Assembly (NCBI GenBank): GCA_019307745.1
Contig: JAFDJA010000006.1
Location: 701 to 64,700, forward strand
DNA length: 64,000 nt
Direction: 5' to 3'
Source: Deltaproteobacteria bacterium
GTDB lineage: Bacteria > Desulfobacterota > DSM-4660 > Desulfatiglandales > HGW-15
Of this stretch, positions 1 through 64,000 are shown piece after piece (position 1 is the first letter of the stretch; the number at the start of each line of letters is the position of its first letter). Under the pieces are notes generated by a model, which was not told the DNA's origin, searched no databases, and worked only from the letters and a program-made list of their open reading frames with translations. The position numbers and the translations under genes are program-made.

Positions 1-13
1 ATTCAGAGACCGT

Positions 14-994
14 ATGGAGGATCCTATCTTCCTCATTACATGGTTAACCGGTAACGGTCTAAAAGAGGGAACCTGGATAAAAGATGTGAGACTTGTTGAT
101 AAAGAACCGTTTGGGAAATATAGTTGGCAGGAATATCTGGCTGAAATCTTAAAGGAGAAAAGAGTTAATTCAGGCACAATAGGTATAGAAGAACATGTTT
201 GCACTATCAGCACATTCAATAAATTGAAGTCGGCAGCTCCCAAAGCCCGGTTCCAGGGTATAGATGACATCTTCCAGATTGCGAGGATGATAAAGGAACC
301 TGAAGAGATTGAACTCATCAAGGAATCAGTCTTGATCGCTGAAGCCAGCTTAAAGGCTGGAATGGAAACCTCCGGAGTTGGTGTTCTCGAGAGCGAGATA
401 AATTTTGCTGCCGAGACGGAGGCGAAGCGCAGGGGTGCGATACGAGAAGTCGAAACCATGTGTCAATCCGGCATAAGGACATCCCACCACCGGGCAATGG
501 CATCAAACTGGAAAAGAGTGGATAAGAATGACCTTGTCATGATAGATATAGGCTTAGTTTATAAGGGATATGGCTCCGACTTAACCAGGACCTGGGTTGA
601 GGGTAAGCCAACCGATAAACAGAAAAAGATAACGGATGATCTTGTAAGAGCCCACGGAAAAGTACTTGACAACATCAGGCCTGGTGTAAAAATTTGGGAT
701 GTTCTTGATTCTGGGGATAATGAGCTAAAAAAAGAAGGATACATAACAGGAGCACCTTTGCCTTCAAACAGTATTGGGGTCGGGCACGTGGGGATTCACG
801 GTATCGGTTTAGGCCCGATGCATGATCCGCCCCATGTGATGGAGCATCGAGAAACAAAACTGGAAGTTGGTATGACTCTCGCAGTCTCAGGTACAGCACG
901 CTTTGAAGATTTCACGATCCGTTTTGAGGATGATGTGGTAGTTGTACAAGGAGGCTATGAATTGATAAACAAGCTTATTCCCTGGGAATTATGA
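14..994 (+). CDS. M24 family metallopeptidase (Xaa-Pro peptidase / creatinase-like)
   Basis: 326-aa ORF with pita-bread fold signatures: KEPEEIELIKES, DIGLVYKGYGSDLTRT, GHVGIHGIGLGPMHDPP, and RFEDDVVV near the C-terminus. The frame is open back to base 2, so the true start may lie outside the window. Confidence 0.8.
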   Translation: MEDPIFLITWLTGNGLKEGTWIKDVRLVDKEPFGKYSWQEYLAEILKEKRVNSGTIGIEEHVCTISTFNKLKSAAPKARFQGIDDIFQIARMIKEPEEIELIKESVLIAEASLKAGMETSGVGVLESEINFAAETEAKRRGAIREVETMCQSGIRTSHHRAMASNWKRVDKNDLVMIDIGLVYKGYGSDLTRTWVEGKPTDKQKKITDDLVRAHGKVLDNIRPGVKIWDVLDSGDNELKKEGYITGAPLPSNSIGVGHVGIHGIGLGPMHDPPHVMEHRETKLEVGMTLAVSGTARFEDFTIRFEDDVVVVQGGYELINKLIPWEL

Positions 995-1025
995 GTCTTT
1001 TAATCTACCGGTGTAAAAATTTCAT

Positions 1026-2345
1026 TTATCTGGCCATCAAATTTGGAAGCAACAACACAAACCCAGGGAATACAAGCAGGATGATCAGACATACAATATC
1101 ACCTATAAGGAAAGGTATAATTCCTTTGAAAACTTCGCCTATCGGTATCTTTTCTTGATCAGCCAATGCGGCCTGGAACGCGAAACAGATCATCCCAATG
1201 GGCGGGGTAATGGCAGCTATTTCTACCAGTCTTTCTATTATTATTGCATACCATATCCCATTAAACCCCAGATCTGTGACCATAATGCCATAGGTGATTG
1301 GAACAGTTAGTAAAATCATTGCCATGGTACTCATCGTAGCGCCGAGAAAAAGGTATAATAAAACTATCAGCAACACAATCACCCATGCCGGAGACTGCAT
1401 TGCAGCTATGGTGTGGCTAAACCACATGGGAAGCTGTGAATGTGCCAGGAAGGCATTAAAAATCAATGATCCTAGAAGCACAAATAACAGGCTTCCCGTC
1501 GAAATGGCGGCAGAATCCAAGGCCTCTAAAATTTTTCTCCAGGTTAAAGTTTTCTTGATGAAACCAAGGACGGCGGCTACGAAAGCGCCTATTGCTGCTC
1601 CCTCGGTAGGTGTAAATACTCCGGCGTATATTCCTCCCATTACTGACAGGAACAATGTCACAACTGGCCAGAGTTTCCACAGCCCAGCCCATTTTTCTCT
1701 CCAAGTCGATCCCTCCGACGGGGGACCATATCCAGGTTTCAGCTTAACTAATAGAATTATTATCGTGGAATATACTAGCATCTCAAGTATGCCAGGCAAA
1801 AAACCAGCTATTAAAATTATTCCTACAGGCTGTTCTGTTAGCAAAGCAATAATTAACAGAGGAATGCTTGGAGGAATCATCCCACCCAGAGTTCCGCCGG
1901 CACATATGCTGCCTGCTGCAAGCTTTCGGTCGTAGCCATGCTTGCGCATTTCTCCGAAGGCGATTGTACCCATACTAGCGGCATTGGCCAGGGAATGGCC
2001 AGAAACGGCGGCGAAGGCACCACAGGCACCCACAGTGGTAATAGCTAACCCCCCGGGAAGCCGGCCTACCCATTTCCGTATTCCCCAGAACGCATCGCTG
2101 CTAAGGCCCCCTACAGTTGCCAAAGTTCCCATGAGAAGAAATAGAGGAACAGCGCTGAACAAGTAATTAACAACTGCATCCCATGCTATATAACCCACCA
2201 TACTGGCAGCATTACTTAAACCCAGTAACTGGGCTAGCCCAAAGAAACCACACAGACCTAAAGCGGGACCTAAGGGCATCCTTAAAAAGATTATGAAAAA
2301 AAAAGTAGCTACAAACCAGATTAAACCAACTATATGTGGAGGCAT
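1026..2345 (-). CDS. TRAP transporter large permease subunit (DctM family)
   Basis: 439-aa polytopic membrane ORF of typical DctM length and composition. It overlaps the upstream small permease stop by 1 nt (TAATG). Confidence 0.9.
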   Translation of the reverse strand: MPPHIVGLIWFVATFFFIIFLRMPLGPALGLCGFFGLAQLLGLSNAASMVGYIAWDAVVNYLFSAVPLFLLMGTLATVGGLSSDAFWGIRKWVGRLPGGLAITTVGACGAFAAVSGHSLANAASMGTIAFGEMRKHGYDRKLAAGSICAGGTLGGMIPPSIPLLIIALLTEQPVGIILIAGFLPGILEMLVYSTIIILLVKLKPGYGPPSEGSTWREKWAGLWKLWPVVTLFLSVMGGIYAGVFTPTEGAAIGAFVAAVLGFIKKTLTWRKILEALDSAAISTGSLLFVLLGSLIFNAFLAHSQLPMWFSHTIAAMQSPAWVIVLLIVLLYLFLGATMSTMAMILLTVPITYGIMVTDLGFNGIWYAIIIERLVEIAAITPPIGMICFAFQAALADQEKIPIGEVFKGIIPFLIGDIVCLIILLVFPGFVLLLPNLMAR

Positions 2346-2869
2346 TAGGTGTTTCCCTCAGGATTTTTATCATTGAGTTCAGAATCCTTCTCATCACCAG
2401 AGAAAAGTCGCAGTAACATTTCAATACAATAAAGAGTAGCCCCGTAGGTGATAACGAAATAAAACGGGAACAAGGGCATCTGAAGGCCCGCCGTTGTCTC
2501 GTTTTTTTCCCATACATGTATTCCCTGTATAAGAGACTGCCAGGCAATTATCCCAACGATGAGCAGACACAGGGTCAAACGAAGTTTTTCCAGGACCAAC
2601 TTTAAGCGGCGAGGCAATTTGGGATTGAATAATTCTATGCTAATCTCACGATTCCTGAAGGCGACATACCCGAGAGTAAAAAAACAAATGAAGAGCATAC
2701 TCATCTCCGTCAGTTCCGGTACTCCAAAAATCGGTTTGTATACTATCCTAGAAACCACGTCACATACGGTAAGCAGCGTTATGAATATCATAATAATCGC
2801 TGCTCCAAATGAGCTGAGACGCATTATTGCGTGCATGACTGCTGAAAACCTTTTTGCAACAATGCCCAT
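2345..2869 (-). CDS. TRAP transporter small permease subunit (DctQ family)
   Basis: 174-aa, four-TM-like ORF lying between the TRAP binding protein and the large permease genes. Confidence 0.8.
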   Translation of the reverse strand: MGIVAKRFSAVMHAIMRLSSFGAAIIMIFITLLTVCDVVSRIVYKPIFGVPELTEMSMLFICFFTLGYVAFRNREISIELFNPKLPRRLKLVLEKLRLTLCLLIVGIIAWQSLIQGIHVWEKNETTAGLQMPLFPFYFVITYGATLYCIEMLLRLFSGDEKDSELNDKNPEGNT

Positions 2870-3109
2870 TTGCCCCTCCTAATGATCATATACTGCCTTC
2901 AACACAACCCCAAACGAGATAGTTTTACATTTTCATCCCGTGCACCCTCTCGCAAAATTAAAGGTGTTCTTAAGTGGACATTCCCACGCCAGACCCCTAA
3001 GGGAATCCACAGCCTATAATCTGATTTTTGGGGATAAATAGCTTTCAGACTTTGTTACTCCGCTCACACCTCTAATTCCCAGGAAAATTGGTGTTAGATC
3101 TTTCACAAC

Positions 3110-4147
3110 TTACTTGGGGGTCTCACCATATTTCTTCTGGCCTCTTATTATTTCGGCCAGAATTTCATTGCCTTCAAGACCTTTGCTTTCAAGCTTTGCT
3201 GCCCATTGATCCCAAATTGGATTTATGATTTTTTCCCACTTCTCTTTCTCTTCATCAGGAAGCTTTATCGTTTTGAGCCCATATTTTTTAGGCCATTCCT
3301 CATTTAAAAGTTGCTCATCTTCCTTTTTGGCCTGTTCAGCAAAATAATCGATTGCGAATTTTCGGTTTACTTTAGCCAATTTTATCTGAAGGTCAGGGCT
3401 GAATTTTTCAAAGGTTTTTTTGCAAAACCCGATTACCGTAATAACAGAGCCAAAATTCATATCGACTTGATACCTTAGCAATTCCTGCAAACCAAATGGC
3501 TCGGCGGATGTGGAAACTTCAATACTACCATCCAATAAGCCCCTCTCCATAGCCATAAACCTTTCGGGTGCCGGTGTGGCAGTGAAAACAGCTCCAACGG
3601 CTGTTAAGGCTGTCTTTTTTTGCTCGTGATAAGCCCTAATCCGGAGCCCCTTCAGATCTTCTAATGTCCTTATTGGTTTTTTTGCCATCCATAGCGTGCG
3701 TGGACCGCTGTAATCAAAAACCACATTAGCCAGTTCTGGAAAATCCTTGTAAACATGTGCTTCTATTAGATCGTTTACTATCTGCCCTCCAACCAACCGA
3801 TTTCGAGCTAGTCCAGGCAGCATCAACATCTCAGTTCGCAAGAAACGGCCGGGAGTAAAAGCGACGGGAACATACGCTAAATCAACAATTCCCCTAGCAA
3901 GTCCATCGTAAATTTTTGATGGCGGCAGTACGGAAAAGCCATGCATTCGGGTAAATTTAATTTTACCTTCGCTTGCATTTTCAATTGCGTCAAGATATGG
4001 GTACCACCGATTCTTTGTAAATGAAGCCGTTTCAGGTCCAAAATAAAATGCTTTTAGGTTGTAAACCTCTTTAGCTGCACTTATATTAGCTGCCAGACCA
4101 ATTATTAACAGATTTGCTAATACGATTAAGATCATTATTTTCTTCAT
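3110..4147 (-). CDS. TRAP transporter substrate-binding protein (DctP family)
   Basis: 345-aa ORF with an N-terminal signal peptide (MKKIMILIVLANLLIIGLAANISA). AAGGAG sits upstream of the ATG. It is positioned upstream of dctQM-like genes. Confidence 0.85.
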   Translation of the reverse strand: MKKIMILIVLANLLIIGLAANISAAKEVYNLKAFYFGPETASFTKNRWYPYLDAIENASEGKIKFTRMHGFSVLPPSKIYDGLARGIVDLAYVPVAFTPGRFLRTEMLMLPGLARNRLVGGQIVNDLIEAHVYKDFPELANVVFDYSGPRTLWMAKKPIRTLEDLKGLRIRAYHEQKKTALTAVGAVFTATPAPERFMAMERGLLDGSIEVSTSAEPFGLQELLRYQVDMNFGSVITVIGFCKKTFEKFSPDLQIKLAKVNRKFAIDYFAEQAKKEDEQLLNEEWPKKYGLKTIKLPDEEKEKWEKIINPIWDQWAAKLESKGLEGNEILAEIIRGQKKYGETPK

Positions 4148-4643
4148 TTGCTTATCTCCTTTTTGAAAACTTTTCAGAGGAGTTGATTAATAGGGGAAAT
4201 CAGAATTTCAGCAGAACGTCAAGTTTATCAGGCACAAGTTCGCTCCGCAAAAACGACTTGGATAATTCAATATGCAACTTTTCTATAATCGCAAATATCA
4301 CGCATCAAAGATGTATGTGATAATGATTGTAATATTTGAAGTTTAAAAAAACCTTAGATAAATCCTTACTACATGACAGCGATAAAAAAACTATAAACAA
4401 GACGGGCGTTTTGATGTAAACCATGAACAGTAAAGTATCGGAAAGTAAAGTCGACCACCTATAGGCATTATTCCGACCTTCTTGATAAGTGGCGTGTAAG
4501 CTGGAGCTAAAACCTCATTTCTAATTTATACAATGAGCATCCTTGTCCTATATCTTTTCCAAGAACCGAAATATTTTAATACATCAACGCCCCTTATTCT
4601 AAAACGCCAAAATGATCCTCTAAAAAATTAATTGACCCGTATC

Positions 4644-4829
4644 CTAAAGACCAAGGATCATAATTTCCTCATAGGGCCATCTGGTAAGGACTTCGCACCC
4701 TGTATCTGTAATGAGATAAGTGTTTTCAATGGCTACTCCCCCTGCTTCACCCTCGGTATAAAATATTGCATGATAGGTTATCGTCATAAATGGTTGGACC
4801 AGGAGGCTCGCCATTTTTGGATTTGCTCT
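4644..4829 (-). pseudogene. Out-of-frame C-terminal segment of the M24 gene
   Basis: My own translation of the minus strand gives ...VQPFMTITYHAIFYTEGEAGGVAIENTYLITDTGCEVLTRWPYEEIMILGL*. This matches the classical M24 C-terminal block (G-x-R/A-I-E-D/N ... T-x-x-G-x-E-x-L-T). It lies in a different frame from the 4784-5824 ORF and overlaps that ORF's last ~15 codons. Confidence 0.65.
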
Positions 4830-5824
4830 TTAGTTTTGAAATTTTCACCGGGTTTGGGTCTCCATTTGGCGAGCTCGTGGGTAGTCACGCCTGGTTTGAG
4901 TAATTCTTGAAACCTGGCATGCATCTCAACCGCGGTCTGGTAGATCTCTTTCTGTAGATCTGATGGCTTTGCACCTACCAAAAAGGTCCGGTCATAACAA
5001 ACCTTGTACCCACACCAGTTGACGTGGCAGGCCTCGAGAGTAAGAAACTCACGGGGTCTTAGGATTCGATCCGACCAGTTAAAACTACGGGGGTTGGTTC
5101 TGTCACCTGAGTTGACTACCCAGCCTTCTATATATTCACCTCCTGCATCATAGATGGCCTTGGCCATAATTCCTTGAATTTCATGCTCTTTCATGCCTAC
5201 CCTTGCCTCTCGATATACGGCGCCATAACCCGCTTCGTTTATCGCGGCGGCTGTTTTCATACAGATAATCTCTTCATCAAATTTTACCATGCCACATTCA
5301 TCGATCCACGCATTCCCATCAACGACTGTTATACCCTCTTCACGTAAGGCATCGATAAGGTATGGGCTGCAAGTATCAATGGATAAGGGCAGTTCAGAGA
5401 CTCCATGCTTCTTAAGCAGTTTTTTAATCTGCTTTGCGGTGATAGACCATTGCTTATTGGCAACTTCCGGTGTCTTATAACGGCCGGGACGGGGTTGTAG
5501 TAGGTGATCATGATTCAACATGCGCCCCTCCAACCAGGGACAGTCTTCCTTCACTCTTTTTTCATCAATCTCCATCGCTTCCACATAGGGGAAACCAGCA
5601 TCTCTAATCATAAGAACAAAATTCCAGGCCAGGCCTCTGCTGTAAGGGTGGTTCCATAGACTTGATAAATACCTTTTACGATCATGGTTGTATACAATAG
5701 CCGATCCAATGCCATATTTAGCCATAAACTGGTTGGCCCTTTCAATTCGTTTCTCCCTCAACGCTTCCCAGTTTATTCTCTGCTGCCAGTCCACATTCCC
5801 CAACCCGAATCTTTGTGATATCAT
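4784..5824 (-). CDS. M24 family peptidase / creatinase-like protein, apparently 3'-truncated by a frameshift
   Basis: Start chosen at MISQRF (ATG 5822-5824), preceded by AAGGAG. It has a creatinase-type N-domain and the first part of a pita-bread domain. The ORF stops before the C-terminal M24 signature, which is encoded out of frame downstream (next feature). Confidence 0.7.
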   Translation of the reverse strand: MISQRFGLGNVDWQQRINWEALREKRIERANQFMAKYGIGSAIVYNHDRKRYLSSLWNHPYSRGLAWNFVLMIRDAGFPYVEAMEIDEKRVKEDCPWLEGRMLNHDHLLQPRPGRYKTPEVANKQWSITAKQIKKLLKKHGVSELPLSIDTCSPYLIDALREEGITVVDGNAWIDECGMVKFDEEIICMKTAAAINEAGYGAVYREARVGMKEHEIQGIMAKAIYDAGGEYIEGWVVNSGDRTNPRSFNWSDRILRPREFLTLEACHVNWCGYKVCYDRTFLVGAKPSDLQKEIYQTAVEMHARFQELLKPGVTTHELAKWRPKPGENFKTKEQIQKWRASWSNHL

Positions 5825-6047
5825 GACATATCTCCTTAAAATTTTTTTTAATGTTCGGTTAAAATTCATATGTCTTTTTAGACACACGATCTTATAAAGT
5901 GACCTCCCTCTAAAAAAGAAAGTACTAAGATCTACCATAAGTGCAATTTTCAGGATGCTCCCACTGCTGGTGGGTTGCTACTTTAAATAATCCTCCCTCA
6001 CATATATTTCCGGATGAGCTTGTCGAATAACAACTCAGAAATTATTA

Positions 6048-7148
6048 TTATGGTAGTACCACCCAAGAATTACAGGGTAGCAGGACATTCACCTGACTGC
6101 CAACAGTGACTTCAAGATCGGGTGGCACCTTCACATAAAATACCTGACTTTCGATGATCACCTCGCAGTCTATATGCTCCCCTAAAAAGACAGCACTCTT
6201 AATTGCGCCGGGAAAAACATTCACAATATTCCCTTTCTGGGACTCCAAAATCCTTATGGTTTCTGAACGTATTCCCATTTTAATTTTCTGGCCATTGGTC
6301 AGCTTTTCAACCCCAGGACACTCTACAAGACCGATTGGTGTTCGGGCTGCTTTTCTTCCATCTCTACCCTCCAGCGTAATTACCTCACCATCCAGAAAAT
6401 TTATCCGGCCGACGAAATCAGCGATGAAAGCTTCGCTGGGACGTAGATAAATATCACGGGGGGTCCCGATCTGAACCAAACGACCGTCCAACATCACACC
6501 TATCCGATCCGATACCGCAAATGCCTCTGCCTGGTCATGAGTCACATAGACCGCAGTGGTCCCCAGTTTCTTCAGTAACTGCCGTAATTCGAGACGAGTC
6601 TCCATTCGGAGCTTGGCATCCAGATTGCTCAAAGGCTCATCCATCAAAACCACTTCCGGCTCCTTGATCAGAGCGCGGGCCAGGGCTACCCTCTGCTGCT
6701 GACCACCACTAAGCTGAGTAGAGGGACGCGACTCAAAACCCTCCAACTGCACAAGGGCACAGATATTAGCTACCTTCTGCTGGATCTCATGCGCTGAAGG
6801 CCGCTTGTGCATGCCATATTTGAGGGGAAAGGCAATGTTGTCGAAGACATTCATGTGTGGCCATATGGCGTAGGATTGGAACACCATGCCGATATTGCGT
6901 TGATATACGGGAGTAGCCTGTTTTTTCGCGCGGGAGAACACCAGCTCGCCTCCGAGCCTGATCTCACCGTCATCAGGACTCTCCAGGCCTGCTATGCATC
7001 GAATTGTGGTGGTCTTGCCGCAGCCACTGGGCCCGAGCAGGCAGAAGAACTCTCCCTGTTCGACCTCAACGGTTACATTCCGGACGGATCTAACAGTCCC
7101 GTGAGCCGTGACAAAGGATTTGCTGATCTGCTTCAGAGATACAGACAT
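6048..7148 (-). CDS. ABC transporter ATP-binding protein (PotA/FbpC/UgpC-like, with C-terminal TOBE-like domain)
   Basis: Walker A GPSGCGKTT, ABC signature LSGGQQQRVALARAL, Walker B VVLMDEPLSNLD. 366 aa. Confidence 0.9.
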   Translation of the reverse strand: MSVSLKQISKSFVTAHGTVRSVRNVTVEVEQGEFFCLLGPSGCGKTTTIRCIAGLESPDDGEIRLGGELVFSRAKKQATPVYQRNIGMVFQSYAIWPHMNVFDNIAFPLKYGMHKRPSAHEIQQKVANICALVQLEGFESRPSTQLSGGQQQRVALARALIKEPEVVLMDEPLSNLDAKLRMETRLELRQLLKKLGTTAVYVTHDQAEAFAVSDRIGVMLDGRLVQIGTPRDIYLRPSEAFIADFVGRINFLDGEVITLEGRDGRKAARTPIGLVECPGVEKLTNGQKIKMGIRSETIRILESQKGNIVNVFPGAIKSAVFLGEHIDCEVIIESQVFYVKVPPDLEVTVGSQVNVLLPCNSWVVLP

Positions 7149-7157
7149 AAGAATTTA

Positions 7158-8915
7158 TCAACCTCCTTCTACCACCATTGTCTGCCTGGCTACGAGAAAC
7201 GTAAGTGCCATCGTTACCATCACCAGGGGCACTGCAATGGCAGAGGCAATACGAAACTCTGCCTCCTCCATCCATAAAAACCAAAGGATCACGCCCAAGG
7301 TCTGGTTACCCACAGCATAGAGCATCAACGCGATCGACGTATCGCGAATGCTCCGTACAAACATCCAAAGAAAACCACGAACAAAGCTGGGCCACAAGAG
7401 CGGCAACACGACCCGGGAGAAGGTATGCCATAGTTTTGCCCCGCTTGTACCGGCGGCCTCTTCAAGTTCCCGGTGAATCTGTATAAAGGCCGCACCCATC
7501 TGCCTCGTTCCAAAGGGCAGACAGGTAGTTGTCACAGCAATGACAATGATCCAGATGGTTCCGTAGATGGGAATAGGCAAAACAGTATAGATGAAAATGA
7601 GTGCCAGTGCCAGCACGATTCCTGGAACTCCTACCACCATAAAGGCAAGACGGTCCGGGATCCAGGCGCCACGAACTTCTCCGCGAATAGAAAGCCATGA
7701 AACCAGGGTCACAAGAAACATCCCGATCATAGCCGCGGAAATAGCAATTATTATGGTATTGTTGAGTGCTATCCACAACTGTGGAGAATTCATCATTTCA
7801 CGGTAGGCATTCAGGTTGACTCGAGACAGCGCTGAGAACGAGATTGCTGTAAAGGCTGGGGCAATACTCGTCCAAAAAAGAATCAGAAATGGCATTGCCA
7901 CAGCAAGAACAAAGTACCCGGTCATAATAACCACCGGCACAAACTTCCACCGTCCCAGGTCGATCAGGTGCGGGCGGTACCCGCGACCTGTTACTGTAGC
8001 GAAGCGCTCCCCATGCTTAATATAACGGCTATACAGGTAAACAAACACTCCCGCAACCGCCAACAGAATCACCCCGTAAGTGCTTGCCATCCCATAGTTA
8101 GGCAAAAGCTCCCCATGTGCCGGGTTAATAGCATAGTAGATCGCGCTGCTAAATACGTATATGCCTTTCGGCATACCCAACAAGGCCGGGATCTCAAAGA
8201 TCTCCATAGCGCGAACGAAGTAGTATATGACCGCGGCAAAGACTGCCGGGCTGACCAGGGGCATACTAACCTGCCGGAAGGTAGCCCATATTCCGGCACC
8301 GCTCGTCCGAGCCGCTTCTTCGAGGGAAGGATCTACCCTGGAAAATACGCCTGAAATCATAATGTAGATCATGGGAACGAAGCCAAGCGCGGCAATCAGA
8401 ATCATGCCGGGAATGGAGTAGATATTGATCGGCCCAGGCCCCGTGAGCCCGAAGAGCTCCCGCAGTATCACGTTGAACAGACCGTTGGCAGGATTAGCCA
8501 GCAGAATCCAGCCCATACCCACTATGATTACAGGCATACCCATCGGCGACAGAATCAGCACGAAAAGGAGACGTCGGAATGGGACATTGGTCCGTTCAAG
8601 GAACCAGGCAAATATTATGGAAAGTCCCATGGCAACAATAATAGTACCTGAGGCAAACCACGCCGTGTTGAGGAGCATACGGTAAGTGGCGCCTGAAGTA
8701 AATACCTGAAGATAGTTGGCAACAGTGAAGGTAGTAACCTCGAACGGCAAGCGATTTGCAGTACTGCGGATACTGCTGAACAGTAGAATAGCTATCGGAG
8801 GGAGCACTAAACAAATGACTACAATAGATACTGCCCCTAAGAGTATCTTTTGTGAATGTAAAGCAACAAGTTCGCGCAGACTCACCATCCTCTCTGAAAA
8901 CCCAGCTAAGTTCAA
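7158..8915 (-). CDS. ABC transporter permease, duplicated (two-module) iron(III)/thiamine-type
   Basis: 585-aa ORF with about 12 TM segments and two EAA-like loops (LEEAARTSGAG, LEEAAGTSGAK). TTG start preceded by AAGGAGG at 7-nt spacing. Confidence 0.85.
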   Translation of the reverse strand: MNLAGFSERMVSLRELVALHSQKILLGAVSIVVICLVLPPIAILLFSSIRSTANRLPFEVTTFTVANYLQVFTSGATYRMLLNTAWFASGTIIVAMGLSIIFAWFLERTNVPFRRLLFVLILSPMGMPVIIVGMGWILLANPANGLFNVILRELFGLTGPGPINIYSIPGMILIAALGFVPMIYIMISGVFSRVDPSLEEAARTSGAGIWATFRQVSMPLVSPAVFAAVIYYFVRAMEIFEIPALLGMPKGIYVFSSAIYYAINPAHGELLPNYGMASTYGVILLAVAGVFVYLYSRYIKHGERFATVTGRGYRPHLIDLGRWKFVPVVIMTGYFVLAVAMPFLILFWTSIAPAFTAISFSALSRVNLNAYREMMNSPQLWIALNNTIIIAISAAMIGMFLVTLVSWLSIRGEVRGAWIPDRLAFMVVGVPGIVLALALIFIYTVLPIPIYGTIWIIVIAVTTTCLPFGTRQMGAAFIQIHRELEEAAGTSGAKLWHTFSRVVLPLLWPSFVRGFLWMFVRSIRDTSIALMLYAVGNQTLGVILWFLWMEEAEFRIASAIAVPLVMVTMALTFLVARQTMVVEGG

Positions 8916-9041
8916 TAAAAAACCTCCTTCTTCAGTTATTTATGCGCTCAGAACCATTACCTCCGTCGTAATTCAAAACAAATCGATCTCCCCCATTAGA
9001 CCATACCAGGAGCACGCCAGATTGAGCCCGTCTAGAGTCTG

Positions 9042-10094
9042 TTAATTGATACTCCATCCCATAGCCCTATCCGCTTCATTGATAAACTCCCTAAATTGCT
9101 TAATTTCTTCAATTGTCTTGCATATTCTTATTAATTCAATGCCGTTCTCACACAGCAATTGAGCCACAGGTGAGGCATCACATGGTGTAGCAAAGCCGCG
9201 ACCTGTGCTCACCAAAGCCTCCATTGCTTCTTTGGTGGTTGCCCAGCCTATGAACAGTTTAGCTGCGTTAGGATGCTGGATACCCTTTGTCTTTGGAGTA
9301 TAAAGAGCGAAGGGACTAGCGACCGCCGGACCTATTGGACAAAGCTGCAGAGATGTGCCTCTCTTTTTAAAAATGGGGACCAAGGTGGACCTCACCAATC
9401 CAATCGGAGTTTCTCCGCTTGCAACCCGGCTGAATGCAACAACCCCACTTGGTGCCGGCATGATGTCTTGCTTGCGCAGCTGCTCCAGGTAGTGAATTAC
9501 CTTTTGTGGATTTTTCTGCCATGCTGGAAACAGGCCGGCGAGATTATTCCCATTTGTTCGTACCGATAATTTATTTCCTTTCCACTTGGGATCAAGCAGT
9601 TCTTCCCAGCTGCGTGGTAAATCCTTTTTTAAGACCAGCTTTGGGTTGTACACCCAGATCATGGGATTATCGTGATAGAGGATCAATCGATTATCAAATA
9701 GTATATCCTCAGGATTCAAGTCCGAGATTTTGGCCCAATCGTAGCTATCCAACAGATCTCTTTCCAGTAATGGTAGCATCTCGTCCACACCGGAGCAGAT
9801 GCCTACATCCACACTAAGCTTTCTTGCCGCAGCTTCCGTTATGATACGAGCAGGCATCCGAGACGACACGGCACTGAACGCTGTTACTTTTATACCTGGG
9901 TACTTTGCCTCAAACGCATCGACTACGACCTTCCAATTACTAGCTGAACCCAATACCTGCCACAACAGTTTTCCTTCCTTTTTTGCGTCCTGGTAAAGAT
10001 CCTGGATTGCACGCTCTGAAGGAGCCGTAAAGCCATTGATTGAAAAAAGCACTACAGACAAATAAATAATTATAAAAACCGTTTTCTTGATCAT
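9042..10094 (-). CDS. ABC transporter periplasmic substrate-binding protein (family 1 / iron-thiamine type)
   Basis: Start chosen at MIKKTVFIIIYLSV (signal peptide), with AGAGGGGA upstream. Positioned upstream of the permease and ATPase genes. Confidence 0.8.
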   Translation of the reverse strand: MIKKTVFIIIYLSVVLFSINGFTAPSERAIQDLYQDAKKEGKLLWQVLGSASNWKVVVDAFEAKYPGIKVTAFSAVSSRMPARIITEAAARKLSVDVGICSGVDEMLPLLERDLLDSYDWAKISDLNPEDILFDNRLILYHDNPMIWVYNPKLVLKKDLPRSWEELLDPKWKGNKLSVRTNGNNLAGLFPAWQKNPQKVIHYLEQLRKQDIMPAPSGVVAFSRVASGETPIGLVRSTLVPIFKKRGTSLQLCPIGPAVASPFALYTPKTKGIQHPNAAKLFIGWATTKEAMEALVSTGRGFATPCDASPVAQLLCENGIELIRICKTIEEIKQFREFINEADRAMGWSIN

Positions 10095-10612
10095 TTCGAT
10101 CCCCTCTTTATTTGAGATTTGGTTGCATTCCCAATACCATAACAATCTTGAAAACACCGAAGTTGCGAACGATCACTTTGAGTTCTCAATCCGGGCCGTT
10201 TAAAAAGGGTCGACAGCCCCCTGACTTCCAGGAACATAAATTTCTGCTGTAACCAAAAAAAAACAAATTCATATGGATGGATGGTTTTTATTAAATTGTC
10301 AATATGTAAAACTTTTAACGTAAAATTATTTCTGAAAAATGAAAAAACAACAGGCTTTGAAACTCAAATAACTCGTAAAAAATTCAAGCAACAAAATACG
10401 CGGAAATGTTCTATAAAAATCTTATGTCGAGGATTGTCTACTGTTTTGCTAATTTTTTGCAATTGAATATTTTCAATATCATAACCATAAAAATACCCAA
10501 AAATTTTATGGAACGACTTTTAAACATTATTCTAAGAGGAAATTGCCTGCAAATAGGAGCCCTCGTTTCCTCTATTAGAACGCAGCTCCGAGTGAGATTG
10601 GATTGAGAAGAC

Positions 10613-11365
10613 TCAAAAAATTTTTTTTCTTCGCCACTTTTTAGGACGATCGCTCGGAAAGTTTAACCCGCTAGCGTCTACACCCAAATCGACCATGGAT
10701 TTAGCCAACACTATCGCACAACTATATCCTTCCAGTACTGGCACCTCCCATCCCAACTCGTTAAGGCGTTTCTGTAAAATAGGTTGCAGCCAAAAGGTGG
10801 CTGAGCATCCAAAAGTTATAACCTCTGCCCCATCTTCCTCAATGGCAGATACAGCCTCGTTAACTGTGCGGTCAATCACTTCAGACGTCTCCCCTCTCAG
10901 CACTTTATCTCGTTCATGTATGATAAAAGGGGTATCCGTGTTTCCCGGCCTGGGGAGTGGATAATTTATATTCCTTATTGATGCACACCTCTCGGTAAAG
11001 CGATGTTGGATGACTAAGTTATAGTAAAACATGTTGTGTGACTCTGCCAAATCGATAACACTGAACTTATTACCCAGCATGGAGGCTATATGCATTTGGG
11101 AGAAGGCGCAGGATGTTACGGGTATGTTATATTTTCTGGCTATCTCCCTTGATTCAAAAAACCCGGGCTCTCCTCCCCCAAGCAGTATAATAGCATTGTA
11201 CTTGCCGCTCTCACATGCTTCGCGAACAATCGGCAGACGCGCAGCTGCAGCGAAACAAAACTCCTCTCGGTTCTCAACAGGCCAGTCCCCATATGTGGCT
11301 AAGACACCCTCATGCATATCCCATTCAATGTCTTCAAATAAATGTTTTATGTTGTTATAATTCAT
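10613..11365 (-). CDS. Asp/Glu/hydantoin racemase family protein
   Basis: Start chosen at MNYNNIKH (ATG 11363-11365, AAGGAA upstream). Pattern ILLGGGEPG ... ITFGCSATFW with two conserved Cys-containing half-sites, typical of the hydantoin racemase fold. Confidence 0.65.
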   Translation of the reverse strand: MNYNNIKHLFEDIEWDMHEGVLATYGDWPVENREEFCFAAAARLPIVREACESGKYNAIILLGGGEPGFFESREIARKYNIPVTSCAFSQMHIASMLGNKFSVIDLAESHNMFYYNLVIQHRFTERCASIRNINYPLPRPGNTDTPFIIHERDKVLRGETSEVIDRTVNEAVSAIEEDGAEVITFGCSATFWLQPILQKRLNELGWEVPVLEGYSCAIVLAKSMVDLGVDASGLNFPSDRPKKWRRKKIF

Positions 11366-11866
11366 TAACCGTTGTTCCTTTGGGCGACCTGCGAGCCTTG
11401 GCAGGAACCTGCTGGTCTCTGACATCCCGAATGCGGGTATAAACAAAAACCTATACGTTTTTTTTACCGGCATATTGTATCATCCTTCAAATATATCAGG
11501 ATTATAGGAATTCTCTTTTGCTCTAAATTAAATTTTAAAAAAAATGAAAATAGGTTTTTCCATTCAAGGAGATAGATGTTCTGAGCTGCTTCTTTAATCT
11601 TGAATCTTATGACGGCACTGTTAAGACCTCCCCCTGGAATGAGCCATACCAATCATGGTCCCGATCAATCCTTAACTTTTTAAGGCAGAAAAGAAGAATA
11701 AGCTGTAAAAAGGCATGGGGTAATACCCATTCTAAAAACAACAAATTATGCGTCAAAACCAAGTTCTTTAAACTCAATATAGCATATTATGATTATTCCC
11801 ACTAGTCCATGAGGTCGAGCCAAGATAACCATTTAAAATAATAAAGGAATTAAAAGGGAAATAGCC

Positions 11867-12043
11867 TTATTTACCCTCTAGAATCCATTTTTTAAGGCCA
11901 CAAGAGATACGCTGAAAGTAGTAGTTTAGTAGCCCGTGACTATGATGCATAAGGATTTTGGCGATCTTTTTCAGTGGCTTAATAGCGGATTTTTCAATAA
12001 ATTTGCACCATGCATCCAGGAACTTTACTGCTTCTTCTCTTTA
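11867..12043 (-). pseudogene. ISL3-family transposase C-terminal relic
   Basis: My own translation gives REEAVKFLDAWCKFIEKSAIKPLKKIAKILMHHSHGLLNYYFQRISCGLKKWILEGK*. It follows the ISL3 C-terminal pattern (W...S-I-K-P...AKT-L..H...ILNY....ISNG..EG.N). Only about 58 codons are open, bounded by stops, with no remaining transposase body. Confidence 0.45.
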
Positions 12044-12174
12044 CCATGGACACATCTCCTGTTTTAGTTTAACATTTAACTCAACCATGTGTCTATTAAA
12101 AGAGGGAAGGTTTATTTCTCGTGATTTCCAATAAAACCCCAATATCTAGATAAGTAAACACCGGAGGTATTAAT

Positions 12175-12645
12175 ATGTCCAATGAATTTTCTGAAATTAA
12201 CTTAAAGGCAATAGGCGTTGTAAAGAATGAGATGAAGGAAACAGGCGTACGCCCTAATATTCGGGATATTGTCAGTGAAATCGAACTTTACGATAGTTAC
12301 GCAGACGGTCTGGACAGGCTCGATGAATACTCGCACATTATAGTTCTCTACCACTATCACATGGGCAGTAATCAAGCACCAAAACCCATAAGACAACATG
12401 CTCATAATAAAGAGAGCTATCCTGTGGTAGGTATTTTCGCCTTGCGGGGTTCAAATAGACCAAATCGAATTGGACTGAGTATGGCCAAAATATTGAAAGT
12501 TGGCAGCAATAAGGTGAAAGTATCAGGGCTAGATGCCATTGATGGCACACCTGTAATAGATATAAAACCTTATATTCCAAGATCAGATTCGATACCTGAT
12601 GCTAAAGTATCGCCTTGGCAAATGGAATGGCAAAAACAAAGCTAG
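12175..12645 (+). CDS. tsaA: tRNA (N6-threonylcarbamoyladenosine(37)-N6)-methyltransferase TrmO / TsaA family
   Basis: 156 aa. Motifs IGVVKNE, HIIVLYHYH, RPNRIGLSMAKILKV and LDAIDGTPVIDIKPYIP are hallmark YaeB/TsaA blocks. GGAGG lies upstream. Confidence 0.8.
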   Translation: MSNEFSEINLKAIGVVKNEMKETGVRPNIRDIVSEIELYDSYADGLDRLDEYSHIIVLYHYHMGSNQAPKPIRQHAHNKESYPVVGIFALRGSNRPNRIGLSMAKILKVGSNKVKVSGLDAIDGTPVIDIKPYIPRSDSIPDAKVSPWQMEWQKQS

Positions 12646-12982
12646 CGAAACTTATACCAGGACAACCTATATTTGTATTGTCAAAAAGATCCTCAAACAC
12701 CCGGGATTGTGGGATCGAAAAGCCAGATCCCCTAAAAATTAAAAGATTTTTTGAAATATATTGAACCATATTTTGATTACTCAGAATCGTTGTTCCTTTT
12801 ATCTCAAAATTATCTTTATTCCTACCCAGTATATCTTGAGACCTGATTGACTGGTTCCATACACTTTCTCTCTTAAAAGGCAATGTCTTATCATTGTAAA
12901 CGCCAGAGAAGTAAAAAAATTGTTCTGGTAGGAGCCAGGACTTCAGGGACCTTGAAAAAAAGACATCCCCGCCCCATTTAAC

Positions 12983-14077
12983 CTACGCTGCCATTTGAAA
13001 GGCCCTGTCCGTAGCGTTGCGTATTTCATCCGGAGTAAATGGTTTGGGGATAAAATCAACAGCACCCAAGCGAGTTGTTTCAACTGCAGTCTCTATACTT
13101 GCATAACCGGTAATTATAATCACCTTTGTCTCAGGCTGTTTTTCACGTATGGCCTTTAATAATTCAAGTCCTTTTACTTTTGGAATCCTGAGATCCAGCA
13201 ATATAATTTTATAACTCTTTTCAGAAATCTTATAAAGGGCCTCATCCTTTGTCATAGCCTGATCAACCTGGTGTCCTCTTTTTGCAAGAATCTTCCTGAT
13301 ATTATTACTGACAGCAACCTCATCCTCTATAACCAGTATCTTTTCCCCCGCAGAGCCAGAAACGTCATGGGCTGTCATATCCTTATATTTAAGCTGTGCA
13401 ATATTTTTCTTCAGTTCCTCATAGGACAAAAAGGACATGCCATCCCGGTTTAGATTCATTACATATTCCGGCCCTGTCACGGCAACAACTTCTTCGTAAT
13501 TAAAGGGCATGTCAATGCCAATAAGCTGCCCATGATTAAAGCTGGCTTTTTTTCTTTTTGCCCCAGTTTCTTCCGCCTTCCGCTTGGGACAAACTTTATT
13601 CTTTCTTCCGGCCTTACATATTGTTCCCAGTTTATTAAAAATATCACAGACACTTTCACCTGTTGTACAGTAATTTTCAGGTATATCTTTAACATGGGAC
13701 TCTATTAATTCCTCGCCTATGGCATCTACAACCTTGCCTCTTAATTCATCAGGAGTAAACGGCTTAGGTACATAATCCAGTGCACCCAACTGAATGGCCT
13801 TAACAGCAGTATCCACAGAAGCATAGGCTGTCATCATCAGCACCTTTGTTAACGGCCATTGTTTTTTGACCAAACCCAAAAGTTCAAGACCGTCCATTTC
13901 AGGCATCACAAGATCAGAGATCAGAAGAGAAAATGATTCTACGGCCATCCTGTTCATGGCCTCTCTTGCACTCAAGGCATGGGTGACTTCATAATTATTT
14001 TTAGAAAGGATTTTTTCAACATTCTCACAAATCCCCTTTTCATCATCCACAACGAGTACTTTGTGCATTGTTTCCAT
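12983..14077 (-). CDS. Response regulator with two receiver domains joined by a Cys-rich, Lys-rich linker
   Basis: REC1 (VLVVDDE...DLVMPEMDG...KPF) and REC2 (ILVIEDE...DLRIPKVKG...KPF). They are separated by ~120 aa containing C137, C144, C154 and C163. No output domain. Confidence 0.85.
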   Translation of the reverse strand: METMHKVLVVDDEKGICENVEKILSKNNYEVTHALSAREAMNRMAVESFSLLISDLVMPEMDGLELLGLVKKQWPLTKVLMMTAYASVDTAVKAIQLGALDYVPKPFTPDELRGKVVDAIGEELIESHVKDIPENYCTTGESVCDIFNKLGTICKAGRKNKVCPKRKAEETGAKRKKASFNHGQLIGIDMPFNYEEVVAVTGPEYVMNLNRDGMSFLSYEELKKNIAQLKYKDMTAHDVSGSAGEKILVIEDEVAVSNNIRKILAKRGHQVDQAMTKDEALYKISEKSYKIILLDLRIPKVKGLELLKAIREKQPETKVIIITGYASIETAVETTRLGAVDFIPKPFTPDEIRNATDRAFQMAA

Positions 14078-14159
14078 GTTACTCTCCTTTCTTCACAAGA
14101 CATTACAATAAATTTTTCAAACTGTATTAAAGATTCCATTCTCTTTAATTGTATTACAT

Positions 14160-14175
14160 AGCAGGATGCATGCCA
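14160..14175 (-). promoter_or_regulatory. Sigma-54 (-24/-12) promoter candidate for the dual-REC gene
   Basis: The minus strand reads TGGCATgcatcCTGCT with exact GG-N10-GC spacing. It lies ~85 nt upstream of the ATG at 14077 and directly downstream of an NtrC-type EBP gene. Confidence 0.55.
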
Positions 14176-14250
14176 TTCTCCTATTAATTAGTCAAACTAT
14201 TGAAATGATTGAATAATTCGCCTGAAGGGTTATTTTGAAATTTCAAGAAG

Positions 14251-14269
14251 TGTATAAAAAAAATATGCA
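14251..14269. promoter_or_regulatory. Candidate EBP upstream activator site 1 (TGTATA-A7-TATGCA)
   Basis: Imperfect palindrome sharing the string TATAAAAAAAATATGCA with site 2. It lies ~85 nt upstream of the sigma-54 promoter candidate. Confidence 0.35.
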
Positions 14270-14428
14270 GCATTACCCATTAAAAAATTAAAGGCTTTTA
14301 GAATTGCAGGGCAAACAGTTAAAATCAGAAGGGCGATAAATGCTTGATATTACAAGAATTGTGAGTGAAAAGTGAAAAAACTTATTTGAATTTCCTTGCA
14401 GGGAAGATATTTTAATCAATTTTGTCAG

Positions 14429-14447
14429 GCATATAAAAAAAATATGC
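14429..14447. promoter_or_regulatory. Candidate EBP upstream activator site 2 (GCATA-N9-TATGC)
   Basis: Inverted repeat GCATAtaaaaaaaaTATGC with the same core as site 1. It lies ~265 nt upstream of the sigma-54 promoter candidate, just after the EBP gene stop. Confidence 0.35.
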
Positions 14448-14460
14448 ATGGTATTATTTT

Positions 14461-15870
14461 TTATTTATCCTGTGGAAGGATAATATGGTGTTTTTTCATT
14501 AATTTCTGAAAATTAGACCTCTGTAACCCAACCTTTTTTGAAGCACATGTAACATTCCATTGATTCTCTACAAGCGCCTTCAGAACAAATCTTTTTTCCA
14601 CATCAACAACCGATTTCTGCCTGATCTCGCTTTTTATCTGTTTCAGTTCTTCATTGGTGGAAGGGACATAATCTACTAACTGCCCCATATCATCACCCAA
14701 GGGAGACAACTCTTTTATTCCAACCTGATTTTTCTCACATAATATTACAGCCCTTTCGATCACATTTCTCAATTGTCTCACATTGCCTGGCCAATCATGT
14801 GATTGTAATCTTTGCAGGGCTTTGTCATCAAATTCGATTACCTTCTTTCCCATACTCCGGCTAATCAGATCCAAAAAATGATAGGCAATAGGCAGAATAT
14901 CTTCCTTTCTTTCCCTTAAAGGGGGAATCATTATTGGATATACAAAGATACGGTAATAAAAATCCTCCCGGAATGTCCCCCGTTTAACCATATCCATTAG
15001 ATCACGATTTGTAGCCAGAACTATACGGATATCCACTTTTTGAACAGAAGTACTTCCAATGGGTAGAAACTCTTGATTTTCCAAAAAACGAAGAAGCTTA
15101 CCCTGGACTTCAGGATTCACATTGCTTATTTCATCAAGAAAAACGGTTCCCTTGTGTGCCCGCCTAAAAATACCCTCTTTATCGGTGGTGGCACCGGTAA
15201 AGGCACCTTTCGTGTAACCAAACAGTTCGCTTTCCAGAAGATTAGTTGACAGGGTTCCGCAATCAACAGCGAAAAAAACCCTGTCCTTCCTCTTGCTGTT
15301 GGCATGTATTGCCCGCGCGATCAATTCCTTGCCTGTCCCGCTCTCACCACAGATGAGAACTGTGGAATCGGTGGGACCCACTTTTCCCACCATTTTTATT
15401 ACATCATTTATTTTCCTGCTTTCCCCGACAAGCTGGTGTGTAACCCTGTTAGCGATCCCTTGCTGATTATGGAGCCTCCTACTCTGAATCCGTATATCCC
15501 TTTGAGTTATTGCGTTAAGGACAGTAGACCTCAGCTCATCCGGGGTAAAGGGTTTAGAAAGGTAATCAAAGCCTCCCATCTTCATCACCTCCACTGCCGA
15601 AGACACGGTAGCATAACCAGTAATCACAATAACCATTGTATCTGGGTAATTGTCCTTTATTCTGCGGAGAACTTCCATGCCTCCCAGGGAACTCATTTTA
15701 AGATCTGTAACAACTACGCTGAACTGTTCATCCGCAAGCATCTCCAAGGCGGCATAACCATTTAACGCATACTTCACTTGATAACCACTCCTTGACAGGA
15801 TCTTTACACAATTTTGACAGATATTAACCTCATCATCAATTACCAGGATATGGTGTGTTTCATTATTCAT
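14461..15870 (-). CDS. Sigma-54-dependent response regulator (NtrC/Fis family EBP)
   Basis: REC domain, then AAA+ domain (GESGTGKE Walker A, GAFTGA sigma-54 contact loop, VFLDEI), then a C-terminal Fis-type HTH. Start chosen at MNNETHHILVIDD. It overlaps the kinase stop by 8 nt (ATGAATAA). Confidence 0.9.
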   Translation of the reverse strand: MNNETHHILVIDDEVNICQNCVKILSRSGYQVKYALNGYAALEMLADEQFSVVVTDLKMSSLGGMEVLRRIKDNYPDTMVIVITGYATVSSAVEVMKMGGFDYLSKPFTPDELRSTVLNAITQRDIRIQSRRLHNQQGIANRVTHQLVGESRKINDVIKMVGKVGPTDSTVLICGESGTGKELIARAIHANSKRKDRVFFAVDCGTLSTNLLESELFGYTKGAFTGATTDKEGIFRRAHKGTVFLDEISNVNPEVQGKLLRFLENQEFLPIGSTSVQKVDIRIVLATNRDLMDMVKRGTFREDFYYRIFVYPIMIPPLRERKEDILPIAYHFLDLISRSMGKKVIEFDDKALQRLQSHDWPGNVRQLRNVIERAVILCEKNQVGIKELSPLGDDMGQLVDYVPSTNEELKQIKSEIRQKSVVDVEKRFVLKALVENQWNVTCASKKVGLQRSNFQKLMKKHHIILPQDK

Positions 15871-17332
15871 TGCTTTTCCCACTGCCAACTGGCAGTCTAA
15901 CTGTAAAAGTAGTGCCCTTTTCGGTTGAACTCTCAACGTGGATTGTTCCCTTGTGCTGTTTGATGAGGCCTAATGTGATGGACATCCCCAAACCGGTTCC
16001 AACCTCTTTTGTAGTAAAAAAGGGATCAAAGATCTTGTCCAGATGCTCCCTTGGAATGCCTTTTCCGTTGTCGGATACAACAACCTCCACATAACTGTCC
16101 GCGCTGCTGAATCTGGTTTCAAAAATAACTTCACCCCCGGGTTCGATCGCATCAATGGCATTCAGGCCCAGATTGACAAGTGACTGCTGAATCTGGGCCT
16201 TATCCACTCTAGCAATGGGGATACCAGCTTCAAACTTGCTCTCTAAAGTAACATCTTTGAATGCAGCCTGTTTCCTTAAGAGTACAATACTATCCTGGAC
16301 GATATCATTGATATCGTGCTCATCGATTACCGGCCTGCTCTGACGGGCAAAATTAAGCAGACTTGAAATTATTTTACGGCATCTGATGGCTTCATCGGCA
16401 ATTGTTTTCAACTCCAGATAATCAGGGTCATCCTGGCCGAGATCTTCCTGCATTAACATTGCTGTGGTCAAAATTGTAGTCAGGGGATTATTGATTTCAT
16501 GGGCCACCCCGGCGGCAAGGCGGCCGACCGAAATCATTTTTTGCTGGCGCAACATCTCCTTATGGAGATGAATATCCTTTGTAACATCCCTTAGTATCTC
16601 TATTACCGATTTAATTTCTCCATCTTTAAAGATCGGATAGGTGGAAATTGCATGGTAGATCTCCTGGTTATCCTTACCCCTATGGACATGAGTCGATTTG
16701 GAAGGCTTTCCTGAAAGCAGGGTATCCTTTAACGGACATAATTCCTCCTCTCCATCACAGGGAGTCCTCCGTTGATGGGAAATCTCGTAACAGTGGCGGC
16801 CGATAATCTCCTCCCTATCATATGGCAATTTCTTCAGAAAAGTATCGTTGACTTCCAGGATTCGATAATCCGGTGCGATTACCATAACATCTTCCTGGAT
16901 CAGATTGTTGACTGCAGTATCATACATTGCCCTATTCTCAGCAGATTCCCTTGCCCTCCGCCGCATTTCAATCCTTTCATGAACCCTTCTAAAGGCTGTC
17001 TCAAGGACTTCATAACTAATAGGCTTTAAAAGAAAATCAGTTGCTCCGTCTTTCAGGCTTCTAATGGCAAAATCAACATTTCCATGGGCTGTAATAATAA
17101 TCACTTCCGTATCAGGGCTTTGAGACTTAATCCTGCGGAGCAATTCTATTCCGTTCATAACGGGCATCCTGATATCGGTAATAACAACCGGAGGGTTGAC
17201 CTCCTTAAATACTGCCAAAGCCTCTTCACCATTTTGTGCAGTGTAAACATGATAGCCCAGTCTATCCAGTGAATTACTAATATCCTTACGGATATTCTCA
17301 TTATTATCCACAAGCAAGATCTTCTCTTTCAT
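15863..17332 (-). CDS. Hybrid-type sensor histidine kinase (N-terminal REC - PAS - HisKA - HATPase_c)
   Basis: REC (ILLVDNN...DIRMPVMNG), PAS segment, H-box AAGVAHEINNPL, N box and G boxes (DNGKGI, GTGLGMS). Confidence 0.9.
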   Translation of the reverse strand: MKEKILLVDNNENIRKDISNSLDRLGYHVYTAQNGEEALAVFKEVNPPVVITDIRMPVMNGIELLRRIKSQSPDTEVIIITAHGNVDFAIRSLKDGATDFLLKPISYEVLETAFRRVHERIEMRRRARESAENRAMYDTAVNNLIQEDVMVIAPDYRILEVNDTFLKKLPYDREEIIGRHCYEISHQRRTPCDGEEELCPLKDTLLSGKPSKSTHVHRGKDNQEIYHAISTYPIFKDGEIKSVIEILRDVTKDIHLHKEMLRQQKMISVGRLAAGVAHEINNPLTTILTTAMLMQEDLGQDDPDYLELKTIADEAIRCRKIISSLLNFARQSRPVIDEHDINDIVQDSIVLLRKQAAFKDVTLESKFEAGIPIARVDKAQIQQSLVNLGLNAIDAIEPGGEVIFETRFSSADSYVEVVVSDNGKGIPREHLDKIFDPFFTTKEVGTGLGMSITLGLIKQHKGTIHVESSTEKGTTFTVRLPVGSGKSNE

Positions 17333-17784
17333 AGGAATCCGCCTATCCTTTCATACATTGTATATGGGTTATACCAATGAATATTCTATATTTTTATGAC
17401 AACTCAAGGATCTCATGGAAGGTGAAAAAAGTTGTCGTTGCCGGATCATGCCAGTATGACATGAAGAGGAGGCAGTAAAAGGGATTTCGATCTATGATTT
17501 CTAAGTCCCTGCTCCTTGCAAATATTACCAGATTAAAGGATGAGGTGCAAATGATAATACCGGAATATTACATAAACAATATTGAAGGGCATCATAAAAA
17601 GGTATTTATTAAAGCAATCACACAGCAATTTATTCGGATATAGCTGGCACCTTATCGGTTATTGCAAAATAAGATCAAACTTTTCAAAATGGTTACCCTT
17701 CGGGAGTATGTATTTCACCGCGTCTACCGCGTTATCAAGCCTTCGTGGTTGACAAGTACAGCTTCACGTTTGATGCCTTGTATT

Positions 17785-17952
17785 TTCTTTGCACGAGCTT
17801 CGCTGTGCGCAGGCCCACTACTTCGTAGCAGGTTCCCGGATTCTTTGCACAAGCTTCGCTGTGCGCATGCCCATTACTTCGTAGCGGGTTCCCGGATTCT
17901 TTGCACGAGCTTCGCTGTGCGCAGGCCCACTACTTCGGAGCGGGTTCCCGGG
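17785..17952. repeat. Tandem direct repeat, 3 x 56 bp
   Basis: The unit TTCTTTGCACGAGCTTCGCTGTGCGCAGGCCCACTACTTCGTAGCAGGTTCCCGGA starts at 17785, 17841 and 17897, with a few substitutions per copy. It is visibly more GC-rich than its flanks. Confidence 0.9.
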
Positions 17953-18140
17953 ATCAGTAAACTCATGCTCGCAAAATTCACATAATACATTGCTTTTTAT
18001 GAAAAAAAGTATTCGGCACTGATTGCAGCGTGCTGATGTTAAATCGAATACAATATATTGAGGGTGGCATTAGAAAAGCAAATCAGATAGCGAATGGTTC
18101 GAGGTCTTATGATGAAATACGCAGAAACACTTTTTGATAG

Positions 18141-18166
18141 CGGCAGGGCCGTTCCCGACCCTGCCG
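18141..18166. terminator. GC-rich hairpin downstream of qNOR (possible terminator, no U-tract)
   Basis: CGGCAGGG-N10-CCCTGCCG lies 38 nt beyond the qNOR stop. It lacks a clear T-run on either strand. Confidence 0.3.
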
Positions 18167-18203
18167 TATTGGTGGAGCTAATTTTAGATTTAGAAAGGAG
18201 TTT

Positions 18204-20477
18204 CTACAGTTCGATCCCAAGCTTATCCCATACGGATTCACCATCCTGAATTTCGGTGGCCTTCAAATGAGGATAAGTCGTAATAATAAAGTAAGCCAAC
18301 GGCAGAACCCCTAAAACAATGATGATGGTGTCAGGAAGAGCGCGAAAGGTCCCCAGCCAGACAACCGCCCCTTTCTCGAAGAACTCCGCACTTCGGGCCA
18401 TCCAGAGACCATCTTTAAAGGAGATCCACGCCTGCATGGCCCCGACCGGCAACAGGGTGGCAAAAGCCATAAGAAACAACCCTCCGTTGAGCCCCCAAAA
18501 CGATAGTTTCAGGATCCCGTCGTTCCAGTAGGCCTTTTCGACCAGGCCGCGCCAGGAGAACAAAAGCAGGGCGACGGAAAGCATACCGTAAGTACCAAAC
18601 ATGGCGGTGTGAGCGTGATGCATTGTTAAGTAAGTCCCGTGTTCATAGAAATTGATTATGGGAAGATTAATCAGGAAGCCAAAGATCCCGGCACCCAGAA
18701 AATTCCAGAAGGATGCGGCTACCAGAAAGTACATGGGCCACTTGTAACTGAACTCCCGGCCTTCTTTTTGGATATCTTTGTATTCCATTAATCCCCGAAC
18801 GACCAGGGTCAATAACGGAACTGGCTCCATGGAAGAGAATATAGCTCCCCACCCAACCCAGAAAGCCGCCCCTCCGAACCAGTAATAATGATGGGCGGTT
18901 CCTATGATACCGCTGATAAAGGTTATGGCTGCGGTAAAATAGGCTACCCGTAAGGCTGCCCTGGCTGTAGCCAGTCCCATGGTCACCATCAGCAAAGCAA
19001 TGACGGCTATACCAAAAAACTCAAAGATACTTTCCACCCACAGGTGAACCACAAACCATCGCCAGTAATCCGACATGGTCAGGTGGGAACCCTGGCCGTA
19101 AAAAAGTCCGAAGCCGAAAAAGGCCACAACCAGGACAGCGCTGAACACATAGAACCAGATTAAAGCGCTGAATTCATCCTTGTGGCTTTTTAGATGACTG
19201 CCCACGGCCCGGTACACGATTAATAGCCAGAAAATCAAGCCTACGAACAGAAGAATTTGCCAGATACGGCCTAATTCAAGAAATTCCCATCCTTGATGAC
19301 CCAACCAGAACCACCAATCACCCAGCAGTCCCTTGATTCCCAGAACCTCCCCCGTGAGGCTTCCCACCGCCACCAGGAGAACGGCAACGAAAAGGATTTT
19401 AACCAGAAGACCCTGTTTGGCGGGTTCTCTGCCTCCGATGATAGGCGCCAAATAAATGGCAGACGCCATCCAGGTGGTGGCAATCCAAAAAACCATCAGT
19501 TGCAAATGCCAGGTTTTTGCCCAGGTATAAGGAATGATTTTGGCCACAAAGGGAAACCAGAAAGTACCCGGATGGATGGTGTAATGGGCCAGCAACCCCC
19601 CGAAGATCGTCTGAAGCAGAAACAATAAAATGACCACAGCGAAGAATTTGGCTGCTTGAAACTGACTGGGGGTCAGGGGCATATCAATTAGTTTTTCGGA
19701 CAAGGCAACCCCCCTGGCTTCTCCATACCACATGCCATAACGGTGTATCCAGTAGACAAATAGACCCAGGACCACCAGTAATGCCAGGACCCCTGCAATG
19801 GAATAGAAGTAGGCGTGGGTGCTGGCGATGTTTCCTACTCTGCGGTCCGGGGGCCAATTGTTAGTATAAGTGTAATCTTTTTCCGGACGAAGGGTCGAGG
19901 ACACCCAGGCAGTCCAGAAGAAAAACCGTGAGATCTCAAGGCGCTGCTGCTCATCGGCAATGGTGTTTGGAAGAAAACCATAGCGCTGAAAGCCCTCTTT
20001 AAAGATTTTGTCCCAGTGCTGTTTAATCCTATTGAGACCTTCGACCTGGGCGGAGGTTAACGTAAGGGTATCTTTGGCGGCGTCATAGCGATTGGGTTTT
20101 ATCTCGTGTGTCGTTTTAACGTCGATAATTCCCTTTTGAAGGTTATCCAGGTCGTTATATGGTTTGCCATAGTCTCTTTTGGCGAAGAAATCACCCACCG
20201 CTTCTGCTATGATATGCAATGAAGCGGCGGAGAATTCCGGTCCTCTCTGGGAGCCGTGACCCCAGACAGCGCCTTGGTCCATGAGACCGTAACGTTGATA
20301 TACATCCTGGCCGGCCATGATATTCGATTTCTGGAAAAGAACCTTGCCTCCGGGATCAAGCACTTTCCCCGGATAAGGCGGAAGTTCTTTTTTCATGGCC
20401 ACTCCGCCACCCAGCAGAATGGCCATAGCCACAATAAAACAGATAATAGCAGCCCATTTGAGTGTGTTCAGTTTCAT
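18204..20477 (-). CDS. norZ: Nitric-oxide reductase, quinol-dependent single-subunit type (qNOR, NorZ/NorB large subunit)
   Basis: 757 aa. An N-terminal TM helix plus periplasmic extension (YQRYGLMDQGAVWGHGSQRGPEFSA) is fused to a 12-TM heme-copper oxidase core with conserved His ligands (HHYYW, HHAH). AGGAGG lies upstream. Confidence 0.9.
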   Translation of the reverse strand: MKLNTLKWAAIICFIVAMAILLGGGVAMKKELPPYPGKVLDPGGKVLFQKSNIMAGQDVYQRYGLMDQGAVWGHGSQRGPEFSAASLHIIAEAVGDFFAKRDYGKPYNDLDNLQKGIIDVKTTHEIKPNRYDAAKDTLTLTSAQVEGLNRIKQHWDKIFKEGFQRYGFLPNTIADEQQRLEISRFFFWTAWVSSTLRPEKDYTYTNNWPPDRRVGNIASTHAYFYSIAGVLALLVVLGLFVYWIHRYGMWYGEARGVALSEKLIDMPLTPSQFQAAKFFAVVILLFLLQTIFGGLLAHYTIHPGTFWFPFVAKIIPYTWAKTWHLQLMVFWIATTWMASAIYLAPIIGGREPAKQGLLVKILFVAVLLVAVGSLTGEVLGIKGLLGDWWFWLGHQGWEFLELGRIWQILLFVGLIFWLLIVYRAVGSHLKSHKDEFSALIWFYVFSAVLVVAFFGFGLFYGQGSHLTMSDYWRWFVVHLWVESIFEFFGIAVIALLMVTMGLATARAALRVAYFTAAITFISGIIGTAHHYYWFGGAAFWVGWGAIFSSMEPVPLLTLVVRGLMEYKDIQKEGREFSYKWPMYFLVAASFWNFLGAGIFGFLINLPIINFYEHGTYLTMHHAHTAMFGTYGMLSVALLLFSWRGLVEKAYWNDGILKLSFWGLNGGLFLMAFATLLPVGAMQAWISFKDGLWMARSAEFFEKGAVVWLGTFRALPDTIIIVLGVLPLAYFIITTYPHLKATEIQDGESVWDKLGIEL

Positions 20478-20549
20478 GTAATACCTCCTGCTTATTAAAG
20501 GTTAACAAGTGATATGTTCATGTATCTGTCGACTTCAAACCCAAAATGT

Positions 20550-20942
20550 TTACAATACCTGATCTACAGTGGTTTCTTTGAGCATTTTTTCAAACTGCTC
20601 CGATATGATTTTCCAGCGAATGTGCAGCCCGCAAGACCCGTCACAGGCATTAAGCCCCAGGAAGCATTTTTTAAAATCGTTAATGATCATAAAAAGATTA
20701 ACAATATCAAAAAGCTTGATTTGGGAAGCGGGCTTGGCCAGTGTAAAGCCGCCGTTCCTGCCCCGCATCGAAATTATTAAGCCATCCTGAACAAGCCTGT
20801 TTAAAATTTTCGATAGAAAATTTCGGGGGATATCCATTTCTTGGGCGATTGTTGCTGACAACACGGGTTTATGATCTTGCTGCTGAGCGAGATACCCCAT
20901 GGCTCTAATTGCGTAAATCGATGTTTGGCTGAGCATCGGCAT
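20550..20942 (-). CDS. Rrf2 family transcriptional regulator (NsrR-like, Fe-S type)
   Basis: Start chosen at MPMLSQTSIYAIRAMGYL (AAGGA upstream). It has a wHTH and three clustered Cys (CFLGLNACDGSC). It lies 72 nt upstream of qNOR on the same strand. Confidence 0.85.
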   Translation of the reverse strand: MPMLSQTSIYAIRAMGYLAQQQDHKPVLSATIAQEMDIPRNFLSKILNRLVQDGLIISMRGRNGGFTLAKPASQIKLFDIVNLFMIINDFKKCFLGLNACDGSCGLHIRWKIISEQFEKMLKETTVDQVL

Positions 20943-21274
20943 TGTTTTCCTTAATAAAAAATATTGGCATAAACCAATTATTGATAAGTTCATCCTTTTG
21001 TCAAGTTATTTTTTTAAAGTTTTGTATCGCGATCAAAGGCTTGGTCTTAAGCATTAAAATTGGTATAATATCCAAAGATTAAAGATATAATGATCCCATT
21101 AAAAAGCTAATCAAAACCCATGCCCTATTTTTTCTCCAAAGATCCCACAACACACATAGTGCAAGAGCTTTCACATCAATCACACTAAAATTAATTCTCG
21201 GGTATATATATTGGTATATACTATAACAAAAGATGATAAAAGGCTTTTGGGAATCAAATTTCATATATAACGAT

Positions 21275-21370
21275 GTTTAAACTTGACTTACATAAATACG
21301 ATTGGGTAATTTAATGTTTAATGTGTAAGGTTTGATGGTTTTTTTGATGTTTAACCAAGTTTTTGATGGA
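21275..21370 (+). repeat. Promoter/leader module, copy A (paralogous to 29721-29820)
   Basis: ~75% identity over ~70 nt with the 29.7-kb copy. Contains TTGACT-N18-TAATTT and a conserved TGTAAGGT block. Confidence 0.7.
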
Positions 21371-21388
21371 AAGGAATTATCAAAAAAC

Positions 21389-22963
21389 ATGAAAACAGAT
21401 AAGAATGTCAATAAAAAACTGGAGAAGCTGTTCAAGGGGATATCAAAAGAAATTCAAATATTTCTTTTTACCGATCCGGCTAAAAATGAATCCAATAATT
21501 CAGCGGCCAGATTGATCATTAGTATGATTATGGAGGCTGCACCTGATATCAAATTAGAGGAATTTAATCTGGAAGATCAATTGGCTCATAAATTCGATGT
21601 AAAAGATTCCCCGACTCTTCTTATTAATCCTGAACGATTCAACATTCGATGGGTGGGTGCGCCGGCCGGGGAAGAAATACGGAGTTTTATTGAAGCACTA
21701 AGAATGATTGGACTTAACAGAGTTGATCTGGGTGAACATTCAAAAAAAATCATTCAGTCCATTGAAGGTAAGTGTGATATAAAAATATTTACAAGTCCGA
21801 ATTGTCCATATTGCCCCATCCAGGCGATTAACGTCCTGAAAGCAGCTATTAACAAACCTGAACTCATTTCTCTTGAGATTATTGATGTCCTGGCTAATCC
21901 GGAAATTGCAGAGAAATACGGGGCATTCAGCGTTCCTCAGACCTTTGCTAATGAAAATCTTATAGCCCATGGGGCACAATCTGAAGAGCTTTTTATGATG
22001 TCACTGAAAACCATGGAAGAGCAGAGAATTTTTATCCCGGAAAGTGATGCAAAGGAAGTAAAAACAGATCTGGTCGTCATTGGCTGTGGCCCGGCTGGTA
22101 TGGCTGCCGGCATCTACGCTCAGCGGAGTGGCCTGAAAACGGTTATTATTGAGCGCAATATACCCGGGGGACAGGTGGCGATAACGCCGATTGTGGAAAA
22201 CTACCCGGGACTTACTCAGGTTGGAGGGAGAAACCTGGCAGAGATCATGGCGGCTCATGCACTTGAATATGTAAAAATATTTCCAGGTGAAGAGGTTATT
22301 CAGATTTATCCGGATGACCAAATTACAGTTTTGACCAACCGGAGAAAGTTTATCGCAAAAGCTGTACTTTTAGCCACAGGCGCCAAATATAGACACTTAA
22401 ATGTGGAAGGAGAACTCCAGTTTGCGGGAAGCGGAGTCAGCTATTGCAGTACGTGTGACGGCCCTTTATTCAAAGGGAAGAAGGTTATTGTAGTAGGCGG
22501 AGGTAACAGCGCAGTAACAGAGGCGTTGCATTTAAAAAATATAGGGGTTGATGTGACCATTATACATCGCCGGGATTCTTTTAGAGCTCAAGAACATCTT
22601 GTAAAAAACCTGTATGATAATAATGTTCCAATAATTTTCAATACAGAATTAAAAAAGATTGAGGGTTCAAATCATGTTGAAACGATTGAACTTTACAATA
22701 ATAAAAGAAAAAAAACTGCAAGGAAGCAGGTAGATGGTGTTTTTATATCTATTGGATATGAACCTGCTGTCGAGCTTGCGAATAAAACCGGTATCGAATT
22801 GACGGATGAAGGATATATCAAACACGATTCAAAACATCGAACAAATATTAAGGGTATTTATTCGGCCGGCGATGTAGAAGGCGGATACAAACAGATCGTT
22901 ATTGCAGCAGGTCTGGGAGCGGCGGCCGCAATGACAATATTTGAGGATCTGATCAATCCCTAA
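21389..22963 (+). CDS. AhpF-like fusion: PDO/glutaredoxin-like double thioredoxin-fold N-domain plus thioredoxin-disulfide reductase
   Basis: N-domain with CPYC (FTSPNCPYCP). C-domain with FAD GxGxxG (VIGCGPAGMAAG), redox CSTC, NAD(P) GGGNSA and a GD motif. The start is uncertain (ATG at 21389 chosen; the frame is open from TTG 21332). Confidence 0.8.
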   Translation: MKTDKNVNKKLEKLFKGISKEIQIFLFTDPAKNESNNSAARLIISMIMEAAPDIKLEEFNLEDQLAHKFDVKDSPTLLINPERFNIRWVGAPAGEEIRSFIEALRMIGLNRVDLGEHSKKIIQSIEGKCDIKIFTSPNCPYCPIQAINVLKAAINKPELISLEIIDVLANPEIAEKYGAFSVPQTFANENLIAHGAQSEELFMMSLKTMEEQRIFIPESDAKEVKTDLVVIGCGPAGMAAGIYAQRSGLKTVIIERNIPGGQVAITPIVENYPGLTQVGGRNLAEIMAAHALEYVKIFPGEEVIQIYPDDQITVLTNRRKFIAKAVLLATGAKYRHLNVEGELQFAGSGVSYCSTCDGPLFKGKKVIVVGGGNSAVTEALHLKNIGVDVTIIHRRDSFRAQEHLVKNLYDNNVPIIFNTELKKIEGSNHVETIELYNNKRKKTARKQVDGVFISIGYEPAVELANKTGIELTDEGYIKHDSKHRTNIKGIYSAGDVEGGYKQIVIAAGLGAAAAMTIFEDLINP

Positions 22964-23114
22964 TGAAAAAGAGTATGCCAAGTTTTTTAAAGACTCATTC
23001 AGTTTGTTGTTACCGATGCCTGCCTGGTAATGGTTAGTAATGGCGATGAGGAGATAACTCTCTACGGTTTTTATTGTTTTTTGGCTTTGAAAAATGTGGG
23101 AGGTGGTGGATTAC

Positions 23115-23699
23115 ATGAAAACTAGAATTCTTTTTTTTGTTGGAATAAACATAATAATAATATTTTTCAACATTTCAGTTTCAACAGCTGTTGAGGACAC
23201 CTATAAATTGGATCCAGTCCATTCCTCAATAGTTTTCCGCATTAAACATCTCGGAATCTCATATGTCTATGGCAGGTTTCACAGTCCTGAAGGCGTAATC
23301 AAATTTGATGAGGGCAATCCTTCCAACGGTTTTGTTGAAGTAACTGTTAAGGCATCAGATATTGATACAGAAAATGCAGACAGGGATAATCATTTACGCA
23401 GTGCCGATTTTTTCGATGTGGAGAAATTTCCCAGAATCTCTTTTAAAAGCAGAGATGTGAAGATGATTAAGGATGATCTGTATGAAGTTGCCGGAGATAT
23501 GGAACTCCATGGTGTCACGCGAAAAATACTGATTAATATTACTCGAACCGGCTCCGGAGAAGACCCCTGGGGAGGATTTCGTGTCGGTGCTGAAACAACA
23601 TTTACCATAAAAAGAAGTGATTATGGAATGACTGGCATGATGGGCATTGTTGGCGATAAAGTTGAACTTACCATCAGCATTGAAGCAGTGAAAAATTAG
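23115..23699 (+). CDS. YceI family (polyisoprenoid-binding) periplasmic protein
   Basis: Signal peptide followed by YKLDPVHSSIVFRIKHLGISYVYGRF, the YceI hallmark. GGAGGTGG lies upstream of the ATG at 23115. Confidence 0.85.
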   Translation: MKTRILFFVGINIIIIFFNISVSTAVEDTYKLDPVHSSIVFRIKHLGISYVYGRFHSPEGVIKFDEGNPSNGFVEVTVKASDIDTENADRDNHLRSADFFDVEKFPRISFKSRDVKMIKDDLYEVAGDMELHGVTRKILINITRTGSGEDPWGGFRVGAETTFTIKRSDYGMTGMMGIVGDKVELTISIEAVKN

Positions 23700-23708
23700 C
23701 CTTATAAG

Positions 23709-23737
23709 ATTAAGGGGTTAAAGTCGTAATCAAAAGG
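23709..23737 (+). repeat. 29-nt motif ATTAAGGGGTTAAAGTCGTAATCAAAAGG (copy of 29825-29853)
   Basis: 25 of 29 positions are identical with the motif immediately upstream of the methyltransferase start at 29861. Confidence 0.7.
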
Positions 23738-23865
23738 CTTGACCGCCGCATATTAACCGCAAGAGTCTACCCCCCCCGGACTTGCCCTTTTTCATACAGG
23801 CAGTTTACTATCTGCCTTGAATGATTAACTTATGGTCACAATATATTGATAGGAGGGACAGCGCC

Positions 23866-24378
23866 ATGTATTCCAAAACAGTTATGGATCATTTTAAAAG
23901 CCCCAGAAATGTAGGTACCATAGAAAATGCAGATGGTATTGGAGAAGTTGGCAATCCCCTTTGCGGAGATATGATGAGCATCTATCTAAAAGTAGAGAAT
24001 GACCGGATAGAAGATATTAAATTTCAGACTTTTGGATGCGGCGCGGCAATTGCTGTGTCCAGTATCCTCACTGAGATGGCAAAAGGCAAAAGTCTTAGTG
24101 AAGCCGGGAAGATATCCAACAAAGACGTGGCAAACGCGCTTGAAGGGCTTCCCAAAAATAAACTCCATTGCTCAAACCTGGGAGCTGATGCACTTAAGCT
24201 AGCCATAAAGGATTATGAAGACAAAAAGGCCGGCAAGGTCAGGGAAGAACCCATCAGGAAAGAAGGTCATGCGCATGACCATGGAGAAGGATGCTACTGT
24301 CCTTATTGTGATACTGAAATAACAGAAGGACTGCCATTCTGCAAGGCATGCCAGACAGACCTTACAGTGGAACACTGA
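23866..24378 (+). CDS. nifU: Fe-S cluster assembly scaffold, NifU/IscU N-terminal-domain type with C-terminal Cys4 tail
   Basis: MYSKTVMDHFKSPRNVG...GNPLCGD...FGCGAAIA...LHCS (three scaffold Cys). AGGAGGGA lies upstream. The tail is CYCPYC...CKAC. Confidence 0.85.
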   Translation: MYSKTVMDHFKSPRNVGTIENADGIGEVGNPLCGDMMSIYLKVENDRIEDIKFQTFGCGAAIAVSSILTEMAKGKSLSEAGKISNKDVANALEGLPKNKLHCSNLGADALKLAIKDYEDKKAGKVREEPIRKEGHAHDHGEGCYCPYCDTEITEGLPFCKACQTDLTVEH

Positions 24379-24404
24379 TCTATCAGATAAGGGAGGTGCT
24401 TCAA

Positions 24405-25571
24405 ATGACTATTATAAATCTTGACCATTTATCAGCCAACCAGCCCCTGCCTGAAGTTCAGGACGCAATGATAGAGGCACTGAAGAACAACTATGGCAAC
24501 CCTTCCAGCCAGCACACCATCGGAGACAAGGCTGCTGAAGCTTTGGGAATCGCCAGAGAATCAGTGGCCAGACTGATTAACAGCCCTCTGCCAAAGGAGA
24601 TTGTATTTACATCCAGCGGAACAGAATCTATCAATCACGCAATAAAAGGAGTGGCACTGGCCAAAGCGGAAAAAGGCAATCACATTGTTACTTCCAATAT
24701 AGAACACAATGCCGTACTCAGAAGCCTGCGCCGACTCAAGATGATGGACTACAGGGTGACCTCTGTACCGGTTGACGAATACGGCAGGGTAAATCCTGAT
24801 GATATCGCAAAGGCAATAACAGACAAGACAATACTTGTATCCATCATGCACTCCAACAATGAGATAGGCACTATGCAGCCCATCGAGGAGATTGCAAAGA
24901 TCACAAAAGAGAAGAAGATTGTTTTCCATACAGACGCTGTTGATTCAGTCGGCGTTATACCCGTTGATGTCCAGAAACTGGGAGTGGACCTTTTGAGCTT
25001 TGCTTCCAACACATTCTATGGCCCCTCAGGAGTCGGCGGTCTGTACGTAAAACGGGGGACCAGTATCTGGCCGCTGCTTGACGGCGGAGTTCAGGAGAAT
25101 AATAAAAGAGCAGGCACTGAAAACCTGGCAGGAATAATAGGGATGGGTGTTGCGGCAGAGTCTGCCATACTAAATATGGAAGAAAGGATATCCCACGTAA
25201 AAAATCTCAGAGATAAGCTTATCAAAATGTTTCCGGACTTTATTGATGAGTACTTCATTAACGGTCACCCTGAATACTGCCTTCCTAACCTTCTATCCGT
25301 ATCCATAAAGTATATTGAAGGTGAAAGCGTTGTGTTGATGCTGGATGAAGAAGGCATTGCAGTCTCCACAAGATCCGCATGCGCGGCAGGAGCTTTGCAG
25401 GCATCACATGTTCTCCTCTCCATAGGAAGGGAATTTGCGGATGCCCAGGGAACAATGGTAATTACATTTGGCTTTGAAAATACAGAGGTTGATATTTATA
25501 AATTCCTAACCGTGTTGAAAGAAGCTGTCAATACTTTAAGAGAGATTTCACCCCTTTATTCCAAAACATAA
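24405..25571 (+). CDS. nifS: Cysteine desulfurase (NifS/IscS class, PLP-dependent)
   Basis: 388 aa from MTIINLDHLSANQPL (GGGAGG upstream). PLP Lys is not identifiable by eye. Active-site loop STRSACAAG. Adjacent to the nifU-like gene. Confidence 0.9.
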   Translation: MTIINLDHLSANQPLPEVQDAMIEALKNNYGNPSSQHTIGDKAAEALGIARESVARLINSPLPKEIVFTSSGTESINHAIKGVALAKAEKGNHIVTSNIEHNAVLRSLRRLKMMDYRVTSVPVDEYGRVNPDDIAKAITDKTILVSIMHSNNEIGTMQPIEEIAKITKEKKIVFHTDAVDSVGVIPVDVQKLGVDLLSFASNTFYGPSGVGGLYVKRGTSIWPLLDGGVQENNKRAGTENLAGIIGMGVAAESAILNMEERISHVKNLRDKLIKMFPDFIDEYFINGHPEYCLPNLLSVSIKYIEGESVVLMLDEEGIAVSTRSACAAGALQASHVLLSIGREFADAQGTMVITFGFENTEVDIYKFLTVLKEAVNTLREISPLYSKT

Positions 25572-25614
25572 AATCAGCTTACATCCAGAATAAAAAACGG
25601 GGCGAAGGAATTTA

Positions 25615-25950
25615 TCACCCGTTTACAATGTTTTCCAGCTTCTGCTGCAGAGACTGCCGGGACATGGCGGCAACAGTAACATCTACTGCTTCGCCGTCTT
25701 TAAAAAATATAACTGTCGGAATGCTGCGTATACTATGCTTTTCAGCTGTTTTTGGATTATCATCCACATTCAGCTTGTATACTTTTACTTCGCCTTTATT
25801 CGCTTCGGCAAATGATTCCAGAGCCGGTGCCATAGTCACACAAGGGCCGCACCAGGGGGCCCAGAAATCCACAATAATAATTCCTTCCGCTTTCAGGACC
25901 TGGTCTTCAAACTGCGCGTCAGTAAGCTCAATAGTGTTTGTTCCATTCAT
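25615..25950 (-). CDS. trxA: Thioredoxin
   Basis: WCGPC active site with VDFWAPWCGPC context. 111 aa from MNGTNTIELTD, with AGGAG upstream. Confidence 0.9.
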   Translation of the reverse strand: MNGTNTIELTDAQFEDQVLKAEGIIIVDFWAPWCGPCVTMAPALESFAEANKGEVKVYKLNVDDNPKTAEKHSIRSIPTVIFFKDGEAVDVTVAAMSRQSLQQKLENIVNG

Positions 25951-26648
25951 GACGAAACTCCTGCAATTAAAAACGGGGCGTTGGTTGTTTGTCAAATTCT
26001 CCTTAACCTGGCTGTTTTACCGGACTGCCCACGATCCTTATTACAGATCACCAGACACTGTTCTTGACAACAATAATTGCATTTTATTACTATAAGCCAG
26101 TCCAGTTGATAAGATATGGTTTTTGGGGTAAAAAATATATGTAAAGTAAAATTGCATCCATGATAAAAAAAATACAGCATGTTGTGGATGGCATTGTCAA
26201 TAAAAATCAGATATGACAAGGACCTTGCGTTTTGATCCTGACTCGATTGCCATGACTACCGGATGTATAAAATGGCAGTCGGAAACAGGTCTCCACTGCT
26301 TTTTTTACGGATGTGACACAATAACCCACCTATAATCAGGATCAACATTATATACGTTTAATGCTTTATCTGAATCTTCCATAAACAATGTTGAAAGGTA
26401 TCAGGCCATTGGTGGAGCGGGATTTAACAGAAAATTGAGGGAAAGGGATCTGCAAATAAATTAATTAATAATCTAATGCTGATATATATTATTTAAAATT
26501 GTTTATCCCAAAACCTTAAAAACCTGCTATAATCCCCGAAATCTTATAATCCAGAAACCGATGATTCACACCTGAATCTTGCATAACAAATATTGGACTG
26601 TAACATAAAAAGCAATATATTTACCTTTAAAAGCAAAGAGATTAGGCT

Positions 26649-27068
26649 ATGAAAGACACAGAGAGTCCAGACAAAAAAACCTTTTCATGTGAAGAAAAAA
26701 CATTCGCATCAACGGTCCCACTGGTCCGAGATGAAATTCTCGATGCAAGCCTGACAAAGCTACACGGCTATTTAAAGGTCGTAACTCTTGATGAGGGAAG
26801 TAAAATTATCGAATTGAGTGAGGATGATATCACTATTGGCAGGACTAATGAATGTGAAATCCAGCTTCAGATGGAGGGTATTTCCCGCAAACACGCTCTC
26901 ATCAGCTTCCATAATGAAGAATATTATATAAAAGATCTCGACAGTAAAAATGGCATCTTCCTGAATGGTGTAAGAATCGCGAAATGCGTATTACGAAATA
27001 AAGATCAAATTGACATCGCCGGAGTTAAAATCATTTTTAATGAGGTGACTTCCCTAATAAGAATATGA
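26649..27068 (+). CDS. FHA domain-containing protein
   Basis: C-terminal ~90 aa match the FHA pattern (ITIGRTNECEIQL...ISRKHALI...YIKDLDSKNGIFLNG). Confidence 0.8.
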   Translation: MKDTESPDKKTFSCEEKTFASTVPLVRDEILDASLTKLHGYLKVVTLDEGSKIIELSEDDITIGRTNECEIQLQMEGISRKHALISFHNEEYYIKDLDSKNGIFLNGVRIAKCVLRNKDQIDIAGVKIIFNEVTSLIRI

Positions 27069-27964
27069 CGAGTACCAATCAATCACAAGTACAAGTAACT
27101 TTCTGGGGAACCCGCGGCTCAATTTCTACTCCGGGACGACTCACAGAGAAATATGGCGGCAATACTCCTTGTGTATCTGTCCATTACGAAGATACGTCTA
27201 TTATTTTTGATGCCGGAACGGGTATTCGTAATTTAGGCCTTAAGCTTATTGAAGAATCTCGTAATCGTGAGGACCAACCTTACTATAATCTATTCCTCAG
27301 CCATACCCATTGGGACCATATTCAAGGATTACCATTTTTTGAACCGGTTTACACTAAAGACACTAACCTGAACATTTATGGAAGCCCCAGAAAAAGAAAC
27401 TTCCTCACTTCCGTACTAAAAGGTCAAATGGACTATGAGTATTTCCCTGTTGAAATGTCAGAGGTTGCCGGGAATATTACTATACATGAGATATCTGAGG
27501 AGACTATAAATCTGGGCTCAGGCATTATCGACTGGAGTGAACAGATCTATCATCCAGGGGGTTCTGTGAGTTATCGGCTAAAAATTAACGGAAAAACAAT
27601 TGTTTACGCCACAGATGTGGAACTGGACCATATGTTCAATTCGAAATCAAAGGGACAAAACAGGGAGGCAGCGGCAAAAGGCTATGAGGAATTCATAGAA
27701 GGTGCCGACCTTTTGATCGCTGACGGCCAGTACACAGAGGAGGAGTATCAACAAAAAATTGGATGGGGACATACATCTATTCCTGTCCTTCTTAATGTTG
27801 CCTATCAATCTCGAGTTAAACAACTTGCGGTTTTTCATCATGACCCTCAACACTCTGATAAACTCCTAGACGAGTTGTGGATAAAAAACAGGGGCGACTA
27901 TTGTTCTGAAGATAGTAAAATGAATATTTTTTGGGCAAGAGAAGGCATGACATTGGCAATATAA
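27065..27964 (+). CDS. MBL-fold metallo-hydrolase
   Basis: FWGTRGSISTPG...YGGNTPCV and the HTHWDHIQG metal-binding motif. It overlaps the FHA gene stop by 4 nt (ATGA). Confidence 0.8.
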   Translation: MTSTNQSQVQVTFWGTRGSISTPGRLTEKYGGNTPCVSVHYEDTSIIFDAGTGIRNLGLKLIEESRNREDQPYYNLFLSHTHWDHIQGLPFFEPVYTKDTNLNIYGSPRKRNFLTSVLKGQMDYEYFPVEMSEVAGNITIHEISEETINLGSGIIDWSEQIYHPGGSVSYRLKINGKTIVYATDVELDHMFNSKSKGQNREAAAKGYEEFIEGADLLIADGQYTEEEYQQKIGWGHTSIPVLLNVAYQSRVKQLAVFHHDPQHSDKLLDELWIKNRGDYCSEDSKMNIFWAREGMTLAI

Positions 27965-28426
27965 TCGGGTGTGCCGCCTTCCTTAATTCTATTTATCAGC
28001 CAAATTAAAAATCTCAATATAGATACCCCCGGGTAAACCCGGGGTCCTTACTGCTACGGTTCTCGAAGAACCGACCTCACCTCTGCTGGCGCAGAGACGA
28101 GGAAGAAGCTCATTCATCCACGGGTAAACCCGCTGTTTCAACTTCCTCACGGATACTTCTATTTCCGACCACTTGAGCAGGGTTGCACAAACCCCTGCAA
28201 TACATTGATCCTGATCTTTTATTTATCACTCCATTCATTGTCCAGCCAATCCAAATATACCTAACAAAAGTGACCAAAAATAATGCAGGAAAAGTGTGTA
28301 AACTTGTACCCATGTGGAAATATTTTACACAGTTTATTGGTAATGATTTACATACTCAATCGTGTGTTGGAATTTGTTTCGGGGATAACTGTCTGAAATT
28401 CAAATAATATTTATTGTACCACAATG

Positions 28427-28442
28427 TGGCACAGGAATTGCT
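28427..28442 (+). promoter_or_regulatory. Sigma-54 (-24/-12) promoter candidate upstream of the PEP-CTERM protein gene
   Basis: TGGCACaggaaTTGCT matches the consensus TGGCAC-N5-TTGCW exactly. It lies ~240 nt upstream of the ATG at 28680. Confidence 0.6.
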
Positions 28443-28679
28443 TTTCTTTGATGTACCACAAGGTGGCATGCCACAAAGTGGCAGGAAGATTATTTTTACA
28501 TAATAGCTCAATGGTTACCCAACTTTGATCTAAATCTTAAGGAGGATTTCGATGTGAGTTATAAAAATAAATCAACATATAATCCCTGACTGAATGAAAT
28601 CAGTTCAATAAGGGTCTCCATTTTTGATGGTTTTATTGAATGTTAACCTATAACTATAAATGAAAAAGGAGGGACTAAA

Positions 28680-29624
28680 ATGAAAAAATTTTTAGTGTTG
28701 ATGTGCGGGATGTTATTCATATTGGGTGCAGCAAGTTCAGTAAGTGCGGCGCCAATAATAATGGAAGGTGATTATGTGAGGACGGCAGTGAGTGATGACG
28801 GTACTCTGGGCTATGGAGGTTATACTGAGCCCGGCATCAAACATGACCCCACAGGGACTGGCACATTTCCGGTTGACGATTACCTGACTCCAGGCACACC
28901 ATGGGAGATATTCAGCGTCGAATCTGACCAGACAGGTCTAAGGTATAATAATAATTCAGGTTATGATTATATCTCAACTTCTAGCGCACCGGTTGATGGG
29001 AGCGCCACTTCCATCTATGATAACTTTGTATCGTGGGAAGGAGCATTAAGCGGATATTTCACAATAGCCACAGACACCTATTTTATGGATGGTGATGAAA
29101 GAATCAACATGTCTACCACTATCACAGCAGAACAAGACCTTACAAATCTGAATTTTTTAAGGTCTCTGGACCCTGACCCGGACGTTTATACTTATAGCTC
29201 TTATTACACGGTAAACGGACGAGGGTATGATGCAAACACAGACGGGGATTTTGATGATCCGGGCGATTTGGCACCTGAGGACTGGGTACACGCAGAAGGA
29301 ACATCGACCGGTCTGACAATCGGGCTTTACTCGGATTCGGATGTTACCCATAATACTGGCATTAGTAGTGGGTGGTCAAGTGATCCGGATTTCTATCTTG
29401 CCGGAACAGATAATGGAAATGGCGACTATACCATTGGAATCGCCTTTGATATTGGTACTCTTGGTATAGGCGAATCTGTTGCCATAGATTATGCCTATAT
29501 CATGGGTGATAGTCTGGCTACAGTCGATATACCCGGCGACCCTGTGCCCGAACCTGCCACCATGCTGCTTCTTGGTTCCGGCTTAATGGGTCTTGCGGGA
29601 TTCAGAAGGAAGTTTAAGAAATAA
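28680..29624 (+). CDS. PEP-CTERM sorting domain-containing secreted protein
   Basis: Signal peptide, an Asp/Gly/Thr/Tyr-rich body, and a C-terminal VPEPATMLLLGSGLMGLAGFRRKFKK (PEP motif + TM + basic tail). AAGGAGGG lies upstream. Confidence 0.85.
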   Translation: MKKFLVLMCGMLFILGAASSVSAAPIIMEGDYVRTAVSDDGTLGYGGYTEPGIKHDPTGTGTFPVDDYLTPGTPWEIFSVESDQTGLRYNNNSGYDYISTSSAPVDGSATSIYDNFVSWEGALSGYFTIATDTYFMDGDERINMSTTITAEQDLTNLNFLRSLDPDPDVYTYSSYYTVNGRGYDANTDGDFDDPGDLAPEDWVHAEGTSTGLTIGLYSDSDVTHNTGISSGWSSDPDFYLAGTDNGNGDYTIGIAFDIGTLGIGESVAIDYAYIMGDSLATVDIPGDPVPEPATMLLLGSGLMGLAGFRRKFKK

Positions 29625-29650
29625 TCAGTATTAATCATGAAGTTTTTTAA

Positions 29651-29681
29651 GGCAGGGTCAGAAATGGCCCTGCTTTTTTTT
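29651..29681 (+). terminator. Rho-independent terminator
   Basis: GCAGGG-N10-CCCTGC followed by T8, 27 nt after the PEP-CTERM gene stop. Confidence 0.7.
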
Positions 29682-29720
29682 ATGGATACTCTATATCCCC
29701 TATAATTTATGCAAATTTTA

Positions 29721-29853
29721 GTTTTAACTTGACTTATATGAATATGGTTCGGTAAATTTAAATTAGAATATGTAAGGTCTAATGGGTTTTATTCTTGGGG
29801 TGTTGTTGAGGTTTTGATTAAAAAATTAAGGGATTAAAGCCATAATCAAAGGG
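29721..29853 (+). repeat. Promoter/leader module, copy B (contains both the 21.3-kb-like and the 23.7-kb-like segments)
   Basis: 29721-29820 is homologous to 21275-21370 (TTGACT-N18-TAAATT, TGTAAGGT). 29825-29853 is homologous to 23709-23737. Confidence 0.7.
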
Positions 29854-29860
29854 ATAAGAG

Positions 29861-30565
29861 TTGAAGCTCTCAGTTGATTACAGAGGCACACCTTTTTTAG
29901 AAACAAGCCGGGTTTACGCAACTGTAGACCGACTGAACTACGTTTGCGAAATGCTCCTTACGCGGAATCTCCATGCCATACGCGATAAAAACATCCTGGA
30001 CATAGCAAGCCATGATGGCACGTATTCATACGCATGTTTACAATTGGGAGCTAAATACGTTGTGGGTGTCGAGCCAAGGTCTCATCTGGTTCACGACGCT
30101 ATTGAAAATTTGACATCTTTAGGTCATAAAACCTCTGAGTTTACCTTTATTGAAGATGATATTTTTAACTACTTACCTGCAATTGAACCCGGGCAGTTCG
30201 ATACAATTCTTTGCTTTGGCTTTTTTTACCACACAACCAGACAAACCGAACTCTTAGCACAGATACACAGGATTAAACCAAAATATTTTATACTTTCCAC
30301 CCGCATAGAAAATCTTAAATTACCTAGATCGAAGTTACAGGGGATTAATAGATGGGAATGCCGGGAAACGGCAGGATTCATGGCCTTTTATTACGAGAAT
30401 CCCAGGCAAGATATGGCAACTATTGAACCTACCGGATTAACCGGCACGCCAAGTAAATCCCTTGTTGAAGCACTGCTAAAGGATCACGGATTTAAATTCA
30501 AACAACTATCCTGGAATCGAGCAGACGGTGTTTCCTATTTAGCGGAAATTGACACCCGTATCTGA
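29861..30565 (+). CDS. Class I SAM-dependent methyltransferase (putative)
   Basis: 234 aa with a TTG start. Rossmann-like block ILDIASHDGTYSYACLQLGAKYVVGVEPR and a downstream FDTILCFGFFYH. Confidence 0.6.
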   Translation: MKLSVDYRGTPFLETSRVYATVDRLNYVCEMLLTRNLHAIRDKNILDIASHDGTYSYACLQLGAKYVVGVEPRSHLVHDAIENLTSLGHKTSEFTFIEDDIFNYLPAIEPGQFDTILCFGFFYHTTRQTELLAQIHRIKPKYFILSTRIENLKLPRSKLQGINRWECRETAGFMAFYYENPRQDMATIEPTGLTGTPSKSLVEALLKDHGFKFKQLSWNRADGVSYLAEIDTRI

Positions 30566-30797
30566 ATGTGGACAGGGGCGGTGCCGCTTCCTCCCGTACT
30601 CGTGTCAGAAGGTGGTAATGGCCGGTTCCTAAGGATTGTAACATAGCTCACATTGTGAACGCTTCAAAAAACACATGAAATGCTGCTCGCAGAGTCATGA
30701 CTGTTCTGTAGGGATAACGCCGCATTCTTTAAATAACCAGGTTTTGATGTGAGTAATCAGTACGTATTTTAATTGTTTAAAAGAGGAGAGATATACC

Positions 30798-32429
30798 ATG
30801 AAAAAATCTTTCATTATACAGGTTGTCACGATGTTCCTTGCAATAACTTTAAGTACCGCTTATGCCTATGAGGCTATAAATGGGCCGACGGAGGTTATCT
30901 ATTTTGACAAGTCGAAAGCTTATAACGGATATACTCTGTTTTCACCCAGACCGGTCTCTTTCACCTACCTGATTGACATGGAGGGAAATGTTATTAATAC
31001 ATGGCAGGCTATGGAAAATCCACGATTGCTGGAGAACGAGCACCTTTTTGGTAATTCTCGCAAGGATTCTTACAAAGGTCTCACGGAATTGGACTGGGAT
31101 AGTAATGTTGTATGGGAATATTATGAAAAGAGAAGGGGCTACAATCCGCATCATGACCACATGCGAATTTTTAATAAAAAACTCAAGGCATATACTAACT
31201 TATACATCGCGAATGTATCTTTGACTCATGAGCAATGCATTGCCGCAGGATGTGATCCGAATGCCGTCAAAAGTTATGACAGGTCACAAATGGATGCCAT
31301 AGTTGAAGTAGATATGGACGGTAATATCGTATGGGAATGGTGGTTTTTTGATCATGTAGTTCAGGATATTGACCCAACAAAGGCTAACTACGGCGCCATA
31401 GCAACCAACCCCGGTAAAATTAACCTTAACTATGGCAGAGCAGTACAGAGAGACTGGCTCCACCTCAATGCCATGGATTATAATGAAGAGCTGGATCTTA
31501 TTGTTACTGACGCTAACAGGATGCACGAACTCTACGTAATCGACCATGGAAACACCTTTATTCCCGGTGATTCTAAAGGCAGCATCAAATTAGCAGCGAG
31601 TTCCAAGGGCGATTTTCTATATCGTTTCGGGAATCCCGCCATATATAATCAAGGCGAATTTCCATCTGTTTTAAAAGACCCATATTACATATCAACCGGC
31701 ACCATGCAAATGGGCGGTAACCATAATGTTCAGTGGATCAGACCCGGTCTTCCCGGGGCTGGAAATTTTCTGATTTTTAATAACGGCACCAGAGTTTATA
31801 TGGAGACACCACAGTCTTCAGTGCTGGAAATAAATCCATATCTTGATATCAATAAGAAAAATACCGGGCATTATGTAAATCCACCTGACGCAGGTTATTA
31901 TTGGACAGAGGGAATAAAAAAGGGCAGCGGTAAGCCTCGAAGAAAAATTTCCAACCAAATCGTATGGAGTTATGAAACCAAAAGCGACCAGAGTTTTACC
32001 AGCCTCATGATGGGGAGCGTTCAGCGTTTGCCCAATGGGAATACCCTTGTCTGCTCCAGTTCATGGGGGCATCTGTTTGAAGTAACTTATGAGGGCGAAG
32101 TAGTATGGGAATACATAATCCCTGTCACGGAAGACGGAATTCTAAAGACTATTGGAGACACCGGACCGATGTATAACGCGGCCTTCAGATGTTATCGTTA
32201 CGGTCCTGACTATCCGGGATTGAAAGGAAAAGATTTAACGCCAAAGGGAAAGATCACAGAGTCAGCCTCAGAAGGAAAGATTGAACAGTTTAATGCTCAA
32301 AAAGGAAGAAAGGCAAAGGGGAAAAAAGGCAAAGGCAGAGATCAGAAAGGAGGCCAGAAAGCCAGCTCATACGGGAAAAGACAGCCGCAAGGCGATGAAC
32401 CCAAGGAAGATGCATTTCTCCCTTACTGA
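30798..32429 (+). CDS. Arylsulfotransferase (ASST)-family beta-propeller protein with Lys/Gly-rich C-terminal tail
   Basis: Signal peptide. HHDH, DWLHLNAMDY, VIDHGNTF, GNHNVQWI and LPNGNTLVCSS blocks resemble ASST-family proteins. GAGGAG lies upstream. Confidence 0.6.
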   Translation: MKKSFIIQVVTMFLAITLSTAYAYEAINGPTEVIYFDKSKAYNGYTLFSPRPVSFTYLIDMEGNVINTWQAMENPRLLENEHLFGNSRKDSYKGLTELDWDSNVVWEYYEKRRGYNPHHDHMRIFNKKLKAYTNLYIANVSLTHEQCIAAGCDPNAVKSYDRSQMDAIVEVDMDGNIVWEWWFFDHVVQDIDPTKANYGAIATNPGKINLNYGRAVQRDWLHLNAMDYNEELDLIVTDANRMHELYVIDHGNTFIPGDSKGSIKLAASSKGDFLYRFGNPAIYNQGEFPSVLKDPYYISTGTMQMGGNHNVQWIRPGLPGAGNFLIFNNGTRVYMETPQSSVLEINPYLDINKKNTGHYVNPPDAGYYWTEGIKKGSGKPRRKISNQIVWSYETKSDQSFTSLMMGSVQRLPNGNTLVCSSSWGHLFEVTYEGEVVWEYIIPVTEDGILKTIGDTGPMYNAAFRCYRYGPDYPGLKGKDLTPKGKITESASEGKIEQFNAQKGRKAKGKKGKGRDQKGGQKASSYGKRQPQGDEPKEDAFLPY

Positions 32430-33432
32430 TAGCCTGGGTTATCTGAAGGCCCACAAAGAGACAGCCGAATTGTACATAAAAGAATGAATAACATATTACT
32501 GCATGGTTTTGCCGGACCTTACACAGATCCGCTTTGGATATTTATACGGGCAGTGCTCTCCTTTATGAATCCCAGGGTCCTAAAGGCAAACTTACCCCAC
32601 CGGAACATCTATTATCCCTTTTTTTCTGGCTTTGTCCAGAGATTCTACAAGGCGGTCGATTGAGTCGTACGAGCCCTCCTCAGGGTTTCTATTTGTCTAA
32701 TTTTGAAATCCTGTTTTTCCGGTAATATATCTTCCACCTGGTCCTTACACGTATCCAGTGTCTGCATTTCCGCTTTGTCATTGAGATTTTGCCTGTAAGA
32801 TCAAAGACCACATACTCTTGAACAAAATCATCCCCGAAAACCATGGCCCTCCTGGCCAGATAAAAATCTGAAAAAAACAAACCACGTCCGAAATGACCGC
32901 TCTCAGAGGTTCTCAGACTGCATGACCTTGGGGTCCGATTTCTGTATAAAAAAAGCTCTAAATCTCTAATGAAATTAGAGTCCAGGAAGGGACAACTTCC
33001 CTGCTTTAACGGGCATTTCAGTCGTGTGTTATAATCGCATATGTGCATATCTCCTGTCATGGCCCTAATAATAAATAAAGGGTTTTTTGAAAGCAAACCA
33101 GTGTGATACCCCCTACAGGGGGTAAATATAAGAAATGAGCGGAAAATATAAGAAAAGAGAACAAAAGAGCAGTAACTGCAAATAATTTTATTTATTCAGT
33201 ATTCAGCATTTGATTCAGGCAGGTGTAACTTGCGGTTCACTCGGTGCAGGGGCTTTTACAAACCCGTCTGAATGCCAAAATATTGATTAATCCCCAATAT
33301 TATAAAAGCGGTCCGGCCCCTGCTACAAAATGAAACAGCATGATCAGATTGTATGCCTATTCCATGATGAGCATCCTTGTTTCCATCCTTTTATTTAATA
33401 TTGAAATCAATACACTTAAATAAAATTTCTAT

Positions 33433-33630
33433 TCAATTGGGATATTTATTGCGCTCTATCATTTTCTCTTCCAGATATGCCTTAAGCTTTGATGGGAATA
33501 TAGCGACCATGGAGCCGACGTAGAATATTGGCACACGTCTCTGCTTCAGCGTACTCTGTGCCGTCTTAACGCATACTCCCAGATGATTTGCAATGCTCTT
33601 CCATGTCACAAGTGGTTTTTCCTGGATCAT
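33433..33630 (-). CDS. Excisionase/AlpA-like helix-turn-helix DNA-binding protein
   Basis: 65 aa. WKSIANHLGVCVKTAQSTLKQRRVPIFYVG fits the MerR-superfamily excisionase HTH pattern. GAGGAG lies upstream. Confidence 0.55.
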   Translation of the reverse strand: MIQEKPLVTWKSIANHLGVCVKTAQSTLKQRRVPIFYVGSMVAIFPSKLKAYLEEKMIERNKYPN

Positions 33631-33648
33631 GTTCTTTTCAGCTCCTCT

Positions 33649-34086
33649 CTATTTTGTGAAGTTAATCAGCCAGCTCAGCGAATGCATATCAATCACGGAA
33701 ATATCCTCAGGAAGACAAGACACTGGAAAATCTATCTTCTCAACATGCAGGCTTGTTTTCTGCTCCAGCAGCTCTACAATGCCCGGATCCGTCATCAAAA
33801 GCCCCTTGCGCTCACACGCAGGCAATTTGTTCTGTTCTGCCTCATGCGCCTTGATCAGCTCATCCTTGATCTTGAAAAAGGCCGCTGTGTCAGGGTGTGT
33901 CTCAATGGCCCCAGTAAGCCTAAAAAGGTTCAGTTTGGCTTTTGCTGAGCCAGGGATTGTTAGCCTGGCGGCCTTCAGACTTGCCATGGCCCGGTTCCTC
34001 GCGTAGGCCTCGATCATGGCATTGGTGGTAAAGGCCACAATTTCCTTATCCTGCCTTGGTTTTGACTTCCTGAATTTATTTCTCAT
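33649..34086 (-). CDS. Hypothetical protein (mobile-element context)
   Basis: Start chosen at MRNKFRKSK, with AAGGAGGGA upstream. No recognisable domain. Confidence 0.5.
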   Translation of the reverse strand: MRNKFRKSKPRQDKEIVAFTTNAMIEAYARNRAMASLKAARLTIPGSAKAKLNLFRLTGAIETHPDTAAFFKIKDELIKAHEAEQNKLPACERKGLLMTDPGIVELLEQKTSLHVEKIDFPVSCLPEDISVIDMHSLSWLINFTK

Positions 34087-34405
34087 TCGAGCTTCCCTCC
34101 TTAATAATTTTTTTATGCCCGACAGGCATATTAAGCTTGACAAATCAAGCAAAAAATAAGATCTTTTTAGCTATATTGTCCCTGATGCAGCAAAAATCAA
34201 GGTCAAGGTCCTGGATGTTTTAAAGTGCTTCTCCAGGGGAATAATTTCACTGTTATGATATTTTGAGATATTGAACTGATCCCTGCCAATGCCTTGACAA
34301 GCAGGCTTTGGATATCCCCTGGTTTCTTTCGTGTGAGTTTTACATATGTCCGGACATTTATAAAATATTCATTTAAATCATTTTCATATTCCTGTCAAGA
34401 ATATT

Positions 34406-34819
34406 ATGAGATATAATGCCGCAAAAATAAAAAAAGTTCGGGAACGCTTAAGATTAAAGCAGGCAGACCTGGCAGATATGACGGGCGAAACGCAGGGTAA
34501 TGTTTCCAAAAAAGAAAGTGGTGAAGCTGTTACCACTGATCAGCTACAAAAAATCGCTGACAAGTTAAAGGTTGACCTTTCAGAGTTCTATGACTTTGAC
34601 GGGACCGAAAACATTGAATCAGACGGCATTATGGACGAGGAGAGATCTCTGGTTTTAGCCCTGAGAAAACTTGACAAGTTCAGACAAAGGGCCGTGTATC
34701 TATATGTCAATACGATAATAAATGAGGAAATCGCGGATAAAAAGGTAAAAAAAGACAAAAAAACAAAAAAGCTGTTGGAAACCGCCTTTAAAAAAGTAGC
34801 CAACCTTGCAGGGAGATGA
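34406..34819 (+). CDS. XRE family helix-turn-helix transcriptional regulator
   Basis: N-terminal IKKVRERLRLKQADLADMTGETQGNVSKKESG is a Cro/C1-type HTH. It is divergent from the 33649-34086 gene. Confidence 0.8.
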   Translation: MRYNAAKIKKVRERLRLKQADLADMTGETQGNVSKKESGEAVTTDQLQKIADKLKVDLSEFYDFDGTENIESDGIMDEERSLVLALRKLDKFRQRAVYLYVNTIINEEIADKKVKKDKKTKKLLETAFKKVANLAGR

Positions 34820-35202
34820 TGACTCGCATATTCCTGATCATGACATGCTGCCTCCTCCTTTTCGGGTGCAAAACCCTGAAGTTCAATAAAGACAATCTGC
34901 CGATACACCCTTCTCCCAGTGCCGGAAAACCAGCCGGTCTGAATATCAGCCGGGCAGACACCTTTCCGGAAGAAATAAAACATTTCCTTACCAAAAACAG
35001 GCCGCACCTCATGGGAATCTTGTCTTTGACCTGCATCCTGATACTCTACCGAATGTATATAATTGAAAAAAATAGACTCAGAGACCTGAGCTTTGAAGAG
35101 ATTTCTATTATAAAAATGGGAAAAGATGTTATGAACATGATATGGGAAAGACTAAATCCAAATAGAAAAATTTTTCAGCTTGATGATTATAGAAAAGGAT
35201 AA
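34816..35202 (+). CDS. Putative lipoprotein / membrane protein
   Basis: Lipobox-like LLLFGC near the N-terminus and one internal TM segment. The start overlaps the XRE stop (ATGATGA). Confidence 0.45.
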   Translation: MMTRIFLIMTCCLLLFGCKTLKFNKDNLPIHPSPSAGKPAGLNISRADTFPEEIKHFLTKNRPHLMGILSLTCILILYRMYIIEKNRLRDLSFEEISIIKMGKDVMNMIWERLNPNRKIFQLDDYRKG

Positions 35203-35222
35203 TCTATCAAAGGAGGCATGAG

Positions 35223-35459
35223 ATGTTGGACGCTATGGCTGCAATATCCGGTATATTAATTTTTTTAGTATCAGCTTTTTTCATTATTCTTATTATACTG
35301 GGTTTTCTGATACCTTTTTTCATTTTCCGCATTCGAAATGAAATAATAAATGTCAATAAAAACCTGGCAGAACTTATCGACCTGATGAAACATTCTCATC
35401 CTCTTGATAAGACCTTAAGAGAAAAACCAAAGGAAATAGTACGCGAATTTCCGGAATAA
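35223..35459 (+). CDS. Small membrane protein
   Basis: 78 aa with one long hydrophobic helix. AAGGAGG lies 6 nt upstream. Confidence 0.5.
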   Translation: MLDAMAAISGILIFLVSAFFIILIILGFLIPFFIFRIRNEIINVNKNLAELIDLMKHSHPLDKTLREKPKEIVREFPE

Positions 35460-35511
35460 GCTAAATAAAAGCAGAGGGGCATTAAATCCTTAGGGGTTAA
35501 ACCCTGAGAAA

Positions 35512-35685
35512 TTAAAAAATATAAAAAAAGCTTTTTACGATCTCTGCAAAAGAAAATCCAGTTGGAGCGGTTAAGATGAAAATTATAAAAATTGCTACAA
35601 TAAAAAAAAGTTGCGGTTTCACTGCCATGGGAGGTTGAAGCCTCTTTAAGAATCGCATTTCTTCTTCACTAAATTGTGTTCCCAT
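35512..35685 (-). CDS. Small membrane protein (57 aa, below the ORF-track cutoff)
   Basis: My own translation gives MGTQFSEEEMRFLKRLQPPMAVKPQLFFIVAIFIIFILTAPTGFSFAEIVKSFFYIF*. AAGGGGAAG lies 3 nt upstream of the ATG. It is convergent with 35223-35459. Confidence 0.4.
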   Translation of the reverse strand: MGTQFSEEEMRFLKRLQPPMAVKPQLFFIVAIFIIFILTAPTGFSFAEIVKSFFYIF

Positions 35686-35968
35686 CTTGCTTCCCCTTAA
35701 TAGCTAAAAAATAATATTTTTCTATATAATACAGCAAAAAATATGCCATTCAGGTGGGGCAAGATAACCAATTGAATATAAAGGTAAAATTATAATGAGG
35801 AGATTTTAAAGCTTTAAAAGGTGTGCACAATAGTGAACATAGCAGTATACTTTTAGTAAAAACATTCATAGTAAAATTAAATCAAAAGGGCCTCTCATTA
35901 AGGGAGTTGACAAGTCAAAACACGTCTTTTAGCAGAAAAAATGGAGTGAGTTTCTTTATTTCTTAAGA

Positions 35969-37105
35969 TTACCGCTGCTTTTTATGGCTAATCAACCCCC
36001 CACGGCCCTTGCCTTTTTCCGTAATCCCTTTTGAGATAACCAGGTCCCTGCCCAGAATTTTACCATCATTCAGCACATCCCTGTTCCTTCTAACAGCCCT
36101 TCCGCCAATTGTCCGAATGTATGGATATCTGTATTTCACATGTTCCTGCAAAAGGGGATCTTGAATCCTGATAATGCCGTGAACGCGCTTGCTTTCTACC
36201 CTGCTCTGAGCCTGCTTTTCCAGCTTGGAACGAAATCCTTCTATAATACCCACGGCAAAATCGGTCTTACGGTATCTGTTCAATCCCCTGGTCCTGTTAT
36301 ATCTGTTCCACTCTGAATCGATAAAATGGAGCACATAGTCATGGACATAGGAGGCAATCTTTACATTTTGCATGGTTCCACTAATCTCAAGGACATTCCC
36401 CATTTTACCCTTTTCCAACACATATGAAGAGACCCAGATACCATGGACAAAATAAAAGTCCTGCAGGAGGTTTGCAAGGTGATAGTCTTCACGAAAGTGG
36501 CGTAAACGGGACTTTCCTATAAATATATTAATAAAATCCCTGCTTTGATTGTGTGACAGGAGATCAATGTTGTATTTTGCGATAAATTTGTGGGCCTTTG
36601 CCATAGCTGCCTCGGCCTCATGCTGATTAGGACTCTGTGCCAGGGCCATGAGCTTTTTTACACGGACCATAATTCTGTCTCCATTAGCAGAGGAAGCGTG
36701 CAGGACTCGTCCATCAAGAGGCTCATATCTCCCTGAGGCCTTTGGATTCGCACGAACCATATGACAGGCCTTACGGAACTTCGATCCATGAGGCGGATCA
36801 CCATTGCAATCAAGGACCTGCTCAGCAACCTGATGAGCAATTTCATGGATCAGGACCTCCCGGACCGCGTCCCATGAATGCCTCAGCACCAGATTTCTGC
36901 TCAGGCATATCTCATTGCGCTCCCCGGACCAGAATCCCCACCTGTCCTCCATATCCACAATCCTGAACAAAGGCTTTCTCATCTTTGCCGCACAATCCTG
37001 TTTGAGGACCCACAAGGCCACATCCCATTCACAGGCAAGCCCATGCAGAATCCGCCTCTCAAGTTCCTCCTGGATTACAATATGATCGTTTTTCCCCTGT
37101 GCCAT
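35969..37105 (-). CDS. SprT-like zinc metalloprotease domain plus DUF2786-like domain protein
   Basis: HEIAHQ zincin motif in the N-terminal third. The central VKKLMALAQSPNQHEAEAAMAKAHKFIAKYNI matches the DUF2786 pattern common in plasmid and phage proteins. Confidence 0.65.
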   Translation of the reverse strand: MAQGKNDHIVIQEELERRILHGLACEWDVALWVLKQDCAAKMRKPLFRIVDMEDRWGFWSGERNEICLSRNLVLRHSWDAVREVLIHEIAHQVAEQVLDCNGDPPHGSKFRKACHMVRANPKASGRYEPLDGRVLHASSANGDRIMVRVKKLMALAQSPNQHEAEAAMAKAHKFIAKYNIDLLSHNQSRDFINIFIGKSRLRHFREDYHLANLLQDFYFVHGIWVSSYVLEKGKMGNVLEISGTMQNVKIASYVHDYVLHFIDSEWNRYNRTRGLNRYRKTDFAVGIIEGFRSKLEKQAQSRVESKRVHGIIRIQDPLLQEHVKYRYPYIRTIGGRAVRRNRDVLNDGKILGRDLVISKGITEKGKGRGGLISHKKQR

Positions 37106-37497
37106 GCCGCGGGACTATAGCAGATATCACTGGAGATGTTAATTGATTATTGTGTGTCTGTTCAGAGGCATCAAAACTCAATCATTTATGTTGTAACACA
37201 CGCAATGGAAAAAAAGATATTGCATGCCTCCATTTAAAATTTCAGGTTGATAGCTTGCAAGACTGAGTTTCCGCATAATGCCCCAGAGAGAAATGCCTCT
37301 CCATGGTTTTATATAATAATAACAAGAACTTAATGGACTAAGATCAAAGAAATTTTCCTGTTTTTATATATAATAAATTTTCTCACTTGAAAAATAACTG
37401 GATATTCATTAATATATCCTACTGTTTATATATGGATTGAAACGGTATGGCCTTAAAAAATAAAAATTCAAATTAGGAGAAAAGGGGGTTCGTTCAG

Positions 37498-37929
37498 ATG
37501 AAAAAACGCTTATTAATCTTATTTACAAATATTTTTGTGTGCATGTTCTTTTCTGCCACGCTGATTATTGCAGCGGATATGCCTGAAGAGATAGCTATGG
37601 AATCAGATGTATATTCAACACACAAAAAGCCGATCATTAAGTTTACACACGTAAAACATGCTAAGGATTACAGTATTGCATGCGCTGAGTGCCATCATGA
37701 TTATCAGGACGGCAAAAACATCTGGAAGCAAGGAGATGCAGTATTGAAGTGCAGCGGGTGCCATAGTGGGGCAAAAAAGCCGAAGGATGTGGAAATGAGT
37801 AAAGCGGAAGCAATGAAAAAATACCATTACACCGCCATTCATGCCAATTGCAAGGGATGCCATACTGCGCTAAAAAAAGAGGGTAAGGATACAGGCCCTA
37901 CCACATGCACTAAATGCCATGTAAAATAG
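37498..37929 (+). CDS. Tetraheme cytochrome c3 (class III), periplasmic
   Basis: Signal peptide plus four CxxCH sites (CAECH, CSGCH, CKGCH, CTKCH) with additional His ligands, in 143 aa. Confidence 0.85.
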   Translation: MKKRLLILFTNIFVCMFFSATLIIAADMPEEIAMESDVYSTHKKPIIKFTHVKHAKDYSIACAECHHDYQDGKNIWKQGDAVLKCSGCHSGAKKPKDVEMSKAEAMKKYHYTAIHANCKGCHTALKKEGKDTGPTTCTKCHVK

Positions 37930-37943
37930 CGTGACTGTATTTA

Positions 37944-37987
37944 TAAAAAAAGGCCGCTCTTTTTTAAAAAGAGCGGCCTTTTTTTTA
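37944..37987. terminator. Bidirectional rho-independent terminator
   Basis: A7-GGCCGCTCTTTTT/AAAAAGAGCGGCC-T9 lies between the convergent cytochrome c3 and ferredoxin genes. Confidence 0.75.
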
Positions 37988-38052
37988 TAAATACCGAGGT
38001 CTCTAATAAATAAAGTACCAGGGGTTATTATAAAATCAACATCCTGAAAATA

Positions 38053-38250
38053 TTAATTTTCTGTGATTTTGATAGCTTCCTGGTCACATACTTCAATACA
38101 ACTCTCACAGCCCAGACACTCTTCCGCATTCACTGGTTCAGACTTGCCATCTACCATCTCATAAACATCTACCGGGCAAACCTCAACACACTCTTCACAA
38201 CCTTCACATTTAGCTTTATCAACAACTACCTCATATCCCATATTATACAT
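38053..38250 (-). CDS. 2x[4Fe-4S] ferredoxin
   Basis: 65 aa with CEGCEECVEVCP and CLGCESCIEVC motifs. AGGAGG lies upstream. Confidence 0.9.
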   Translation of the reverse strand: MYNMGYEVVVDKAKCEGCEECVEVCPVDVYEMVDGKSEPVNAEECLGCESCIEVCDQEAIKITEN

Positions 38251-38673
38251 CCTCCTATAATTTTCTGTGATTCCAACTAGTTACTATACTTTGATACATT
38301 TTGTCAAATATTTTCTCGCTAAGAATTTTGAATTGATTAACAAAGTAGGGTTGGGGTGTCAAGCTTTTATTTGCTATTTTAAAACATGCCCTGTCCCTGA
38401 TCCTGCGTGTTAAACTAAACAAAACGCCGGAGAAGCTTAGATTTATTGAGAGCATCTAAAGGCTAATGACTGAGATAATATGAAAAATCCGGCACAGGCT
38501 TTGTGGGTATCGGCTTATTGAAAGTATACAGGTCTCAAGTTTCTCTCCCGCATAGCCCTTCAGGTGCCCCATATCCGGCGCCTCCTCCCTATGAAGTCTA
38601 ATTCATCATACGTGTTTAATTTGGGTGAACTCGGCAGAAAACCCTAAAGACAGAGGCACAGGGAGAGCCAGAA

Positions 38674-38706
38674 TAAAAAAAGCCCTGCTCCAGAGAGGAG
38701 CAGGGC
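38674..38706 (-). terminator. Rho-independent terminator of the dsr operon
   Basis: The minus strand reads GCCCTGCTCC-tctct-GGAGCAGGGC followed by T8, 26 nt after the dsrP stop. Confidence 0.75.
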
Positions 38707-38731
38707 CTAAAAACATATACAAGGGGTTTGA

Positions 38732-39895
38732 TTAAGGATTGACCTCTTCCTTAACCGAAATAACAATCTTATAAAGAATTGTGATCACCAACGCACCTAT
38801 TGCCCAGACACCAACAGAGATGCCTATCTCAATTGAAGTGGGCATATATTCTGTTATCGCTTCAAAGGGATTAGGAATAAAGCCACCCAGGACAAGACCA
38901 AAGCCCTTGTCTATCCAAGTGCTGATTATTACTGCCCCACAGGCAATCATAAGACCTGTTTCATTATTCCTGAATGACGGTACAATCAGCAGAACAAGAG
39001 AAAGGGCTCCGAAAACGGTTGCCGTCCACATCCAGGGCACCAGGGCATTATATCCATGCAGTCCGGAGAACAGGTAAACCAGCGAGTGCATATGGCCTGG
39101 AATTTGTGAATAAAAGGCGGTAAAGCACTCAAGGCCAAAACAGAACACGTTCAGAATCATTGCATAGGCAACGATTTTACCCAATGTATTTATCTGTTCT
39201 TTGCCCGGATCAAATCTGCTCACCTTCCTTATTATCAAACACAGGAGGATAAGGATTGCCGGGCCTGACGCAAATGCCGATGTCAAAAAACGTACAGCCA
39301 TAACCGCGGTGAGCCAATAGTGTCTTCCTGGTATGCCCGCGTAAAGAAAGGCTGTTACCGTATGTATGCTGAATGCCCATGGTATAGAAATATAGGTCAG
39401 GACCTTAACCCATTTGGGATAGGGAACTCCTTTTCTTTCCGCGGTAAGCACATTCCATCCTATAAGGAGGTTAAATATAAGATAAGTATTGAGGACAATC
39501 ATGTCCCAAAACAGGATGGATTTGAGATTCGGATAAATCATTATATTCATCATGCGAGGAAGGTTGCCCAGATCCACCATTACAAACAGGCCGCATATGA
39601 TAATAGCTCCCACCGCAAGAAATTCACCAAGGATGGTAATCCTGGAAAAGGCCTTGTAATCATGCAAATAGCACGGAAGCACAACCATAACACCTCCGGC
39701 GGCAACACCTACAAAGTATGTGAGCTGACCGATATAAAAGCCCCAGGAGACATCCCTGCCCATCCCTGTAACCATAAGACCATCTACAAACTGTACTGAA
39801 TAACACGCAGCTCCAACTGCCGTGCAGAGAATCAGGAATCCTATCCATCCCCAATATGACTGACTTCCTTTTATCGCCTTATCAAGCATAATCAC
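38732..39895 (-). CDS. dsrP: DsrP, NrfD/PsrC-family integral membrane quinone-interacting subunit
   Basis: ~10-TM ORF, last in the dsrMKJOP order. The track start is GTG at 39895; an alternative ATG at 39889 is preceded by GAGGTGA. Confidence 0.85.
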   Translation of the reverse strand: MIMLDKAIKGSQSYWGWIGFLILCTAVGAACYSVQFVDGLMVTGMGRDVSWGFYIGQLTYFVGVAAGGVMVVLPCYLHDYKAFSRITILGEFLAVGAIIICGLFVMVDLGNLPRMMNIMIYPNLKSILFWDMIVLNTYLIFNLLIGWNVLTAERKGVPYPKWVKVLTYISIPWAFSIHTVTAFLYAGIPGRHYWLTAVMAVRFLTSAFASGPAILILLCLIIRKVSRFDPGKEQINTLGKIVAYAMILNVFCFGLECFTAFYSQIPGHMHSLVYLFSGLHGYNALVPWMWTATVFGALSLVLLIVPSFRNNETGLMIACGAVIISTWIDKGFGLVLGGFIPNPFEAITEYMPTSIEIGISVGVWAIGALVITILYKIVISVKEEVNP

Positions 39896-39896
39896 C

Positions 39897-40700
39897 TCAT
39901 ACTATATAGTAGATATTGGGCGCTGTCCCAAGTTCAGGTTTACGTCTGATCACATAATTTTCGCGAAGAAGATCTCTTACCTCAGAGTGCGGATCAACCA
40001 GGTCTCCAAATGTCAGCGCGCCCCCGGCCAGTTCATTTGCCGCTTCCACACACGCGGGGAACTCACCCCTGGCAAGCCTCTCTGCACAAAAATTACATTT
40101 CTCTACCACTCCCTTCATCCTGGTGGGATAGTCCGGGTTAGTGGGGAAATGGGGATTGAGCTTTTGGGGGGCCTTTCTAGGGTCGCCCCAATTAAAACTC
40201 CTGGCACCGAAAGGACATGCTGCCATGCAAAATCTGCAGCCGATGCACCTGTGAGGATCCATCATAACAACACCATCCTCTTCTCTCTTCCATGTGGCCT
40301 TTGTCGGGCATACCCTGACACAGGCCGGATTATCACAGTGGTTGCAGAGGAGAAGAAAATTTTTCTCTTCAAATTCCTCATCAAAATAGTCGTGCTCCTG
40401 ACCGGGAAAGGAGTGCCCGAATGTATCCTTCCATACCCATTTTATCTCTATCCTGGGATTTCCCCAATCAGGCACATTATGGATTCGGTGGCACGCGGAC
40501 TGACAGGCGTCCAAAACCTTACCGGTCATCTTTGCTGTATCAACAACCATACCGTATTTATTTCCTTTGACCAGGGGAAGCTTTTCTATTGAGGCCTCAG
40601 CCTCTCCCGGGGCGAACAGACCAAACGCTGCTTTTCCTCCCAGTGTCATTGCAGCGGAGAGCCCGGCTACCTTAAGAAAGTCTCTTCTCTTCATAGGCAT
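39897..40700 (-). CDS. dsrO: DsrO, periplasmic 4Fe-4S ferredoxin-like subunit with Tat signal
   Basis: RRDFLKVAGLSAA twin-arginine signal. Several CxxCxxCxxxCP-type clusters (CNHCDNPACVRVCP, CIGCRFCMAACP). Confidence 0.85.
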   Translation of the reverse strand: MPMKRRDFLKVAGLSAAMTLGGKAAFGLFAPGEAEASIEKLPLVKGNKYGMVVDTAKMTGKVLDACQSACHRIHNVPDWGNPRIEIKWVWKDTFGHSFPGQEHDYFDEEFEEKNFLLLCNHCDNPACVRVCPTKATWKREEDGVVMMDPHRCIGCRFCMAACPFGARSFNWGDPRKAPQKLNPHFPTNPDYPTRMKGVVEKCNFCAERLARGEFPACVEAANELAGGALTFGDLVDPHSEVRDLLRENYVIRRKPELGTAPNIYYIV

Positions 40701-41101
40701 TATTTATACTCCTTAGGCTCAATATGGCAGTCCCAACAAATGGGCGTCACTCCCATATAGTTGTGACACCTGTCACAGAAATCAACCTTATTGTAATGAC
40801 AATCCATACATGTTGTCTGAAGACTCTTGTAATGTTCCTTGCCATTGCTGCTTGTGTAATATCTCTCTCCATCCCGGACCACCTCGTTCCGCCACTGGTC
40901 CAACAGTTTCATATGCTGGGTCTTCATAAACTCTTTTGTCTCAATACAGACGCCGGCTTTTTTGGCGGTTTCTGTGAGCAAAGGTTCCGGAACTACTGAG
41001 CCCTCTCCCACAACGATTGTCTGATACAAGACCGGGAAAAACGCCAGCACAACAAAGATAATAAGCCCGGTTATAATTTTTCCGCTATCATACATCCGCA
41101 T
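40700..41101 (-). CDS. dsrJ: DsrJ, triheme periplasmic cytochrome c
   Basis: N-terminal anchor helix plus three CxxCH sites (CMDCH, CDRCH, CWDCH) in 133 aa. Confidence 0.85.
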   Translation of the reverse strand: MRMYDSGKIITGLIIFVVLAFFPVLYQTIVVGEGSVVPEPLLTETAKKAGVCIETKEFMKTQHMKLLDQWRNEVVRDGERYYTSSNGKEHYKSLQTTCMDCHYNKVDFCDRCHNYMGVTPICWDCHIEPKEYK

Positions 41102-42731
41102 CCTCCTCTAACTCTTCCTCTTCCATTCCGGGGAGAGTTTCACTACGCAGATCAGTTGTTCTCTTCTGTTCTCCTTCAAGAATCAGGGCATTTGCCACCA
41201 GCTCGTGAAGGCCTGTGACCTCTACTTCAGGCACCCAGTACCCCATAAGGTCACTAAGGGCTGCCCTGTCAATGGCACAAATCGTGGCCAGCATGTTCAC
41301 GTCATATTTTTCATGCACATACTTTACCGCGTTTGCCCTGGGCATTCCGCCCCTCATCCTGAGCTCCATATCTTCTCCAGCATTAAGGCCTGACCCACTT
41401 CCGCAGCAGAAGGTCTTTTCCCTGATGGTATCTTCAGGCATCTCATAAAAGTTATTGCACACACTCTTAAGCACATATCTGGGCTCATCCAGCAGTCCCA
41501 TACCTCGCGCGGGATTGCAGGAGTCATGAAAGGTGACTTTAAGGTGGTCGTTCCTGCTCGGATCAAGATTCAGTTTGTTGTTTTTGATCAGGTCCGCTGT
41601 AAACTCCGCGATGTGAACCATCTTTGTGGATTTGGCATTTTCAAATCTTGTGCCGGTTATGGATGACACCGGGGCCTCCAGAAAATCTGCAGGGCCATTG
41701 AATGTATCCATATACTGATGAATCACCCTCCACATGTGTCCACACTCACCTCCCAGTATCCACTTGACGCCAAGACGTTTAGCCTCCGCGTACATCTTGG
41801 AGTTGAGTCTCTTGGCCATCTCATGGGATGTAAAGGAGCCGAAATTTCCGCCCTCTGACGCGTATGTAGACCATGTGATATCAAGACCCATGCCCTTCAA
41901 GTAATGAAAAAGCATAAGATAGCCCATGCATGTATATGTCCCCGGATCAGCGAAGACATCGCCTGAAGGTGTAATAAAAAGGATCTCCGCGCCCTTTCTG
42001 TTCAGGTCAGGCTCTACCTTGATTCCAGTGATATCTTCAATATCGTCGACAAAGAAGTCGATCATATCTTTGAATGCGTGGGGCTGGATTCCCAGATGAT
42101 TTCCCGTGCGATAGCAATTTGCCACAGGAGCGGCGATCCAGTTTATGTTCAGACCGATCAGATTCAGAAGCTCCCTGCCAATATAAGTGATCTCGGCAGT
42201 ATCGATACCATATGGGCAGAACACAGAACATCGTCGGCACATGGTGCACTGGAAAAAGTAAGACCACCACTCTTTAAGTACATCCAGGGTCATCTCTCTA
42301 GCCCCGGCAAACCTGCCCATGATCTTTCCAGCCAGCTTATACTCCTTTCTGTAGACAGACCGGAGAAGCTCTGCCCTGAGAACCGGCATGTTTTTAGGAT
42401 CACCACCGCCAATAAAGAAGTGGCACTTGTCCGAGCAGGCGCCGCATCTTACACATATATCCATGAATATTTTGAGCGATCTGAATCTATCTATGCGCTC
42501 TCTGAGCCCATTAAGGATGATCTCCTGCCAATTTTCAGGCAGCTTCCAGTCCTCTTCCAGAGGATCCCAGTCTCTGGCATTTGGCATGCCGACATACGCG
42601 AGCTCTTTTTCCTTGGCGCCATAGCAGGCAATTCCTGGTTTGATCTCAACAGGACTGTCCATCCAGCCACCGGTAAGAGGAGGGCTGTGATCAATCTGTA
42701 CCAGTTCTTCTGGCTTGGGAACATCTGACAT
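41088..42731 (-). CDS. dsrK: DsrK, HdrD-like catalytic Fe-S subunit (CCG domain)
   Basis: CVRCGACSDKC and CTMCRRCSVFCP ferredoxin motifs. C-terminal CCG motif (FCCGSGSG). 547 aa. Confidence 0.9.
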   Translation of the reverse strand: MSDVPKPEELVQIDHSPPLTGGWMDSPVEIKPGIACYGAKEKELAYVGMPNARDWDPLEEDWKLPENWQEIILNGLRERIDRFRSLKIFMDICVRCGACSDKCHFFIGGGDPKNMPVLRAELLRSVYRKEYKLAGKIMGRFAGAREMTLDVLKEWWSYFFQCTMCRRCSVFCPYGIDTAEITYIGRELLNLIGLNINWIAAPVANCYRTGNHLGIQPHAFKDMIDFFVDDIEDITGIKVEPDLNRKGAEILFITPSGDVFADPGTYTCMGYLMLFHYLKGMGLDITWSTYASEGGNFGSFTSHEMAKRLNSKMYAEAKRLGVKWILGGECGHMWRVIHQYMDTFNGPADFLEAPVSSITGTRFENAKSTKMVHIAEFTADLIKNNKLNLDPSRNDHLKVTFHDSCNPARGMGLLDEPRYVLKSVCNNFYEMPEDTIREKTFCCGSGSGLNAGEDMELRMRGGMPRANAVKYVHEKYDVNMLATICAIDRAALSDLMGYWVPEVEVTGLHELVANALILEGEQKRTTDLRSETLPGMEEEELEEDADV

Positions 42732-42733
42732 AT

Positions 42734-43843
42734 CTACTCCTTTTCTGTTTCTTCTTGTGACCCGGCTTCTTCAGCTTCAGGCATCTTTTCCACGGGCAAT
42801 CCCACTTCTACCATCTTCTCCCTGAATTCTTCCTCATACTCATCATAGGTGTGGACCTTGACATGATAGTCCCATGGATTGACATGCCTGACAGCCCTGT
42901 TGTTGTTAGCTAAGACCCTTGTGGGACTCAGGAAGATCCCTCCCATGTGCATGAGCTTGCTGAACGGGAAATAGACAATTAGTGAACATATCAAAAACAG
43001 ATGGATAAAAAATAAAACACCAATCCCGTCAGGCACGGTCGGGCTAAAAGAGACAAGACCCATTGCCAGCTCTTTTACAGCAACCACCTGAACAGTAAAG
43101 ACATCTATGTTAAAAAGAAATTGTGTGAAAGCTCCCGCATAACGCATCATGATACCGGTCCCAGCGATCCCTAATATAAGGAAAAGGGGGAAATAGTCCG
43201 CGGGAAGGGATATGTAACGTACCTGTGAGAGATACAGCCTTCTCAGCAGGAGGTATGCAACCGCAGCCACAAGCACCAGACCTGAGATCTGAACACCCGG
43301 AAGCGTAAAGCCGGGGAATGGCGCAATACCTATCTCGATAAAGCCATCAATCACCTCAACCATATGGATACACCAAGGTATTGGATCAAAAAAGAACCTC
43401 AGGTGCCTTAGTACAACGCACAGGAATGAATAGTGAAAGGCCAGGGCAGCAATCCACAGCCACTTTTCCCATTCATAGGTTACCTTATCACCCTTTCTGT
43501 ACTCAAGAGAGGTGTTCCTGAATAGCGACCGGAAAAGAAGTACCTCAAAAATCATCCGCCCTATTACACCAAGTGTGTTTGAAGGGTTGTCCATTTTGTT
43601 TTGTTTGATCCACGGAAGGGATTTCTGCTGGCCAGCTGTGGTAGGAATGCGGAAGGGATTAGGAGACATCGACCAGTTAATGACACGGTAAACAAACCCT
43701 GCGACAAACACAAACACGGCAAAGTATGGTATGTACACACCGAAAATCCACTGAAGATCCAACACTCCGACCCCAATCCATGGAATCAGGGTGAGAACAG
43801 TAACCATGACCAGGGAAAACAGGATGCTGATAATAAAATTCAT
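42734..43843 (-). CDS. dsrM: DsrM, NarI-like diheme cytochrome b membrane subunit
   Basis: Polytopic membrane protein, first in the dsrMKJOP order, with an acidic cytoplasmic C-terminal extension. Confidence 0.85.
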   Translation of the reverse strand: MNFIISILFSLVMVTVLTLIPWIGVGVLDLQWIFGVYIPYFAVFVFVAGFVYRVINWSMSPNPFRIPTTAGQQKSLPWIKQNKMDNPSNTLGVIGRMIFEVLLFRSLFRNTSLEYRKGDKVTYEWEKWLWIAALAFHYSFLCVVLRHLRFFFDPIPWCIHMVEVIDGFIEIGIAPFPGFTLPGVQISGLVLVAAVAYLLLRRLYLSQVRYISLPADYFPLFLILGIAGTGIMMRYAGAFTQFLFNIDVFTVQVVAVKELAMGLVSFSPTVPDGIGVLFFIHLFLICSLIVYFPFSKLMHMGGIFLSPTRVLANNNRAVRHVNPWDYHVKVHTYDEYEEEFREKMVEVGLPVEKMPEAEEAGSQEETEKE

Positions 43844-43957
43844 TTGCTACCTCGTTTCATTATAAAATCACTTGATGATGAATTGAGAAATCCAATCCCA
43901 AACCAGCAGTCCTTGTTTATTGCCGTATGGGACTCTACAAACTTTATAATACAGTTG

Positions 43958-44506
43958 TCACTCCGGCTGATCCGGTCTGACTTCATCCCATTCAGGGACT
44001 TCACTTATAAGACCACTCTTCTTAAGAAGCTGAGACACTTCCCTTTTAATCATATCCGCCTTGATCTCGTATATCTTCTCCCTGCACTTCATATGGATAT
44101 CAAAGGCGATGAGCATAAGGTCATCTATCCTGGTCTCAAATTCTAAAAGTTCTCCTGAAAGGCTGTTTACCCTGATCTCCTCTTTCAACTCTCCTCGAAT
44201 CGCCTTTTTCAACAGGAACACAAAGGAGACCGATTCAGAGGCTGAAAAATCCTGGATAGACCTGATCCTGATTATATTATCAAGGATGGGGGTGACCATT
44301 TCAGGCGATAGCTCTTTTTCATCTACGACCAACTGAAAAAGCCTCTCTGTAGTAGCCGCGAGCTCATATCCGACCGGATTGGCGAATTGATCTTTCCGTC
44401 TTGTAAGAAACCTCCTGGTATCGGCATGGTAGGAGTTAACAATAGCTTCCAGCCATCTTTCCAGTATATCGGATTTTTTTTGTGACAGTAATTCTGAAAG
44501 CTTCAT
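43958..44506 (-). CDS. RsbRD N-terminal-domain-like protein (putative regulator/accessory protein upstream of dsrM)
   Basis: 182-aa soluble helical ORF. The N-terminus KKSDILERWLEAIVNSYHADTRRFL...DQFANPVG resembles the RsbRD_N family. It is on the same strand, 115 nt upstream of dsrM. Confidence 0.5.
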   Translation of the reverse strand: MKLSELLSQKKSDILERWLEAIVNSYHADTRRFLTRRKDQFANPVGYELAATTERLFQLVVDEKELSPEMVTPILDNIIRIRSIQDFSASESVSFVFLLKKAIRGELKEEIRVNSLSGELLEFETRIDDLMLIAFDIHMKCREKIYEIKADMIKREVSQLLKKSGLISEVPEWDEVRPDQPE

Positions 44507-44573
44507 ATCTACCCTGTTTCCAAGAGCTTACTTGCAAAAATTATTGATCTTTATAGACTAATTCGCGGTTGCG

Positions 44574-44602
44574 AATATAAAAAAAATGGGTATCCCTGTC
44601 AA
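44574..44602 (-). promoter_or_regulatory. Sigma-70-type promoter candidate for the RsbRD_N-like gene and dsrMKJOP
   Basis: The minus strand reads TTGACA-N17-TATATT. The -10 element lies 68 nt upstream of the ATG at 44506. Confidence 0.5.
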
Positions 44603-44845
44603 GAGAAATGATTCACAAACCATGAAGATATAAGGAGATTATACGGCATGAAGCCATATAAAAGATGGCTACATTGACTCAGCAAAACATCCGAAAAAAC
44701 ACAGCAAAATACCTATCTATCCATATTCCCATATCTGTCAAAAAAGATCTTTTCAGATTGCAGGCCCTCCATTTGATTCTTGAGGCATTGTAATCCGCCA
44801 GGCAGAAATACCAAAAATGGAAAACAGGAAATGAGAAGGCACTAT

Positions 44846-45376
44846 CTACACTCTGTAGCTTTCACATCCATGAATGGCCTCAATTCTTCCATAATAGATC
44901 CTGTGAAAATCATTTTCCGGGTAGCCCTTCTCTATTTCAGAATCAAGAAAGCCTTTAGGGTCCATATCTTGAAAATAGATCTTGGAGCACTCTATGATCA
45001 ACTCAGCCTCTTTGAAACCTGGAGCCGCAACAATTTCTGATTTCACGGGATTAAAACCCGCTTCCGCAATCTTGTCGCCATCACGACCGGACACCCTGCC
45101 CAGGAGGAGGACCTCCTTACGATATTCTTCCGGGAACAGACACAGGGTAAAGGAATCATAATTTTCCATGAATTTCCTTGTGTATCTGGAGGGTCTGACC
45201 ACCACCTGCGCGAAAGGCTTCTGCCACATGATTCCCAGGCTTCCCCAGCCCACGGTCATGGCGTTAAATTCCCCCGAGCTGAAGTCTCCGGCACACAGAA
45301 GCATGGCCTGCCTCTGCCAGATCTGTATCGGATTTGTCAGAAAATCATTGATTTGAATTGGTGTTCGCATTGTCAT
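44846..45376 (-). CDS. Flavin reductase-like (FMN-binding split-barrel) protein
   Basis: 176 aa. NAMTVGWGSLGIMWQKPFAQVVVRPSRYT is typical of the flavin reductase-like domain. Confidence 0.7.
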   Translation of the reverse strand: MTMRTPIQINDFLTNPIQIWQRQAMLLCAGDFSSGEFNAMTVGWGSLGIMWQKPFAQVVVRPSRYTRKFMENYDSFTLCLFPEEYRKEVLLLGRVSGRDGDKIAEAGFNPVKSEIVAAPGFKEAELIIECSKIYFQDMDPKGFLDSEIEKGYPENDFHRIYYGRIEAIHGCESYRV

Positions 45377-45535
45377 AGGTATCCTCCTGCTGAATGGCGT
45401 CTATATTTGACATTAGTGCCCGTAATATCATAAAATCAACACAGCGTGTCAAGTTTCCTGACCGTCTCCTGGAAGAATGCTTTTATAAACTTCGAACAGG
45501 ATTGCATATAAAAGAGAGTTGAAGTGGATTTTTTA

Positions 45536-45564
45536 TTGACCTTGTATTATGATTCTGTTAAATA
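45536..45564 (+). promoter_or_regulatory. Sigma-70-type promoter candidate for the tRNA locus
   Basis: TTGACC-N17-TAAATA lies ~30 nt upstream of the pseudo-tRNA/tRNA-Asn tandem. Confidence 0.45.
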
Positions 45565-45591
45565 TCCTTGGGTTTTAGTGAACCTGAACAT

Positions 45592-45661
45592 TTCCGGTAG
45601 CTCAGTTGGTAGAGTCCCGCTAAAGCGGGATTAACCACTTGCTAATCGGTTGTAAATATGA
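45592..45661 (+). pseudogene. Degenerate tRNA-Asn paralogue (pseudo-tRNA)
   Basis: CCGGTAGCTCAGTTGGTAGAG (acceptor 3' part + D-arm) is identical to the adjacent tRNA-Asn. The anticodon-stem 5' half is replaced by a TCCCGC-taaa-GCGGGA hairpin. TTAACCAC-TTG-C is retained, and the T-arm and acceptor 3' strand are decayed. Confidence 0.55.
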
Positions 45662-45737
45662 TCCCCGGTAGCTCAGTTGGTAGAGCAGGTGGCTGTTAAC
45701 CACCTTGTCGGCAGTTCAAGTCTGTCCCGGGGAGCCA
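45662..45737 (+). tRNA. tRNA-Asn (anticodon GTT), CCA encoded
   Basis: Hand-folded cloverleaf: acceptor TCCCCGG/CCGGGGA, D-arm GCTC-AGTTGGTA-GAGC, anticodon arm GGTGG-CTGTTAA-CCACC, T-arm GGCAG-TTCAAGT-CTGTC, discriminator G, then CCA. Confidence 0.95.
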
Positions 45738-45746
45738 AACAATAAT

Positions 45747-45779
45747 AAGGCTCAACCTATTTAAGGTTGGGCCTTTTTT
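45747..45779 (+). repeat. 33-bp direct repeat, left copy (also the tRNA terminator hairpin)
   Basis: AAGGCTCAACCTATTTAAGGTTGGGCCTTTTTT is identical to 47755-47787. It forms the hairpin GGCTCAACC/GGTTGGGCC followed by T6. Confidence 0.95.
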
Positions 45780-46182
45780 ATGTTATCAAAGGTGTTTATG
45801 TCTTTCGGCTGCGATCTAGCTCTTCTGTAACCTACCATACTTCTTTAATAGGCAACTTACCTGTTTTTCTTTTTTCTTGTAAAATAGGTTAATTTATAGT
45901 TAACATACTTCGCTAAAGACATATCAATTAACAAACATTCAGTCATATCCTTACAGTGTAATTACTGGTTTATAACTAGACTATGTATTTATAACCCCCC
46001 GTGTTACTGAAACGGGGGTATTATCCCAATCTTGTTACATCTTAATAACGATTTTTATTCGGTTTATATCTTCGCCTGGATGCCATTAAAATAGACCACC
46101 TTGGTAAACAATCTAAATCATGAGGTTGGAAAACAAAAAACATTTATTCTTATACTGCACGCAGGCTAATATGCTAATTTTA

Positions 46183-46211
46183 TTGAAAGCAAGAATGCAT
46201 CATAATATTAA
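46183..46211 (+). promoter_or_regulatory. Sigma-70-type promoter candidate for the islet operon
   Basis: TTGAAA-N17-TATTAA lies ~40 nt upstream of the ATG at 46253. Confidence 0.35.
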
Positions 46212-46252
46212 TGTTGGGCAGTAAAACAAGAAAAAGAGGAAAGGATAGAACC

Positions 46253-46786
46253 ATGACAGAGAAAAAACAAACACTTGGGCAAGCAATTGATCAAATAATC
46301 GAAGCGCTAGATTCTTTGGCGCCTGATGCGCGACAGACAGCAATCGACGCTGCATGCTCCCATTTGGGGATTGCAAAAAGCACATCTGTTGCTCCTCCTC
46401 AAGTCGTTCCACAGCCTACCGCCGCCTTAATCAGGACTCCATCACTTCATGAGACCCCTCCTGCGCATTCACCCAAAGTGATGGACATCAGAACATTCAA
46501 GGAGAGCAAGGGGCCAAAATCAGCAAAACAGATGGCTTGTGTAGTGGCCTATTACCTTGCTGAACTTGCACTAGAGGGAGAGAAGCGTGCGACTGTTACC
46601 TCGAAAGTACTTGAGAAGTATTTTAAGCAGGGGAAATTCAAACTTCCCAAGACAATAGGACAACTACTTCCTGATGCAAAGGCTTCTGGATATTTCGAAG
46701 CAGCGCCGGGCAAGGGTGAGTATGCACTGAATGCTGTGGGTTACAACTTGGTTGCTCATAACCTCCCTACAAAAAAGGGCAAATAA
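46253..46786 (+). CDS. Hypothetical protein, helical N-domain + Pro-rich linker + wHTH-like C-domain
   Basis: Start chosen at MTEKKQTLGQ (GAGGAAAGGA upstream). The C-terminal segment is KQMACVVAYYLAEL...VTSKVLEKYFKQ...GEYALNAVGYNLV. No family recognised. Confidence 0.55.
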   Translation: MTEKKQTLGQAIDQIIEALDSLAPDARQTAIDAACSHLGIAKSTSVAPPQVVPQPTAALIRTPSLHETPPAHSPKVMDIRTFKESKGPKSAKQMACVVAYYLAELALEGEKRATVTSKVLEKYFKQGKFKLPKTIGQLLPDAKASGYFEAAPGKGEYALNAVGYNLVAHNLPTKKGK

Positions 46787-47593
46787 ATGCCGGGCGTTAT
46801 TCCTGATTTCGTATTGAGACTTGAGCAGGCAAGAAAAGATCTGAACCAGATCACTTCACTTCAACTCAACTCTCAAAAACGTAGAGATTCTCTCCGATCA
46901 CTGGTCGAGGAGTATTTCAATAGTATTAGAACAAATCTTCTTGGGGCATCAGAGCAAGACGAAGACATCGGTAACGTCGACACTCTAATGCAAGATCTTC
47001 TGGTTCTATGTCATAAGCGTGGCGGCGTCAAAACCTATCAATCACTCCTATCAAAGATACGTAAGAGCCTTATCATTCTTGACGCTCGGATTGTTACGTC
47101 AACTAGTTCAGGTATCGATCCTCAGGCACTTGATTCTGTAGACACTATGATTATTGAGACCCTGAGCCAGGTTGTTCCATTTGCAGCCCTATCATATCAG
47201 CAGGCTCTCACCGATCTCGAAGCCTATCAGCGTCTCTCTTGGAGAGGACCTGCCACGGACCTCCGCGAAGCATTACGCGAAACATTGGATCATCTAGCTC
47301 CCGATAAAGAAGTTGAGGCAATGTCCGGTTATAAGAAACTGCCTGATACAAATGGCCCCACAATGAAGCAAAAGGTCCGTTACGTATTGAGGAATAGGGA
47401 TGTATCTAAAGCTCTCAGAGCCCCTGCGGAGGCAGCCACTGAGACTATTGATTCCACGGTAGGGACATTTGTTCGCTCTGTGTATACGAGATCGAGTGTT
47501 TCTACACACACACCAACTGAAAAGGAAGAGGTCACTCGCATTCGAGATTTTGTTCGAGTGGTGCTGTGTGAACTCCTTGAGATTCGCACATGA
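46787..47593 (+). CDS. Hypothetical helical protein with C-terminal R-x5-H (HEPN-like) motif
   Basis: 268 aa. The ATG directly abuts the upstream TAA. RSSVSTH sits ~30 residues from the C-terminus and is followed by one more predicted helix (EEVTRIRDFVRVVLCELLEI). Confidence 0.55.
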   Translation: MPGVIPDFVLRLEQARKDLNQITSLQLNSQKRRDSLRSLVEEYFNSIRTNLLGASEQDEDIGNVDTLMQDLLVLCHKRGGVKTYQSLLSKIRKSLIILDARIVTSTSSGIDPQALDSVDTMIIETLSQVVPFAALSYQQALTDLEAYQRLSWRGPATDLREALRETLDHLAPDKEVEAMSGYKKLPDTNGPTMKQKVRYVLRNRDVSKALRAPAEAATETIDSTVGTFVRSVYTRSSVSTHTPTEKEEVTRIRDFVRVVLCELLEIRT

Positions 47594-47754
47594 GGAGTGA
47601 AAAGGCCCAACAATCAAATGGAGGGTATTTCAAAATAGCTACGCTTTTTTGAAAACCCTCATTTGAGACGTTATATTTTCAAGCGGTTATTACTATATTT
47701 CTAACCTTTCCTCACAATGCCCATATTGTTCCGGTTGGGTGAGCCAGACTTTAC

Positions 47755-47787
47755 AAGGCTCAACCTATTTAAGGTTGGGCCTTTTTT
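47755..47787 (+). repeat. 33-bp direct repeat, right copy, preceded by a decayed tRNA 3' end
   Basis: Identical to 45747-45779. The upstream GGGTGAGCCAGAC resembles the tRNA-Asn 3' end GGGGAGCCAAAC. Confidence 0.95.
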
Positions 47788-48009
47788 GTTTTCGGAGTGA
47801 TGTATGTCTGCCTGCGTCTGATTCAACCTTGTTCCAATATACATGACCATGACAATCCTCGATTGATGATGCCTCCAATATAATGCGTTATATTTAACTT
47901 TGACACACAATCCTTATTTATATATGTTTGGTTATCGAAAAATAACCTTTTGTTATCGAGCTGTTTTCTGATTCAATTGACTTAAAGCGCTGATAAGGAG
48001 TTGGTACAT

Positions 48010-49767
48010 ATGTCCAGAGAGGGATTCTACGTTGCTGCATTTTTATTTTTGATTGTTTTTTTCTCTAACCGTTCAGAAACAGCAGGTCAGACAAACGCTG
48101 CCGTACCTGATGCCTATAATTTTTCCGACTATGCCCAGGCAACCTCGTTTGGAGGCGGTGGCGGTGTAGAAGGAAGCATCATGCTTGGAAAGGTCACAGA
48201 TTCATCAATCGCTGTCAATGTTATTTTTGACCGTTCAGATGCAGTGACAACAGTGGACGAGATTTATGTGGAGTACGGAACCACTGCAGGCGACTACATC
48301 GGCCAGACTACTGCGGACACTAATGTGGACATGTCAAATCAGACGCCATATGAGGTGGACATAACAGGTCTTAGTGCTGACACAAGATATTACTACCGTG
48401 TGGTGCCCACGATCAACTCTAATGTCCTTTTTAGCCCTGAATATACCTTTATTACACAGCGTTCACCAGGCGCTGCCTTTGCCTTTGACGTAATTGCTGA
48501 CTCACATCTTATTAAACAGAAGCTACATTGTGTACCTTCACGTTATCTTCAGGCTGTTAATAATGTTACGGGAGGTACTCCTGATTTTGTGCTGGACCTT
48601 GGTGATACATTCAGGGTTTCAAAATACAACAATGATGAAAGCAGTTATACACAGGAAATGGTCCATGAAATATTTGTTGATCAGAGGAGATTTATGGGCC
48701 ACTATTCCCATTCTGCTCCGACTATGTATGCTGTTGGGAATCATGAATGGCAGGACAACCAGCATTTTACTTATGGTGTTGCGTATTTTTCAAAAAACTC
48801 CCAGAAGCTGTACATCCCTACTCCGGTGCCGGATTCATTTTACACGGGCAACGCGATTACTAATGACAACCTTATTGGCGATAAGCTGCTGGAAAACTAT
48901 TATGCCTGGGAATGGGGTGATGCCCTGTTTATAGCTGTTGACCCGGGTTGGTACTCAGTTCTGGGCTGGGACTCTAAAGGCTGGGACTGTTCTCTTGGGT
49001 ATGACCAGTTTATGTGGCTGAAAAATACACTTGAGAGCTCAACAGCCACCTACAAGATTATATTTTTACATCACATGATTGGAACCACCAGGGGCAATAC
49101 AAGGGTGGCTATTGGTGGAGATACTGAGTGGAATTGCAGAAATAATACTACTTTCAACGACAAACGTCCAGGCTGGGGGGGTGAATGTGTTCAGGAGATA
49201 CTGGAGGCTAACGGAGTTGATCTTCTTATACAGGGACATGATCATCTCTATGCAAGGGGTTCATATAATGGTGTGACGCTCCTTAGTTGTCCCATGCCGG
49301 GAGCTCAACCTCCATGGGGCGGAGGCGCAGATGCCGAGAACTGGGACGGTATTGATGATATGGTCCTGGGCAACTCAGGTCATGTAAGGGTTGAAGTTGA
49401 TCCTACGGTTGGAATTACATTTACCTATTATTATGCCTCATTCGGCATAGGCAATATGGATTCCTATACAGGTTATACAGAGACCGCTGAGATAAGATCT
49501 GACTCAGGATATCCTGGAGGCACATATGTAAACCTGCAGGTCGCGGACGACTATACCATTTATAAACCTATTACCGGGGCAATAATAAATATTGGTGATA
49601 TCAACCGTGATGGCAGGGTGGACCTCAAGGATGTGATCGTTTCCCTGCAGATTGTCACTCAAACCACACCCAATGGATCAGTATTTACAGATGCGGATGT
49701 TAATGGAGACAGCAGGGTTGGTATGGAAGAAACAATATATGGGTTACACAAAGTGGCTAATCAGTAA
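48010..49767 (+). CDS. Secreted metallophosphoesterase (purple-acid-phosphatase-like) with C-terminal dockerin-like repeats
   Basis: Signal/anchor sequence. FN3-like PAP N-domain (VEYGTTAGDY...TRYYYRV). Metallophos motifs (GDTFR, GNHEW, FLHH, GHDHLY). C-terminal DINRDGRVDLKD and DVNGDSRVGMEE calcium-binding repeats. AAGGAG lies upstream of the ATG at 48010. Confidence 0.8.
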   Translation: MSREGFYVAAFLFLIVFFSNRSETAGQTNAAVPDAYNFSDYAQATSFGGGGGVEGSIMLGKVTDSSIAVNVIFDRSDAVTTVDEIYVEYGTTAGDYIGQTTADTNVDMSNQTPYEVDITGLSADTRYYYRVVPTINSNVLFSPEYTFITQRSPGAAFAFDVIADSHLIKQKLHCVPSRYLQAVNNVTGGTPDFVLDLGDTFRVSKYNNDESSYTQEMVHEIFVDQRRFMGHYSHSAPTMYAVGNHEWQDNQHFTYGVAYFSKNSQKLYIPTPVPDSFYTGNAITNDNLIGDKLLENYYAWEWGDALFIAVDPGWYSVLGWDSKGWDCSLGYDQFMWLKNTLESSTATYKIIFLHHMIGTTRGNTRVAIGGDTEWNCRNNTTFNDKRPGWGGECVQEILEANGVDLLIQGHDHLYARGSYNGVTLLSCPMPGAQPPWGGGADAENWDGIDDMVLGNSGHVRVEVDPTVGITFTYYYASFGIGNMDSYTGYTETAEIRSDSGYPGGTYVNLQVADDYTIYKPITGAIINIGDINRDGRVDLKDVIVSLQIVTQTTPNGSVFTDADVNGDSRVGMEETIYGLHKVANQ

Positions 49768-49985
49768 CCCTGTGTAATCTCTGAAGGACACGGCACAGTC
49801 GCGTAGAACGGGGGCCTTCCTTTGATAGTGGATATTCCGCCTCAGAGAGCACGCTGGATGCTAATAGCCCGTGTGACCCTTTACTTAACTTGAGTGCGGC
49901 GTGATACTGTTTGCTGAAAATCAACGTAGGAGAGCTATGCAAGGTTAATTTAACAATCACGAGCAAAAAAAAGGGGAAGGGACTA

Positions 49986-50525
49986 ATGAAAGACATATTG
50001 CTGAAAATCTTATGTGGTGCCATTGGCCTCTATTTCATGACAGTTCTTTTTATCTTTACTCCCTATTACAATTGGAACTATGTGAAGGAATATGGTTTTA
50101 AGAGGTGGCTCTACTTTGGAGAAGTGACCGCGACAGCTAAGGCAATCGCGTGGCCATATTTTGTCTTCACATCGTCCCGGGATTCAATCTTACATGCAAG
50201 CAAAGCCATAGAGCACTTCAACAAAGCAACTATTATAATAAATAAAAACAGGTACTTTCAAAAGATATCACAATCTGATATGATTACCATTATTGAACAT
50301 TATAAGGAAGCACTCGCTGAGGGCAGGAAAGCTGATATCCGTGACCTGAACAACTATTTCCCTGAGTTCGGAGATCACTTTAAAAGAGAATTCATTCAGG
50401 GCATTGAACTTTTTATTAAAAGCCGTGAAACCGATGACAAAATGTCCTCTATCAACTCAGAGGCTTTCCTGGACCATTGGAGTGATTGGTTTAGCGAAAA
50501 TATCGAGGCCATAAGAGGTAATTAG
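49986..50525 (+). CDS. Hypothetical membrane-anchored protein
   Basis: Start chosen at MKDILLKILCGAIGLYFMTVLF. One or two N-terminal TM helices and a helical soluble C-domain. Confidence 0.45.
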   Translation: MKDILLKILCGAIGLYFMTVLFIFTPYYNWNYVKEYGFKRWLYFGEVTATAKAIAWPYFVFTSSRDSILHASKAIEHFNKATIIINKNRYFQKISQSDMITIIEHYKEALAEGRKADIRDLNNYFPEFGDHFKREFIQGIELFIKSRETDDKMSSINSEAFLDHWSDWFSENIEAIRGN

Positions 50526-50917
50526 TCTAAACAATCGCGTTACTGTCTGAACACTACTACCCTGATTGCAGCAATCTTCATAACGGTTTTGCCCATGTCA
50601 AATGTGGAGACAGCGGACATTCGGGGGATTTTATCGGGCTTAATCCACATTGCCACATCCTTTTATCCAGAATTCTCATTGATCTGTCTTTTAAAGATCT
50701 ACAGAAAAAATGGAGAGGCATGTACTTGTCTTAAAAAAATTACCTTATCAATTTATTTGTTTTTTTCGCGGATGCTTATTCCCCGCGCGATTAACTTTCA
50801 GCATTAGGTTTACAGCGAAAAACATTTAATATCAGTTAACCAGGCTGGTCACTGCCCTGCAATCGCTCCATCATGAATCTTTGATTTACAGATGGATACT
50901 AACAAGGAGGTATATCC

Positions 50918-52405
50918 ATGGAATTGAGTGCTAAAATTAAAATTGATGATTTATTAAAAAAATACCCCTTCCTGATAGATCTATTAATCACATTGTCTCC
51001 CAAGTTTAAAAATCTTAAAAATCCTGTGATCCGTAAAACAATGGGTAAAGTGGCTACCTTAAGTAAAATATCGGCTGTAGGCGGACTGGATTTGGATGAT
51101 CTCATGTCGGCCATCGTCTCTGAGATAGAGAAGCAAACCGGTGAAGTCATAACTTTTGATAATTCCGCACCAACGTTATCCCATGATCTCTTAAAAGACC
51201 CTAAGGAGAGGCAGAAGGCACTCAAGGAAATCATAAAGGATCTTCATGAGGGAGTAGACATGGATATTCTCAAACAAAGATTTAAGCGATTGGTCCATGG
51301 ATTGGAAGCCCTGGAAATAGCTAAAATGGAGCAATCCCTCATGGACGAAGGCCTGCCTGCCGAAGAGATCAAGCGACTCTGCGACGTCCACGTTGAGCTT
51401 TTCAAGGAAGCCTTAGAGGAGCAAGCCCGTCCTGAACCTGAGCAGGGTCACCCTATCCACACTTTTATGAAGGAAAACCGTGCTTCGGAAAAGATAATGA
51501 GCGAAGTAAGCATGGTCATGGGGCGGTTAGGACTGCCGCCCAGCCCTAAGGCTTTTGAGGAGCAAAAAGAAGCTCTGGGCTCCCTTATCGATCGCCTATC
51601 CGAGATTAATATCCACTATGTCAGGAAAGAAAATCAGCTTTTTCCCATGCTGGAGGCCCATCATTTCACTGGGCCTACCCAGGTGATGTGGGCAATCCAT
51701 GATGATATCAGGAAAAACCTTAAACAGGCTCAAGAGGCATTTACGCAAAATGATCCGGAACAGACCATAACCTTTCTGAAGGAAGCCATAAAAACCATAC
51801 GGGATATGATATATAAAGAAGAGCACATTCTGTATCCTACCAGCCTGGACATGCTCTCCCATGACGAGTGGATCAAAGTCAAGGAGGGCGAAGCTGATAT
51901 TGGTTTTGCCTGGGTGGTCCCGAATGAGGGCTGGCCCAAGGAGATCAAAGAAGGGCCTGAGGAGGTCCCAAATAATTTAGTGGAGGGTCTTCGAGACGTT
52001 GCCGGGGCCTTAGGTCTGGATACAGGCCATATGACTCTAGGGCAGATTAACCTGATGCTCACCCACCTTCCAGTGGATCTGACCTTTGTTGATGAAAACG
52101 ATTGTGTGGTCTATTACTCCGAAGGACCAGATCGTATTTTCCCAAGGAGTCCGGCGATAATTGGCCGTGAAGTCCGAAACTGCCATCCTCCCAAAAGCGT
52201 CCACCTGGTCAACAAAATTCTGGATGAGTTCAAGTCCGGTTCTAAAAAATCAGCCGAATTTTGGATTGAATTAAACGGTAGGTTTATCTATATCCGCTAC
52301 TTTGCAGTGCTCGACGCCAAGGGCTATTACAGGGGCACCCTGGAGGTTAGTCAGGATATTACAGAAATCCGCCGCTTGTCAGGTGAACGACGATTGCTGG
52401 ACTGA
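50918..52405 (+). CDS. DUF1858 - hemerythrin-like - DUF438 - PAS domain protein
   Basis: N-terminal KIDDLLKKYPFLIDLL...KNPVIRKTMGKVATL (DUF1858-like), a helical HHE-type region, and LTFVDENDCVVYYSEGPDRIFPRSPAIIGREVRNCHPPKS (DUF438 hallmark). AAGGAGG lies upstream. Confidence 0.75.
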   Translation: MELSAKIKIDDLLKKYPFLIDLLITLSPKFKNLKNPVIRKTMGKVATLSKISAVGGLDLDDLMSAIVSEIEKQTGEVITFDNSAPTLSHDLLKDPKERQKALKEIIKDLHEGVDMDILKQRFKRLVHGLEALEIAKMEQSLMDEGLPAEEIKRLCDVHVELFKEALEEQARPEPEQGHPIHTFMKENRASEKIMSEVSMVMGRLGLPPSPKAFEEQKEALGSLIDRLSEINIHYVRKENQLFPMLEAHHFTGPTQVMWAIHDDIRKNLKQAQEAFTQNDPEQTITFLKEAIKTIRDMIYKEEHILYPTSLDMLSHDEWIKVKEGEADIGFAWVVPNEGWPKEIKEGPEEVPNNLVEGLRDVAGALGLDTGHMTLGQINLMLTHLPVDLTFVDENDCVVYYSEGPDRIFPRSPAIIGREVRNCHPPKSVHLVNKILDEFKSGSKKSAEFWIELNGRFIYIRYFAVLDAKGYYRGTLEVSQDITEIRRLSGERRLLD

Positions 52406-52608
52406 GAATAGCCGTTACGTCCGGGCATTGAAAAGCATCTTTTAATCCCTACCATTTCAATTTTAAAGTGATTGATCTAGTCCTTGTTTGAATTAGCATG
52501 ATAAGAAAAAAATATGCAGGAACAGGATCTGATGTAAAAACATAACAGGCTGTTCAAAGGAAACCCCTGAGCTGCCTGTTGCTTCTGATGAGTTATTGAA
52601 AAATAAGG

Positions 52609-54528
52609 TCAATAATTGACTGAAGGAAAAAGATTTCTATCAGTATGGGGCAGAAACATTGCCGCGATGTACTCATCCATAAACGGCTGATATGTGGAGA
52701 GCTCAATATTCGTAGCACTATTGGCAATCTTTCGTGCCCGGTCAGACGCATATTCCGATAAAAGGGCCATGCGCGCGCCTATCAGGGAGCTGTTGCCTAT
52801 AAACTTTATCCTGGCCGGGTCAATGTCAGGAAGCAGACCAATACCGATTGCCTTGGGTATATTGAGATAGGTCCCAAAACCACCTGCCACATAAAAGGTA
52901 TCAATCTCTTCAGGTCGAACCCCTATGTAATCCAGAAGAGATTTTATAGCCGCAAACACTGCCCCTTTAGATCTTATGATATTGCTTATGTCCGGCTCTG
53001 AAATGGTCAGATCAGCCCCTGTCTCTGTATCCTCTGCGTAGGCTACAATGAACTCCGGCTTCCCGTCCTTTTCAATCAATCTCCTGTTTCTGCGGGCCTG
53101 ATCAAATTTGCCGTCCTTATTGATTATTCCACTTCGGGCAAACTCATATATGCAGTCAATAAGACCTGAGCCACATATCCCTCTTGGCTTCGCGTTATCA
53201 ATAGTCTGATATTCCAGCTCGCCATCCTCAATACTCACCCTTTCTATTGCCCCACGGGTCGCGCGCATGCCATTCTGAATCCCTCCTCCTTCAAATGCAG
53301 GGCCTGCACTGGCGGAACAGCATACAAGGTATTCATTATTTCCAAGTGCTATCTCTCCATTTGTGCCAACGTCAATAAGCAGATTCATTTCTGGCTTATC
53401 TGAAATCCCGCAAGCAATTATCCCTGCCACTATATCACCCCCCACATAACTGGCGATACAAGGAATCGCATGAAGCACACCTTCAGGGTGAACAGCAACT
53501 CCCAGGTCTTTCGCGAGAACAGGCGGAAAAATACTTGCAGCCGGCACATAGGGTGACATCCTTATATTGCAGGGAGACATTGCAAGAAGGAGATGGGTCA
53601 TTGTGGTATTCCCTGCTGTCATTACTGTTGTTACCTGATCTGGCCTGATGTTATTTTTATCGGTCAAATTTTTTATAAGGCTGTTAACAGTTTTCACAAC
53701 CGCCCCATGGAGTTGATTCAGGCCGTTATCCCTGTTGCACGCATATATCATCCTGGATATAACATCAGCCCCGTAACCTGCCTGGGGATTATGGCTACCT
53801 GATATCCCTATAACCTTGCCTGTCTTCATGTTGATGAGTTGGGCCACAATAGTGGTTGTCCCGATATCGATTGCAGTACCATAACTCTCCCTTGAAGTAT
53901 CACCCGCCTCAATCATGGCTATCTTCCAGATATTATCATATTTTATTATGGTAGCAGTAACTTTCCAGTCTGCTTCGCGGATCACCTGCCCCATGGTCTG
54001 CAACGCGGAAAGGGCAGGCTCGAAATAACGAAAGTCTGTTTGCTTCTTCAACTCGACAATGATGCGTTCCACATCACTCACGTTATCTTCTGCTGTAGGC
54101 TCGTCAAGCTTCAGGTAGAGTTTTCTGGCAAGGGGATCAAAAAGTGACAAGGGGTCGGATGCCAATTTTGGTACAGTGTGGATTTCAGGCTGACTGAAAT
54201 CCATCGCAACATCCTCCATGAGGATTTGCTCAGAATCAAGACGCGATTCAGGTGGAATAACCACCTCCAGATCACGACTTATCACGGCCTGACAGGCTAA
54301 TGCATAGCCCGCCTCTATTTCCTCTTTTGACAGAAAGCTGATTTCACTCTTTCCCGCCCTTATCTTATTGTCCTTTACCTGAACGCGGCACTTTCCGCAG
54401 ACACCATTTCCCCCGCAAAGGCAGTTTATATTGACTGACGCCTTCTGGGCAGCTTCAAGAATAGTAGTACCCTCTTCTATTTCAATGATTGTTTCTTCCG
54501 GTAAAAAGTTGACATTGTATTTTTTCAT
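52609..54528 (-). CDS. ASKHA-fold protein with N-terminal 2Fe-2S ferredoxin domain (RACo / corrinoid activation-like, DUF4445)
   Basis: Plant-type ferredoxin motif CGGNGVCGKCRV...C. The C-terminal actin-like ATPase blocks (AIDIGTTT, LIDVGTNGE, CCSASAGPAFEGGG) are typical of reductive activators of corrinoid enzymes. Confidence 0.8.
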   Translation of the reverse strand: MKKYNVNFLPEETIIEIEEGTTILEAAQKASVNINCLCGGNGVCGKCRVQVKDNKIRAGKSEISFLSKEEIEAGYALACQAVISRDLEVVIPPESRLDSEQILMEDVAMDFSQPEIHTVPKLASDPLSLFDPLARKLYLKLDEPTAEDNVSDVERIIVELKKQTDFRYFEPALSALQTMGQVIREADWKVTATIIKYDNIWKIAMIEAGDTSRESYGTAIDIGTTTIVAQLINMKTGKVIGISGSHNPQAGYGADVISRMIYACNRDNGLNQLHGAVVKTVNSLIKNLTDKNNIRPDQVTTVMTAGNTTMTHLLLAMSPCNIRMSPYVPAASIFPPVLAKDLGVAVHPEGVLHAIPCIASYVGGDIVAGIIACGISDKPEMNLLIDVGTNGEIALGNNEYLVCCSASAGPAFEGGGIQNGMRATRGAIERVSIEDGELEYQTIDNAKPRGICGSGLIDCIYEFARSGIINKDGKFDQARRNRRLIEKDGKPEFIVAYAEDTETGADLTISEPDISNIIRSKGAVFAAIKSLLDYIGVRPEEIDTFYVAGGFGTYLNIPKAIGIGLLPDIDPARIKFIGNSSLIGARMALLSEYASDRARKIANSATNIELSTYQPFMDEYIAAMFLPHTDRNLFPSVNY

Positions 54529-55490
54529 TTCTCATCCTTTTGTAATAAAATAACTTTTTCCTCAATTTCATCCCTGATACCACGCATAAAATCTATCGAC
54601 CTCCCCGCAGGATCGGGCAGATCCCAGTCCTCGACCGGAATTCCCGGCAGATACGGACATGTATCTCCACAGCCCATCTGGATAATAAGATCAGGCCGCC
54701 AGTAATCAAAATCTGAATATGACTTTGGCTTGAGAAAAGCCATGTCTATACCTTTTTCCGCCATTACATCTCGCATGATTGGATTGACCTCTTTGGCAGG
54801 GCTGCTCCCGGCACTCTCAGCCTCGATAATGTGTCCTGAATGAATCTTTGCAAACGCGGCTGCCATCTGGCTCCGGCAGGCATTTTCCCTGCACAGGAAA
54901 AGCACTTTTTTTCTTTTCAGATATGGCAAAAGGAGTTTCTCCGCGTGCTCTTTGGAATCTGAAATAGCGGTCGGATCTTTCCTGACCGCATCGATCCCTT
55001 CCATTCCCCGGCAAGTAATTGATTCCGCAAATTCAGCGCTGATACCGTCAAAAAAATACTTTGCTATTAGATTTATCCCTTGAAACAGATTTTTCCCTTT
55101 GGTAGCACCAGTTGATATGATAATGCCCTTACGCTGCTTCATCCCCGGATCTGTCAGTTTATATATATATTTCCTCGACCACAGGGCCTGAGACCTGTCA
55201 ATAACCGCCTTTATCTGGGCGGAAGGACCATAAAAATATACAGGGGTCGCAACGACAATAATATCAGCCTTTCTGAAAAGGGGGTAAATCTTCTGCATAT
55301 CATCATCAATAGGGCAGAATCCTTTTCTCTCGCAGGTCCCGCATCCACGACATGGTGAAATATCCATATTGGGAATATCAAGACAATGGGTGTCCGCACC
55401 CAGGATTTTTGCCTTTTCAAGAAATGTTGCCATAAGAGTATTGCTGTTACCTCTTGTCCGGAAACTCCCTTTCAGCCCAACAATAAACAT
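54525..55490 (-). CDS. Fusion: iron-sulfur flavoprotein / NADPH-dependent FMN reductase domain plus ArsC-type low-molecular-weight phosphatase domain
   Basis: N-half: GSFRTRGNSNTL flavodoxin-like P-loop and CRGCGTCERKGFC cluster motif. C-half from ~residue 194: VLFLCRENACRSQMA (C-x5-R-S P-loop) and GCGDTCPYLPG. It overlaps the next gene by 4 nt. Confidence 0.75.
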   Translation of the reverse strand: MFIVGLKGSFRTRGNSNTLMATFLEKAKILGADTHCLDIPNMDISPCRGCGTCERKGFCPIDDDMQKIYPLFRKADIIVVATPVYFYGPSAQIKAVIDRSQALWSRKYIYKLTDPGMKQRKGIIISTGATKGKNLFQGINLIAKYFFDGISAEFAESITCRGMEGIDAVRKDPTAISDSKEHAEKLLLPYLKRKKVLFLCRENACRSQMAAAFAKIHSGHIIEAESAGSSPAKEVNPIMRDVMAEKGIDMAFLKPKSYSDFDYWRPDLIIQMGCGDTCPYLPGIPVEDWDLPDPAGRSIDFMRGIRDEIEEKVILLQKDEK

Positions 55491-55716
55491 GATTCATCCC
55501 TTCTTTGAAAAAAATGACTCCTCGATAAATGTATGCGGAGAATAATCGGGCAGTATCTATGAATGAAGGTATGATCTACTGCTTATCCATTATCCTTTAT
55601 TAATCTTATCAGATTATCGAACAGGATACGCAAATTAATAAAGGGGATGAGTTAAAAGAAGATTTGATATGATAAAACCGATGACATATATGGCCGGGGG
55701 TACTCTCCAACATAAA

Positions 55717-56070
55717 TTATACCGCGTCCAATTCACGCTTCAGCCACAATGTAATCTCATCATCAATCCCGTAGATCCCTTTTGAGTATTTACCCCTTAA
55801 GATGGAGCTTCCAACGCTGTCAGGGACTTCGATCTTTGCAAGTTCAACAGCCTCCTCTGAATTACGTCTCACCAGATATAATACCGGCTGCTCCTCCCAG
55901 CAATTCAGGACAAAGTAGTGTATAACATCATCTTTTGATTTAATAAAGGTGCCCCTGGACCAGTTGTTTCCCCACTCAAGGTACAACCGAACCGCCTCTT
56001 CCGGTGTCATAGACCAGTCAATCACATTAACCAGATCCCGGTCCTTTTTCAGATCTTTCAGACCAAGCAT
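55717..56070 (-). CDS. Hypothetical protein
   Basis: Start chosen at MLGLKDLKK (GGAGAAAGGA upstream). It lies 5 nt after the zwf stop. No recognisable domain. Confidence 0.45.
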   Translation of the reverse strand: MLGLKDLKKDRDLVNVIDWSMTPEEAVRLYLEWGNNWSRGTFIKSKDDVIHYFVLNCWEEQPVLYLVRRNSEEAVELAKIEVPDSVGSSILRGKYSKGIYGIDDEITLWLKRELDAV

Positions 56071-56075
56071 AATAG

Positions 56076-57641
56076 CTATCCTTTCTCCTGCCAAATCCTC
56101 TCAATATTATCCGTGCCCCAGGCCCCGGCCGGGTACTTCTTAAGAAGGCCATCCTTGTCGCTACATGTCTCGCACTTCTCCAGTATCGGCGTCAAGAAGG
56201 ACCAGCATAAATCCACACCGTCCTGACGCCAGAAGAGCATGTGATCACCAAGCATACAATCCACAAGCACCTTTTCATAAGAATCAAGAACCGGCCCGTC
56301 ATCATCCTGACGATAATGAAAATCCATTGTAACGGGCCTCAGGCAGACCCTGGTACCAGGTTGTTTTGTCTGAAACGTCAATGTTATCCTCTCTTCAGGA
56401 TAGATCCCCAGGATCAGGCTGTTGGCTGAAATATGTTCACCCAGAGTCCTGCGAAATACAGAATGGGGGACCTCTTTAAACTGTATTTGAATCTCTGTCA
56501 CCTTACTGGAAAGCCTCTTGCCTGACATGAGGTAAAATGGTACCCCCTGCCATCGCCAATTATCCAGAAACAGCTTCATCATGGCAAATGTGGGCACAGA
56601 TGAATCAGGACTTACTCCGGGTTCATCTCTGTAGCCAGGAACTGCCTTACCATTGATTGTCCCTTTAATATATTGACCAAGCATAAGATATTCCTCAATA
56701 CGGTCAGCAGAAAACGGCTTCAGGCTTCTATATACCTTGGTCTTTTCATCTCTCACTCTATCTGGTTCAAAAATGGAAGGCGGTTCCATGGCCGTAAGGG
56801 CCAGGAGCTGCATCATATGGTTTTGAAACATGTCCCTGAGCACTCCTGCCTGCTCATAATATCCGGCCCGATGTTCAACCCCGAGGGTTTCAGCGGCCTT
56901 GATTGTCACATGATCGATGTACTGCCTGCTCCAGACCGGTTCAAAAATAGAATTCGCAAAACGGAACATCAAAATATTCTGGACCGTCTCCTTTGCAAGA
57001 TAGTGATCAATCCTGAAGACCTGGTGCTCCTGAAAATGCTCATGTATAACCCTGTCGAGATCCACAGCAGTTTCCAGGTCTCTTCCAAAAGGCTTTTCAA
57101 CAACCAGCCGAACCCAATTCCCCTCTTGTTCGTCAGCAAGCCCTGCCTGACCAAGCATCTGCGCAGTCTGCCTGTACAAGGATGGAGGTATAGCCAAATA
57201 AAATATCCGGTTTCCTCCGATCCTGTTCTCTCTGTCAAGCTCATCCAGGGTTTTTTTCAGCTCAATAAATGAAGAAAGGTCATTGTAGTCCACAGGGCTG
57301 TAAAAGAGAGATGATGAAAACTTACTCCAAGCGGCCCTGTCCTGCTGGAGGTTATTCAAAGGGCTGTTCTTAATCCTTTCCCTGAATCCCTGACTATCCA
57401 ATTTAGACCTTGCACAGCCCAGTGTGACAAAACGAAGAGGCAGGCTTTTAGTAATATGGAGATTATGGATGGCAGGAATGATCTTCCTGGCTGTCAGATC
57501 ACCTGAAGCACCTATTATTACAAGGATGCAAGGATCAGGCCTCTTTTCAGCCATACAGAACTTCAGATCCTTTTCCGTATTTGATGTAAAAGAAGGAGCG
57601 GCAGTACTGACACTTACATGCTCATCATTCCTGTTCAACAT
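56076..57641 (-). CDS. zwf: Glucose-6-phosphate dehydrogenase
   Basis: GASGDLTARK NADP site and the RIDHYLAKE active-site motif, with typical length. The start is uncertain (ATG 57641 chosen; GTG 57683 and ATG 57554 are also possible). Confidence 0.9.
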   Translation of the reverse strand: MLNRNDEHVSVSTAAPSFTSNTEKDLKFCMAEKRPDPCILVIIGASGDLTARKIIPAIHNLHITKSLPLRFVTLGCARSKLDSQGFRERIKNSPLNNLQQDRAAWSKFSSSLFYSPVDYNDLSSFIELKKTLDELDRENRIGGNRIFYLAIPPSLYRQTAQMLGQAGLADEQEGNWVRLVVEKPFGRDLETAVDLDRVIHEHFQEHQVFRIDHYLAKETVQNILMFRFANSIFEPVWSRQYIDHVTIKAAETLGVEHRAGYYEQAGVLRDMFQNHMMQLLALTAMEPPSIFEPDRVRDEKTKVYRSLKPFSADRIEEYLMLGQYIKGTINGKAVPGYRDEPGVSPDSSVPTFAMMKLFLDNWRWQGVPFYLMSGKRLSSKVTEIQIQFKEVPHSVFRRTLGEHISANSLILGIYPEERITLTFQTKQPGTRVCLRPVTMDFHYRQDDDGPVLDSYEKVLVDCMLGDHMLFWRQDGVDLCWSFLTPILEKCETCSDKDGLLKKYPAGAWGTDNIERIWQEKG

Positions 57642-57711
57642 AAAGCCCTCTGAATTCTCGCTATTGCGAATGGGAAAAAACACCTTTTTAAACAGAATTT
57701 AAGGTTTCCTG

Positions 57712-58215
57712 CTATCTTACGGAAACAAGCCTGCTACTCAACAATCTTATATGTTTCATCTCCTCGTCTATTATATGATCAATCCTTTCTTTTCCTGAGT
57801 TCTCAAGAATCAGCCCCTTCATACCGGAATAGAATACAATAGATTCCTTTTCCAGACCAATGGCCTTTTTAAGCACCTTAACCATCCTTTGACTTTCCGG
57901 CAGCAGCTCGATAGAGGCGAACTCCGCTTCCTGCTTGCTGTCAAAAACGCGGAGATCGGCCAGCGCCTTCATATATAAGGCGGATTCGTCTTCAGGATCA
58001 AAAACCAGAGGTTCTCTTTCCTTGCCGCGTAACTCAGAACGCATGGCCGCAAAGACCCTCTCGTGTCCTAACTCCATATCAGCCAGTTCAATAAAAAATT
58101 TATGGGTATCATCTCCGGAAATCATCTCCGCCACTCTTCGGTAGAATGCCCCTCCGTTTCTTTCTATCTGTTCAGCAATCTCAAATATTTCATCAGCATT
58201 AAAACCGTACCCCAT
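57712..58215 (-). CDS. Ferritin-like / rubrerythrin-family diiron four-helix-bundle protein
   Basis: 167 aa. Two E-x-x-H-type sites (MELGHERVF, EEMKHIRLL) in a helical repeat. AAGGAG lies upstream. Confidence 0.65.
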   Translation of the reverse strand: MGYGFNADEIFEIAEQIERNGGAFYRRVAEMISGDDTHKFFIELADMELGHERVFAAMRSELRGKEREPLVFDPEDESALYMKALADLRVFDSKQEAEFASIELLPESQRMVKVLKKAIGLEKESIVFYSGMKGLILENSGKERIDHIIDEEMKHIRLLSSRLVSVR

Positions 58216-58278
58216 AGCTAACTCCTTTGTCTGTTAATAATCCGGATCTTAAAATAATCATCTGCCGCGGGGTATGGA

Positions 58279-59457
58279 TCAAAGGATCTCAGAAATCCGA
58301 TCCCTTGTTCCATCAGCATCCGGTTCCTCGTTCATAATTTTTGTGACTTGATTAAACCCTTTTGTATTACCCAGCATAATGCATCCGATAACCCTTCCAC
58401 CATCAAATACCGCCTTCCTGTAAATCTTTTCATCGGAACTAATCATTGACTCAAACTTGTCATCCGCATCAATTTCTCCTGCTGAAGCAAGATCAATACC
58501 TGCAACCTTAAGGGTGTTGGCCATTGCAGTTCCACCATACTCGATGCTTCCCCCTGACATATTAATCCCGGCTATTTTTCCCTGGTCCATGGCGGCAGGC
58601 CATATGCCGTAAAGCCTGCCGTCGGACTCTGTCACATCCCCCGCGGCATAAACACCAGGAGTTTCCGTCCTCATATGTCCATCCACTATTATCCCCTTAT
58701 CACACTTAATATCCCCTGACAGGGCGAGGGCTTTATTGGGTCGCACTCCCGCTGAGATGATGACCATCTCACCTTCAAGAAAGTCTCCTCCCTTTAATAC
58801 TACTCCGCCAGTATGATCTTCTGCTGTTATTTCTTCTGTAACGGCATCCAGCCTGAAAGAAAATCCCATATCCTCCATAATGGCCTTTAGCCTGGCTGCA
58901 CCCTCCTTATCCAGCTGGCGGGGTAAAAGCCTTGGAAAAAATTCAATTACTGTCACATGCTTTCCAAGCCTGCGAAGCGCATTACCTGCCTCAAGTCCCA
59001 AAAGACCTCCGCCTATGAGAATCACTTTCTGAATCTTGGCTGCAAATGAAATAATATCGCGACCATCCTGCATGTTCCTAAGGGCAAAAACACCTTGTTT
59101 ATCCGCCCCTTTTATGGGAGGGATAAATGAGCTGCTTCCCGTGGCGATAAGCAGGGCATCATAAACCAGTTTCTCTTTATCTGAGGTTATCACTACCCTT
59201 TTATCCGGCCTGATTTCAGAGACCCGTGTATTCAGATTCAGAGAAATGGCCTGATCCCTGTACCATTGCTCCTTTTTTATTTGAAGATCCTGTTCAGTGA
59301 TATCTCCGGCTATATACTCGTTCAGCCTGATCCTGGAGTAAAATGGCAGATCCTCCTCCGTAATAATTGTAATGTCTCCATCCTTATCCTGTTTACGTAT
59401 ATTCTCCGCCGCGGTAGTACCTGCCACACCATTTCCTATTATTAAATATCTGATCAT
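58279..59457 (-). CDS. FAD-dependent pyridine nucleotide-disulfide oxidoreductase family (NADH:rubredoxin oxidoreductase-like)
   Basis: IIGNGVAGTTAA FAD fold, second GGGLLGLE NAD fold, and the AAGDV motif. GAGGAG lies upstream. Confidence 0.85.
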   Translation of the reverse strand: MIRYLIIGNGVAGTTAAENIRKQDKDGDITIITEEDLPFYSRIRLNEYIAGDITEQDLQIKKEQWYRDQAISLNLNTRVSEIRPDKRVVITSDKEKLVYDALLIATGSSSFIPPIKGADKQGVFALRNMQDGRDIISFAAKIQKVILIGGGLLGLEAGNALRRLGKHVTVIEFFPRLLPRQLDKEGAARLKAIMEDMGFSFRLDAVTEEITAEDHTGGVVLKGGDFLEGEMVIISAGVRPNKALALSGDIKCDKGIIVDGHMRTETPGVYAAGDVTESDGRLYGIWPAAMDQGKIAGINMSGGSIEYGGTAMANTLKVAGIDLASAGEIDADDKFESMISSDEKIYRKAVFDGGRVIGCIMLGNTKGFNQVTKIMNEEPDADGTRDRISEIL

Positions 59458-59529
59458 AAGCTCCTCATCAGTGGTTATCCGAACATCATTAATATTCCGT
59501 TTAAAACAAGCAGGTTTTGTCTGAAAATC

Positions 59530-60198
59530 CTAATGGCTGAGATCTCTTATCCTGTATGTCTGAAGTCTCCTGTGAGCATATATCTGTATCTCCCTATCAT
59601 CATGTTTAAATATATCTATCCTCTTTCTGAACCTGTTTCTGTCAAGTTTATTGAGAACCCATACCGCGTGTCCCAGAACAGAGGCATCACCGGATTCCAG
59701 AAACGGGACAATAAGATCCGTGTAAGGCTCAACAAGAGATGGTCGTTCCTGGGCTAATCGTCCAATCCCCCATAGCACACCTCTCTGCATTATTGGATCT
59801 TCCTGAAAATTACCATCACTGCGCGCGTAGGATAGGAGCATATGAGAATACTCGTCTGCAAGCCCTTTATGACTTGCTAGACTTTCGCCCATTGCTTCAG
59901 CTGAACCCCATCCAATCCCTCCTGATTCGTCATTAAGGTTCCACATAAAACGGCGTATTACATTTCTGGCGGATTCAATGTCTTCATCTGCCAGGAATGA
60001 TACCGTGGTTCCCATGGCCGTAACTCCGTGCCATTTTATTTCAGGATCAGTACTGTAAAGAAACGAAAAAAGCGCGTTAATAACAGGCAGGTTGGGCAGA
60101 CGCCTCAACTCCTTAAGCATTCGCGCCACATCATCCTGTCCAAGCAGCTCCGCTATTTGAGGCCTGAGCCCTCTTGCCGACAATACTGCCCTTTCCAC
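59530..60198 (-). CDS. HEAT-repeat-like hypothetical protein (resembles the family named after DVU0298)
   Basis: Helical-repeat sequence (INALFSFLYSTDPEIKWHGVTAMG...NDESGGIGWGSAEAMGE). The start is uncertain: GTG 60198 was chosen so as not to overlap the ferredoxin gene, while the track ORF extends to 60291. Confidence 0.4.
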   Translation of the reverse strand: MERAVLSARGLRPQIAELLGQDDVARMLKELRRLPNLPVINALFSFLYSTDPEIKWHGVTAMGTTVSFLADEDIESARNVIRRFMWNLNDESGGIGWGSAEAMGESLASHKGLADEYSHMLLSYARSDGNFQEDPIMQRGVLWGIGRLAQERPSLVEPYTDLIVPFLESGDASVLGHAVWVLNKLDRNRFRKRIDIFKHDDREIQIYAHRRLQTYRIRDLSH

Positions 60199-60214
60199 AC
60201 CTCTTCCCTCACAA

Positions 60215-60427
60215 TCACACCTCTTCCATGGTAATACAGTCCTCGGGACACATATGTATGGCCTCTTGCACTGATGCATAATCACATTCATCCTGCATCA
60301 CCACTTCAATAACCCCTGACTCCATATTTCTTACAAACATTTCAGGACATACTGCAATGCAGGATCCACAGTCATTGCATTTGATAGCATCAATCGTTAT
60401 TTCCCTGCACATTTTTTCTCTTTCCAT
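60215..60427 (-). CDS. Small single-cluster ferredoxin
   Basis: CNDCGSCIAVCP motif plus a distal CP (HMCPEDC), typical of [3Fe-4S]/[4Fe-4S] monocluster ferredoxins. An alternative ATG lies at 60412. Confidence 0.7.
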   Translation of the reverse strand: MEREKMCREITIDAIKCNDCGSCIAVCPEMFVRNMESGVIEVVMQDECDYASVQEAIHMCPEDCITMEEV

Positions 60428-60706
60428 TCAATATATTGGCCATAAGTGAAGCTAGTATTAAGCTCAGATTTCTTGTTATTAGTATGCTGGGAAAGGCAAC
60501 CGCGACAGCGTATTTTACTACACGTTTGACACTGAACGCAATCGGGGCATTTCCCCCTGGCGGGGCACTCTGTTAATATTTCAGTTTGAACTGGCATAAA
60601 AGTTGTTTAGACATTACTCCTCGAAAAGACAAATTTCTATAAATATCAAGATAAGGCTTTCATTGCCTTACTTCGATAATTGGGGCAAGATTCAATTATC
60701 AAAATT

Positions 60707-61894
60707 CTATGCAGGAATAGCGTGAGCAATCTTTTTCGCGAATTCCTGACATGCTTCTATTCCAGTTTTGTCCGGAACATACTTCACCCTCAAGCCAGGA
60801 TCAACAATATCAAATCCCATTGTCTCAAAGTGCGAATTAATTGTCTTCACAGCTTCACCACTCCAACCATAGGATCCAAATGCCGCTGCTATCTTTTTTG
60901 CTGGCTTTAGTCCTTCCATGTATGTCAGAAAGCTACCAATTGATGGAAAGATATGGTTGTTAAGGGTTGGAGATCCAATGATGATGGCAGCAGTATCAAG
61001 AACTTCTGTTATAATGTCACTTTTGTGGCACCTTCTCAAATGCATTGGTTTTGCATCAACGCCTTCAAGCGCCAGGGTATCAGCAATTGCCTTTGCCATG
61101 GTTTCTGTGCTTCTCCACATTGTATCATATATTACAATCGCCTTTCTTTTGGGTACTTGTTTGCTCCACTCAACATATGCATTAATTATTTTTGAAGGAT
61201 CTTTTCTCCATATGATGCCATGGTCAGGACAAATCATTTCTATTTGAAGGCCCATCTCAGTAACTTTTTCCACAAGTTTCACAATCAATGGAGAATAAAG
61301 AAGAAGGATATTCGCAAAATACTTGCGCGCATGGTGCATGATATCATGATCATCAATTTCATCATCAAAATTTTCATAGCCGGCATAGTGCTGCCCAAAG
61401 GCATCACTTGAGAATAATATTTTATCTCCATTCACATAAGTAAACATGCTGTCAGGCCAGTGAAGCATTCTGGTTTCTAAAAAAGTGAGGGTTCGCTTGC
61501 CAATTTTTAATTCACCGCCATTTTCAACCGGCTGATAATTTAAGCCCTGCCTGAAATGATCTGCCAGATTCTTATTCCCCATCTTTGAGCAATACACAGG
61601 CTTTCCTTCTCCAATCTTATGCATCACCCTTGGGAGACCGCCAGAATGGTCCATCTCCGTATGATTACTAATTACATAGTCTATTTTTTTGGGATCCACA
61701 ATCTGACTGATGTTATTTAGTAATTCATCAACAAACTCTCTTTTTACCGTGTCAATCAAGGTAATCTTTTCGTCCATAATCAAATAAGCATTATATGTTG
61801 TCCCACTCCAAGTTGAATAACCATGAAAATCTCTTATGTTCCAATCAATAACTCCAACATTATATATACCTTCTGCTATCTTAGTTGGCCCCAT
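60707..61894 (-). CDS. roo: Flavodiiron protein (rubredoxin:oxygen oxidoreductase ROO / FprA class A)
   Basis: Start chosen at MGPTKIAEGIYNVG (GGAGGAG upstream). MBL-like diiron domain (HTEMDHSG), then a C-terminal flavodoxin domain (IVIYDTMWRSTE...GSPTLNN). Confidence 0.9.
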   Translation of the reverse strand: MGPTKIAEGIYNVGVIDWNIRDFHGYSTWSGTTYNAYLIMDEKITLIDTVKREFVDELLNNISQIVDPKKIDYVISNHTEMDHSGGLPRVMHKIGEGKPVYCSKMGNKNLADHFRQGLNYQPVENGGELKIGKRTLTFLETRMLHWPDSMFTYVNGDKILFSSDAFGQHYAGYENFDDEIDDHDIMHHARKYFANILLLYSPLIVKLVEKVTEMGLQIEMICPDHGIIWRKDPSKIINAYVEWSKQVPKRKAIVIYDTMWRSTETMAKAIADTLALEGVDAKPMHLRRCHKSDIITEVLDTAAIIIGSPTLNNHIFPSIGSFLTYMEGLKPAKKIAAAFGSYGWSGEAVKTINSHFETMGFDIVDPGLRVKYVPDKTGIEACQEFAKKIAHAIPA

Positions 61895-61934
61895 ATCTCT
61901 TCTCCTCCGACTTTTTCCATTAACCATATAATTC

Positions 61935-63029
61935 TTAGTGTACGTTGCTAATTGCCATGGTGATCTTAAAGGTCGTTCCTTTGCCCTCTTTTGCTTTAAA
62001 TGTCAGAGATCCGTTATCATGACCTTCGATAATCCTCTTGGAAATACTCAACCCCAATCCTGTGCCCAAACTCTTTGTGGTAAAAAAGGGGCTGAATACC
62101 CTGTCATAATCTGATTCAGATATCCCACTGCCATCATCTTCAACCAGGATCTCGACATTCCCATTTCGTCGGATTATGCTCACCCTTAAGGTTCCTCCCT
62201 TTTCCATTGCCTCAATGGAATTTTTCATGAGGTTCAGGAATACCTGTTTCAGCTTATCTCTGTCCCCCCGAACATTTATAACTTCATTCTCATTTTTTTC
62301 CTCAAACTCAAACCTGATATTCCTGCCACGGCAGTCTTCCTCCGCAACCCTGCAGGTCTCCCGCAGCAGATTGCTGATATCTATTACTTCAGATGCCAAC
62401 TTCTTAGGCAAATAATAATCCCCAAGTTCCTTCAAAAGTATTTCAAGCCTGGATATCTCTTTTTCAATTATCTGAAGCTTTTTCCTGCTCTTTTTATCAC
62501 TGATCTGGTTTAAAAGCTGCCTGGCGAATCCGCCTATCATCATAAGAGGATTCTTGATCTCATGAGTAATCTCTGCAACAAATTGGCCAAGCGCGGCAAG
62601 ACGCTCCGCACTTTTTATCTGATCCAGGAGTAATTTGGTGTCCGATAGATCCCTCACTATTCCCGTAAAGTAAGGTTCTCCGTCCACAACGCTTTCGGAA
62701 AAGGAGATCTCCGTATGGAATTTTTCACCGTTTTTGCGTTCAGCAACCAACTCCAACGCGTGGCCAATAAACTTACCATTGCCTGTTTTTATATATTTTT
62801 TCACAGCACCACGATGATCCGGGCTGCACCCCGGGGAGAGTATGACATCAAGGTCATGACCCAGTACTTCCTCGCGGCTGCGGCCAAATATCTTCTCTGC
62901 CGCCTTGTTAAAAAATACAACTCTATGATTTCTGTCTATAGTTACGAAGCCCTCGTTTGTATTTTGCATGGCACTTTTAATAATTACGGCTTCCATATCA
63001 TTCATACGAGGGCAGTCGATTTCAGTCAT
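61935..63029 (-). CDS. PAS domain sensor histidine kinase (cytoplasmic)
   Basis: PAS (VTIDRNHRVVFFNKAAEKIFG), H-box VAEITHEIKNPL, and N/G boxes (DDGSGI, GTGLGLS). No TM segments. Confidence 0.9.
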   Translation of the reverse strand: MTEIDCPRMNDMEAVIIKSAMQNTNEGFVTIDRNHRVVFFNKAAEKIFGRSREEVLGHDLDVILSPGCSPDHRGAVKKYIKTGNGKFIGHALELVAERKNGEKFHTEISFSESVVDGEPYFTGIVRDLSDTKLLLDQIKSAERLAALGQFVAEITHEIKNPLMMIGGFARQLLNQISDKKSRKKLQIIEKEISRLEILLKELGDYYLPKKLASEVIDISNLLRETCRVAEEDCRGRNIRFEFEEKNENEVINVRGDRDKLKQVFLNLMKNSIEAMEKGGTLRVSIIRRNGNVEILVEDDGSGISESDYDRVFSPFFTTKSLGTGLGLSISKRIIEGHDNGSLTFKAKEGKGTTFKITMAISNVH

Positions 63030-63191
63030 TTATGCCACTGCCTCAAACAGATCCTTTGTGGCTCCGCATAAAGGACACACCCAGTCTTCCGGCAGATCAT
63101 CAAACGCCGTGCCAGCATCAATTCCATTATCAGGATCACCCTCTTCAGGATCATAAACATAACCACATACTGTACATTCATACTTGCCCAT
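63030..63191 (-). CDS. rub: Rubredoxin (53 aa, absent from the ORF track because it is under 60 aa)
   Basis: My own translation gives [53 protein letters not shown]. The CxxCG...CPxCG motifs are canonical. GGAGGA lies 7 nt upstream. Its stop TAA abuts the kinase ATG. Confidence 0.92.
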
Positions 63192-63208
63192 ACATTCATC
63201 CTCCTTTT

Positions 63209-63661
63209 TTAATGTGATTGATTAAAAGTCTTCCTATTGTAATATTTTACGCTTTCAGGGAGATACATGTTTATCTCCTCAAATTCCCTTTCTGTGATCG
63301 GCCGGAAGTGAACAGAAAACTGTACTTCAGAACCGATCCTTGTTATTGGATCAAAGAGGACTATATCGATCTGACCCGGCTTACCCGGGTAATATTCCAC
63401 CCATAAAATCCTCTTCATCTCAAGATGAAAATCCCTGCACACTGCCTTTGCAAAATCCTGATAATGGCTTTTGACAGAATAACCTTCACCAGTCTCGGCA
63501 GTAAGTACCAGAACAGGTTTGGCCAGTACAACATTTTTTTGTGACGCAACATTAGAGCGATCAATAATTTTAAGCATGCAGGAGCCTGGCCACCAGCTGA
63601 TAGGTGTATGTTCATCCTCCTTTTTTCCATTCCAGCTGTACTTTCCGTCATAGATTATCAT
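63209..63661 (-). CDS. Hypothetical protein
   Basis: 150 aa from ATG 63661 (the track start is TTG 63667). It begins 2 nt after the cooS stop. No recognisable domain. Confidence 0.45.
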
Positions 63662-63663
63662 TT

Positions 63664-64000
63664 TCAAATTTCCCGACGATCCGCCATATCCACAAAGATC
63701 CTCTCCCTGGCCTTGTCTATGCCCAGCTGAGATCTTTTTTTATCAATATGGGCAATCATCATTCTGGCCATTTCAAGGGGATCAGGGGTAAATCCCCATT
63801 TGCCAAGCCCCTGCTTTTCAAAACCATCAAAGAGCAGGTCATGAAATTTTGTATTCTCCACAATGGGAAAAGTAACGCCAAATACAGTGAACACACCAGA
63901 AGCCACAAAGTACTGGCCAATGGCTAGTGCCTTTTCACTCATCCACTCAGGTGCTGCCCCTGCCACGGGAAGGTCTGCAAGACAATCTCCCAGTCCTCCC
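63664..64000 (-). CDS. cooS: Anaerobic carbon-monoxide dehydrogenase catalytic subunit CooS, C-terminal part (5' end outside the window)
   Basis: ...LPVAGAAPEWMSEKALAIGQYFVASGVFTVFG...DPLEMARMMIAHIDKKRSQLGI matches the conserved CooS C-terminus. The frame is open to the window edge. Confidence 0.75.
   Translation of the reverse strand, partial: GGLGDCLADLPVAGAAPEWMSEKALAIGQYFVASGVFTVFGVTFPIVENTKFHDLLFDGFEKQGLGKWGFTPDPLEMARMMIAHIDKKRSQLGIDKARERIFVDMADRREI

Follow-up and report, generated by a model that had tools for sequence, protein, structure and literature searches.

A tRNA-Asn-linked islet in a deltaproteobacterial genome carrying a two-gene candidate defence- or toxin-antitoxin-like cassette

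The window considered here is the whole stretch of 64,000 nucleotides of a deltaproteobacterial contig that was analysed, and within it lies an islet (45780-47754) that follows an intact tRNA-Asn gene and carries two genes, termed ORF1 and ORF2 (Table 1). The borders of this islet are marked by a 33-mer, AAGGCTCAACCTATTTAAGGTTGGGCCTTTTTT, which occurs exactly twice, had no matches in 100 shuffles and in both of its copies scores in a terminator scan as an intrinsic terminator, with a 12-pair stem and a T-run. With BLAST the homology between the copies extends to 52 nt at 88% identity (45729-45779 versus 47737-47787) and reaches into the 3' end of the tRNA. An earlier note on this DNA had described a perfect 33-bp repeat next to tRNA-Asn and, from it, a succession of intact tRNA, cargo, and tRNA 3' relic with duplicated terminator; the repeat and the succession are both confirmed by ARAGORN, the exact repeat match and BLAST. 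The note's further claim of weaker homology beyond the 33-mer holds in part. To the left of the repeat GGGGAGCCAAAC and GGTGAGCCAGAC agree at 10 of 12 positions at the same offset (shuffle p = 0.16), and the right flank gives a shuffle p of 0.045, values that are marginal when either side is taken alone but that carry more weight because both homologies are collinear with the 33-bp core.

Table 1. Features of the islet and its borders, with positions in the window.
Feature	Position	Strand	Basis and remarks
Second, decayed tRNA-Asn copy (5' part), adjoining the functional gene on its upstream side	45594-45655	+	21 nt identical to 45665-45685; alignment
tRNA-Asn(GTT), intact, CCA encoded	45662-45737	+	ARAGORN; Rfam RF00005, 65.2 bits; left islet border
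Direct repeat copy 1, intrinsic terminator hairpin of tRNA-Asn, candidate attL core	45747-45779	+	Exact 33-mer; terminator scan
AT-rich non-coding leader, 473 nt, 32.6% GC	45780-46252	+	Composition; no ORF of at least 50 aa
ORF1, 177 aa	46253-46786	+	Conserved two-helix N-domain, variable Pro/Ser-rich linker, C-terminal winged helix (predicted)
ORF2, 268 aa	46787-47593	+	Variable four-helix N-domain; C-terminal pP_pnuc_1 domain, residues ~117-268, with invariant polar residues; predicted effector
Hairpin in the cassette's own 3' UTR	47614-47667	+	RNAfold; conserved in the 92.7%-identical L035 cassette
Relic of tRNA-Asn 3' acceptor end (GGTGAGCCAGAC) and spacer, collinear with copy 1	47737-47754	+	BLAST; local alignment
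Direct repeat copy 2, terminator hairpin now closing the ORF1-ORF2 operon, candidate attR core	47755-47787	+	Exact 33-mer; terminator scan

The tRNA fragment that lies upstream of the functional gene is called as a tRNA by neither ARAGORN nor Rfam. A scan of ten ORFs with 150 aa or more between 38.7 and 54.5 kb found no integrase, transposase or restriction-modification (R-M) gene and no recombinase domain, as the earlier note had stated for the integrase. At third codon positions the GC content (GC3) is 0.40 for the gene pair and 0.50-0.55 for the core genes upstream.

The cargo opens with the AT-rich leader of about 470 nt that had been proposed, and for which the measured length and composition are given in Table 1. 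Within this leader there is no Rfam match, no small RNA and no tandem repeat, and it is not common to the closest homologue of the cassette (L035), a comparison that is limited to 46 nt of upstream sequence in that relative. A promoter of the form TTGAAA-N17-TATTAA had been suggested and is indeed present in the sequence, but it fails the -10 rule of the promoter scan, which found 10 promoter-like sites where 5.3 +/- 2.5 are expected, and thus no clear enrichment. At the other end of the cassette, the 110 nt after the ORF2 stop codon have no sequence or fold in common across loci, and its identification as an integron gene cassette is rejected on this ground. The two ORFs themselves are as described earlier, abutting at a TAA-ATG junction.

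What type of protein is ORF2? It had been said to fit no named family, a statement that no longer stands since it passes the gathering threshold of Pfam PF18165 (pP_pnuc_1) with 44.7 against 26.3 bits (E 1.3e-11, residues 136-229) and also matches the PADLOC model Aga_Nuclease (3.6e-9; a model of 267 positions, of which the match covers residues 153-246 of the protein). The same Pfam domain is found in all 27 diverged relatives and in 120/120 close homologues among the matches listed, in a family that amounts to 753 clusters at 50% identity. Judged by sequence, ORF2 is thus a member of PF18165, an all-alpha domain that is predicted to be a nuclease, an activity that rests on the family name. 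Searches by structure and by sequence found no relative with a solved structure or known activity, and the literature searched by family name or accession yielded no paper on pP_pnuc_1 or PF18165. The residues that are invariant in the alignments are Y137, Q139, D143, S151, R153, G154, R160, E161, R164, T192, K196, R204, R230, Y233 and H241, and the polar part of this set looks more like a catalytic or ligand-binding site than a scaffold.

The earlier note had also compared the R-x5-H of the ORF2 motif RSSVSTH to the catalytic motif of HEPN RNases. The histidine of this motif, H241, is invariant, but its arginine is not, since R235 gives way to Q in one of 24 close homologues and to Q, K, V, Y or S in those that have diverged, and the invariant arginine is R230, ten residues before H241. 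The likeness to HEPN proteins such as Csm6, the HEPN-MNT toxins and Abi proteins consists of an all-alpha domain of about 150 aa, with an invariant His in the loop that leads into the final helix and conserved Arg residues nearby; the difference is that the Arg of the putative R-x5-H varies. At the level of profiles, no HEPN Pfam family matches any of the 27 members of the ORF2 family at E <= 10, with only PF18165 recurring. The AlphaFold2 (AF2) model of ORF2 is all-alpha with a pLDDT of 81, which falls below 50 in the motif loop (230-242), and when used in Foldseek against the PDB it gives nothing at E <= 0.001. All matches there have E > 0.2, and the Csm6 chains that appear at E 0.66-2.6 do so among many unrelated helical bundles and from a model whose motif loop is of low pLDDT. 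Neither a structure search of BFVD, with no significant fold match, nor a sequence-profile search of the PDB, with no match, adds a relative. Assignment of ORF2 to the HEPN RNase family is therefore rejected, given the variable motif Arg and the lack of both a HEPN profile and a significant fold match.

ORF1 is a protein with no family model for which a fold can be predicted. Its sequence has no match in Pfam, PADLOC or PHROGs, and only a chance-level one in NCBIfam (15.8 bits where 274 are required; E 0.0088); 333 homologues were found, and an alignment was made. The AF2 model has a pLDDT of about 90 over residues 81-170, where DSSP assigns helices at 91-105, 117-126 and 135-144, a two-residue strand at about 114-115, and strands at 148-150 and 157-159. 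This gives the topology H-b-H-H-b-b, and the best Foldseek matches of the C-domain are TubR, MarR, FixK2, MUS81-WH and FOXN, with probabilities of up to 0.98 and E > 0.1. The winged-helix-like pattern that had been read from the sequence is hence upheld by topology and by the nature of the matches, and the C-domain of ORF1 is a predicted winged helix.

The earlier note had asked whether the two genes are inherited together. They are: ORF1 lies immediately upstream of ORF2 in 34/34 species-representative genomes from more than ten phyla, in neighbourhoods that are otherwise unrelated. Pfam sorts the 125 proteins that flank the pair into 103 families, and no recurrent third partner is seen among the commonest of those listed. 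Identity between copies is confined to the cassette; for instance, the L035 copy is 92.7% identical over window positions 46212-47672 only, with differing flanks, and the loci L031, L032 and L033 have only about 1.2 kb in common, again with different flanks. Most of the 34 loci are solo copies among housekeeping genes with no detectable R-M neighbour.

The position beside a tRNA gene is particular to the window copy. There is no tRNA within about 1.5 kb of the pair in any of the 34 loci, so that a general linkage of the cassette to tRNA genes is rejected; the tRNA-Asn of L038 is 7.4 kb away, behind housekeeping genes. Flanking repeats are likewise rejected as a general property, being found only in the window copy and in Luteimonas soli (L010). 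The latter is a second repeat-bounded islet, in which the pair and other cargo, namely a RAYT-like gene and another ORF, are flanked by a duplicated nrdJ 3' end (259 bp, 93% identity). The collections of plasmids (72,556), phages and viral contigs that were searched do not contain the pair, an absence that fits a chromosomal defence gene yet leaves no vehicle for its transfer.

Is the pair part of a system that has already been described? PADLOC-DB v2.0.0 holds no described system that matches both genes, with ORF1 matching nothing and ORF2 only Aga_Nuclease. The link to Argonaute/PIWI that the family name implies is not found beside the pair in the roughly 40 loci examined: no such family is among the top 25 by frequency (Pfam or PADLOC) in the list for the 125 neighbours, and none turns up in seven neighbours of large size or in the loci with Pfam annotation (L037, L038, L125, L126 and L128). 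The constant partner of this pP_pnuc_1/Aga_Nuclease protein is a winged-helix protein without a family model, and not PIWI.

The context that does recur is the type I R-M operon. A check for defence surroundings in relatives, which had been proposed earlier, places the pair between hsdS and hsdM in at least eight loci (L005, L007, L008, L009, L038, L125, L126 and L128), and five of its 125 neighbours are HsdS subunits. In these loci ORF1 overlaps or almost abuts the end of hsdS, and GmrSD or PhD/ParE is inserted alongside the pair, the latter in L038. Since an embedded ORF1 has no upstream operator region, classical toxin-antitoxin autoregulation is not a given. What lies embedded within type I R-M, BREX and DISARM clusters is often a defence system (bioRxiv 10.1101/2024.01.29.577857), and precedents for an R-M-embedded defence cassette are TgvAB (PMC11411939) and DarTG2 (PMC12255303). 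The embedded copies of the pair resemble these two, and PrrC of the prr locus, in that they lie within the type I R-M operon, next after hsdS and in its orientation, but no sequence relationship to any of the three is detected. PrrC consists of one protein, which has an NTPase domain, unlike the two-protein cassette considered here, and most copies of the pair lie outside any R-M operon, as does that of the window, where the nearby ORFs scanned hold no R-M gene.

How, then, did the islet come to lie where it does? Its likeness to the tRNA islets of tyrosine integrases is in the intact tRNA at one end, the repeat with a tRNA 3' relic at the other and the foreign-looking cargo between them; it differs from them in that its perfect core is situated in the terminator that follows the tRNA and not within the tRNA itself, and in that neither an integrase nor a remnant of one is detected in the islet or the scanned flanks. 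An empty tRNA-Asn site was not found by any of four routes. The 33-mer has no exact match in the metagenomes scanned, and the 80 loci around DsrM-like homologues keep the RsbRD_N-DsrM synteny with no tRNA-Asn. The flank proteins lead, via exact matches, to L044 and L129, which are the only near-identical contigs found, come from the same strain and both carry the islet. The nearest relative that keeps the flavin reductase-tRNA-Asn synteny (L130, with a flavin reductase that is 80% identical) is on a contig that ends 164 nt past the tRNA.

The explanation that we prefer, and hold to be reasonably probable, is that the islet was acquired horizontally and has as its cargo a self-contained cassette that is a candidate for a defence- or toxin-antitoxin-like function. 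The islet would have been inserted just 3' of tRNA-Asn in an event that duplicated the tRNA 3' end together with the terminator, as attL/attR sites, or a Campbell-type single crossover, would be expected to show a perfect 33-bp core between arms that have diverged, and the recombinase responsible would since have been lost from the locus. The constant co-travel of the two genes and their frequent embedding in R-M operons make the pair a plausible candidate anti-phage or toxin-antitoxin module, which may act in the manner of abortive infection. In such a module ORF1 would restrain ORF2, or sense nucleic acid on its behalf, and ORF2 once triggered would attack nucleic acid. Where the cassette is co-transcribed in the type I R-M operons of some relatives it could provide a second line of defence, with the window copy acting solo. 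Counting against this explanation are that no empty tRNA-Asn site was found, that the ORFs scanned around the islet include neither an integrase nor an R-M gene, that most of the 34 loci are solo, that homology beyond the 33-bp core is weak by itself, that the plasmid, phage and viral-contig collections searched lack the pair, and that PADLOC has no matching system and the searches gave no relative with known activity. A more specific version, which is conceivable but doubtful, is that the pair represents an undescribed, self-sufficient anti-phage system, the effector of which would have a new all-alpha and probably metal-independent nuclease fold around His241 and the Arg cluster, and the hsdS-hsdM copies of which would be a PrrC-like guard that fires when phage anti-restriction factors disable type I R-M.

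Of the other accounts, one concerns the function of the pair and one the origin of the repeat. In a plain type II addiction module ORF1 would be a winged-helix antitoxin and autorepressor and ORF2 the toxin, which together would stabilise the host DNA, be it R-M island or islet, with no dedicated anti-phage role. The abutting of the genes at TAA-ATG, an upstream partner with a predicted DNA-binding fold, the strict co-inheritance, the patchy and horizontal distribution, and the adjoining PhD/ParE pair of L038 all speak for it. We nonetheless regard it as unlikely, given that both proteins are large for such a pair, that the overlap with the end of hsdS leaves ORF1 no room for a promoter or operator of its own in the R-M loci, and that the cassette is missing from the plasmids searched, where addiction modules are common; it also overlaps with the preferred explanation because many toxin-antitoxin systems act in defence. 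With respect to the repeat, there may have been no integration at all, and the second copy would then be a terminator that was locally duplicated or gene-converted in an old tandem tRNA-Asn array, with the upstream pseudo-tRNA and the 3' relic as decayed members and with a pair that came by another way or is old. The third, decayed tRNA-Asn fragment directly upstream lends itself to this account. A relative, L130, has a more decayed version of that fragment, which therefore predates the split between the two and gives the locus a history of tRNA duplication. Further, both repeat copies look like working terminators, which selection might maintain, homology in the flanks is weak and an integrase is lacking. 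Uniform decay of an old duplication would not, however, give a core of 33/33 beside arms of about 70% identity, and a hairpin under selection could still have changed in its loop or by compensatory substitutions. The cargo is, moreover, mobile elsewhere (L035; L031-L033) and has a GC3 below that of the upstream core genes, and the nrdJ locus of Luteimonas soli has the same pattern of intact 3' end, cargo and relic, so that a tandem array is in our view decidedly improbable as the source of the repeat.

The remaining accounts give the pair a role that is tied either to R-M or to its own movement. If it assisted or regulated type I R-M enzymes, for example by controlling restriction, methylation or specificity, and were no effector in its own right, then the window copy would be an orphan. 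This would suit the recurrent hsdS-[pair]-hsdM order and the coupling to the hsdS end in at least eight loci, but it sits badly with the species-level loci, most of which lack a detectable R-M neighbour, with the scanned ORFs of the window, and with a conserved polar set in ORF2 that looks catalytic or ligand-binding rather than scaffold-like; there is little chance that it is correct. The chance is slighter still, to the point of being barely credible, that the cassette mobilises itself, with the winged-helix protein and predicted nuclease forming a new insertion machinery that targets gene 3' ends and leaves target duplications. Identity that is confined to the cassette across differing flanks, and two repeat-bounded insertions at gene 3' ends (tRNA-Asn here and nrdJ in Luteimonas soli) with no integrase inside, would be expected of such an element. 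Against it, the other 33/34 loci scanned show only chance-level flanking repeats of 14-15 nt, conserved termini and a shared 3' element are both lacking, the two units bounded by repeats are unequal in length and carry different extra content, and the cassette can sit fully embedded in an operon.

In itself the islet is probably a commonplace trace of DNA gained by horizontal transfer at a tRNA gene, and the interest lies in its cargo, a gene pair that we rate as a candidate of moderate interest that has not been described before. The pairing is strictly kept, about 750 clusters at 50% identity are spread across more than ten phyla, and the recurrent embedding in R-M operons makes the pair a concrete and cheap candidate for a new defence system. 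It is also a candidate through which the pP_pnuc_1 domain could receive its first biochemical assignment, and for this the invariant residues of ORF2 provide a list for mutagenesis: R153, R160, E161, R164, K196, R204, R230, Y233 and H241.

On profile evidence ORF2, the second gene of the pair lying between the two direct repeats, is a member of a named family, Pfam PF18165 (pP_pnuc_1, "predicted pPIWI-associating nuclease"), scoring 44.7 bits against a gathering score of 26.3, and is no longer the unassignable protein of the earlier note. It also matches the PADLOC model Aga_Nuclease (3.6e-9), and PF18165 is found in 120 of the 120 close homologues listed and in all 27 diverged relatives (30-51% identity). 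The family forms 753 clusters at 50% identity (E <= 0.001), nearly all of 260-280 aa. The AF2 model of ORF2 is all-alpha (pLDDT 81), residues 1-105 forming a four-helix N-domain and 117-268 the C-domain, and residues invariant across the diverged alignment include Y137, Q139, D143, S151, R153, G154, R160, E161, R164, T192, K196, R204, R230, Y233 and H241. In some relatives (proteins P0267, P0271 and P0278) the C-domain stands behind other N-terminal regions, which marks it as the conserved functional unit of the family. By eye, the N-terminus of P0271 is helix-turn-helix-like; in P0278, of 480 aa, the region preceding the C-domain is without a Pfam match.

What does not survive is the assignment of ORF2 to the HEPN proteins, which was built upon RSSVSTH as an R-x5-H motif. 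H241 is invariant but R235 varies, to Q, K, V, Y or S in the diverged alignment and to Q in one close homologue, and neither profiles nor structures lend support: no ORF2-family member tested matches a HEPN Pfam family even at E <= 10, and Foldseek returns nothing at E <= 0.001 in PDB or BFVD, with Csm6 chains appearing at E 0.66-2.6 amid helical bundles such as GPCRs and crystallins. Searching PDB sequences with an ORF2 profile likewise found nothing. Metal-independent phosphodiester chemistry would fit the invariant His and several Arg.

For ORF1, none of four libraries gives a meaningful family match. Its alignment is conserved at both ends, in a two-helix N-terminal region of ~40 aa and in the C-domain, with a variable Pro/Ser-rich linker between them. 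The winged-helix-like pattern previously noticed in this C-domain is borne out by the AF2 topology (helix-strand-helix-helix-strand-strand, pLDDT ~90) and by the best Foldseek matches, all of which are winged-helix (TubR, MarR, FixK2, MUS81-WH, FOXN), with probabilities up to 0.98 but E > 0.1.

The two genes are obligately linked. In a survey scanning one genome per species, the ORF2 homologue is directly preceded by an ORF1 homologue at 34 of 34 loci, across Desulfobacterales, Sedimentisphaerales, Pirellulales, Dojkabacteria, Omnitrophota, Nitrospira, Actinomycetes, Acidobacteriota, Gemmatimonadaceae, Melioribacter and Gamma-, Beta- and Alphaproteobacteria. The cassette has spread horizontally, and DNA identity between loci is limited to it: the closest relative, locus L035, is 92.7% identical over 1 stretch only (see table) and then continues into a radical-SAM gene, and L031, L032 and L033 have only ~1.2 kb in common. 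The neighbours are otherwise unrelated, the 125 flanking proteins representing 103 Pfam families; among the families listed for them no third partner recurs and PIWI does not occur, leaving an Argonaute partnership unsupported. No match to the cassette came from 72,556 plasmids, from 50,697 phage genomes or from IMG/VR contigs. One segment of 4.3-6.2 kb, comprising the pair and flanking genes, is 99.6-99.9% identical in L023, L024 and L025, MAGs classified as Nitrospira, Steroidobacteraceae and Methyloceanibacter, which indicates recent transfer of an element or else mis-binned contigs.

A recurrent location of the pair is inside a type I restriction-modification (R-M) operon, in the order hsdR-hsdS-[ORF1-ORF2]-hsdM (L005, L007, L008, L009, L038 and its sister contigs, L125, L126, L127 and L128); L031 has hsdM and hsdR downstream, and five of the 125 neighbours are HsdS subunits by PADLOC. 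In L038 and L125 the two genes hsdS and ORF1 share 8 nt at the end of hsdS. Insertions beside the pair include GmrSD (L005, L125) and PhD/ParE (L038), a type IIG-like methylase-nuclease adjoins it in L026, IS1595 and rve transposases occur at L037, and an integrase lies 6 kb away in L128. Genes lying within type I R-M, BREX and DISARM clusters are often defence systems (bioRxiv 10.1101/2024.01.29.577857, which cites PrrC as the classic case), with TgvAB (PMC11411939) and DarTG2 (PMC12255303) as tested precedents; a search of the supplementary tables of the bioRxiv study did not find the pair under its Pfam name. The R-M genes that surround the pair are themselves closely related across phyla (L005, L007, L008, L009, L038, L125, L126, L128), HsdR and HsdM of L005, L007 and L009 sharing 55-63% and 74-81% aa identity with L038, and R-M genes and cassette appear to move together, as one island. 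L008 has only fragments of hsdR and hsdM, and L126 and L128 each have a fragmented hsdR. L038 also has a tRNA-Asn(GTT) 7.4 kb from its pair, with housekeeping genes between, probably a coincidence with respect to the tRNA-Asn linkage in the window.

The cassette is a candidate for an undescribed defence or toxin-antitoxin module, of moderate interest. ORF2 would be the effector, probably a nuclease, on which ORF1 would act as regulator, antitoxin or sensor. The role of the module may be defence or addiction, and within R-M operons it could provide a second line of defence. Of the earlier interpretation, the islet and the defence-pair reading remain reasonable, but ORF2 has a named family and its R-x5-H is not conserved.

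Coordinates of the islet, its surroundings and features of related loci
Feature	Locus	Position	Strand	Detail
dsrMKJOP-like membrane complex operon	window	38732-44506		NrfD-like, 4Fe-4S, CCG-domain, NarI-like subunits; preceded by RsbRD_N gene
Decayed 5' part of second tRNA-Asn	window	45594-45655		21 nt identical to tRNA 5' end, TCCCGC..GCGGGA hairpin, TTAACCAC
tRNA-Asn(GTT)	window	45662-45737		ARAGORN; Rfam 65.2 bits
BLAST alignment	window	45729-45779, 47737-47787		52 nt, 88% identity
33-bp repeat, copies 1 and 2	window	45747-45779, 47755-47787		AAGGCTCAACCTATTTAAGGTTGGGCCTTTTTT
Islet	window	45780-47754
Match to L035	window	46212-47672		92.7% identity
ORF1 ribosome-binding region	window	46236-46250		GAGGAAAGGATAGAA
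ORF1	window	46253-46786	+	177 aa
ORF2	window	46787-47593	+	268 aa
Complement of repeat hairpin 3' arm	window	47600-47611		AAAAGGCCCAAC
Same 12-mer	L035	about 1435-1446		AAAAGGCCCAAC
Complement of ORF1 ribosome-binding region	window	47699-47713		14/15
nrdJ 3'-end direct repeat	L010	5095-5353, 8273-8531		259 bp, 93% identity
tRNA-Asn(GTT)	L038	16221-16296

The islet itself is ordinary, and was correctly observed as two ORFs in a repeat-bounded segment beside tRNA-Asn, the sole tRNA of the window. The perfect repeat occurs exactly twice in the window and never in 100 dinucleotide-preserving shuffles, even allowing three mismatches; both copies, the first directly following the tRNA, are called intrinsic terminators (12-pair stem and T-run). 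The TAA-ATG junction and AT-rich leader (473 nt, 32.6% GC) are also as described; the sequence does contain the proposed promoter, which fails the -10 rule of a promoter scan, and that scan found no clear enrichment of promoter-like sites. GC3 is 0.40 in the pair versus 0.50-0.55 in the upstream genes.

The BLAST alignment of core and left-hand sequence extends into the final bases of the tRNA. Taken alone, the flanks are weak (left, GGGGAGCCAAAC versus GGTGAGCCAGAC, 10/12 matches, shuffle p = 0.16; right, p = 0.045). As both lie at equal offset from the core in both copies, chance is less likely than these values suggest. A perfect 33-bp core between arms of ~70% identity is the pattern expected of attL/attR, or of a circular molecule inserted by a single crossover, and not of an old duplication that decayed uniformly. 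The islet lies among core-metabolism genes (on the upstream side the dsrMKJOP-like operon, an RsbRD_N protein and a flavin reductase, on the downstream side a purple-acid-phosphatase-like and a hemerythrin/PAS protein), and the ten flanking ORFs scanned contain no integrase, as noted before, nor a transposase or R-M gene. No empty tRNA-Asn site was found: the 33-mer has no exact match in metagenomes, the 80 loci reached via the DsrM-like flank keep RsbRD_N-DsrM synteny and lack the tRNA, L044 and L129, which belong to the same strain, have the islet, and the contig of L130 (flavin reductase 80% identical, flavin reductase-tRNA-Asn order kept, a different terminator after the tRNA) ends 164 nt beyond the tRNA. 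The history is therefore read from the anatomy, which points to integration. The RsbRD_N-DsrM pairing is kept in most of these 80 metagenomic relatives.

A comparable arrangement is seen at one other locus, this time beside a protein-coding gene: in Luteimonas soli (L010) the repeated 3' end of nrdJ, the class II ribonucleotide reductase gene, brackets the pair together with REP-like repeats, a 123-aa ORF and a gene for a RAYT-like transposase, an identification made by reading the translation. Luteimonas sp. R10 (L011) has the pair at the same place, with no second repeat copy within 6 kb. tRNA linkage and flanking repeats are rejected as general properties of the cassette, and its self-mobility is not supported.

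The tRNA-Asn is directly preceded by the decayed fragment of a second tRNA-Asn, of which L130 has a more decayed version, so that the fragment predates the split from L130. The 12-mer following the ORF2 stop, a perfect complement of the repeat hairpin 3' arm, may offer that arm another partner to pair with or may match by chance, ~0.4 such 12-mers being expected in 3.5 kb. The complementarity between the 15-nt stretch near the islet's end and the ORF1 ribosome-binding region is near chance level; both lie on one predicted transcript.
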